From the human T2T-CHM13v2.0 reference genome, Homo sapiens, in assembly GCA_009914755.4 (NCBI GenBank), contig CP068257.2:29504001-29568000 (forward strand): DNA of 64,000 nt, given 5' to 3'. Of the stretch, positions 1 to 64,000 are shown piece after piece. A program made the translations under genes and the position numbers. Below the pieces are notes generated by a model. It saw nothing but the letters and a program-made list of their open reading frames with translations, did not search any database and was not told the origin of the DNA. The stretch's first letter is position 1. Every line of letters starts with the position of its first letter.

Positions 1-3000
1 ATAAATATATAAAATTTTTACTTGTCAATTTCATGTTTTTGAGAAAAGAAATCGCACCAAAATGACAGACTACATTTTTTAAAAATATTTTCGATTTGTG
101 ACTGTCTCAATAAACACCACCTCCCATCAAAACAGGCTGAAGATACAATATCCAGTTAACCTTTCCAATGGGAAATAATAGTATCATTATGTTCTAGCCA
201 AGTTTGAGCTAGGAACAATACAATGAAATTTTAACGAAAAAAAAAATCCTTTAATTCATATGAAATCTCCTAATTGAAAAATAAATCCTCTCCATTCCCA
301 AAGAAACACATGGAATACAGGGGAGAGAAAAGGCTCATCTTTTTTTTCCCCATTTATTCCATGCTTGTCTACTAGAATTTCAGAAAAGGATGGCAAATAG
401 GTACAAACTGGGGCTCTGAAATTCACATGCAGTTAGTCTGTCAAAACTGATCTACAAAACTGGAGATGTTTTGTGTTCAGAGACAGTTTCCCAAGGAGAT
501 GCTAATGGCCGTCCATGACAAAGATCCACCCCCAGATAACTGCAGACATTTCCACCAGTGAATATCCACTTTTGGGAAATGTAGGCAAATTATTTCTTCT
601 TCCAATCCATTTCAAAGACGACTTTATTTCACTTTAGATGAGGGAGAGAGAAGCCAATAAAGAGTTTGAAGATTCCTCTATTGGCACAGGCAGCGTGAAT
701 GCTGGAATCCCAAGAGACCATGAGGTTTAGTCGCTCACCCCCAGCGGTCACACGCTAAACTGTCTCCGACAGACAAGTGCTGGTTGCAGAGCCATCTAGA
801 CACGATGATCCAGAGAGTCTGATGCAAGTTCAACGTCTATGCCTCACAACAGTCCCGTCTGCTTTTCTCACTGCAGTCACTGGCCTCCTTCCAAATCTAG
901 CTGGGTTTCCTATACAGCAGCAACCTGGCGACCCGCCACTGAACACAGTGCAGTTTGGATTGCCCTTCTCGAGCCACCAAAACAGGCTACCGTGCTGAGA
1001 TGTGGCTCCAGCAGTACAGGATACAGAGGTATTGTTGCCTCCCTTGATTGAAATTATTATAATCATCACTGTCATTATTACTAAGCTATAGTACCATTAG
1101 TACAATCAAGGGTTAAAATAATTTTTAAGCAGCCATATTATTTTGTCTATAGATATTAAGTAACTCATCAACCAAACCCCCAGGATATGATCAGCCAAGG
1201 TAATGACATAGTCTCCACTACCTATCCCCCGAAGACCCACATAGAAGAGGAGGAGTTACATACAAAAGACAAATTCCCAGAGGCCACAGCCCCTGGGAGT
1301 ACGTCTTTAAAAGTGATTAAAGGCCAACATGGTAGACTGTCCAAACTCTACTTCTTCCAACAGAATTACATTATCTGCACCTTCTGCCATGTGATTTTCC
1401 AGCACCTCCCACTAGACTAGGCAGGGTACACACATCGCCGCCCGGATGACTTTGGGTGTAGGCATGTGACTTAGAGCCCACCTTCCAGCCATGGGAAGGA
1501 CTTGCCCAAGACAGCCATTGCTGCTTCAGCCTGGATCCTGGAAGGAAGAGACAAGGAGCACACCAGAACCTTCAGAACTGGAGCTAACCAAGAGAAACCA
1601 AACCTTGGTTGACCTACAAAGCCACATACGAGATAAATATCTGTTGTAGAGAACCACTGAGATTTCCAGTTATTTGTTACACAACTGAAAATGGGCTGAT
1701 GCTGTTCCTGTGCACAGGGTTTTTCTCTGGACAAGCTTCCCAGGGCAAGTGGACTAGGGGGTCAGGGTGCTCCCTCTGGCCACAGCCTCTCTCTGGGGCT
1801 TCCACTGGTTCCCTTCTGAATCCTCCTCCCAAACCCCAAGAAAGAGTTCTGCTGGGAGGCCTCCACCTTACTAAGGACTGGGATGCCCGACTGAGTCAGC
1901 ATTTTTAAGGACTTCTTTTAAGGGGAAATGCCCTCTTGCATTCTTCTTCCTCCTAGTTAAGCAAAAGGGATTTCTTAGCCTAACTCCCCAGAGTTTAACA
2001 TGGGGGTAGGAGGTTGAAGGCCCAGTTTCATCAAAAAGCTGTTTCTTTGCCAGCTTTGTTCTCTGTGAACCTATTTGCCTTCAGAGATATCTTAAGGAAT
2101 GTTGGTTGAAGACCCAATTCAGGTACCTTGTGTTCCTAGAATGTTACCATTTTACAATAAACCTGCTGTTACCAGCAGATACTGATAAATGTTCCTATTC
2201 CTCTTTACAAACTTCATCAATCCATTCTAGGCTGTTACTTCACATTGCCACTAAGAGGGAACCACAAGGATCAGGAATTACTTTTGTGAAAATCTGAATA
2301 TAATTTGGGTACCTCCACAATCACCCGCCTGAGTCTCCGTAATTCTTCCAATATACTGCTGAGAGCAGTGGAACAGAATTGTCATTGATCTTGGCACAGA
2401 CCATCCTATTTCCCAAGACTCATTCTCCCTAGGGTTTTGTTCTTACGGCATTGAGGCTGCTGCATCCTTTCCAGTTTAAAGGCCATTCTCCTCAATGGAA
2501 GAAAAAGAGATGAAATGGGGCTTAAGACTTGAGTAAAACCAACTGCCTTGGAGTAATTGATTCCCACTGGGGGTCTATTTCCTGCTCGTTTGTCTTATCC
2601 TTCCACAACAATATCTTCTCTTGCTCTCTTTGGCATCTTTTCCAAGCCAGAAATTTTCTGGGCTTTGCACCTCCTGGTAAAAGTAGGATTTTCCTCCTCT
2701 TCAGTCCTGGTACTCAGCCAGTGTCCCTCCTTCCATCTTTTGCACATTTCTTTTTACAATCTCAGCCCACAAAAAATACTTTGTATAGCACTATATCACT
2801 TTGTTCCTCACTGGAAAGATTTCTTACATATCAGAATTTCATTTTAAAGGACTTCCAGGTTCACTGAAGCCATATTCCCTTTTACAGTCTCTGACTTCTG
2901 ATCATATTCATCTTTTTTTCCTAAATTCTTTGCAACCCAATATCCATTTCGCCTTCTAATCTTTAGCATCATGGTCATTTGCTCCTAAGGTCATTACAAT

Positions 3001-4863
3001 CTAATAATTAATTTGGCATATAAAGAAAATGTAATATGACGTAATGAAAATGTTCATTTCCATGGCCCAGTAAAATGCACTTCTGTCAGAATGAAATAAA
3101 CCAAAGGATGGGAGGACTTCTTATAATAAAAAAAAGTTTACAGTATTATTCATATTAGTCAATAACAAAAAGCATTAAAATTCTGTGATCAACATAAAAT
3201 CAAGGTATAAAATTACCTTCAAGATATAACTAAACATATACATAGATATTAATTTAAAACAATCAAAATCAACACCAAAATATGGTAAGTTCTATGTCTT
3301 GAAACCATAGTTTTCTTCTTGCCTTTTTCTGTATTTTGCCCTCTTCTTTAATAAGCATAATTTTTTTCTTCTTATAAAGTTTTATAAGAAAGTGAGAGCT
3401 AAGTCCAGGGTGGCAACCTTCATCTTTTCTATACTCTGATAGATTAAATTACCTGCCAAGTAGTCTCAGAACATTCTCATGCTCTGCTTGTAATGTTATG
3501 TAAAAACAAAATTGTGTTGCAGTTGAAAACTACATATCCTCTACAGCAGACCTTCCTGGGCTATCAGATCCTGACTGTACACTGTCTTTGAGAGCCTGTG
3601 CGATTCTTTGTAAAGTGTAGGTAACAGACAGATGTGTAAATTCTGTCCAGTCTGATACTGGCCTAGCTGATTTCCTCCAGCTGTGGAAAAACCAGTTTGT
3701 CTCATTTACAATTCACCTCAACATTTCTTCACTCCATATGTAAACTTCTGTGATTGTGATTTTTCCAATGAACCTTTACAACACCTGCCTGGGTCCTTCA
3801 CATCTTATGAGTAAAATAAATTATGAGAGGTCATAATTTTACCTCTTTCAGAAAATTATCCTTTAACAGCCTGAAAACTTGTTTTGTTTCATTAAGGACA
3901 AAAAAATGAGCCTGGATAATGGCCTTTAGTATCTCTGGAGATAAGGTGCTTTCTCTAGCCTACACTAAACAACCAAACTTTGCCCCACCCACACTGCTTT
4001 TAACCCTGCTGCTAGTCACAGCAAGAGTGTTTTTCCTCTAGGTTCCTTCCCACATTTTCTCTTTTTTAAGGTGGAAAGAAAAACTGAGTCTAATCTCTAG
4101 TTGAATTTGAGCATACAGAGGCATTGACGAATGTTACTATATATCATATCCCTATGATTCCTCTAAGTATTATTGGCATTTTGTAATTGAAAAATAATAA
4201 TTGTATGTATTCAGGGGTACACAGTAATGCTTTGATATATGTACTGTATAACCCATCAGATCAGAGCAATTAACTTATCCATCATCTCAAACATCTACCA
4301 CTCCTCTGTGTTGGCAACATACTTTTATTCAGGTAAGTGCATGTTAATGACTCAGGCACAACTTTTAGCTCACCTTAAGTCTTTCTCAGGTGTATCTGTT
4401 CCTGCCACTGCTCTTCTAAGTAGGTTTTTGGGTAGATTTAACTGATTCAGAGTCATTTGAAATTTTCATTCCTTTGACAACTATTTTTTGGGCACCCACT
4501 ATGTGCCTGGTGTCATTCTAATCTCTGGAGGTAGAGCCTTGGACTTTCATGACATTTCTAGAAACAGCCCAGATTGTGGTAATGGAAGTTCACTTTCACA
4601 CTTAACACAGAATAAAGCCAGAGATCCCCAGGGTGAGGAGCTGAACATCAGGAAAACATTTCCTACAGGAAGAAATAGTCCAGCTGAGGAAGAAAATTCA
4701 CATTGCAGCCTTGGATAAAGCACAGATGTTCCACTAAGAAAAACAACAGCATCCTAACTATTTTACTTACAAGTAACACCTTTTTAAAAAATAAATAAAT
4801 AAATAAAAGCAAACTCAAACTCGGCTTTCCTGACAGATGTCCTGAGAAGATGGGGACCCTCAC

Positions 4864-4982
4864 CTCTTTTTTCTCACCAGTCTGTTCAGCAATCAGCTGG
4901 TCAAACACAGCCCCAAACTCTTCATGGATTTTCTGCATCTCATTGATGTGACTGGCAACCTTGTTCATGGTCTTGATGGCCA
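4864..4982 (-). CDS. TIAM1: TIAM1 coding exon (DH domain), 119 nt; encodes (V)AIKTMNKVASHINEMQKIHEEFGAVFDQLIAEQTGEKKE
   Basis: Minus-strand translation gives the DH-domain peptide. Acceptor is ttttcttccag|TG, donor is GAG|gtgagg. The exon starts with 2 nt that complete the Val codon begun in the previous exon and ends on a codon boundary. Confidence 0.88.
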
Positions 4983-5070
4983 CTGGAAGAAAACAGGTTG
5001 TGAAATGAGAGGCTATTTAGAGACCCTCATGGAGACTCAGGCCTGCCGGGGGTCCCAGGCCGAGGCCTAC

Positions 5071-5250
5071 CGTCCAGGTGGTAGTGCTCCTCGCTCTCCG
5101 CATCGGTCAGGGCGAACAGCTCCCTGAGCAGAAGTGGGTACTTGAGGATCCTCTGGATGGGCTTGATGAGGTACGACTCCAGCGTGGATGAGTGCTGCTG
5201 CTTCGGGTTCTGGGCATCCAAGAATGCCTTGAAAGCCGTGTCTGTCTTGG
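5071..5250 (-). CDS. TIAM1: TIAM1 coding exon (DH domain core), 180 nt; [60 protein letters not shown]
   Basis: It contains the DH signature [15 protein letters not shown]. Acceptor is ccctgccag|CC, donor is GAC G|gtaggc. The split codons join in frame with the neighbouring exons. Confidence 0.9.
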
Positions 5251-6075
5251 CTGGCAGGGTTTAAACACAGGTCATGGGGGTGGAACGCCCACGTGACTCC
5301 CTTCCCACAATTTCCCTCCCTTCCTCAGTGACTCCAAGGTGCCTTTTTGCAGGACTGAGCAGAGAGTGGGTGGCAGGAAGAGGGACAGGTAGGGGAGGGG
5401 GCAGTCAGGGAGACCACAGGCAGTCAGATCTATGTATTTATGTGTTGGGGGTGGGGTGGGGAGAAGCCTGATGAGTTAAAGGATGACGGAGTGTAGACTG
5501 CAGACACCCGGATTTCCAGCGGCTGCTCTTTATCCTCCTCCTATTACACATGTTTTTTTATCCTGATGTTTTGACACCTGGGGCCTTACTGTCCATGGGG
5601 AGACTGCCCCGCCCACGCTGGCCAGTTCCTGGAGATAGTAAAAGACTTGCCAGGAAATGTGCCTTTTATAGAGTCCCCACACACTGCCACCTCCTGTCTG
5701 AGGCTCTTACACCCTGGGCCACCATTCCCCTGTCCTAATCATCTCAGGGTGGGGAGCACACATCTCGGCTTCGAGTGCACCACAGAGCCCGGCCTCCCCA
5801 GTTCCTTCCCTCAGAAACCCCAAGAAAGGCTCTTGGCCACATTTTCCCCTCGCTCCCTCTGCCTCCTGACACTGCATGTCCTCATCTGGCCCGCATGGCA
5901 TGGGGTGCCCCTGCCTCTTGGGAACTGTGAGTGACAAACTAATAATCATCCGTCCCCTGAGCTGTTGGCCCTGTCATCCCAAAATAATGATAAACCTACA
6001 TTCTGAACACTCCTTACCCTGGTTTTCCTAATCTTTCAAGCATTTCACTGCTGGAAAAACCTCTTTTGAAAAAGG

Positions 6076-6560
<485 letters not shown>

Positions 6561-7194
6561 TCAGGCAGCACTTTCCTCACCAGCCTTGCCTCCTTCCTCA
6601 GTGTCCCAGCTGGTTTGGGAAGCAGCCCTGGGGAGTTGTGGGACCCCAAACAGAGGTACCTGGCAGGGGATGATACGAAGCCGTGGCTAATGTCTTCCAG
6701 GTGCAAAGGAATGTCAGGGGAGGGCAAAATATGGGAAGAGGAGGGGACAGTGTATCCAAGCAACGTAACAGTGGACACACGCTGCCTCTGGGCTGGTGAG
6801 CACCTGGGGGTGATGGGGGCTGTGGCACGTCCAGCGTGGGCACTCTGGACGTTTCCAGTGTGGAAACTCCACACACCCCTCCCCCATACCTCGCCCAGTC
6901 ACCTCTCCATTTGGCTATTCCTGAGCAGCATCCTTTATGATAAACCAGTAAATGAACACAATCAACATTGGAAAAAGCACATTCTTCACATTCATCTGGA
7001 TGACTTTCCCCCATTGGAAATTCATTTCCAATGAATATTCATCTGGATGACTTTCCCCCACTGGAAATTTAACATGGCACTCCAGTGACTCGATACTTTT
7101 CATAACAGCACCTGGAATGTCACAGGAACTCAAAAATCTCTTCAATAAATAAATACCCTCTCCCCGCAAAAAACAGTGGGAGTGTATATATAAT

Positions 7195-7393
7195 TTTTAT
7201 ATATATATATACACACACACACACGTATATTTTATTAGAAAGTTTAAAATATAGAAATTTAAAAGTTTAATGATATATATTTTTTATTAGAAAGCTTAAA
7301 ATACAAAAATTTAAAAGTTTAATGATATTTATAGATTTTATTAGAAAGTTTAAAATATATAAACATTAAACTTTTAAAATGTCTAATAAAAAT
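7195..7393. repeat. (TA)n(CA)n microsatellite followed by about 3 copies of an AT-rich tandem repeat of roughly 56 bp; the last unit carries an inverted copy
   Basis: Units read ttttattagaaagtttaaaata[t/c]a[g/a]aaatttaaaagtttaatgata... The last unit contains cattaaacttttaaa, the reverse complement of tttaaaagtttaatg. Confidence 0.7.
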
Positions 7394-7474
7394 GTCTTTC
7401 CATCCCCAGTGGTTAGGGGTATGAGCTAAGACTAAAGATGCTATAAAAGGGCATCAGAACATGATTCTTCTGTC

Positions 7475-7785
<311 letters not shown>

Positions 7786-8290
7786 TAATTTTAAAACACA
7801 GCAATCATGGGGGAAGACCTCATAAGACCACAATCTTGTTATCCCTTTTAAGCCCCATTAAGAGAACAGACTCCCTGGGTTGGCATCATTTCTTGTCTTT
7901 CCAAAGCACAAAATCCTGAAGAGAAAGGACACTGGGAAGAGTGGCCGACTGGCCCCATGTGACAGGAGAGCTGGGCCGGGCTGGGGGCCAGCATATGTGG
8001 AACTGATGGATTTTGTGGGGCATCCCAAGTCTAGGGCCACATCTAGAAGGACCTAGGAACTCTTCCCCAACAAAATATTCTCGTCCAAAAATATGGCTGT
8101 GGGTATTTCACCCATCGACTGAATTCCATATCAGAGCAAAAGACTGCACAGTTCACAGCGCTTGGCGCAGTCCAGGAGCGTCACTCCTCCAGGCCAGCTG
8201 TGAGTCCGCGATGAACATGAACATGCACTTTGTTGTTCTCAGAGTTATCCTGACACTCTGGGCTCATTAGACAATTAGAAAATATGGGTC

Positions 8291-8580
8291 AGCTGGGCAT
8301 GGTGGATCACACCTGTAATCCGAGCACTCCGGGAAGCCAAGGCGGGCAGATCACCTGAGGTCAGGAGTTCAAGACCAGCCTGGCCAACATGGTGAGACCC
8401 CCGTCTCTACTAAAAATACAAAAATTAGCTGGGCATGGTGGCGTGCACCTGTAATCCCAGCTATTCAGGAGGCTGAGGCAGGATAATCACTTGAACCTGG
8501 GAGGCAGAGGTTGCAGTGAGCCGAGATCACACCACTGCGCTCCAGCCTGGGTGACAGAGTGAGACTCCATCTCAGAAAAA

Positions 8581-8612
<32 letters not shown>
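8291..8612 (+). mobile_element. Alu SINE with poly-A tail; target-site duplication aatatgggtc
   Basis: Alu consensus throughout. The direct repeat aatatgggtc occurs at 8281 and again at about 8613. Confidence 0.9.
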
Positions 8613-9523
8613 ATATGGGTCATTCCCACTGTTTTAAGGGATAGTTTTGAAAGATAATATAATATTTTTCTTATTGAATTAAGAAAAAATCCATGGGGGC
8701 AGAATTTAATCTAATTGAGTGATTAAAAATAACACAAATTGCTCAAGGGCAGAGATGGGTATATAATTTCACTGTGGAGCAAAGCACTCTAAAATTGTTA
8801 CTTTAACAATCTCGTAACAATTAGCATTCAATAAAGGTTTTAAAAGAAACACACTGCACACACAGAGCCATATGCCCAACACAGCACACGGGAAAGGTCA
8901 GGCAGCATGACAAGGAGAATCCCAGGTCCCCTTTTCATTTGAGGTTCCACCAGAACTCTGTTGCACAGACCACCACTACCGTTAAGACTGTTTTTATCTG
9001 GGGCAGGCTCTTTGTTACCCAGAGATCTGTATTGTGCTAATACTTCCTATAATAGGTTTTAAATTAAGTCAAGCTAGTTCTCTTTGGCAGCAAACATAAA
9101 CACAAGAACATTATTTACATATCCGGGGACCTGATCAGCAGCTGTTTACTTGGCAGCTACAGTGAAGTGTTAAGGAACAGCAAGCTGATTTCCAGAGATT
9201 CTTTAAAATCAAACTTTCTGTTGGTGCAACTGTTTGCCAAGAAAATGTTTCCTTAATCCTTTTACCATCAAAAACCACCATATGCTGAACTATGGCGACA
9301 TAACCACTTTCTGGAGACTCTCAGAATGTTCCACCGTCTTCTCAGAGCACTTAAGGAAAAGCAGCTTGCCCATATAAAAATTCTACTGTGTCCTGCACAA
9401 AAATAACTACAAATGCAGCAGTTTTCAAGGATAACTGAGACAACTTTAGAAGTGCTTTTGGGAGCTGTTATCACACTCCCAGGAACAAAAGTAGGTGAAG
9501 GAAAGATAAAATTCCACAAAAAG

Positions 9524-9742
9524 GTATACGGTAAGTCCTCACTTAATGTAGTCAGTAAGTTCTTGGAAACTGCAACTTTATGCAAAATGACATACAATGA
9601 AACCAATTTTTTTCCTCATCAACATTATAACAAAATGATGTTGAACAAAATGACATTAGTTGGGAACCTGCTGTACATCGTGTCACTTAAAAGTCACAGT
9701 TTCCAAGAACCTGTCGACAACGTGAAGTGAGGACTTAGTTAT
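9524..9742. mobile_element. Short non-autonomous DNA-transposon-like (MITE-like) element with roughly 42-bp terminal inverted repeats; family not identified
   Basis: Left end is taagtcctcacttaatgtagtcagtaagttcttggaaactg and right end is cacagtttccaagaacctgtcgacaacgtgaagtgaggactta, which are reverse complements. Related partial copies lie at 20741-20860 and 21520-21600. Confidence 0.5.
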
Positions 9743-9913
9743 GAAGTGTGGTAGGTTATAATCGAAATTAAAGAAAAACAGAAATAAAGCAGGGAATTTC
9801 TAAACCCCCTACGTTTTTACATAACTGCAAAATGACCCATCAATTCTGGCCCCAAATAGCAAGGTAAAACTTTCATTACAAGAAAATTGACAAAACCATT
9901 AATTCAAGATATT

Positions 9914-10529
<616 letters not shown>

Positions 10530-10639
10530 CTATCTGGCAACCAATGACTCTTAGATTTCTGCCCAAAAGCCCCCAACCACTGTCAGCCACACAACTGACA
10601 AGCAACACACCCCCACCTCCACATCCTCAGAGGCCTTAC

Positions 10640-10748
10640 CTTTCACCAGGACCTTGGGAACTTTTGTGTGGCTGGCGCAGAAGGCACTGTAGAGCTTGAA
10701 GCGGTCAGCATAATACAGGAATGATCCCCCCAGAGAGAACAGCACTTT
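10640..10748 (-). CDS. TIAM1: TIAM1 coding exon (DH domain), 109 nt; [36 protein letters not shown](+G)
   Basis: Acceptor is tcaaatccag|AAAGTG, donor is GTGAAAG|gtaagg. The final G joins CC of the next exon to give Ala. Confidence 0.9.
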
Positions 10749-11376
10749 CTGGATTTGACGAGAAAAGGCACAGTTGGTTGTTTCCTTCCTCCACTGGAAA
10801 TATCAGCAGGTTATGGCAGGGAGCTCACATCTGCCTGGCCCACCCCACAAATCAACATCTTCCGTGCCTGTCAGAGCCTTTCTTTGCTATCAAATGCCCT
10901 AAAATTGCCCATTACAAAGTATGTGCTTGTACAAGTTTGTGTAAAAGGTGTTGGACTTTTTGTCTTCTTAGTATTTATAGGGTAGATGTCCCTGGTTTTC
11001 CAGGTCTGTGTCTTTTAATAACCTATCCGGGCTGTTTGAATGTTGATGAGAAAGTATATACTTTGGAAAAGTCAGAAATCTCAATTCTCTCATTAGCTCC
11101 TGTTGGCAAACTAAATAAAGGCAGGAAATGCTCATACCTCCCGCCCCCGAAGCAGAAAACATGTTCCTCTGATCACTATCTTCATGCCTTCCAAAACCAC
11201 CTTCTCCTCTAGCAACTAAGAACATAAGCAATATTAAAGGAAGAAACACGCTCAACTATGGAAGTCAGGTATCATCTCCCCAGCCTCTCTGCCCTGTCCC
11301 AGTAGGATCACAACTGGGTAGAGGCCTTCTCATTAAGATTTTACTATGCCTGAGAAGATACTTTGTATCCCACACA

Positions 11377-11550
11377 TTATATATAGAGATATGTTATATG
11401 TAAATATATAATATATAGATATATATAAATATATATTCTATAAAATATATATTTTATATAATATATAAAATATATAATATATAAAAATATATAATATATA
11501 ATTAATATATTATATTAATATATTATATTAAAATATATATATATATATAT
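11377..11550. repeat. AT-rich (TA/TATATA-type) low-complexity block
   Basis: About 170 bp composed almost entirely of A and T (atatataaatatatattctataaaatatata…). Confidence 0.8.
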
Positions 11551-11952
11551 GGCCTCAGAAAAACACCTTCTGTTTCACACTGAAAGAGTCTTGTTTAGAG
11601 AGGGACCTTATTTAGCTTATTGAGGCTTAGAATTAAAAGGCAGGGTTCAAGCAAAGAAATAAGGTTTTGAATTTGAGTAACAAACTAGGTTCCCCAAAGT
11701 GCAATTTATCTAATGAACAATGCAGAGGATTCTGAGTCTGTCCATGACCAAAAAAAAAAAAAAAAAAAAAAAAGGTTTATTTTAAACCATACATAATTGG
11801 TAATTAGATGCCTCACTACTCTTCTTACGTGTTCTCCTTTTCCTCCTTTACTTTCCAAGCCCTCCGCAAATCTCCACCCTGGCTTGGAGGGTGTCAGCAG
11901 GAGTACCCTGGGTACTGCCATCGGACTCTGTGAGGGAGTTATCCTTGGAGCC

Positions 11953-12287
11953 TGATATGGTTTGGCTGTGTCCTCACTCAAATCTCACCTTGAATTGTAG
12001 CTCCCATAATCCCCATATGTTGTGAGAGGTAACTGAATAATGGAGGCAGGTTTTTCCTGTGCTGTTCTCATGATAGCGAATAAGTCTCAGGAGATCTGAT
12101 GGTTTTTATAAAGGGCGGTTCCCCTGCACACGCTCTCTTGCCTGCCGCCATGTAAGATGTGACTTTGCTCCTCCTGAGGCCTCCCCAGCCATGAGGGACT
12201 GTGAGTCCATTAAACCTCTTTTTCTTTACAAATTACCCAATCTCAGGTATTTCTTCATAGCAATGTGAAAATGAACTAATACAGAGT
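11953..12287 (+). mobile_element. MaLR-type LTR (THE1/MST-like) solo LTR
   Basis: Matches the THE1-type consensus: tgatatggtttggctgtgtcc…aattgtagctcccataatcccca…ccatgtaagatgtgactttgct…aaacctctttttctttacaaattacccaatctcaggtatttcttcatagcaatgtgaaaatgaactaatacag. Confidence 0.7.
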
Positions 12288-12715
12288 CATACCCAAGAAT
12301 TAAGCAAAAAAAGTTGTGGAAGAAAATGTGCTAAATGTAACCCCTCCCTTTAGCCATCCTAAAGCCATTCATTTATTTAACTTAATATTTACTGTTTATT
12401 TACCCTACCATAACCACAGATGAAACACTAAGGTATTCACTTATTCCTCCCGCCTTAAAAATTGATTCTCAGGGAACAATGTGCACACAAATATGAGGGT
12501 TTATACACAAAGACTCCACTTCCCCAATGTTTCTGTTCTGTAGGACTTCAGAACGCTTCTCACAGGCTGACGTACATTGCAAATTTCCAAATGAAAATTT
12601 TATCAAAACTTATTTGACATCAGAACTAATTATTTCCTTCTGATACTACCTTGAGACTAGTGCTCTATGCAACACAGTTTGAAGATTTTAACAAGTTTTT
12701 CTTTTTCTTTTTTTT

Positions 12716-13330
12716 TTGGTCAAATATACAATGAGGAGTTTAAAAAGAGCAGCAATTGTGGAAATCAGCAGCAACAGGTTTGGGAGCAAATCTGGAAACC
12801 AACTCAGAGAGCCTGGAGAGAATCCTGCAGGCAGGCACACTAGTGTTCATGAGCCATCTCACCTTACAGATGGAATGGAGACAATCAGATTGTGCCATAA
12901 ACAGCAAAGTGAAGGTATATGAAGAGGGTCCCACTTATGTGGAATTGAGAAGAGTGATGGTTGAGTATGGAAGTACCGGTTTGGTATCCTTGATCCAAAA
13001 TACTTGTGACCAGAAGTACTTCAGATTTCATATTTTTTCATATTTGGGAATATCTGCATTATATTTACTGGTTGAGCATCAAAAATCGAAAATCCAGAAT
13101 GCTCCAATGGCCATTTCCTTAGAGCAACATGTTGGCACTCAAAAAGTTTCCAATTTTAGAGCAGTTTGGATTTCAGATTTTCAGATTTGAGATGCTCCAC
13201 CTGTCACTAAAAGAAGCAATGTACCTGCCTCTCCCTAGAATAACACTGCTCTCAGTACACTCAAGTCTATATCAAAGTTCTGGTACCCAAAGTCTCCTTT
13301 TTGTGAATCTTTTTAGTGATTAACTGGACC
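12716..13330. mobile_element. Probable old interspersed repeat with an internal inverted repeat; the 144-aa plus-strand ORF is likely spurious
   Basis: The hairpin arms gagcatcaaaaatcgaaaatccagaatgctccaa and ttggatttcagattttcagatttgagatgctc are reverse complements. The motif resembles a common human repeat family that I cannot name with certainty. Confidence 0.35.
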
Positions 13331-14279
13331 CAAACTCAAAGAACCAGCCCCACAGCAAAAGACTTGTAAATGAATATAATGAATGTTAGCTACTTTAGGT
13401 TAAAACGTAGTATTTTAAAGTATGTCTATAACCATATTTTAACCAACCCTGGCCTCCAGAATATATCCATTTTTATTAAGCAGCTTTTTTGTTTATCTAA
13501 CTACCAGGCCACATTATGTGTTCTACTGTGCAAATTATCAATTTACTAATTTAGAAAACAGGTATCACTACAATGAACCTAACTTATTTCAAATGAAGAG
13601 CATAACCACCAACAAGCAATTTTTGAACACAAAAATGAACTATATGGAGTATTTAGGGTGAAAGATATATTATTGTGCCTACAACTTTCTCTTAAATGGT
13701 TTTGGAAGAAAATATTTTATATGTACACATAGACACACCATACATGCATAATGTACACACATGCACATATGGATACATATACACATAGGAGACAGGGAGG
13801 GAAAGAAAGAATAAAGCAAATGTAGCCCAATGCTACCATTTGGGGAATCTAGATGAAGGGTATTCAGGAATTCTCTGCACTATTCTTGTAACTTTTCTGT
13901 AAGTCTGAAATTATACCCAAACAAAAATGAACACCTATAATATATACATATATATTCACATACTTATGTGTGTTTGTATGTAATTCTTAGTAGCTCCTGT
14001 TGCAGAGAGGCAATGTAAAGAGATAACACATACACAAAAAAACATATATTGAGGTAGAATATCGAGGTGAGGCAGTCTTTACCCCGGCTCCAAAACTTGT
14101 ACCCTAACATTACACAGCTAGATTCCTGCAAGTGTTAGAAGGCAGGCAAAGTGTATGGGGGCCTATACACATATGAACAGCTCATTCTTAACACAAATGC
14201 AAAAGAAATTGAGTGGAAAAAGGATCAAACGACAGCCATTGCAACAAACAGGATTAGAAAAATTGGATATTCATACACA

Positions 14280-15700
14280 CACAAATTAACTTTGATTCCT
14301 ACATTAAACCATAACAAATTTAAGTTCAAATAGATCAGAAGTCTAAATGTAAAACTATAAAACTTCTAAGAGAAAACTACAAAACTTCTAAGAGTAAACA
14401 CAGGAAAAAATCTTTAGGCAAAGATTTCATAGATAAGACACCAAAAGTGTGATTCAAAAAGGGAAAATTTGAAAAACTGTACTTCATCAAAATTAAAAAC
14501 TTCTGCTCTGTGAAGGGCACTGTCAAGAAAATGAAAAGATGGGCCTCAAATACAGAAAAAAATATTTACAAATCATGTATCTGATAAAGGACTTATAAAG
14601 GATATACAAAGAACTCTCAAAACTCAATATTAGTAAACAAATAACCCAGTAAAATAAATGAGCAAATTATTTGAACAAACACTTCACCAAGGTGGATATA
14701 CTGAGGGCAAAAAACAAGCACATAACAGAAGACGCTCATCATCGTAAGTCATTAGGGAAATTAAAATTAGAACCATAATGAGCTGCTACTACACACCTGT
14801 TAGAATAGCTAAAAAGAGAAAGTGACTGTGACCTCAGCAGAACAATGAGGAGGAACTGCTGGAGGGAGCTGCAATGGTATAACCACTTTGTAAAACAGTT
14901 GAGCAGTTTCTTAAAAAGTTAAACATACCCTTACCATATGACCCAACCATTCCCTTCCTGGGTACTTAAGAGAAATGAGAGCATATATCCATACTAAAAC
15001 TTGTACACATATGTTCACAGCAGCTTTATTTGTAATTACCAAAAACTGGAAACAACCCAAATGCCCAAGAAAGGTGAATGGATAACAAAGTGTGGTCTAT
15101 CCATTCAATGGAAGACAATGCAGCAATGAAAAGGGATGAGCTCTTGATACACACAGCAATATGGACGGATCTCAGTACAACTACGCTGAGTGGAAGCAGC
15201 CCCAGAAAAACGGGTACTTGGTATGGGATTCCACCAATATAAAATTCCAGAATGCAAACATATTTAACATAACAGGGAGCAGAGCATGGAGCAGGGGTAG
15301 AGTGGGAGGGCAGTAAGAGGCAGAAGAGAAAAACCACAAAAGGGCAGGACAAGACTTTCAGGAGAAATGATTATGTGCATTGTCCTGATTGTGACGATGG
15401 TTTCATAGGGGTGTGTGTGTGTGAATTCATCAAATTCCACACTAAGTATATGCAGCATATTCTACTGCACAATTATACCCCAATTAATCTGTTAAAGCAC
15501 ATGAGGGTGACACGTAAGCCAACACATGAAGCAATGTGCTTTGTTAATTGGAGGTGCAACACAGGAAATCTGCAATAAAAGAAAGCCAAGCAGGGGAGAG
15601 GAAATAAGCATCCTTGCTAAGGCACTAGTCATAAATCCTCATTAGGCTGCAAGGACACCGTGTGCTGGAAGATTGTCTTTCCCCTGGATAATGATAAGCA
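14280..15700 (+). mobile_element. L1 (LINE-1) 3' fragment: degenerate ORF2 C-terminus plus 3'UTR, old subfamily
   Basis: Translation gives L1 ORF2-like peptides (…IREIKIRTIMSCYYTPVRIAKK…, …LPYDPTIPFLG…, …ELLIHTAIWTDL…) broken by several stop codons. Confidence 0.65.
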
Positions 15701-15765
15701 TTTCCATTAAGCAAAGTTTCCCAGAACACGATAAATTAATTTGTTTACTGGGTAACCAGAAGTGC

Positions 15766-16094
<329 letters not shown>

Positions 16095-16375
16095 TGATAG
16101 CTAAAGCATTAAAGGCCCCCACATAAACCAAACAAAAGGTCAAGGTTGGTACTTCTTCTCACGTAAAAGCCAGCAGCTGCACCAGTTTAATGCAAATTGA
16201 TGGCATTGGGCTTCCCTTAGCCAGACCAGCAAGACACACTCCATTCCCCTCCCTCTCAGACACCCTTAGGAACGGACCCCACTGTGGCCCTCCAATGAAG
16301 ACATCAACACGATCAGGGGATTCAACTTGAGCCACACTATAGCCCTGACGCTGGAGGCAGCTTTGCACTATTTAC

Positions 16376-16501
16376 CTTAAATTGATCAACCTTCTCAAGC
16401 TTTTCCAAATCAGGTACCAGTCTCACTCCATCTTCTAGAGTTTTAAGGAATTCTACTTGAAACTCTACCATTTCCGTTAAATTTCCAAAAAGCACGTCAA
16501 G
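16376..16501 (-). CDS. TIAM1: TIAM1 coding exon (DH domain), 126 nt; LDVLFGNLTEMVEFQVEFLKTLEDGVRLVPDLEKLEKVDQFK
   Basis: Acceptor is tttatttctag|CTTGAC, donor is TTTAAG|gtaaat. It starts and ends on codon boundaries. Confidence 0.9.
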
Positions 16502-16805
16502 CTAGAAATAAAACAGAATTTAATGCACCTCATATCTCATTAGTCTTCCTAAACGTTATTTATATCTGATTACAAGGTTTTTCTATCAATTCTTATCAAT
16601 TAAGAGAATAATCCCACTACCAGAGAGCGGGGCAGTTTTTTACTCTTCATGAGCACACCAAAGCTTAGCAGGCAATAATTTCAGCTAGTTACAATTAAAT
16701 AAATTTAAAATGTTTTCAGTGTTCCGCATGTCCCCATTTTTCCTCTTTACCAACAAGTCAAACCACAGTATGATGGTCACAAAGTTGAAACCATTTCCAG
16801 CATAC

Positions 16806-16874
16806 CTCATCCTGGGTGAGAAAAGTTTCTTTTTGAAGAGGCTTTAGGTATCTCTCCATAAGACAGTTTAAATC
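16806..16874 (-). CDS. TIAM1: TIAM1 coding exon (DH domain), 69 nt; DLNCLMERYLKPLQKETFLTQDE
   Basis: Acceptor is caattcttag|GATTTA, donor is GATGAG|gtatgc. It starts and ends on codon boundaries. Confidence 0.9.
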
Positions 16875-17518
16875 CTAAGAATTGAAAAGAGAACTCATTA
16901 GCTTATGTGTTTTATTTTTTATATACCCTAGAACTTAAAGTATAAAGCATATGTTAATGTCTATAAAAGGATCTAGAAGAGAACAAACAGATCCTGTCCC
17001 GAAGGCTAACGTTAGAGACTTTAGGTCGTTAAGGTCCATTTCATGCAGGAGTAAGCCAACCTTTTCTGTCAATATTTTAGGCTTCGAGGACTAAAATACG
17101 GTCTCCATTGCAACTTCTTCAACTGTAGCACCCAAGCAGGCATAGACAATATGTCAAGGAATGAGCGTGGCTGTGTTCTCATCAAACTTTATTTGCGAAA
17201 ACAGGCAGCGAGCTGGATTTGACCTGAGAGCCGTCGTTTGCTAACCCCTGATTTAAAAGACTAAGATATAGATACTTAAACAGATCACCCTGCTTTCGCA
17301 TAGGAAATGTGACCAGGTGTCAGAACAAGTGATAACACAAAGACAACAGACCTGGCAGTCTTCTGGCTAGATTCTAATTAGATTATGAAGATCATACCCT
17401 CAACTTTTAAAAAAATTAAATGTAGCTTTCTTATTAGGTCAACAACACATACATATATATATATATATATAAATGAATTGCCGTGAAAATCACTAGGCTT
17501 CCTTAAAAATCACAAGAA

Positions 17519-17819
17519 GGCTGGGCGTGGTAGCTCTCACGCCTATAGTCCCAGTACTTTGGGAGGCCAAGGTGGGAGGATCGCTTGAGCCCATGAGTTC
17601 GAAACCAGCATGGGCAACATGGTGAAACCTCCTCTCTACAAAAAAAAACAGAAAACGGGGCTGGGCATGGTGGCATGCACCTGTGGTCCCAGCTACTCAG
17701 GAGGCTGAGGAGGGAGGATTACTTGAGCGCAGGAAGTAAAGGCTGCAGTGAGCTATGATCACACCACTGTACTCCAGCCTGGCCAACAGAGTGAGACTAT
17801 CTTAAAAAAACAAAAAAAA
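17519..17819 (+). mobile_element. Alu SINE
   Basis: Reads ggctgggcgtggtagctctcacgcctatagtcccagtactttgggaggccaaggtgggaggatcgcttgagcc… and ends in an A-rich tail. Confidence 0.9.
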
Positions 17820-17988
17820 CAACTCAAAACAAGCTTTTAACATTCAGAGTATAGGCAAAATTCCAGGAGAAACCAAGACGCTCTTCATGAACACAGTTTA
17901 AATCAGCTGTTAATGAAAACCAGCAGACACACCAACTTCACTCCTTTATGAGGCAGAGGGAGGGCAGGGGGAGAAAAAAGAAACATAC

Positions 17989-18168
17989 CTTCACGTAGGT
18001 GCGCTCCGTCTCCAGGAGCTCGCAGATCACCTTGCGCAGCTTATCTGCATCCGAGAGTTGTCTCATGGTCGCCAGCTGAGGCCCCGTGGAGTCCTGAGGA
18101 GATGGGCTCTGGTCAGAGGGGTTCATCTCATGCAAACTGCGGCAAAATGCGGCCACCTGTTCTGTACT
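17989..18168 (-). CDS. TIAM1: TIAM1 coding exon (start of DH domain), 180 nt; STEQVAAFCRSLHEMNPSDQSPSPQDSTGPQLATMRQLSDADKLRKVICELLETERTYVK
   Basis: Donor is GTGAAG|gtatgt. The acceptor is placed after the long polypyrimidine tract ccttcccttcccccctgtgctccgaag|AGT. It starts and ends on codon boundaries and joins the upstream exon (…HSSK) in frame. Confidence 0.8.
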
Positions 18169-18399
18169 CTTCGGAGCACAGGGGGGAAGGGAAGGCAGAG
18201 GTCATTATCCCTCATTAGACGCACCTGACACCTGGACCGCCTAGAGGTGTTCTCCCTGGTTAGTCAACTGTCACATATGAATGTCGTCTTGTGTTTCCAC
18301 AAATTGCTCCACATTTAGGAGAGCTTCTTGAATGCTCATAACAACCAGGATAACAATTGCTAACATACACTCATCGCTTACCACACGCCTAGTGCCGGT

Positions 18400-18550
18400 C
18401 TAATGCATTTCATCTGCCCACACGGTAAGGACAACGGAAGCCCAGAGGGGTTAAGTAACTCATCCAAGATGATGCAGTACGTAAGTGGCAGAGCTGGGAT
18501 TTGAACCAGGCAATCTGGTTTCAAAGCCTATGGATCTTAACCACTCCCCA
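18400..18550 (-). mobile_element. MIR (mammalian-wide interspersed repeat) fragment
   Basis: Reads …gaagcccagaggggttaagtaactcatccaagat…gtggcagagctgggatttgaaccaggcaatctgg…cttaaccactcccc, matching the MIR core in reverse orientation. Confidence 0.5.
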
Positions 18551-19193
18551 AGCAAGAAGTCGATAAATCAGGAGACATAAAAGTTAGCTGCATTTCACCC
18601 AAGGTACAAGCCTCATTAATTATCAGACTCCCAGTTCAGTAAACTATCTACTTTGCAATGTTGCAAAGATGATTTTACAAGCTAAGGTTCTTCCTGTTAA
18701 AAATGGACACTGAGTCAACTTTCTAGATTAAGAAAGATACCCATACTTAAATAAAAGTTTCTCCCTCTCCAGCTTCTCCAAAGGCAAAAAGATACCACTC
18801 CCCTTTAAGAATAACGAGATTAGCCCTAAAATAGGCCTCAATGGGAGATCCCAGTCTCCACATCTACCAGGGATGAATCAGGTGTAGACCATAAAGGTTG
18901 CACACGTTTTGTCATCCATTTGAAACGTAGGATTCCAGGATTCTAAAATTCCAACTCTTCCAGTTACACAAACAGTTCTCCAAAGCAAGGGCTGCTGTAA
19001 AAACCCATGAGACCAGTAGTTTTCCAACTTGGCTGCTTATGAGAATCACTGGGGAGCTTTTCAACCTCCCGATGCCCATGCACACCAGAGATCAATTTCA
19101 TCAGAATCTCTGGGGTGGGATATGCAGATATCAATATGTTTTAAAGCTCTCTGTGTAATTGCTCTAGAGGCTATGTAGTAGCACAAAATTTAA

Positions 19194-19576
<383 letters not shown>

Positions 19577-22500
19577 TCACGCTTCTCTCTCTGCTTCTAT
19601 TGTCTAATTCAACTCTAGGCACAAAGCATTTCCAGTAAATACCGGTGCAAATAAAGAATAACTTCTTCTATCACCCACCTACCTAGCAAGAACATGAGAA
19701 TACCCTCCCAAAAACAATCGTTGGTGCACAGAGCTAAAAGTCAAGGCTGCTGTTTTGTGTAGGTCAGAAAAGCTAAAATCAAGTGTATGCCATGGAGGAG
19801 TTTTAAACACAGAGGAAGGCAGCCAACACTGAAGAGCCTTTCCCTCATTAGCATATCCAAAAGGGAAGGAAGTCTGGAATAAAGATGAGGCAAGGACAGG
19901 GAAAATCAGAACCTAAGAAGGATGCATTAGCTGCAGTGGCATGACAGGACAGAGGAGAGCCAGGACCCACATCCACATAATTATTATTCTAATTCTCTTA
20001 CAATTACCACAGCTTATTCATTGCTAGCACTAACCCTGGTCTTATATGCCAGAAGGTGTCAGTCACCTGTCAGTGGCACTATTCAATGTTTTCTGTGGAA
20101 ATGCATGTTTCTGACACTGAGTAACCCCACAAACAATTTTCCCTTAGGTGACTGACTGGAAAAATTGACCAAAATGGGCTCAGCTCTATGGTATGTAAAT
20201 TATATCTCAACAAGGCTGTTAGAAAAGAAAAACTGTGTTTTTCATCAAAGCTTGTTTCAGTAGAAATAAACTAAACAATTTTATTTAGTTAGCTAGAATT
20301 TCACTAACTCAAAATCATCATTAAATATACAGTCAAGTAGGGCTTTGTCTTAAAAATTACAAAGGAACAAATACATCCATTTTAGCAAAAAATCTTCATG
20401 TGTCTTTTAGATGATCCAGTGATAACTGTAATAGAAAACTCATTATAACACAGTCATAATGAGAAAGAAAGCAAACCCTTGCCAAAATGAAAATCCATGG
20501 ACAGACAGTGATAACAGCTGACAACTAACTGTGCCCTGTCCCTGTCTTATCCCAAACTCTCCTTGGTTGCTTTGATTTGGTACCTGGCAAAGGCACCTAA
20601 CACAACAAATGTATAATTGGCACCTCGCTTTATACCATCCTTTTCTAAAGCTTCCAACAGTAACCACAGCTGTCTGTTTTTCACAGAATTAATAGGAAAG
20701 CTACTGCTCATAGCAAATATATTCTTCACTGCAGTCTATTACAGTGAGTCCTCACTTAACATGGTTTATAGGTTCTTGGAAACTGACTTTAAGCTAAACG
20801 GCATAAAGAAACCATTTTTACTGTAGGCTAATTGATACAAACAAGTTAAGTTCCTACAGCACATTTCTGGTCAAAGAAAAAATCACCACGCTTCTAAATA
20901 AAGACCAAAAGACTTCTAATATTAAACACTGAAATAAATGTAAGCCAGATATCCATTTAAGTAAGATAAATAAAAACAAGTTAAGAGAACTATTTACCCA
21001 GCTTTTGGTGAACTGGTGAGTGACGGTGGTCATAGCGGTAGTGTGTTAAGTCAAGCAATAAATGTTTGCAAAGCAAAAATTGTTAAGGGGCACCTCCTAC
21101 CATCATGCAGTTCAAAAACTAGCAAGAACAACTTTGGCAGGATCTCTGAATACTTTTGTACTGCATAGTTTCCTGCTATGCATTTGTATGATTGTATACT
21201 TTACAAGTTTTTATTTTATAATGATTTGTATTCACTTATTCACTCATTTTCCAACCCACTTATTCCAGCTCAGGATCATGGGTGACTGGAGCCTATCTTG
21301 ACAGCTCAGGGTGCAAGGCAGAAACCAACCCTGAATAGAATGCCATTCCATCACAGGGTGCACACACATACACACTCACTCAGGGACCACTGAGACATGC
21401 CAATTCATCCCATGTGCGCGTTTTTGGGCTGTGAGAGCAAACCCGAGTACCCAGAGAAAACCCACGAAGACCTGGATTTAACATGCAAATTCCACGCAGA
21501 CAGTGGTCCTGGCTAGAAATCAATTTTTTTCACATAAACGTTATGATGAAATGATGTTGAACAAAACGTTATCTGAGGAACTGCCACAGAGGCAGAGCAC
21601 ACCTTTTATCATTTAGGCAAACTGTGTGAAATCGTGATTCACGAAAGGCAAACATGGGGATCTGACACATATCAAAGGCAGGAAATTCCAAAAGACAAAG
21701 GAACCTAACACATTCCTTTGTGCTTCCAATTCACACCTCACTACCTCTGGGTTTTCATTCCATCTGTTCTACCATAAATACTTTGAGAATTCCATTTTTA
21801 AGAGTGTGAACAGGGTTTCTGACTTGGTCTATGTAAGTTTACCACGCCTGAGGTTTGGCATCCTTAGTTTGAAGCAGGCCTGTGGGGTGAGCTCAGGTTA
21901 GTAGGATGCAGGCTAGGGCTTCAGTCCTCTAAATTCAGCTGTCTCCTAGGCCCAACCTCACCCTCAGACAGCCAGAGATAAGTTCTGGCTTATATTAGGA
22001 AACACCTTTAGCATCTCAGGGGACAGCTAAAATTCCCTTGGGTCCTCTTTGGACATTTCACAGCCTTAAGTATCCCTTCCTTATTAGGTACGACCTAGGC
22101 CTAGGATAGACTTAGCTGAGTGGTCTCTCAAGTTGAGCAAGGGGCAAAGCAGTTTCCCCACCGGCAACCCTACTCAATGAATCAAGGCACCAACCCTCAG
22201 GTGTAGCACAAGGAACTGAGTCCAGATGGATGTAATCTCTTTACTGTCAACTGCACGTTATTTGAATAAAGAATAAAAAGGTACCATATGCATCATTACA
22301 AGTTATAATGCACATACATGTTGTTAAGCGGTGTTATATACAAGCCTCTTAAAATTTGCTTGGAAACAAATTAAAAGGATGTCATCAAGTTTGAAAATTC
22401 TGTTTTATTAAAATAACACCCCCCCAAATTTTTTTTGGAAGGAATTATGAAATGCAGGTTTTCTTTAGAATACCTCTAAGCTAGAGATTTTTCCATACTG

Positions 22501-24186
22501 TGGGGCTCAGCTTTTAAATCCCCCTCCCTCTTTACTGTGGCCAAACTTCTTTACATCAAAATCCATCAGGCCCTTCTCCACGCAGCTTAGCCATGATGTG
22601 GAATATAGGAGGAGTTGGGTTCAAGGCTTTGCCCCGCTCCACCACTGAGTGTTACAGATGGCATCCTAGTCATTCCCACACCAAGCGCTGTAGCCACAAG
22701 TGCCAAGAAAGGTCGCCTCAATGGGAGCTTCTCAACACGCTCCCAAAAGCCAAGTATCCTGGATGTGGGACAAGCAGCTTAGGACTCCAGCAAGGGGAAG
22801 GCAGACCAGGTTTCTCCAGTGGGGAAAGTAAAAACCTCTCCCCTACTTGAGGACTGTAATCAGTCACCCTGGAAACCAAAAAAGTACTTACAGGCATTTT
22901 GAGAGTTTAAAACTGTTAAAGGGTAGCAGAGCTTTTCCACTGTCAGGACTAAGAATTATCCAACCAACATACAGACAAGGAGAGGACAATGGCAAGAGGA
23001 AATGGGCCACTTTACTGAGACCAGCGTGATGCTCAATGTTTATAATGCTGCTTTCCTCCTGTGGAAGATGAAAAGAAAGTACAAAAAGAGGGGGTAGACT
23101 TTTAAGTACACACTATCAACTCAAGCCACCCAGCTGTTTAAGCTCTTCCTGTTATGCAACCACCAAAGGCAATTTCTAACTCTAGATGAGTTCACAGTTC
23201 TAAAACTGTTCTTTGAGTCTGACCGATTTAACACATCCCACAGATTTAAAAGGGGCCAGAGTGGCCTAAAATCTTATAGCCTTTACTTAAGCTTTTTTTG
23301 GGGACAATGCGCTCCATAATTTCAGAGACACTATGTACAATGGTAATCCCTACAGTTCTCGATCACCTTTTCAGTTTCCTCTTGAACAAACTTCAAAGAA
23401 GAAATATCCAAGAAGGAAGAAGGCTTATTTGAGCAAATCAGGTGTACGCACTGTAGAAGTTTAAGTTTGATTAAATGACACAACATCTAATAGTCGACAG
23501 ACTGAGCTATTAATAATAAACTATTAAAAGGTTGAATCTGATTTTGCTAAATTATTTCTTGCCATTACCCCACTACACTTCCTCATTGGAGAGTGAATAT
23601 TTACTGTAGGAATAGACCTGTTCAAATAGGTCAGTTGCTGTCAAACCAGTAACACGTCCCCTGAGCCAACCCTTCTATATCTATCTCCTTCTCAAGGAAG
23701 CAGAAATAAAGTCAAAAACACCTCAAGCCTTATAAAAGGAAACAAGTTGAACATCCTATTTCCAGACCTCCCTGCCGATCACTCGGACAGCCCGTTCTGA
23801 GGGGGGATGGGAGATTCTCACCATGCACGTAACACAAAACACAATCAAAATCTCAATAACCAAAACAAAGGCAAAAAATGCAACTGACCATTAATTAAAC
23901 AAAAAAATGCAGATTACATCTTTCTGCCATTTAAGTATAAAAGAGTAGAAAAATGTAAAGATGCTAGGCAAATTCAACTCCATACCAACTCTGAACCTCC
24001 CCACGTCCCCCACCAAAAGCCACAATACAGACTTTATGAACAAGGGTATCCAGAGGGTAAAAGGACAGAATACGGGGAAATGGGAAAGGTGTAATCACTG
24101 TCATTCGGATTGAAAAACAACTGAGCTAGAAAGTCATAACACAATCAAACCTAGCAAGATAGGATTCAAACAGCAAAGGCGCTCAC

Positions 24187-24341
24187 CAGATGAAGTGTTC
24201 GATACATAGAGTCACCGGACTTGTCATTGTTTTCAATCCTGGGCTTGCGCTTTATTTTCCACAGTGCAGACATCATCAGGAATGTATTCTCATGGTAATT
24301 AATTCTACCACCTGACGTGTTCAGCACGGAGACAGAAGTTT
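24187..24341 (-). other. Candidate unannotated exon: 155 nt, open in the frame compatible with the flanking TIAM1 exons (…TSVSVLNTSGGRINYHENTFLMMSALWKIKRKPRIENNDKSGDSMYRTLHL)
   Basis: It ends on a consensus donor, CATCTG|gtgagc, and has a usable acceptor tattttaag|AA just after an in-frame stop. The 51-codon open frame would join the DH exon at 18168 in frame. It contains an in-frame ATGATG. This could still be a chance ORF. Confidence 0.3.
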
Positions 24342-24720
24342 CTTAAAATATTCCCAGAGCACCAAACGCCTCCTAGCTCTGAAGAGAGCATCCTCTCATA
24401 TGGACGTCCCATGCTGGTTTTCCCATGAAAATCTACGGCCACGTCTCAACGCAGCAAGGACAGCGACGGTGAGACCCCGGAGCTGCACTCGCTTCCCACC
24501 AGTGCCCTCTGGGAAGCTGTCAAAGGCTAAACTGTGGACCAGAACTCAGGCTTTGATTTCACCTGGCTAAACAACAAAAGTTCCAGAAAGGGAGAGCTGA
24601 AACTGGCAAGAAAACAAAGCACAAAATGCCTCCCCGGGATGTAAGCGTCTCTGCCCTGCAGCCTGAGATCAGCTGATTGGCCAGCATCCTGCACTGCTCA
24701 GGAATATTAAACCTGCCCGG
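24300..24720 (-). promoter_or_regulatory. CpG-retaining unique block carrying a perfect CCAAT box (minus-strand tggCCAATcag at about 24676-24684); candidate internal promoter or enhancer
   Basis: About 15 CpGs in about 420 bp, far above the surrounding intron. The CCAAT box matches the NF-Y consensus. A (GT)22 repeat lies at its upstream edge. Confidence 0.3.
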
Positions 24721-24776
24721 CTCCGACAACTTTCAAGGTATTCCACACTGAGTCAAGAGCAGGCAACTAAGAAAAG

Positions 24777-24778
<2 letters not shown>

Positions 24779-24822
<44 letters not shown>
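24779..24822. repeat. (GT)22 dinucleotide microsatellite
   Basis: An uninterrupted run of gtgtgt…. Confidence 0.95.
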
Positions 24823-24824
<2 letters not shown>

Positions 24825-25859
24825 AACAGTTGATAATTTCACATTTTTCCACTCATGCTTTGTTATAAAAGCAGACATTTCTGAGACAAAAACAATATGG
24901 ATGAGAAAGAAAAAGTCATTCCTAATGGAAATGTCCTGAAAATTATTCTAATACATTTGCTAAATGGAAAACACAATCACAGCTGCCAGGCGGCCTGGAA
25001 TGCATGACACATGACCGCACTGCCCTGAAGCTAATTAGCATTCATCTCCAGAAACAAGAGTTTTCAATGAGAAGCAGAGAAAAAAGTAGCCAGTGATGAT
25101 GAGGCTTTTTGAGGTTGTCACCCACAGTCACAGGAGAGAGGAGGCGGCTCAGAAAGAGAAAGGCTGCTAGACTGTCCCTGCAGTGTGACATTCCCCTGCC
25201 CCTCCCCAGCGGCTGTGACATTCCAGTACCACCACGCTCAACAACAAGCATACAATTATTTACTTGCTCAACTCTAAAAGGCCACACATAGCAAAAACTG
25301 CTATTCAGTACAAGTGCAAAACATACAGAACTCCAACATGCTTTTTCTTTATGCTGACCGATATCATGTAAAACAGTCCATTTAGAAAGAAACCAAGAAT
25401 ATTACACAAAATCAACAGCTCTAACATATTCAGCTGGAATAAAAAGTGATTATTTGTTTCTGTTTATTTAGTTATTTACACATTTACATCTCTACACTCA
25501 GCCTCGTGCATTCAGACAAGGCTAAATCATGCTTCCGAGTTTAGACAGCTAACGATTGAAAAATTAATTTTCAGCTTATTCTCAAGAAAAGCTTCACACT
25601 TATATAGGAGACGCATCAAAAAATATTTAGCCTTGATCAAGAAACTTCAGGTGTTTTCTTGCTCTTACTTTAAATCATAAAAAGAGACACACAGAAACAT
25701 TAAGCATTAGGAAAAAATTTAAGTGGTTTATGGCTGTATATATAAATGGCCTACAGCACCACTAATAAATTAATTCCTTCTTTTTATGAAACCCAGTATT
25801 TAAAACCAGATGTTAACAATCTGGACACAAGGTAGTTTTAACATAGCCACTAACAAGAC

Positions 25860-26070
25860 AAGACCTGGAGCCAAACCAGGTTTGCATCCTGGTTTTGTCA
25901 TCACAGAGCTGTGTGACCTTCAGCAAGTCGCTTAACCTCTCTGTTCCAGTGCCCTCATCTATAAAATAGGGCAGATAATAGTATCTCCCTCAAGAGTGTT
26001 GTGAGGCTAAGATGAGTTAATATGGAACAGTGCCTAATATATACAAGACCTTAAATAAGTATTACTTCTC
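25860..26070 (+). mobile_element. MIR fragment
   Basis: Reads …ctgtgtgaccttcagcaagtcgcttaacctctctgttccagtgccctcatctataaaatagggcagataatagta…gagtgttgtgaggctaagatgagttaatat…cagtgcctaatat. Confidence 0.6.
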
Positions 26071-26227
26071 ATTTACTATTAATAACACACAGTAGAACCC
26101 AGCCACCAAGAACTGCTCATTTAAGCTTTTTGCGTTCAAATACCCTAAGTGAGAAATTTAATTGACCAAAGGTTATTTTAGCTAACTAATTTGAGTTGCA
26201 TGACAAAATTTCAAATAGAGAAGATGA

Positions 26228-26524
<297 letters not shown>

Positions 26525-27852
26525 TAATTTTGAGAAAATTCTGTCCCTTTTTAGAAAGCCCACTAAGAATTTCTACAAGAAAATCTTTGAACAGCACCAT
26601 CTATTTCTATATTTGACCCTTCATGTTCCAGATAAGTTCAAGAGCCTTGTTCTCTGGAAAAAGAACCACGGAGTCAGAGCGACACATGGGACCAGTCAGC
26701 AAAGCCCTGGAGCCTCTTCCGTCCTCTCCACTGCCAGAACCTCATATTATACAGGACTCTGTTTATGACCTCATGACTCACTATATTTAACATGGAAACG
26801 ATCTCTCTCAAAATCCACAAGGAGATGAGAACACTGACCTATCAAAGTAAAGTAAAAATGACCTAATCATTTTGGATCCAATACTTTTTAAGTGTTCAGA
26901 AATAAATGTTTTAGATACAGGAAAAATAGCTATTTGCCTAAATCCAGTTAGAAATTGAAAATTAATATTTTTAGTTCTTATAATACTGTAACTTAATAGA
27001 TACCCTTCAAATTGTCTTACATCAGTATAGAAATATCTGTTTCTCCTGAGGACAACTGACCGACCCCACAAAAGTAAGTGGGTAAAAGAAATGTAAGGGT
27101 CACCTAAATAAAAAGGAACTTTAAGCAGTTGGTTTTTTAAATTTGCCTTAAAAGGAAACATGTGCATTTCCAATGATCTGCTTTTTAATTAACAACCAAC
27201 AACATAATGCCTTTCAGTCTATAAATATTAATGTTGCTTTCAAATATTAAATTTTATATTGTGCCCAACTTAAAAAGACACTGAGAATGAAGATCCTACA
27301 GTCAGGAAAGAGAAACAAATATGGATAAAAGATACTGAAGAATCAAATATGTGCACACAAGAAAGTCCTACAGAATATACACATACAGGGGGAATCAAAA
27401 CAGGAAATGTACAAACGTAGGTTTTCAAAATAATAGTTCATGTTTGAAAAGCATTTTTCCATTATCAATGTGCTTTCTCATAGTTATATTATTTGACCCA
27501 CCCAAAAATCCAATCTCCAAGCAAAGGTAAGAATCACCCTGATTTTGCAGATGAGAAAACAAAAGTATACAGTTATGTGATTTGCTTAGGTTAAGTGACT
27601 AGTAAGCGTCAAGCAAAAAAAAGAGAGATCGTAGAGAAATATACATATCTCAACAACATTATAGAAAAAGATGAATAAGTATGGAAACAAAATCACACGC
27701 AATTGCTTTTTTTGCGGGGGCAGTGTCGTTTGGATTCAGGTAACACAGAGGTTTTAAGTTGGGTTGTGTTTTGAAGACTGTGGTAAAAGAGGCTACTGAC
27801 CCATGGAACTCTTTATGAAGTGGAATAGAAGCATGATAAGTTATGGGCAACA

Positions 27853-28151
27853 GGCCGGGTGCAGTGGCTCACGCCTGTAATCCCAGCACTTTGGGAGGCC
27901 AAGGCGGGTGGATCACGAGGTCAGGAGATCGAGACCATCCTGGCTAACACGGTGAAACCCTGTCTCTACTAAAAATACAAAAAATTAGCAGGGCGTGGTG
28001 GCGGGTGCCTGTAGTCCTAGCTACTCGGGAGGCTGAGGCAGAAGAATGGCGTGAACCCGGGAGGCGGAGCTTGCAGTGAGCCGAGATCACGCCACTGCCC
28101 TCTAGCCTGGGCGACAGAGCGAGACTCCATCTCAAAAAAAAAAAAAAAAAA
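27853..28151 (+). mobile_element. Alu SINE (AluY-like); target-site duplication attatgggcaaca
   Basis: Near-consensus AluY with poly-A tail. The flanking direct repeat lies at 27841 and 28151. Confidence 0.92.
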
Positions 28152-28705
28152 TTATGGGCAACAATTTCAGTGTCTTGCACCAAAAAGTCAGGAGAACTTT
28201 CTTACTATGTTCAACTAAGGGAAAGTGTATTTGGATTAATTTTAAAATATGGTTTCTTTCCCTTTAACATAAAAGTTGCTCACTTTTAACAAGAGCTGAA
28301 TGCAGGTAATTCAAAAGGAGTTCATTACAGAAACCCTAAGTAGCAAGAAAGCATAGCTGACTCAATCCCACATACTTTTGATGCTGTTTCATCCTACACA
28401 AATGAAGATGTAATAGGGAAATGGAATAAAATTATGGCATTAACTGGGAGCTCCAGCAGTGGCAGAAATTTAAGAAAAGGGATTTTATTTCATTACGAGT
28501 GATTTCTCCCCTATATTCTCACATACAGGTTTGTTACCAAGGCTATAATTTGGATTTCATTTCCTGCTATTCAGCAACATCTCAGAAGCAAAAACACTTC
28601 GTCCATGGAGAGGCCTGGTAACCACATACAGCTGTGTAGGTGACATTGTCAGCTGTGATTCTTCAGTGGTTCAAAGCATGGGATGTGAAAATGAAAATCT
28701 CTCAC

Positions 28706-28809
28706 CTTGCTGCTGTGATCAGTCTCATCTGAGGATTCCAAGTCTGGCCCCTCGGTCTCCTCTGGAGCGGTCTCAGCACTGCTGCCCTGCTCGCTGCAAA
28801 GGCTGTGCC
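28706..28809 (-). CDS. TIAM1: TIAM1 coding exon (linker between PDZ and DH), 104 nt; (G)HSLCSEQGSSAETAPEETEGPDLESSDETDHSSK
   Basis: Acceptor is tctgacag|GG, donor is AGCAAG|gtgaga. I located this exon by predicting its peptide from recalled TIAM1 sequence. It joins the PDZ exon (…NP+G) and the DH exon (STEQ…) in frame. Confidence 0.85.
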
Positions 28810-29031
28810 CTGTCAGATGAAATCAGAAGAAAATGTGGGTCAACATGGACAGTAATTGCTAAAAGCCACCCCTGTGTGAGGGGGACAAGGAATCTCGCTC
28901 ATGACATGTACATATACTGTAAGACCCTCCAAGTACAAGCTCCATCACCTGGGCTCAATCAAATTAAAATGATAGTTGTTACTGTTACTACTAGTATTAT
29001 TACTTTATATTTTTCATAATAAATAATAGTT

Positions 29032-29410
29032 GTTGTGGATTGAATGTCTTTGTCTCCCCCCATACAAATTCTTATGTTGAAGACCTACCCCTCAATGTAA
29101 TAGTAGTTAGAAGAGGGATGTTTGGGAAGTAATTAAGTTTAGATGAGGTCATGAGGGTGGGGTCCCCATGGATGAGATTAGTGTCATAAGAAGAGATAGA
29201 AACCAGAGTTCGTTTTCTCTCTACCATGTAAGGACACAGTAAAAAGGCAGCCGTCTGTAAGCCAGGAAAAGAGCCCTCACCAGGAAACTGAATTGGTTAG
29301 TACCCAGATGATGGGGCTTCCCAGGCTCTAAAACCATGAGAAATAAATGAGTGTTGTTTAAGCCACTCAGTTTATGGTATTTTGTTACAACAGCCTAAGT
29401 TAAGACAATA
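29032..29410 (+). mobile_element. MaLR-type LTR (MST/MLT-like)
   Basis: Reads …gaggtcatgagggtggggtccccatggatgagattagtgtcataagaagag…accatgtaaggacacagtaaaaaggcagccgtctgtaagccaggaaaagagccctcacc…aaataaatgagtgttgtttaagccactcagtttatggtattttgttacaacagcctaagttaagaca. Confidence 0.6.
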
Positions 29411-30832
29411 ATAATTTATAATAAAAGAATATATATATTATATACTAAAAAATTAACTGATTTTGTTGATTTTACAATTAGCAAATTGATGAATTAATTC
29501 ATTAATTACTAAAATAATTAAATAAGCCATACTGAGAACAGTACAACAAAAAAAATGACTGTCCCATATCCATTACCTGAAAAATCCTGCAACGTCTGTT
29601 TTTGCCATGTCTGGCAAACTATAAACATCTTATAATACCTGCTCTTCCCATGATATTCTGTGCAAAAGTGCAAGCAACTTTCTTCCTTTGCTATTTACTG
29701 AGTGCCCACCACAGTGGTTCTCTATAGTGGTCCTCTGCGTTGAGAAGAGAATATGAGGATCACTTTCCCCTGGGGTGCTTCTCAAACTGACAGAGCATCT
29801 GGATCCCCAGGGGAACATGTTTAATGCAGATTCTCATTCAACAGGCATGGGGTTGGGCCTAAGACTGTGTGTTCCTTACTAGCTCCGAATGATACTAATC
29901 AAAACTGCAGGTCCATGGACCACACTTGGAATAGAAAGACTCTAGAACATTAAAAACCTTCTCTAATTGAATCTGAGAAGACAGTGGATTGAGTACCACT
30001 GTCCTAAAATATGAGGCACTGGATCACGGACTAGAGCACTATCAATATAACCAGACAAGAGAGAAGGAAAGAGAAGAAATGGGAGCAGAAGGAGCCCCTG
30101 ATGCTTTAGATGAAAGATTCCGTCTGCAAAGTGGCTACCTTGCTCCAATGACACCATTACAGCTGTAAGCTGCCTGGCAACACTTTCTATTCAGGTCCAA
30201 GCTGGCCAGGAAAGTTAGGGAGGAAGTGGACCCCTGAGCAAACTTGGCACCAATGCTGCCTCCTACCATCCCTTTCTTCTCTGGAATGAAGCACCAACTA
30301 AGTGAGTGTACCCTGAATGGCTTAGAGGTTTCTGTGTGTTTCCCCACCTTTTGGCTCTGGCTCTTGGATTTTCTTGTGTTACTTTTCAGTATTCAATCAC
30401 TCATTACTTGCTCTTAAGGTGGTAGTGGTCAAAGAAGGAAGCTCAGTTAACTTGGCAGATATCATCTATGGCAACTGCCATTGCCAAAGCAAAAGTGCTT
30501 GAATATTTTGCACAGGGGCAATGACCTAGGTACAGGTACTGATCCCTGATGTGGAACAGCTGACAAGCTCATCTGGGAACACAATGGCAACAGCACTCAG
30601 TGCTCTGATCACAGGAACCACAGCATCCTCAGTGGGACGTCCGGAGCAGCCAGGAGGCACGACTGACAGGGGCCCCCTTCACACTGTGGTCTGCAGAATC
30701 ACAACCTCCTGGAGTTGAACAACCCATATACACTGTGCAGAGAAATGCTGTAACCCTGCACATCCCATCGCTCACAATGCCTAGGATAGCTGATGCTCAT
30801 AAAATAGTGGGAAAGCAAATAAAAGGATTTCC

Positions 30833-31126
30833 TTTTTTTTTTTTTTTTTTTTGAGATGGAGTTTCACTCTTGTCACTCAGGCTGGAGTGCAGTGGTGCAA
30901 TCTCAGCTCACTTCAACCTCTGAGTCCTGGGTTCAAGTGATTCTCCTGCCTCAGCCTCCCCAGTAGCTGGGATTACAGGTGTGCACCACCATGTCCGGCT
31001 AACTTTTGTATTTTTAGTAGAGACAGGGTTTCACCATGTTGGTGAGGCTGGTTTTGAACTCCTGAATGCGCCCACCTCGGCCTCCCAAAGTGCTGGGATT
31101 ACAGGCATGAGCCACAGTGCCCGGCT
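30833..31126 (-). mobile_element. Alu SINE
   Basis: Begins with poly-T then gagatggagtttcactcttgtcactcaggctggagtgcagtgg… and ends …gcatgagccacagtgcccggct. Confidence 0.9.
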
Positions 31127-31839
31127 GGATTTTCATTTTTAATAATACCGTTGAGAGCCAGGTTTCCTGAAGAGCAAACAAATAAATCTACAAAACACTT
31201 AGAAATGCTAAATAAAGTAAAACAAATGTCCTTTTTAAACAAAGCTGAGCTCCGAAAACTCTCCAAAGCCCAAATGAAGAAGATAAAGTTGATAAAGGAA
31301 GTGGGGTAGTGTCCATGCTATGGCAGCCTAAGTATATCCATCAATCCCCAAGCCCTAAAACGGCGTTTCCCACAGGGTGTGAGAACCTGTTGGTGTTAGC
31401 AGGGGGACAATTCTTTTGGGACAGAATTGTGCACTTCGTAGGTACACTTGGCACTAGGCTCCCTGGCTCCTGAGCACCAAACGATTAGGACTTGATTGCC
31501 ACTGTGACAATCAAAAATGTACCCACACATTTCCCAACAGCAGCACCACCCAGTTTGAGACCCACTCCCTGGAGCCTTCGGTTTTAACTGTAAGCCCATG
31601 ATACATGATACAGAAAACAGGGCTTGGGTCAGTACAACTTCAGGAGTTAGAAGTGAATGTCCCACATTCATATGGTTCCCCTGAGGGGCTACACCCCTCA
31701 GTCTAAAAAGACATAGACTAAAAGAGAAAAGTGCTCACTGGCAAAAGAAAAAGAGATGGAAAAAGAAATTCTGCCTATACTTTGGGGTAGGAGGGTGGAA
31801 AAGGAATACAGCAGGTTTCTTCCCTGAGATTCTTATTAT

Positions 31840-32135
31840 TTTTTTTTTTTTTTGGAGACGTAGTTTCACTCTGTCGACCAGGCTGGAGTGCAGTGGTGTG
31901 ATCTCAGTTCACTGCAACCTCCGCCCCATGGGTTCAAGTGATTCTCCTGCCTCAGCCTCCTGAGTAGCTGGGATTACAGGTGCCCGTCACCACGCTGGCT
32001 AATTTCTGTATTTTTAGTAGAAATGGGGTTTTGCCATGTTTGCCAGGCTGGTCTTGAACTCTTGACCTCAGGTGATCTGCCCACCTCGGCCCCCCAAAGT
32101 GCTGGGATTAGAGGCATGAGCCACCAGGCCCAGCC
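31840..32135 (-). mobile_element. Alu SINE flanked by the direct repeat ttccctgagattctt
   Basis: Alu consensus in minus orientation. The target-site duplication lies at 31820-31834 and 32137-32152. Confidence 0.9.
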
Positions 32136-32145
32136 TGTTCCCTGA

Positions 32146-32443
<298 letters not shown>

Positions 32444-32700
32444 CCCTGACATTCTAATCATAGGACTGACTTCATGTGTTTGTATTCCAAGGCATCTGGT
32501 AGGAGCAAAAACAAATCTACTCTGGTAGAATTCACTCTTAATGATGATATCATATAATACCCAGAGATAGAGCTTGGTCAAAGAAGAACCCATAATCCCA
32601 TATTATAAAACACAAGAGGCAACACATCACTATGAGCAAGAGGCAACAGACACAATAACTGACAAAATCAGGCCACCAAGGAATGACACCGCAATGATCA

Positions 32701-33062
<362 letters not shown>

Positions 33063-33064
33063 AA

Positions 33065-35290
<2,226 letters not shown>

Positions 35291-36463
35291 TTTTTATCCC
35301 CATATGTCATGTTTTCTACCCTTAACTGAAGGTAAAAATCAATAAAATGAATTAAAATGGGCAATGCAGTTTGTAGCAGATCATTTGCAAAGATGACAGT
35401 GATTATTTCTTTCATCTCTTTAAGCGCAGACTTTTATGTCTATTTCGCCACTCCATGAATTTGGGCTGGTGTTGTGATTTGCTTTGATAATATGTTAATT
35501 GTGATCCAAGGCCTCAAGTGACTTTGCAGTCTCTGGTCTTGCCCTGCTGGGAACTCTGAGCCCACCATACAAAGAAATCTCAAGCTAACCTCCCATGAGA
35601 GACCCCAAGGAGAGGAGGCCCAGCTGTTTAGTCACCATACGTGGGAGTGAGTAAGGCCATCTTAAACCCTCCAGCCCCAGTCAGACCACTGGATCACAGA
35701 GTCACATGAGTGACTCCAGGGAAGGTTAGCAGAACAACCAACCAGCTGAGTCTGGCCCAAACTGCTGAGCCACAGAACAGTGAGCAAGTAAAACAGTTGT
35801 TTCAGAGTGGTCTATTACGTGGTAGTAGATAACCAATAAGTGGTGAGGGGGAATTTCATGATACCAGAAAGCCAGAAAGCAGGAGGTGACAGTGGTACGC
35901 TTCAAGGAAGCTGAGGAGAGACACCAGCATGGCAGGAAGAGGGAATTCAAGTGGGAAAGGGCATTGTTCTCACTCCCATACTTGAGGGCCTTCTCTAAAC
36001 ACTCCCAGCTTAAGAAGTGTAGACAACAACATGGTCAAGTTTGTTTGTTTTTTTTTTAATCCCATACAAACAGAGTTTTGCAATTTCCTACTCTAGCTTC
36101 CCCTGTGCTACTCACAATAGTAGTAGGTGAGCGGCTTTCCCCTAATGACAGAAATTGGAGGAATTATCCTCTTTGTTCTGGACATTCCTGTCCCCACCTA
36201 CTTACCAGGAAACAAAGCACGACAGCTCTGCTACCAATCAGAGAGAGAAGAAAGCTGAAGATAAGGCTCAGTCGTGGCTGGAGAAGCAGGATGCCCATCC
36301 ACATCCCAGTACTGAGCACACTGCCAGGCATGCAGCAGGGGACCGGGGGAGAGGAAGAGGGCTCGGTCTAGAGAGACAAAGTCTCAGGGAATGAAGAAGC
36401 CCAGAGCAGGACTGTGGACTCTCTCAGACAGGGATCATAGGCCAAATCAAAAGCTGCTATAGA

Positions 36464-36633
36464 GCCCGGCGCAGTGGCTCACAACTGTAATCCCAAACTC
36501 TTGAGAGGTTAGAGCAGGAGATCACTTGAGTCCAGGAGTTCAAGGCTGCAGTGAACCATGATTGTGACACTGCACTCTAGCATGGGTGACAGAGAGAAAC
36601 CCCAACTCTATTTGAAAGTAAGAAAAAAAAAAA
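36464..36633 (+). mobile_element. Alu-derived element with a central deletion (left-arm 5' part fused to right-arm 3' part)
   Basis: Reads gcccggcgcagtggctcacaactgtaatcccaaac…ggctgcagtgaaccatgattgtgacactgcactctagcatgggtgacagagagaaaccc and ends in a poly-A. Confidence 0.7.
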
Positions 36634-37247
36634 CTGCGGTAACCCTGTAAATAGAATTGATTGTTGTGAACAGGTAAAATCAATGCTTTGCCTTTTAAGT
36701 TACCTACAATAATATTTTTGTGACTGCAAAAACGTTTGCAATCAGTACCTCTGACGCACCATCAACAGGACAGACAACGAGGAGATTTGGGGAAGTACAA
36801 ACATATTAGTGCAGTTTACATTGAGATTTACCTTTCATTTACCCAGATTACACACATCTACTTTGGTTTCATTCAAGTCCATGTGGGACTTAAGCTTAAG
36901 GAGGAAGAAAAAAAATTCTGGCCTCGTGAGATGTCTTAACAATGTGCTCTAAGCAGACCCTCCAATTCAAACATTGACAAAGAGAAACAATTACAACACG
37001 AAACTTTTAAAAGGTCTTTTTAATGCCTGAGTTTAAATCCCTGATGGAAAAAAAACGTTTGGGGGTGGGGGCAAAAGAAAGCTTAAACACTGTCAATAAA
37101 GATATTTAGCTGGAACTCAACTGTTAGGATATAATTTTATTTTGCGTTTCAGTCATTTTACTGTTATAAGATTTTAAGAATTCCATATAAATACCCATAA
37201 TAACATCAGCATAAACACTCACCCCTCCAACAAAGCTAAAAAACAAA

Positions 37248-37265
37248 GCAAGAAAGAAAGAGAGA

Positions 37266-37297
<32 letters not shown>

Positions 37298-37316
37298 AGA
37301 AAAGAAAGAAAGAAAG
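37248..37316. repeat. (GA)n/(GAAA)n purine microsatellite
   Basis: Sequence is aagaaagaaagagagagcgagagaaagagagagagagagagagaaaagaaaagaaagaaagaaagg. Confidence 0.9.
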
Positions 37317-37619
37317 GAATGTTACAATTTGAACTTGGTAGACAAATAATAACTCCTTTTTAATCAAATGTCACAAAATCTCAGTTTTTGTTTCCTATAA
37401 AGAGAAATTTAAAATTCCATTAAAACTGTAGATTTAAAATAGTAACTTCTTTTTAGTCAAATGTCACAAAATCTCAGTCTTTGTTTCCTATAGAAATTTA
37501 AAAATCCATAAAAACTTACTAATCCTGTTAGCTTGTTGTGAAAGTCAAATATACATTAACAATCTTTAAAAATATCAAAATAGAGCATCTCAGTCTCCGA
37601 AACATGTTTTTTCACACGC

Positions 37620-38300
37620 AGGATTTGACGGTGTCATCAGTCAAATCTCACTGGAAGTTACCCCGCCCCCGGCCATAGCAGGGCCCACGCAGGCAGGCCA
37701 TGTGCTGTGTGACAAGAAGCACAGCAGGCCGACAGTTTACGAGGCGCGCGTGTCTCCAAATGTTATCGACAAACAAACAGAGGACCATGTGCTGCCGGGT
37801 ATCTGTGAGACTTCAGAGAATCTGAAGCCCTGGACCATATTTGTTTGTGGGAAGAGAAATCTGTGCAGTTCCTCTTCCTTTGCCGCCCCTCCCTGCCGCC
37901 TGACTGTCTTCGGTTTTCAGAATCGAGCTCCAGGCCATCTCCATGGAACATCAGACCAAAATAGAACCTCACACTTCACGGGTACTGCACAGAGGCACGT
38001 CCTGCCCATGCAGACCAAGCGGCTGTCCGTGCTCAGCACTTGGCAATTCCTCTCTCTGAAGCAAGGTGCCTTCGACTTTCACGGCTATCACAGAGGCCTT
38101 TCCTGTTCAACAAACGCTGCTTAATCTACTTCCTGCAGGAGGGACACTGGTCTGGACTGCAGAGCACAAGCTTCCACTTGGCATCAGACAGACACGCCTG
38201 AGGTTTATCAAAGGATCTGACTCTGCAACTCCAGCGCTGGCCCTAATTGCCTTTAACATGCCATAGGCCTGCTGTTAGCCACACGCACTTGGCTTTCTCC
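37620..38300. promoter_or_regulatory. CpG-retaining, repeat-free GC block with a GC box (ccccgcccccggcc at about 37661); candidate weak CpG island, internal promoter or enhancer
   Basis: About 28 CpGs in about 700 bp, including the run tacgaggcgcgcgtg. It has long ORFs on both strands (140 aa on plus, 69 aa on minus) that resemble no protein I recognise, as expected for GC-rich non-coding DNA. Confidence 0.3.
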
Positions 38301-38374
38301 AACACCACAGCAGGAATAACCATTTTTTGAACAAGAAGCAGCTCTTGGAACGCTGGAACTTTTATTATTTTTAA

Positions 38375-38987
<613 letters not shown>

Positions 38988-39245
38988 CTCTGGCACTTTT
39001 ATTGTAATCCTGTGGGCTACTCACTGAGGTAAACCAAGGCACCTGCTTCGCCCCAACTGGTCAAGTGGAATTCTAGGGACAATCACAGCACAGCTGTATA
39101 AACCACAAAAATAAAGTGAACGTGAACCCAAAGAGAGAGAGAAACAGGCGTTTGAAACTTCGGAAAGACACTAATGGTGTCACTTCAACTATGATTCTTA
39201 TAATTTGCATAAAAGCTGAGGTTTTGCATAATTACTGTTACATAA

Positions 39246-39728
<483 letters not shown>

Positions 39729-40879
39729 TGATAGAGCTATACCTTTTAATAAATTAGGCCAGTAGTTCTCAACTGGGTAAGATTTGGCTGCCCAGTGGCC
39801 TTTTGGCAATGTCTGAAGATATGTTTGATGGGCACAACTTGGGGAGGTGGCGTACTATTGTCTCGTAGTGGCTTGCAGGGGTACTGCTAAACATCAACAC
39901 ACAGGACAGCTCCCCACAGCAAAGCATTACCTAGCCCAGATTGTTAATATTGCTAGATAAGATCAGTATTCAAAATAAATCACACAAGAACACAAGAGAG
40001 ACTTTTTTGAAACCTCATACAAATACAGTTCTGCAACTTCCTATTCTAGCTTCCCCTTCACTGCTAAGATCTTTTTATAAAAACAGCCACTGAAGGAACT
40101 ATCTTTTTGTCCTAGACATCCTTCCCTTTTTTTCCTACCAATATGTATGAAAACAAATGCTTAAAAAAAAAACCAAAACAGATGAAAGTAGCTCCAGTAA
40201 GACTGCAACCAGAACTCAGGGATGGCAAACAGCCAAGGATAGGAAACTGAGTCTTACAGAGAACACTCAGCATAGACTCTCCTTATGCAGATCCTGGCTT
40301 TCTAAGCCAACGTGGCAACCCATTCAGCAGGCTTCCCTCGTAAACCAAGGAACGGGAGAATGGAGAATGTACTACAGGACCACCTAACAAATTTTCATTA
40401 CAAAAAAATCTCAATGAAGCAGATCACAAAATGTGATCAAGAAACTATAGAAGGTTTGCATGTCACCGTAAAATTCCAATTATCTTATGATTCCACCAAG
40501 ACAAGAAAAAGGACAGGGAGCAGTAACCAGGAAGAGTTGGTGACCTAAGGCAGTGGCTCCCAACCAGGGCTGGACATTAGAAGCAACCACCGGAACAAAT
40601 GCAGACCCAGACCCCATCCCACACTAGGTGACTCATGAGCTCTGAAAAAGGGCCCAGGAACCTCAGCATTCTAGACTACAGCATTCAGTTCTTTCTACTC
40701 GAGAAAGGAAAATATGAACAAGCTGTAATTCACAAACTTAGTTATCAGGTAATTCACCTGTTGCAGACTGAGGTGGCGTAGAAGGCAGGGAGAATACTGA
40801 AAAAGAGCAATCTCTGGTCATAGGCCAGGGAATCCTCATGTCCCCCATAAGAGAATGGCTTCAGGTACAAAACATTTAT

Positions 40880-41380
<501 letters not shown>

Positions 41381-41983
41381 CTAAGTTCCAAATAACTTGG
41401 TTCCAGGCCCTAATCTTCGCCACTAGGCTGTGATGCTTCTACATAGAAGAAACAAACCTCTCTATGAGAAAGCAGTTCAGAAATAATCCAACTTTGAAAG
41501 CTAATCCCATACTCACTCAGGGTCCTTAAGGGAGGACCTGGCCAAGTCTGACCACTTGAGTTTGTGAGACTGTGGAGCTCTGCAGGACAAGCCTCCAGCA
41601 GCCAGGTAGCAGCCAGCACTCACGTGGACCCCAAGGTCCCTGAGACCCAGCAAGGCTCTCTGTCGAGGACACCAATCATCCACCTTAACTTACTCCCATC
41701 AAACCTCAAACCTGCCACTCAGGATGTTTCCTATTTTTGTTACTTCTAAATTTAGACTAAGGCTGTAGTCCATCCTGCCCGTTGTACAAAATTTTCTCGG
41801 TTGTTTTCTATTTTAACTGCAGTGGTCTGCTGATACTGCTTTATCTCTGCCCCATCACAGAGCAATCTTTCAGTTATTTTATCCTGTTTATTTGCCTCCA
41901 CTTTTATCTTCCACTGTTAAGTGGGGACTAGGAAGCAGAAGCAATCAGAAGGCAGATAGGCAGAGACCCAGGTGGGGAAGTGA

Positions 41984-42347
<364 letters not shown>

Positions 42348-42477
42348 CAGGAATTCTTCTGAAATTTACTAATTTTGAAGCCAGTTTAGAAACTTTACCA
42401 AAAACAAAAACAACAAAACAATACAGTGGCTTTACTTCCATGCTTTATTCCTGAGTCAGTCTGATTACCTAACTTGA

Positions 42478-42836
<359 letters not shown>

Positions 42837-42847
42837 TAAAGCAATGT

Positions 42848-43165
<318 letters not shown>

Positions 43166-43588
43166 CTACATTAAAACATAAACTGGAGGACAAAATTTGA
43201 GTCATAGTTATTATCAAACTTTCAGCTCCATGCCTGGCACATAGTAAATACTTAAAAAATATCAGCTCCGAGTTATGGCCGCTTAATTGAAAAAAAAAAA
43301 AAACCTTCCAAAGATGATCCCAAAATTGCAGTTTTAATGTGTTTTAAAATAATGGCAGGGTCCATGGATTTAGCGCACAGCCTCCAAAGGTGAGCGGTCT
43401 GAAGGAGGTAACGTGGTCAGTTGTAAAGTCCAGTTGTTTAGTTTAAAACTCCACCACACAAAAGACCAGACAGCAACTGTATACACAGAAATACTCAGAT
43501 ATTTCTAAAATAGATATATATAAAATGCATTTTAAAAATCTTTTAAATGCATTTCAAGATTTATTCAATGCATTTTAAACTCTATTAA

Positions 43589-43997
<409 letters not shown>

Positions 43998-45400
43998 CTA
44001 TCCTTAAAAAAACAAATTGTGAGCAATCTCAGTCATACTTTACATCAGGGACAGCGAATTTGATGTGTAAAGGGCCATAGAGTAAACACTTTTGGCTTTG
44101 TAGACCCTAAGTCCTTGTCACAACGACTCAACTCTGCCATTACAGAAGGAAAACAGCCAGAGACAAGGTGTAAATGAATGGCATGACTGTGTTCCAATAA
44201 AACTTTATTTACAAAAACAGGTGGTGGGCTGCTTTTAGCCTATGGATTATAGTTTACCCACCTCTTTTTTTTTTTATATCTGTAACCCAGAAGAAGGGCT
44301 CAGACAGAAGAAAAAAATCCAAAGAAAGTTGAGTACACACTGTTGCTTATAGCACATATGTGCAAGCTTATAAAATCCTTTAAATAATCTAATCTAACAT
44401 AATATGTCTCATTCAAAGTCATATTCCAGAAACAACTCTATCTGTGAACCGTTTTATGGGATCGATCCTGCCATCTTGTGGTCACATGAAATAACAGCCT
44501 TTATAGTCTTCATTCTCCTTTACTAAGGGTACACAACTCACTGGAGCCACTTTTCAAAAATTTGATTGGGATGTGGGGACCACAATAACATAATGAGTCA
44601 AGGAAGTCAACTGTAACTGAGAGCAATCAATTTTCTGAAGCTTCAACTTGTCAAAATCTTCCAAGGAGCCAATGGACAAAAGAATGAGGGGTCCAACTTC
44701 CTTAGCAAGCCAAGCTTCAGAAAATGATTTGAAAAACAACAATAGCAGGGCAAGAATATCCAACTACCCAAGAGCCTTCCATTTCAGATTTTGAACAGAA
44801 CGCTCCTTTTGTATCCCAAGCTTTGAAAAGAGAAAATAATGACAAAACCCCAACTTACTAAATCAACCCAAACCCGAGAACCCGGTCATGGAGAAATAAA
44901 TGATAGTAATCTATGCTGTTCATCTGTTCCATCACTCACTCACTCTCTTGCTGAACAAGAAAGGGCCACCCATGTAGCAAACCACATGTAAAGAGCCGGG
45001 AAGACAAAAATGAGGAATATAAACCCAGTCTCAGGAAACACATTTAGGCGAAAAGAGAGACACAAGCAAGTAAGAATCGCATGATCTAATGAGGGCCCAT
45101 ATGGAAGTCAAATTTGCAGGGTTGTGGGGGCCCAGAGGAGAGAGCTAACTCTATGGGGTCCCAGGAAGACTTCGAAAGGCAGGTGGCACTCACGCTGCTT
45201 CTAGTAGAATGAGCACAGGTTGCCAGAAGGAGCGGGGAGAGGAAGGAAGGGCAGGGCAGGGGGGTCACTGAAGCGCTCGGGTTCAGTCTTCAGGTTGAAA
45301 AAGTCCAAAAGACAAACAGAGCTCTGCACACATTTCCACTCTGGGCCTCTCAGCATCTCAGCTCACGTCCTTCTCTCAGACAGCAGGAAAGCAGGGCTGA

Positions 45401-45801
<401 letters not shown>

Positions 45802-46140
45802 CCAATTCCCAACACTTCTGTGCCTCTGTATCTCTATCCACAGCAAAGTCTTCTAAATATTCACCTTTCCCCAAAATGAGAAACAGCAGAAGCATTATAA
45901 AGCTGCCCATGGGTGACAGGTGGATCTGTAGCAAAACAGTTCTATGAGAAAATAAAGTTCCCTGCGCCTTTGAAATTTCAACAGGAAATGCAGGGCCAGT
46001 CATCAGCCCATCTTGCACACACATTTTATACCACCTGCCAGACAGAGGCACTCACTGAAACACACAAGCCGCATGATAAACTCCCCGGGTCGTGGCACAA
46101 CGGAGTTCAGACTCGCCCCCAGCACCCTGCACAGCCATAC

Positions 46141-46365
46141 CTGGGTTGCTGGTGAGAAAGGCGAGGGGGCTCTCGCCAAGGTCGGCAGGGCCGTCCACTC
46201 GGTGGGGCGGGCTTTCCAGCAGCTCCACTCCTTCCTCCAGCTCGGGGTAGGTCCTCACCAGGAGGCCCAGCGAGGGCTGTGAGAGGAAATCTTTGAGCAT
46301 AGAAGAGTTCAGGGCGTCAGCAGCACGATTATTGATCTCAAGAATCTCATCTCCTGCTTTCAGGC
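46141..46365 (-). CDS. TIAM1: TIAM1 coding exon (second half of PDZ domain), 225 nt; (G)LKAGDEILEINNRAADALNSSMLKDFLSQPSLGLLVRTYPELEEGVELLESPPHRVDGPADLGESPLAFLTSNP(+G)
   Basis: Acceptor is tcttgcgttggcag|GC, donor is AACCCAG|gtatgg. The split codons join in frame with the exons at 50721-50807 and 28706-28809. Confidence 0.9.
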
Positions 46366-47268
46366 CTGCCAACGCAAGATGGAAAATTTTTAATTTCACA
46401 CACATTATCAGAACACAACAGCTTAGGAGCTCTGCTATAAAGGGCACACCTGCTGTGGGTCTCACAGCCCCAGGTGCTGCTGCAGACAGGCTGCGGTGCT
46501 CGGGAGTGATCCTCAGGAGAGGACAGGGGCCTCAGGTTCTGAAGGTTCTAGATTTGCAGGTTACAACATGCCTAGCTGGTCCTTCATACATCAAGCAAAC
46601 AAACTTACTCCTTCATTAATTTGTGTGTTCCAAGCATCTGCAAATTTCTCACAAATGCTAATTAATTCCGGTTATCTTCCTACACTTTTGGGGCGGGGCG
46701 AGCGGGGAATGGCAGTGCTCTCTGATGACTGCCATCACTGTGTTTTGTACATGTTCATGCCTCAGTGCACACTTAAGTCACAGCCAGCTAATATCTATTG
46801 ATTATTTCCAAGGAACCAAAATGCAGGGCGTTCACTCTGGCTATGAGGACAGAAGTAAGAATGTCTCATTCCAAATACACTTAGAGATGACAGTTTCAAG
46901 AACCCAATGCAATCATTTTGTCCTTTTTTGTTTTGTTTTCAAACTACATCTGAACCTTGGGATGAATCTCTTTTGGTAGATCCCCAAAGGATCTGCTAGG
47001 GGAATTGCCAAAATTTGGGACCCAAGGGAACGACCATGAACAAGCCCAACCTAGAAGAACAGCAAGTTGAGACACCAAGGTGCAGTTCAAACTCGCACTG
47101 GAAGAACATTCCAGCAGCCTGAGAAATGGAGAGGGTGGGAAGAACATGAAAGAAAATAAAATAATCCTTTCAGCTAGGGAGAGAAAAGGAGCCCAATTTC
47201 TAATTTTATACACCAATATGGAAAAACCAACTTGAAAAAGGGAGTGAGCGAAGGGCAGGCAAAGATAA

Positions 47269-48222
<954 letters not shown>

Positions 48223-49059
48223 TCACTCTTGCATCTGTTGAGAACAGAGCAAGGGGGTTAGTACAGATGACCGTTCATCTTCATTTAACACCAGGGCTCT
48301 CAGATTCAAAGACCTAAAACAGGATGTGACTGAAACCAGAGCAGTAGATTCCCCACCCCCGTGCCACGCAAACCGGCACACTCGTTGTGATGAAAGAGAT
48401 AAAAATCAGTCTTTGGGCTTGAAGGGGAAGAAATCCTGTCATCTCTGCTCTTAGCTGAGATACAGCTCAGTGACTGGGTCAAACTCTGGCCCCAGGCTGC
48501 CTATGGCCTAGAAAGTATAGAAGGAACAAGAAGGAAAATGCTCCTCTGTGACAGTCAGCAGCAGATAAATTATCCTGACTTTATTTCTCACTCGTCACAC
48601 CTTTGCCTTTCCATGCATAGCCAAGTCCGCGGTTGTGCTTTTCCAGTGTTTACAGGACAGGTCAATATAACCTGCACAGGTAGCTTTGCAAGCCATGAAC
48701 TACCCAGAACTCAGCTGAACCAGGACAAAAAAGGCAGTGGCGAAGATCAGCACTCAATTTCCCTTCTCTGCTCCATTCAGCAGTAGTTAACACAACAGAT
48801 GCAAGGTAAGTACATCTAAGCACAGTTGATCTGGATGTGTTGATCTCTGACGTTCAATACATATTATTTTGCCACTTCTTGGATGAAACTACAAATCCCA
48901 TAGCAAGAAGAAAGAAACAAAGGTGGATTTCCAGCCCTACCTACCTGTCCCATTTATTTACAGCGAGTATAGTGGGTCGAATAGAGTCCCTGTCCACCTA
49001 GAATGTCAGAATGCAACCTTCTTTGGAAATAGGGATAGATATATATCACAGATGAAATT

Positions 49060-49440
49060 GTAATAATATAATCATTGTAATTATATAATAATTGCACATC
49101 ATAATTATATATAATTATGCTATATAATTATATATAATTATGTTATATAATTATATATAATTATATTAACGATTATTATATAATGTATTAATATATTCTA
49201 TATTTATATATTATATGCTTATATATTTATATATAATATGCTAATATAATATATTATGCCATTATATATTATATATTAATATAATATATTATATATTAAT
49301 ATAATATATTATATATCATATAGCTATATATTATATTAATATATTATATATCATTATATGATAATTATATTATAATAATTACAATATCATCATTATAATT
49401 ATATAATAATTACACATAATTATATACTATTACACACGAA
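49060..49440. repeat. About 380-bp AT-rich low-complexity block (atatata/ataatt-type) flanked by direct repeats
   Basis: Almost pure A and T. Both ends carry taattatataataatt[g/a]cacat[c]ataattatata. Confidence 0.8.
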
Positions 49441-49444
49441 AGTT

Positions 49445-49795
49445 ACAATGAACTCACAATGATTTAGTGTAGGTCCTAAATCCAATGACTGGTGTTCTTA
49501 TAAGAAAGCCATGTTAATGACACAGAGACACACACAGGGCAGAAGCCATGTGACTTCAGGCAGAGATTGGAGTGATACAGCCATAAGCCACAGAATGCCA
49601 AGTGCTGCTTTCACACCAGAAACCAGAAGGAGGCATGAAGCCATTCTTCCCTCAGAGGCTTCAGAGAAATCAATCTTGCCAATACCTTAATTTCAGACTT
49701 CTGGCCTCCTAAACGGCGAGAGGATAAATTTCTGTTATTTTAAGCCACCCAGTGTGTAACAGTTTATTACAGTAGCTCTAAGAAATTAGCACTGT
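49445..49795 (+). mobile_element. MaLR-type LTR (MLT/MST-like)
   Basis: Reads …ctaaatccaatgactggtgttcttataagaaa…cagggcagaagccatgtgacttcaggcagagattggagtgatacagccataagccacagaatgcc…acttctggcctcctaaacggcgagaggataaatttctgttattttaagccacccagtgtgtaacagtttattacagtagctctaagaaattagcac. Confidence 0.6.
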
Positions 49796-50246
49796 GAGCA
49801 AATCATCTAGGTTGCAAAGACTTTCCAGGGGTAGAAAAAGGATGAAGAGTTGGGGTTCCCCAAGTAGCCCAAATGCATTATAGGCCATTTAAGGGCTAAA
49901 ATGAAACAGGCAGGATGTAGCGGGGAAGCGCTCTCTAAAGAAGGGGAGGGAGGCTGGATCTCAAATCCCTAGGTTCTCAACTTTCGCAGATTCTTCTATG
50001 AACGGAAGCAACAGAACAACTGGTTTGAAAGAGCTCTGCAGGCTCAGGCAATAGCCAATGTCAGCTTTGACCAGTGTGGACCAAAGTACAGAGGGGTCTT
50101 CCCCCATGCTCTGCTCCAGGAAGAACCCCCCCAGGATCCCCACACCATCCTAGAAGATGGAGAAGGACGACCACATGATTAGAATGGAATTTCCCACCAG
50201 CCCCAGGGTAATGGGCTCAATCAGTTTAAAATCCAAAAATGAGTGA

Positions 50247-50523
50247 CTTGAGAGGCTGAGACAGGAGGATCGCTTGAGCCCAGGAGCTCAAGAACAGCCG
50301 GGGCAACACAGCAAGACCCCTGACTCTGAAAAATAAATAAGTAAATAAATTAGTCAGGTGTGGTGGCATGCACCTGTACTCCCCTAGCGACCTGGGGGGC
50401 TGAGGTGAGAGGGTGGCTTGAGCCCAGGATTTCGATGCTACAGTGACCTATGATTGCGCCACTGGACTCCAGCCTGGGTGATAGAGCAAGACCTTGTCTC
50501 TAAAAATTAAAAAAAGAAAAAAA
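50247..50523 (+). mobile_element. Alu SINE, 5'-truncated (older; AluJ/S-like)
   Basis: Reads gagaggctgagacaggaggatcgcttgagcccaggagctcaagaacagc…gtggtggcatgcacctgtactccc…ccactggactccagcctgggtgatagagcaagaccttgtctc. Confidence 0.85.
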
Positions 50524-50720
50524 AAGTTCAAGAATATGACCTTTCTGGTACACTTAAGTTAATGGAATAAAATGCATATTCCCTGGAAGGGTTTTCAATG
50601 AGAAAATGTTCAAATACTTTCCACAAATGAATCCTTTGGGCATATCTTTCTCCTTCAAAAACTAGAGAAGCCCCAAAGGGCATTTAAGACAGACAGACCA
50701 GCCCTCCTTCACTGACTTAC

Positions 50721-50807
50721 CTTTCTTGGAAGCTAAACCGGTTTCCTTCACACTATTCACGTACAGCCTTCGAATACCATCTTCTTCCACAGAAGAAAGT
50801 GAAAACC
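50721..50807 (-). CDS. TIAM1: TIAM1 coding exon (first half of PDZ domain), 87 nt; (G)FSLSSVEEDGIRRLYVNSVKETGLASKK(+G)
   Basis: Acceptor is tgtgtttcacag|GG, donor is AAGAAAG|gtaagt. This matches the start of the PDZ domain sequence I recall for TIAM1 (TYGFSLSSVEEDGIRRLYVNSVKETGLASKKGLKAGDEILEINN). Confidence 0.9.
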
Positions 50808-52289
50808 CTGTGAAACACAAAAAGACAGAATGGCAGGGCTCACACCTTCTGAATGTTTAGCAAACAACAGGAAGTGCCTGCTGTGAACTAGGTATGTTTC
50901 ATGTTTGTCATTATAGTTTGGACTGATTGTTTTTTCTTGTTTTACATAGCAGAAAAGTGTATTTTTAGATCACTCTGGAAGTCACTACTTGTAAAAATAA
51001 AGATTACTATGTACGTCTATCTTCATATTACCTACCAATCAACTCAAAGGAAAGCAAATTATTTTGTTTAATCTTGCTTCCTGGTAAACGCCATCATTTT
51101 TTCTTTTCCATACTCTCCTCCAAAGCAGAAAACAGAAAGATTAGCTTACCTCAAAGTCCCCAGACGTTTTTCATCAAATCTATGTCCTAGAATATGTTAA
51201 CAACTGTACTGTTGGAGGGTGTGTGTTCATCCATATGTATGACTATATGGACACTGCTTTAATACAATTCTGCAAACAGGAGCAAGATGCAACTCACATT
51301 ACGAATCTGTAATGTGAATTACACATTACAGAAACTGTACCTGATTTCACACTCTAGCAGTATCTGATCATAAGATTATCTTATACTTCTCTGGGCTCCC
51401 AGAGCTCAAAGCCAACTTGCTAATTAACCCTGGGCTCTGCTACATACTTCAGAGAGGAAAGCAGAGTGAGGCCGAGGTATTCTACGTGGCTTGAGGATCC
51501 TAGGTACTCAAAACTCTATGGTTACAAGTCCTGGTCACTCCTGTTTCCAGACCGCCTCATGTAAAACTCTTTCCTAATCAATTACTTTGAATGTCCACAG
51601 TGAATACCTACTTTGCTAAGGGAAAGAAATACCTTTGCAGATATTTCTAAAAAGGGCAAGGGGAACACATGTCATTGTATATATCTGCAATAATTTCAGC
51701 TCTGGGAAAAAAATCATCCCATAATATAGATACCCATCGTAATGCTGAGGGGAGAGCAGTGGTTGAAAAAAAAACAAGCAGGCAAATAGCAAAACAGAAT
51801 TTTGTAAGATTGGGTTCCAGGGAGTCATTGAGCCTTTTTAGGCCATGTCATGATGAACACATGGTTTTTTGTTTAGTTTACAGGACCAGGAAATGGATAA
51901 CCTCACATAGGCAAAAAGGCTAATTGCCATCGCCCTCTCAAGTACCGTAACACCCTCAGATAGGGAACAGCAGAGGGCCACCCGTGAGGACTTTCCAAAG
52001 TCTTCATTTCATTCTCTTATTTTAAATTCTCTTCTTTCAGCAACTTCTAACTTTCAGATTAAGTGTCAAGAAGCCCTGCTGAAATCAAAATATTTTTACA
52101 CAAGAACCATTTAAGTTACATTAGCCTTAACACAGGTGTATTTATCTGCATTTTAGTGGAAATTAAAAAAAAATCTATTAGGCGAGATAGAATCAAGGGC
52201 TACGTCATAGGAAAGAATGAATAGGATTCATCTAACTATTGGAATTTCCTTTTTGAAATGCCATCATTCTACTACATTCTGAGACCAAT

Positions 52290-52593
52290 TTTTTTGTTTG
52301 TTTGTTATTAAAGAGACAGGGTCTTGCTCTGTCCCCCAGGCTGGAATGCAGTGGTGTGATCATAGCTCATTGTAGCTTCAAACTCCTGGATTCAGACAAT
52401 TCCCTACCTCATCTACCAGAAGACCTGGGACTACATGTGAGTGCTACCATGCTTGACTGATTTTTTAATTTTTTTTAGAGATGGGGTCTTACTATGTTGC
52501 CCAGGCTGGTCTCAAACTCCTGGCCTCATGCGATCCTCCCACCTCAGCCTCTCACAGTGTTGGGATTACAGGCTTTCACTACTGAGCCTGGCC
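52290..52593 (-). mobile_element. Alu SINE (older, diverged; AluJ-like)
   Basis: Reads …aaagagacagggtcttgctctgtcccccaggctggaatgcagtggtgtgatcatagc… and ends …gttgggattacaggctttcactactgagcctggcc. Confidence 0.85.
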
Positions 52594-52760
52594 CCAGTTT
52601 TTTTTCTATTAAAAAATTAGCACCCCTGTGGGGTACCAGGAAACACCTTTGCTTAACTGGAAGATGGCAGGAGAGGCAACATGGTGACAGCCTGCTGCAA
52701 GTCACCTGAAGCCAAGTAGATGGAGACATGGAGACACCTCAGGTATGATTTGCTCCATTC

Positions 52761-53121
<361 letters not shown>

Positions 53122-53844
53122 TAGAGGAGACTTCCAGTCTGAGGACTGCAATTGATTATGTAATTTGTACCAGACAACTGGGTAAAAAGACTAGGTCTGA
53201 GAAACAGATCAGACATCTCTAATTAGTGGGGAAATCTCTATGATAGGAAAGAGGATGGAAGAAACGATAATGGGCATAAGTTCCTTCTTTGAAGATCACC
53301 CAAATGAAAGCCAAAAATTTACAAAAGTGAATAGCACATTAGCTCTGTACTGGAATTCATATTGGACACCAGTTTAGGGGTCAAACAGGAGCCCCTTTCA
53401 CTGTTCCAGGTAGGCAGCCCTCCCCACACCTTGCCTTGCAACAAACATGTGAGCGGCTTCCATTTAAAGATGCCAATACTTTGCACACTGGGGGAAAACC
53501 TTATAACCATCTTCTACATGAACAAATATAAAGAAAATTATGAAATATCCTACAGCTGGATTATGTGGAACTGAATGAAGAACATAATGATTTTAACAGT
53601 TAATCAGCAAAGTCAGATCTATTTCTTTTAAATAGGACAGCAATGTTCTAACTCTCAGCAGACAACTCTAATATCGTCCAAAATGATTGCCAACAGGGGG
53701 CAGAGGGAAATTATTCAATATAAACCTATGTATCCACCAACTGGAAGGCTGTTAGCTTCAAATACAGGAAGGGATCATGAGTGGCAACTGGAATAATGAT
53801 CAGGAGAACGAAGGAAGTGCTTAAAATTAAGTGATGAAACTAAG

Positions 53845-54136
53845 GTCGGGCGTGGTGGCTCATGCCTATAATCCCAGCACTCTTGGAAGGCTGAGGCGGG
53901 AGGAAAGCATGAGCCCAGGAGTTTGAGACCAGCCCTGGCAACACAGTGAGACCCTGTCTCTACAAAATTTTTTTTAAAAAATTAGCTGGGCATGGTGGCA
54001 CGTGCCTTGTAGTCCCAGCTACTTGGGAGGCTGAGGTGGGAAGGATGGCTTGAGTCTAGGAGGTTGAGGCTGCAGGGAGTCATGATCCCACCACTGCATT
54101 CCAGCCTGGGCGACAGAGTAAGACCCTGTCTCAAAA
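53845..54136 (+). mobile_element. Alu SINE; target-site duplication gaaactaag
   Basis: Reads ggtcgggcgtggtggctcatgcctataatcccagcactcttggaaggctgaggcgggagg… and ends …gcgacagagtaagaccctgtctc. Confidence 0.9.
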
Positions 54137-54868
54137 AAGAAACTAAGAACAAACTCATGAGATGAACCACCAAAAGATTCCTCAACCTAGAAAAACCATA
54201 ACATGATAAACAATAGAGAATTACTCAAAACTAGAGTCCAGGATACAATGAAAATTCAGATAACAAGCACAGGCACCTATAACATGAGGAGAACACACGA
54301 CTAAAAAATATAATAGTACTAGAAGTACCCAGAGAAAAGGAACATTAAGTTGCTGAAATGACGCATCCTTCTACTTCAAGGCAGCCGAGGGTCTCATGCT
54401 TAGTCTAAGTATCATGTAACTGGATATGTGAACTAATTTCAACAGTAAAGTGTGGGAGTGAGCTGAGGGCTGAGATGGAGAGAGAGGCAAGAGAGAGAAA
54501 TTAAGTAAATGTTCCCGCTTTAAGTGTGTTCAGTCAGTTGGATTATTAAATTATATTCTCCTCCCTAAAGTGTTCTAAAATAGAAAGCAGCATATGATCT
54601 GTATTGTGAGGTGTTTCTGTGTTTGTGCCGGCAGCTTTTACTTGTACTGAACTCAGTATCTAACCAGAAGCCACTTAGCTAGGTGTTAATATTAGATACA
54701 GATGGGCTGAATTTCGACTCTGCGGTAGCTTTTAATCCAGAGGCAATCAGATCTCTGAGGACTGGGGGAATGTTTCACCTCTTCAATCAATACGCTGCTG
54801 GAACATCAAATGCCAAAACCAACCCGAGCACGGAGAAGAAATGATTTAACTGAGCTTATTAGCCATGA

Positions 54869-55173
<305 letters not shown>

Positions 55174-56022
55174 CTGTGGCAGGGCTTTTCAAAGTGAAGT
55201 CAGGGAACAGGTGCCAACTGTTTGCTAATGGCAGTAATGTCAGGACAGAAATCAAGACTAAGCATTGAGAACCTCTTGTAGCTTTGACATTGCCACAACC
55301 TCCAAGCATGGGATTTTGTATTTCACAAAAGCAGCAGTGGTCACAAAAGAGTGGAAATTAAAACAAAACAAAATACCTGCTTCTTTACATCGGATGAGTT
55401 GGGAAGCACTGTTTGTAACACTCTCAAGACTGACGCCTGGTGCCCTGTCATACCCTCCTCAGGGGGTAAAAGTAAATGGGTTCTGTGAGTAATTCAGTGA
55501 CTTTAACAAAAAGTATTAAAATGTATACAAACGGTAGCAGTTTCATGCCCAGTTCCAATTTCTGAGTCCCTGAATCACTCAATCTTAGAAGCAGAGTCCA
55601 AGAGCTTTGAAATTCAGCCTTCTGAACTTGATCTTTGCTAGTTTATCCTTACTCAACAAAAATTAAGTAAACTGAAGAGAAAAAGAATAATCATTATGGA
55701 GCATCTAATTTTGGAGGATCCAGGCACTTCACTGCTACCAATTACAGCTCTAATTACTGAGGTCGGCTTTTTGCTGCATAATAAGCCGCTCATAAACATT
55801 TATTCCTTGCCATGAGAAACATTCTCCTGGCTTTATTATGTCTTTAGTTTTAAGGTCAAGAAATAAACAGCATAAAGTTATAACGCAAGTGGCCAGGGTT
55901 CAAAACTGGATTCTCTTCATTAGGCCCAAATCCTCTATTGAGTATTCCGAGATGAAGACTGGTGGCCTACAGGGGAAGGTGCAGAAGGAATGTAATATCC
56001 CAGTGCTCAGAAAAGAGTTTTA

Positions 56023-56375
<353 letters not shown>

Positions 56376-58934
56376 TTAAGCGAGCATATGAGGTAGTCTT
56401 TATGTCTTTCCACCGGGAACTTTGTTCTCCTTCTACCAAACAGTAGAATCACACTTCAGTGCTCCCTCGTAGGTAGGTATGGCTGTGTGACTTGCTTTGG
56501 CCAATGAATTGGGAGTGGGACAACACCTGCTTTCCCATCTCCCCTTCCCCCTCTGCAGAGTGACAAGCACTGTCCCAGGTGGCAGCTGCTCCAGACCTGG
56601 GTGTGGAATGAGGACAACGTATGGAGTCCCAGCCAACCCACAAGGGACGCGTGGTGAATGTGAGAAATAAATGTCACTGTTTCGAGCCACCGGGCTTTGG
56701 TGGCTGTCTGTTACCTCAGCTAACCTCGCCACTCCTGACTGATACAGCACAGCATGGATTTTCCTCACTTAATTTACTCAGGCACCAACTCTGTTACTAT
56801 TCAAGCCATACAGTGTAATGCTAAGTAAAGAAGACTGGTCTTAAACATATGGAAAGGAATATATATTTAACTCCGCCAGAATGTAGACAACCGCATAGGA
56901 AAGCGTTAACACAGCAGGCATGACTGCTATTCTTCGAAAGGCCCGCTTACAAATTTGAACCTTGGCTGGTATCCTGAGAACTTGGATTTTGGGAGGGTTC
57001 CCAACACCCTGAGTGGCTCACAGTGCCTAAACTGTGGTACAAACAATGGGATTTATGGTGAACGCCTACTTTCCTCCTGGGAGTCTGGAATTTTGGTGCA
57101 TGCTAGGCAGAGGGTGCCTAGGGAACCAGCCTCCCCAGAAAAGCCCTGGGCACTGACTCTCTAACCACCTTCCCTAGGAGAGAGCATTTCTCAGGTGTCC
57201 TCACAACTTGGTGCTGCAGGAGTTATCCTCATTCTACGTGACTCCACTGAAACAGGGCCCGCTGAAGCTCACACCTGGTTTCCCCTAGACTTCACTCCAT
57301 GCGCCTTTTCCCTTTGCTGATTTTGCTTTGTGTTGATACAGGAGTTAAGATGAAATGATTTAGGCAGAGAGCGAGGAGAAGAAAATCCTCAGTAACATTT
57401 TCCTTTTAATGAAAAGCAACCCCCAAATAATTTTTTTTTGTAACAAAAAGCAGCCTGTAAAATCAAGCTGCACACACAGACAAGCAAGCTGGAAGCTTAC
57501 ACCGGTGAGTGCCGGCAGTGTGAATCGGGAAAAGCTAGCTGGGACTAAGCATGTTCAAAATGGCGGCTCCATCCTCTCTTCTCTTTGTCAGCCATGCGTA
57601 CAGTAAGAAGCAGTGAACATGGCCCCCGCCAGGCAAAGACTCCATTTGCATAATAAAGATTAGGATAGGGCAGCCAGCTTCCATGCGTGCTGTGTAGACC
57701 TCACACCTGGTCCAAACAATCTGTGGGCCTTATGTAAATCAGACACCGCCTCCTCAAGCCTGGCTATACAAATCCAGTGCATTCCGCCGCTGGCCGGAAG
57801 ACCCACTCGGGCACCCCTCTCTCTCTGCAGGAGAGAGAGCTATTCTCCTTTCTCTTTTTTTTTGCCTGTTAAACCTCTACTCCTAAACCCACTTCTTGTG
57901 TGTCCGCATCCTCGATTCCCTTGGCATGAGACAACGAACCGTGGGTATTTACCCAAGACAACGAAGCCGCTTCAGTATAATTTGCTATTAAAAAAATCAT
58001 AGTTGTGAGTATGACCAGAGGCTGAGCTCTGTGGGTCTTCCTAGTGAATCAGCAAACCTAGGGATGGTCTTGGGGACCCCCCTACACACCACCAAAATAG
58101 TTCCTTTAACATTATTTGTATGGGAAGGGAGGATAATGTAGGATAATGGCTTACTTATTTTGAGATTTCTCAAAATTTATAGTTTTCGGGAGGGGGTGTA
58201 AAAGAATAATTCCTACATTACTAAGGTACATCATAGTATATGTTAAACAAAAATTATGGGAGGTCATTGTTGTGAACTGAGTTCCTGCATTATGCCCGAA
58301 AGGCCAGATCAAATAAAAATGGAATCACTCATGCTGGATGCCACATAATCAAACTAAAACTTTCAGGAAGCAAGTAGATCCCCAAACAGACCAGTTTTTC
58401 CTGAAAACATGAGATTCCGGTCTACCTGAGTCAACAAAATAAGTAGGTCCCCTCTGCTTTAACCCTTACAAAAAAGTAACCTGAAGTAAGCTAAGTTAAA
58501 CAATCAGTTTTCTTCTTCCACTGTTCTGTTTCCTTGTCGCCAACTTACAAACATCACTGTTCTGCCACTGCCCAGAGGGAGCTCTCATTCTATTTTGTAG
58601 AATGGAGGCTATCCCATGCATGAATCACAAATAAAAGCCAGTCAGATTTATAACTAAACTTGTTGTAATTTTATCTTTTGACATATAAAATAAGCTACCC
58701 ACTTCCTTTTTAGGACAGTAGAATCCCAGTAATTAAAGTTATGAAATTTAACACCAAAGTCTACATCGTACCCAGAGTAAATATCCCTGTTATTCCCTAG
58801 TGTGGCTGCCCTCCACAGAGCAGGAGCCAGATATACTATCTGTTTTAGATAGGACTCAAAGGCATTTTGTTGAACTGTAAATAAATGCATGCTTACATAA
58901 GAAATACTTTACCTTAAAACACAAACAAAGAAAA

Positions 58935-59016
58935 ATAAACTTACCGTAAGTATCAGCAGCTGTATCTGACTTCTCAATGTGGATGCTCTGAGTGACTTTT
59001 GGACAGATTTCAATTT
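58935..59016 (-). CDS. TIAM1: TIAM1 coding exon (end of Ras-binding domain, leading into PDZ), 82 nt; LYKEIEICPKVTQSIHIEKSDTAADTY(+G)
   Basis: Acceptor is ctttcag|CTGTAC, donor is ACTTACG|gtaagt. The final G joins GG of the exon at 50807 to give Gly (…DTYGFSLSS…). Confidence 0.85.
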
Positions 59017-59559
59017 CTTTGTACAGCTGAAAGTTACAAAGGGGAATCTAATTAGAATTTCATTATAACTAACTTTTAAAAATGGTCATCATTTCATAAA
59101 TCTATTTTTTCACAATTGATACTTACGTGAATTTGCACTTCACAATCTTATCATTAAACGAAACTCATTAAAAGTAAAAAGTAAAAGTAAAAACTTCCAG
59201 CTGTCGTCCTCAAACATAGCCACAGTTTGGTTTCTAAGTAATTCCTCCACATCACTCTGTCTGTCTATTCCTACCCAATGTCTATCACAGACCTGAAAAA
59301 TAATGCTAAAGTAATGGAGATCTCTAGTTGTGGGGAGAAAAAGTTTATTAAAATCAAGAAGAGGTTATAAAGATCTTGGTATGGAATTCATGGAAATAAG
59401 ATAAATCTCTATGCTTCCATTCAAAAAGTTCATCATAGTACAAATAAGTAGAGACAAATGATAGCATTGAAACAGAAAACAAATTACGTAAAGGAGGATA
59501 TTCTTTTTTTTAGCCACTGAACTGTATCGAAATTAGCTAGAAAACTGAAGTACACAAAT

Positions 59560-60770
<1,211 letters not shown>

Positions 60771-61061
60771 CATAAAAATGGCAACAATAGATACTGGGGA
60801 CTACCAGAGGGGGAAGGCAGGAGGAGGACAAGGGTTGTGAGACTAACTGCTGGGCACTAGGCTTACTACCTAGGTGACAGGATCAACAGTACCCTAAACC
60901 TCAGCATCATGCGATATACTCAGGTAACAAACCTGCACATGTGCCCCTTGAATCTAAAATAAGAGTTAAAATTATTTAAAAAATTTTTTAAACAAAAAAG
61001 GCTGGAAAAAGAGCTTTGTACAAAGTCAAGATAAGAATGATGCAGAGTTCACACATCATAA

Positions 61062-61389
<328 letters not shown>

Positions 61390-61489
61390 GGATATTTCGT
61401 TTTCTTATGTCAAGATCTATCATCAAGACAATAACTTACAGAGTTCTGACCATGTGTCACGCCTCTCACGCTAACTCCATGAGACAAGC

Positions 61490-61640
61490 GTGATGTCCAT
61501 TTTACAAATAAAGGCAAGAGCCTAAAGAGAAAGTACTTTCCTAAATTCAGAAGACCAGTTCATACACAGCTGGGATTATGAACCCAGGTCTCACTGGCTC
61601 TAGAGCCGCATTCTTTCCACTACACTACGATGCCTCCCAG
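61490..61640 (-). mobile_element. MIR fragment
   Basis: Reads ccattttacaaataaaggcaagagcctaaagagaaagtactttcctaaattcagaagaccagttcatacacagctgggattatgaacccaggtctcactggctctagagccgcattctttccactacactacgatgcctccc. Confidence 0.6.
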
Positions 61641-63253
61641 ATCAGCCTTCACTGGAACACAGGGTATGAACGCAAAGGGAACCTACCCTCTTAGGTCAGT
61701 CAAAGGTTCAAATCCAAAATTTATAATAAAAACTCACAAACAAATAGATGTGTCAAATGCTCATATAGATTTTTAAAATTATTACTCTATCTTAAAATGA
61801 AAACCAATTTTGAGCCAAGGTCAATAACAAAAAACGTGGCCGTTAGCACTAAAGAGAAGTCTTGATGATTATCTAAACTTGCCCGTATCCCTGACCACAC
61901 AGCCATTCGTCCAGAAACGATTTTATTCAGGCAGGTAGAAAAGAGTGGCCAGTTTCTTCTCTTTATTTGCTTGGGGCATTTGAAAGGTCAGCATAATACT
62001 TGTGACTCAGGAGCCTGAGAAAGCGTTTGCTATAATAGAATGCCAAGGAGTGTGGGGGATAGGAACGTGGACAGGACAGCTTGGATCCTTTTAAACACCT
62101 CAATTTAATGCAATTTCCACCAAATGCAACGTGTCAAGGGCATGACTGAATGTGGTTTCAGTGTTATACTTTAGAAATGTTTCATACTGATACATTTACA
62201 AATGAGAAGAAATCAGTTATACTACTTTTTCATTCAGAAAATAGCCACCAAAACTCTAAATACTAAATTCAATAAGGTTTACAATGTATAACCTAACACC
62301 ACAAAATGCTCAAGGAAATGTTATCAACTACGTTCACTTCAACTTATCAGGAGCCTTACTTTTATTTTTTAAAACTTTAAGAGCCAAACCCTTCCTCCAG
62401 GTGGCAGTATATAACTGTTTGTTTTAATCATTTCCACAGGATCTAGTGGGACTAGAGCTTTGTGCATAATCTTTCCTATATTTTCATAATACTACTTCCT
62501 AGTTTTCTTTGAAATTAGTGTGAATATCACTGTGTCTTTTGCTGGTCTCAGACAACAACTCAGTATCATAAGACAGGCCCGCTGGCCACAACATCCTTAG
62601 GCTGGTTGGACTAAAGCCAGGTTTAGTGAACAAAACTAAAACTATATCTCAAGAAGCGTTTGTACTTTAAAATATATTTTCAATGCAACCACGATATCTG
62701 GAACTAGAAATCTGGAAATTCAGTAGTTTTATACATAAATGCACTTAATGATGAAATAGCTCACATCTTCCCTTTCTTTTATTAAATCAATAATGTTGCA
62801 ACTTTCCCTGTTTTCAAAAACTGGATGAGAAGATCACCAGATTTTAAGAAAAAAATTGCTTACCTAGGGCTCTTGAGTTCTCACAAAATCAGGATCATTT
62901 CTTTCTCTGTCTCCTTTGGGTGGCTTGGTCTGAGCCACCGTCACGCTCTTGCCTGACGATGACTCTCTACAGCCTTCTATGGGCCCTGGCTGCTCATCTT
63001 CTCATGCCCTATGGGCCCACTCATCTGCCATAGTGAGCCTTTCAAAGCCGACAATGCCCTTTCTCTCTGGGGTTTCCTATGGCACTTAGGCTCTACATGG
63101 CCTATCCTTTTTCCCTCCCCCCCACCATCTCCTGCATCCCCTCTTTCGTGCCCTCTCCGCCAATCCTCCTCAAACACCAGGTAAGCCACCTCCACCATGG
63201 CCACCCTCCCCCTGCCCAGGCCTTAGCCAGCTTTGTTCTCTCAGCCTAGAACA

Positions 63254-63550
63254 TTTTTTTTTTTTTTTTGAGACAGAATCTGGCTTTGCCACCCAGGCTG
63301 GAGTGCAGTGGCACGATATTGGCTCCCTGTAACCTCCGCCTCCCGGGTTCAAGCAATTCTCCTGCCTCAGCTTCCTGAATAGCTGGAACCATAGGCGTGT
63401 GCCACCATGCCTGGTTAATTTTTGTATTTTTAGTAGAGATGGAGTTTCAGCATGTTGGCCAAGCTGGTCTCGAACTCCTGACCTCAGGGGATCCACCTGC
63501 TCAGCCTCCCAAAGTGCTGGGATTACAGGCGTGAGCCACCATGCCTGGCC
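63254..63550 (-). mobile_element. Alu SINE; target-site duplication cagcctagaaca
   Basis: Begins with poly-T then gagacagaatctggctttgccacccaggctggagtgcagtggcacgatattggc… and ends …gcgtgagccaccatgcctggcc. The direct repeats lie at 63242 and 63551. Confidence 0.9.
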
Positions 63551-63910
63551 AGCCTAGAACACTTGTCTGCAAAATACCTCTATGATTCCACTCCCTCTCT
63601 TCACTCACTCACCCTGTTCGAACATCACATTAAAAAAAAAAAAAAACACACAAAAAATAAATAAAATAAAATAGCAACAAGACCCACTGCAGATGTGCCA
63701 TCTCCCTCTCTCTACTTGCCCCAACTTCTTGTCTCTCCAGGCTTTGAACATTCCCTGACATATTACACATTCACATGTATTTTTACTTGTTTCTGCAAAC
63801 TTGAATACAGGTTCCACCAGAAGCAGAATTGTTTTGGTGTATCCCCAGTGCCTAGAACAGCTAGAGTAGTGCCAGGCATACAAATGCTAAATAAATATTT
63901 GCTAGATGAT

Positions 63911-64000
63911 AGCTGGGTGTGGTGGTGGGCAACTCTATTCCCAGCTACTTGGGAGGCTGAGGCAGGAGAATTGCTTGAACCAAGGAGGCAGAGGTTGCAG
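63911..64000 (+). mobile_element. Alu SINE right-arm fragment running off the window end
   Basis: Reads agctgggtgtggtggtgggcaactctattcccagctacttgggaggctgaggcaggagaattgcttgaaccaaggaggcagaggttgcag. Confidence 0.8.

What the first reader, a model, noticed from the sequence alone, without database searches (positions are those of the whole stretch)
24187..24341. Exon-like 155-nt segment in the intron upstream of the DH domain, frame-compatible with the flanking TIAM1 exons
On the gene strand there is an AG acceptor (tattttaag|AA) placed just after an in-frame stop. A 51-codon open frame follows (TSVSVLNTSGGRINYHENTFLMMSALWKIKRKPRIENNDKSGDSMYRTLHL). It ends at a textbook donor, CATCTG|gtgagc. The segment is 155 nt, so length mod 3 is 2, the same phase class as the canonical 104-nt linker exon at 28706-28809. 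If it replaced that exon it would join the PDZ exon (…NP + G|AA = Glu) and the DH exon (STEQ…) perfectly in frame. If it were included in addition, it would shift the frame and hit a stop almost immediately, acting as a poison exon. It also carries an in-frame ATGATG (24271-24276). A transcript beginning here and splicing to 18168 would therefore encode an N-terminally truncated TIAM1 made of the DH domain onward, an architecture resembling the known activated C-terminal TIAM1 fragments. The caveats are that a 51-codon open frame occurs by chance about 9% of the time per frame, and that I cannot tell whether this exon is already annotated.
Basis: partly seen in the sequence, partly recalled or inferred. 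Interest (0 to 1): 0.55.

Follow-up and report, generated by a model that had tools for sequence, protein, structure and literature searches.

The report
Known first exon of short TIAM1

Summary
The sequence features are all present: AG at 24343-24342, a 51-codon open frame, the donor CTG|gtgagc at 24187|24186, and an in-frame ATGATG at 24276. The segment is real but already known. The 30 codons from ATGATG to the donor, joined to the TIAM1 C-terminal 594 residues, give exactly NP_001340613.1, "TIAM1 isoform 2 [Homo sapiens]" (UniProt A0A1B0GW57), with predicted orthologues in many mammals. A human RNA contig carrying this ORF runs collinear with the window from 24608 to 24187 and then splices to 18168. 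The donor is therefore used. The proposed acceptor is read through; it scores no better than 64% of all AGs in the window. The exon is a 5'-terminal exon of at least 422 nt, with a conserved CCAAT box 65-74 nt upstream. The 30-codon ORF shows a coding signature: 17 of 27 changes fall at third positions, and a rodent-like contig has an in-frame codon deletion. It is recognisable down to reedfish. The whole-segment frame needed to swap in-frame for the 104-nt exon is broken in three mammalian lineages. The short isoform was cloned and studied in glioblastoma (PMC8551657).

The parts
24187..24608 (-). Alternative 5'-terminal exon of the short TIAM1 transcript. At least 422 nt; the 5' end is the end of the RNA contig, so the true start site is at or upstream of 24608.
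   Evidence: Logan human RNA contig L020 nt 1-422 is 100% collinear with window 24608->24187 and then jumps to 18168.
24187..24276 (-). Coding part of that exon: MMSALWKIKRKPRIENNDKSGDSMYRTLHL (30 codons, ends in phase 0).
   Evidence: Peptide plus the TIAM1 C-terminal 594 aa equals NP_001340613.1 exactly. 17 of 27 substitutions fall at third codon positions, P=0.0015. In-frame 1-codon deletion in the rodent-like L011.
24181..24186 (-). 5' splice site gtgagc, in use.
   Evidence: Junction 24187|18168 in L020. Invariant in all six mammalian sequences and also present in L017 and L016. Matrix score in the top 0.6% of GTs in the window.
24342..24343 (-). The AG proposed as acceptor. Not used in the observed transcript; it lies inside the 5' UTR.
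   Evidence: L020 reads through it. The Oryx Gnomon model P0084 translates through it. Score -7.3 bits, with A at -3 and a 14-nt deletion just upstream in tamarin.
24276..24293 (-). Five-codon upstream ORF ATGAGAATACATTCCTGA (MRIHS*); its stop overlaps the main ATG.
   Evidence: Position and length are kept in tamarin, three laurasiatherian-like contigs and the rodent-like contig (MRLYL*). A regulatory role is inferred, not shown.
24673..24682 (-). GGCCAATCAG, a CCAAT box 65-74 nt upstream of the 5' end of the RNA contig; candidate core element of the intronic promoter.
   Evidence: Single match in the window. Conserved in human, tamarin, L001, L003 and L011. Promoter function is inferred.
17989..18168 (-). 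First DH-region exon (STEQVAAFC...TYVK), the splice target of the alternative first exon.
18094..18095 (-). Alternative AG acceptor inside the DH exon (cctcag|GACTCC, exon start 18093). It gives the 599-aa short isoform.
   Evidence: The predicted isoforms P0074, P0076 and P0086 read ...TLHL|DS(T/A)GPQLATM. The calculated human mass of 68.29 kD matches the 68 kD quoted for NP_001340614.1 in PMC8551657.

Best explanation
The flagged 155 nt are the 3' part of an alternative first exon of human TIAM1. This exon lies in the intron between the 104-nt linker exon and the first DH-region exon.

Transcription starts from an intronic promoter at or a little upstream of window position 24608. A conserved CCAAT box sits about 70 nt further up. 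The exon runs uninterrupted to the donor at 24187 and is spliced to the DH exon at 18168.

Translation starts at the ATGATG (24276/24273), after a 5' UTR carrying several upstream ATGs. It gives a 624-aa protein: 30 unique residues followed by the DH-PHc catalytic half and the C-terminus. The protein lacks the N-terminal PH-CC-Ex, RBD and PDZ regulatory modules.

This is RefSeq TIAM1 isoform 2 (NP_001340613.1). The 'acceptor' AG lies inside the 5' UTR and is not a splice site in the observed RNA.

Shown: protein identity, the splice junction, collinearity through the AG, conservation and the coding signature. Inferred: the exact start site, promoter function of the CCAAT box, and constitutive activity of the protein (suggested by the authors of PMC8551657 from earlier truncation work).
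For: - Exact look-up of the 30-aa exon peptide joined to the TIAM1 C-terminal 594 aa finds NP_001340613.1, 'rho guanine nucleotide exchange factor TIAM1 isoform 2 [Homo sapiens]', A0A1B0GW57. It sits in a cluster of 112 with predicted 624/599-aa isoforms in apes, macaque, horse, elephant, bat, whales, camel and mouse lemur. All of their N-termini begin M(M)SALWKIKRK....
- Logan contig L020 (4155 nt, ending just after an AATAAA) carries this exact ORF with RhoGEF and PH_Tiam1 domains.
- L020 aligns at 100% to window 24608-24187 and then to the downstream exons: 18168, 16876-16806, 16503-16376, 10758-10640 (this one at 97.5%), 5252-5071 and 4983-4862.
- The exon block is 86-97% identical in tamarin and three non-primate mammals, against about 57-75% in the flanking intron for the non-primates.
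- 17 of 27 changes in the 30 codons fall at third positions (P=0.0015).
- The rodent-like contig has an in-frame codon deletion.
- Non-mammalian contigs keep ATG...SLY..L.L|gtgagc 2-3.5 kb upstream of the DH exon. Reedfish TIAM1 isoform X5 has ...MSILRKNKQRL...SLYKMFHE-STEH.
- Calculated masses of 71.01 and 68.29 kD match the 71 and 68 kD given for NP_001340613.1 and NP_001340614.1.
- PMC8551657 reports that this short isoform was amplified, sequenced and expressed from glioblastoma cells.
Against: - Only one RNA contig was available, so the start site is a lower bound. An assembly could in principle extend into unspliced pre-mRNA.
- I could not read the RefSeq mRNA record itself, so its annotated exon boundaries are not verified here.
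- The 14-mer tattttaagaaact that contains the AG is invariant in six mammals. A plain 5' UTR does not explain this.
Confidence: 0.93

Rival explanations
1. Conserved poison (NMD) cassette exon. The 155 nt are spliced between the 104-nt exon and the DH exon in transcripts from the main promoter. This introduces a stop (KLLSPC*) and down-regulates full-length TIAM1.
For: - Inclusion would create a premature stop in all six mammalian sequences.
- The AG and the surrounding 14 nt are invariant in six mammals.
- The donor is strong and in use.
Against: - The acceptor has A at -3 and almost no polypyrimidine tract, and scores below most random AGs.
- Tamarin has a 14-nt deletion where the tract and branch region should be.
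- The only RNA seen reads through the AG, as does the Oryx gene model.
- Conservation collapses immediately 3' of the donor, unlike typical ultraconserved poison exons.
- The third-position substitution bias points to protein coding in the ATG frame.
Confidence: 0.05
2. Mutually exclusive in-frame coding exon that replaces the 104-nt linker exon. It would put a 52-residue insert between the PDZ and DH regions of full-length TIAM1.
For: - Length mod 3 and the open frame fit in human, tamarin and the rodent-like contig.
Against: - In three laurasiatherian-like lineages the segment is 151 nt and the frame has stops.
- The acceptor is weak and is read through.
- No protein with ...SNPETSVSV... was found. 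That search is insensitive, so this point is weak.
Confidence: 0.02
3. Chance pseudo-exon in an intron, with no function.
For: - AG...GT pairs with an open frame are common. 42 segments of 150-300 nt in this window have both site scores at least as good as the candidate's, because its acceptor score is so low.
Against: - Exact match to a RefSeq protein.
- Spliced RNA.
- Strong conservation with a coding signature from fish to human.
Confidence: 0

Closest known systems
Human TIAM1 isoform 2, NP_001340613.1 / UniProt A0A1B0GW57 (and the 599-aa NP_001340614.1)
   Same: Identical. The exon's ATG-to-donor ORF joined to the downstream TIAM1 exons reproduces the 624-aa sequence residue for residue. 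The same isoform was cloned and expressed in PMC8551657.
   Different: Nothing differs in the coding part.
TIAM2S, the short form of the paralogue TIAM2 (NM_001010927; PMC7408714)
   Same: Same logic: a short transcript of a TIAM-family Rac GEF that, from my own recollection, keeps the DH-PH catalytic half and lacks the N-terminal regulatory domains. A milkfish TIAM2 685-aa form (P0099) has an N-terminus (MPVLRLGSLRRKS...VLYRLLFL|) that resembles the TIAM1 short N-terminus.
   Different: A different gene. Homology of the two first exons rests on a short, statistically untested resemblance. The human TIAM2S N-terminus was not examined here.
Experimental and proviral N-terminal truncations of Tiam1 (C1199, C580; own knowledge, and ref. 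39 cited in PMC8551657)
   Same: Loss of the N-terminal regulatory region with the DH-PHc retained. Such truncations are reported to stabilise and activate Tiam1.
   Different: Those are artificial constructs or insertion products. This is a natural transcript with its own promoter, its own 30-residue N-terminus, and conservation across vertebrates.

Membership tests
TIAM1 isoform 2 (RefSeq NP_001340613.1) first coding exon | The exon ORF joined to downstream TIAM1 exons gives the exact annotated protein | tested here: met
   The exact-sequence look-up returns NP_001340613.1 / A0A1B0GW57.
TIAM1 isoform 2 (RefSeq NP_001340613.1) first coding exon | Splice junction from the exon's donor (24187) to the DH exon (18168) present in RNA | tested here: met
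   L020 aligns 1-422 to 24608-24187 and 422-603 to 18169-17988, all at 100%.
TIAM1 isoform 2 (RefSeq NP_001340613.1) first coding exon | The exon is 5'-terminal, transcribed from an intronic promoter | tested here: inconclusive
   The contig reads 267 nt past the AG and ends 65-74 nt downstream of a conserved CCAAT box. There is only one contig and no CAGE data, and the RefSeq mRNA was not readable here.
TIAM1 isoform 2 (RefSeq NP_001340613.1) first coding exon | The product keeps the DH and C-terminal PH domains | tested here: met
   PF00621 RhoGEF and PF23014 PH_Tiam1 hit the 624-aa product.
Cassette / poison exon | Functional 3' splice site at the 5' boundary | tested here: not met
   AAG acceptor scoring -7.3 bits; 64% of AGs in the window do as well. 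The RNA and a gene model read through it. The matrix is approximate and written from memory.
Cassette / poison exon | Junction reads from upstream TIAM1 exons to 24341 | not testable with these tools
   No RNA-seq junction database is available.
Cassette / poison exon | Premature stop on inclusion | tested here: met
   A stop arises within 7-16 codons in all six mammalian sequences.
In-frame alternative coding exon (swap for the 104-nt exon) | Open frame and length class conserved across species | tested here: not met
   151 nt with stops in L001, L003 and L009; open only in human, tamarin and L011.
Internal-promoter short isoforms of TIAM-family GEFs (TIAM2S-like) | Homologous unique N-terminal exon in TIAM2 | tested here: inconclusive
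   The phmmer alignment to milkfish TIAM2 (P0099) extends 8 residues into the unique peptide. Several full-length hits extend about as far by chance.

The most novel reading that the evidence does not exclude
The short-isoform 5' exon is an ancient, separately regulated module rather than a tumour oddity. It would comprise an intronic CCAAT promoter, a position-conserved 5-codon uORF whose stop overlaps the start codon, an invariant 14-mer in the 5' UTR, and an N-terminal peptide (MSxL[W/R]-basic...SLY.xL.L). The peptide is kept from ray-finned fish to human and may be shared with TIAM2 short forms, which would date it before the TIAM1/TIAM2 duplication. On this reading vertebrates have selected for a translationally gated, N-terminally truncated TIAM GEF that is probably constitutively active.
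Probability: 0.35. Interest if true: 0.35.

Novelty: already known. Interest (0 to 1): 0.12.

Why it matters
For a genome scan this counts as a successful re-discovery. It adds nothing new to the annotation.

The modest residual value lies in three details that I did not find described in the two papers I read or in my two literature searches:
- the deep conservation of the 30-residue N-terminus;
- the uORF abutting the start codon;
- the conserved CCAAT box.

These would be starting points for studying how the short isoform is regulated.

Tried and rejected
- **Word-indexed protein searches.** Searches with the 51-aa peptide and with peptide plus DH exon returned only short ORF calls on genomic contigs and one ab initio tamarin model. 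They did not return the annotated isoform, although it is in the collection. Their silence was therefore not evidence of absence. They did supply the orthologous DNA used afterwards.
- **Exon-skip version of the second isoform.** I first assumed the 68-kD isoform skips the small 61-84 exon. That exact look-up failed. The 599-aa models show that it uses an internal acceptor in the DH exon instead.
- **TATA-box idea.** I considered that 'tattttaag' might be a TATA box with a start site about 30 nt downstream. I rejected this for the observed transcript because the RNA contig starts at least 267 nt upstream.
- **Rfam.** A scan of 20000-30000 found nothing.
- **Literature.** A search for accession numbers and 'short TIAM1' found only PMC8551657 and its preprint.
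- **Searches not run.** I ran no further search on hypothetical cassette junction peptides, because clustering at 90% identity would hide such isoforms and a negative result would be uninformative.

Full report
**1. Observation**

On the minus strand the window reads ...gggaatattttaag|AAACTTCTG...CATCTG|gtgagc. The AG is at 24343-24342, the segment runs 24341->24187 (155 nt), and the GT is at 24186-24185.

Frame 1 gives KLLSPC*.
- The description is therefore accurate.

An approximate splice-site matrix, with frequencies written from memory, separates the two ends clearly.

| Site | Score | Rank in the window |
|---|---|---|
| Donor at 24187\|24186 | 5.5 bits | top 0.6% of 6617 GTs, in the range of the real TIAM1 exons |
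| Proposed acceptor (A at -3, six pyrimidines) | -7.3 bits | 64% of the 9082 AGs do as well |

**2. What it is**

A protein search with the 51-aa peptide found four short ORFs, all beginning at the internal MMSALWK.

- Three are ORF calls on Logan genomic contigs of non-primate mammals.
- One is an ab initio tamarin model that uses the same donor.

Their DNA, plus further contigs reached through the DH exon, allowed a cross-species comparison.

- The human intron aligns over kilobases to tamarin (about 87%) and to three non-primate mammals (about 73-76%).
- Within that background, the block from 'tattttaag' to 'gtgagc' stands out. Identities to human:

| Region | Tamarin (L010) | Three non-primate mammals (L001, L003, L009) | Rodent-like (L011) |
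|---|---|---|---|
| 24276-24187 (ATG to donor) | 94.4% | 93-97% | 76.7% |
| 24341-24277 | 96.9% | 86-89% | 67.6% |
| 180 nt after the donor | 80.2% | 57-65% | 32.4% |

- Non-primate laurasiatherian-like contigs lack 4 nt upstream of the ATGATG. Their segment is 151 nt, and the whole-segment frame contains stops there.
- The ATG-to-donor ORF is kept in all six mammalian sequences.
- 17 of 27 minimal substitutions in that ORF fall at third codon positions (P=0.0015).
- A rodent-like contig from a JGI metagenome has a clean one-codon deletion: MSSLWKIKRKPRVE-SDRAGDSLYRTLHL.
- Two more distant vertebrate contigs keep the same arrangement 3.5 and 2.2 kb upstream of their DH exon: ATG, a basic stretch, SLY..L.L and |gtgagc.
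- Reedfish TIAM1 isoform X5 reads ...MSILRKNKQRLNSQNEFHSPESLYKMFHE-STEH.

**3. Identification**

A literature search found a JBC 2021 paper, PMC8551657.

- It reports over-expression in a glioblastoma line of an N-terminally truncated TIAM1 corresponding to RefSeq NP_001340613.1 (71 kD). NP_001340614.1 (68 kD) is the other short isoform.
- The product was amplified 'from the start site', sequenced, expressed, and shown to promote Lgl1 phosphorylation.

I built the candidate protein from the 30-aa exon peptide and the TIAM1 C-terminal 594 residues. Of these 594 residues, about 262 map to exons inside the window; the rest were recalled from memory.

- Its calculated mass is 71.01 kD.
- An exact-sequence look-up then found it as NP_001340613.1, 'rho guanine nucleotide exchange factor TIAM1 isoform 2 [Homo sapiens]', UniProt A0A1B0GW57.
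- It sits in a cluster of 112 members with predicted 624/599-aa isoforms from orang-utan, gorilla, macaque, horse, elephant, bat, whales, camel, mouse lemur and others.
- Their N-termini all read M(M)SALWKIKRK....

The exon is therefore annotated and its product has been studied.

**4. Exon limits and mechanism**

The same exact protein is carried by a Logan RNA contig, L020 (SRR28330353). It is 4155 nt long, has its ORF at 333-2207 with RhoGEF and PH_Tiam1 hits, and ends just after an AATAAA.

- Nt 1-422 align at 100% and without a gap to window 24608->24187.
- The next segment starts at 18168 and continues through the downstream exons.
The exon is at least 422 nt long and behaves as a first exon.
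- The Oryx Gnomon model (P0084, 663 aa) also translates collinearly through 'ttaagaaac' as L-R-N.
- GGCCAATCAG, a canonical CCAAT box, lies 65-74 nt upstream of the contig's 5' end. It is the only match in the window and is conserved in human, tamarin, two laurasiatherian-like contigs and the rodent-like contig.
- I infer an intronic CCAAT-type promoter with a start site near 24608. This is not shown.

The 5' UTR holds five upstream ATGs. The last one opens a five-codon uORF (24293-24276, MRIHS*).

- Its stop overlaps the main ATG.
- Its position and length are conserved in all six mammals.

The 599-aa isoform uses an internal acceptor in the DH exon, at 18093. Its junction reads HL|DSTGPQ, and the calculated mass is 68.29 kD.

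**5. Rivals**

- **Poison-exon reading.** The arithmetic is right in every species. It still needs a working acceptor, and I found no evidence for one. Tamarin even lacks 14 nt where the polypyrimidine tract should be.
- **In-frame swap for the 104-nt exon.** The broken frame in three lineages contradicts this reading.
- **Chance.** Searches exclude it.
- **Unexplained.** The 14-mer tattttaagaaact (24350-24337), which contains the AG, is invariant in six mammals.

**6. Comparison with what is known, and verdict**

- The feature is a member of an already known kind. It is the first coding exon of TIAM1 isoform 2 and works like TIAM2S in the paralogue, which is also a short DH-PH-only product.
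- A milkfish TIAM2 short form has a similar N-terminus: MPVLRLGSLRRKS...VLYRLLFL|. This hints at a shared ancient first exon. The similarity is short, and I did not test it statistically.
- Novelty: already known. Interest: low.
Its headline cassette-exon reading and its 5' boundary are not supported.

Noticed in passing
window 24276-24293 (-): A five-codon uORF, ATGAGAATACATTCCTGA, in good Kozak context (accATGa). Its TGA overlaps the main ATG of the short isoform. Length and position are kept in tamarin, three laurasiatherian-like contigs and the rodent-like contig (MRLYL*). This suggests control by termination and reinitiation.
   Followed up: partly
It is conserved in six mammals, even where the neighbouring bases diverge or are deleted. 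The reason is unknown.
   Followed up: no
window 24673-24682 (-): GGCCAATCAG (an NF-Y-type CCAAT box) is conserved in five mammalian sequences and lies 65-74 nt upstream of the 5' end of the RNA contig. It is the likely core of the intronic promoter.
   Followed up: partly
window 18093-18095 (-): An alternative 3' splice site inside the DH exon (cctcag|GACTCC) removes 25 codons (STEQ...SPSPQ). It is used by the predicted 599-aa short isoforms in macaque, horse and siamang. The calculated human mass matches the 68 kD quoted for NP_001340614.1.
   Followed up: partly
P0099 (milkfish TIAM2, XP_030643226.1) and P0236 (reedfish TIAM1 X5): The unique N-terminus of the short isoform (MSxL[W/R], a basic run, SLY.xL.L just before the DH-region exon) is recognisable in reedfish TIAM1. 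It resembles the N-terminus of a 685-aa milkfish TIAM2 form, which hints that the short-isoform first exon predates the TIAM1/TIAM2 split.
   Followed up: partly
L010 10001-10673 (Saguinus oedipus GCA_031835075.1): The tamarin genome annotation breaks TIAM1 into pieces. 'Hypothetical protein P7K49_032194' (P0004) starts at the short-isoform ATG, uses the same donor, and then splices to a spurious nearby exon instead of the DH exon.
   Followed up: no
window 24299-24302 region (-): Primates carry an extra 4 nt (aattAATTacc) relative to laurasiatherian-like mammals, and the rodent-like contig has a different insertion. These indels decide whether the whole 155-nt frame is open. Its openness in human therefore looks incidental.
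   Followed up: yes
window ~26390-26500 (-): The first ~110 nt of the 22000-26500 query matched about a dozen places on both strands of the 20-kb tamarin locus at 72-87% identity. This indicates a dispersed repeat (Alu-like, not identified).
   Followed up: no
The word-indexed protein search did not return the annotated 624-aa isoform or any full-length TIAM1, although both the human entry and its cluster representative start with the query peptide. Negative results from that tool on short eukaryotic peptides should not be read as absence.
   Followed up: yes
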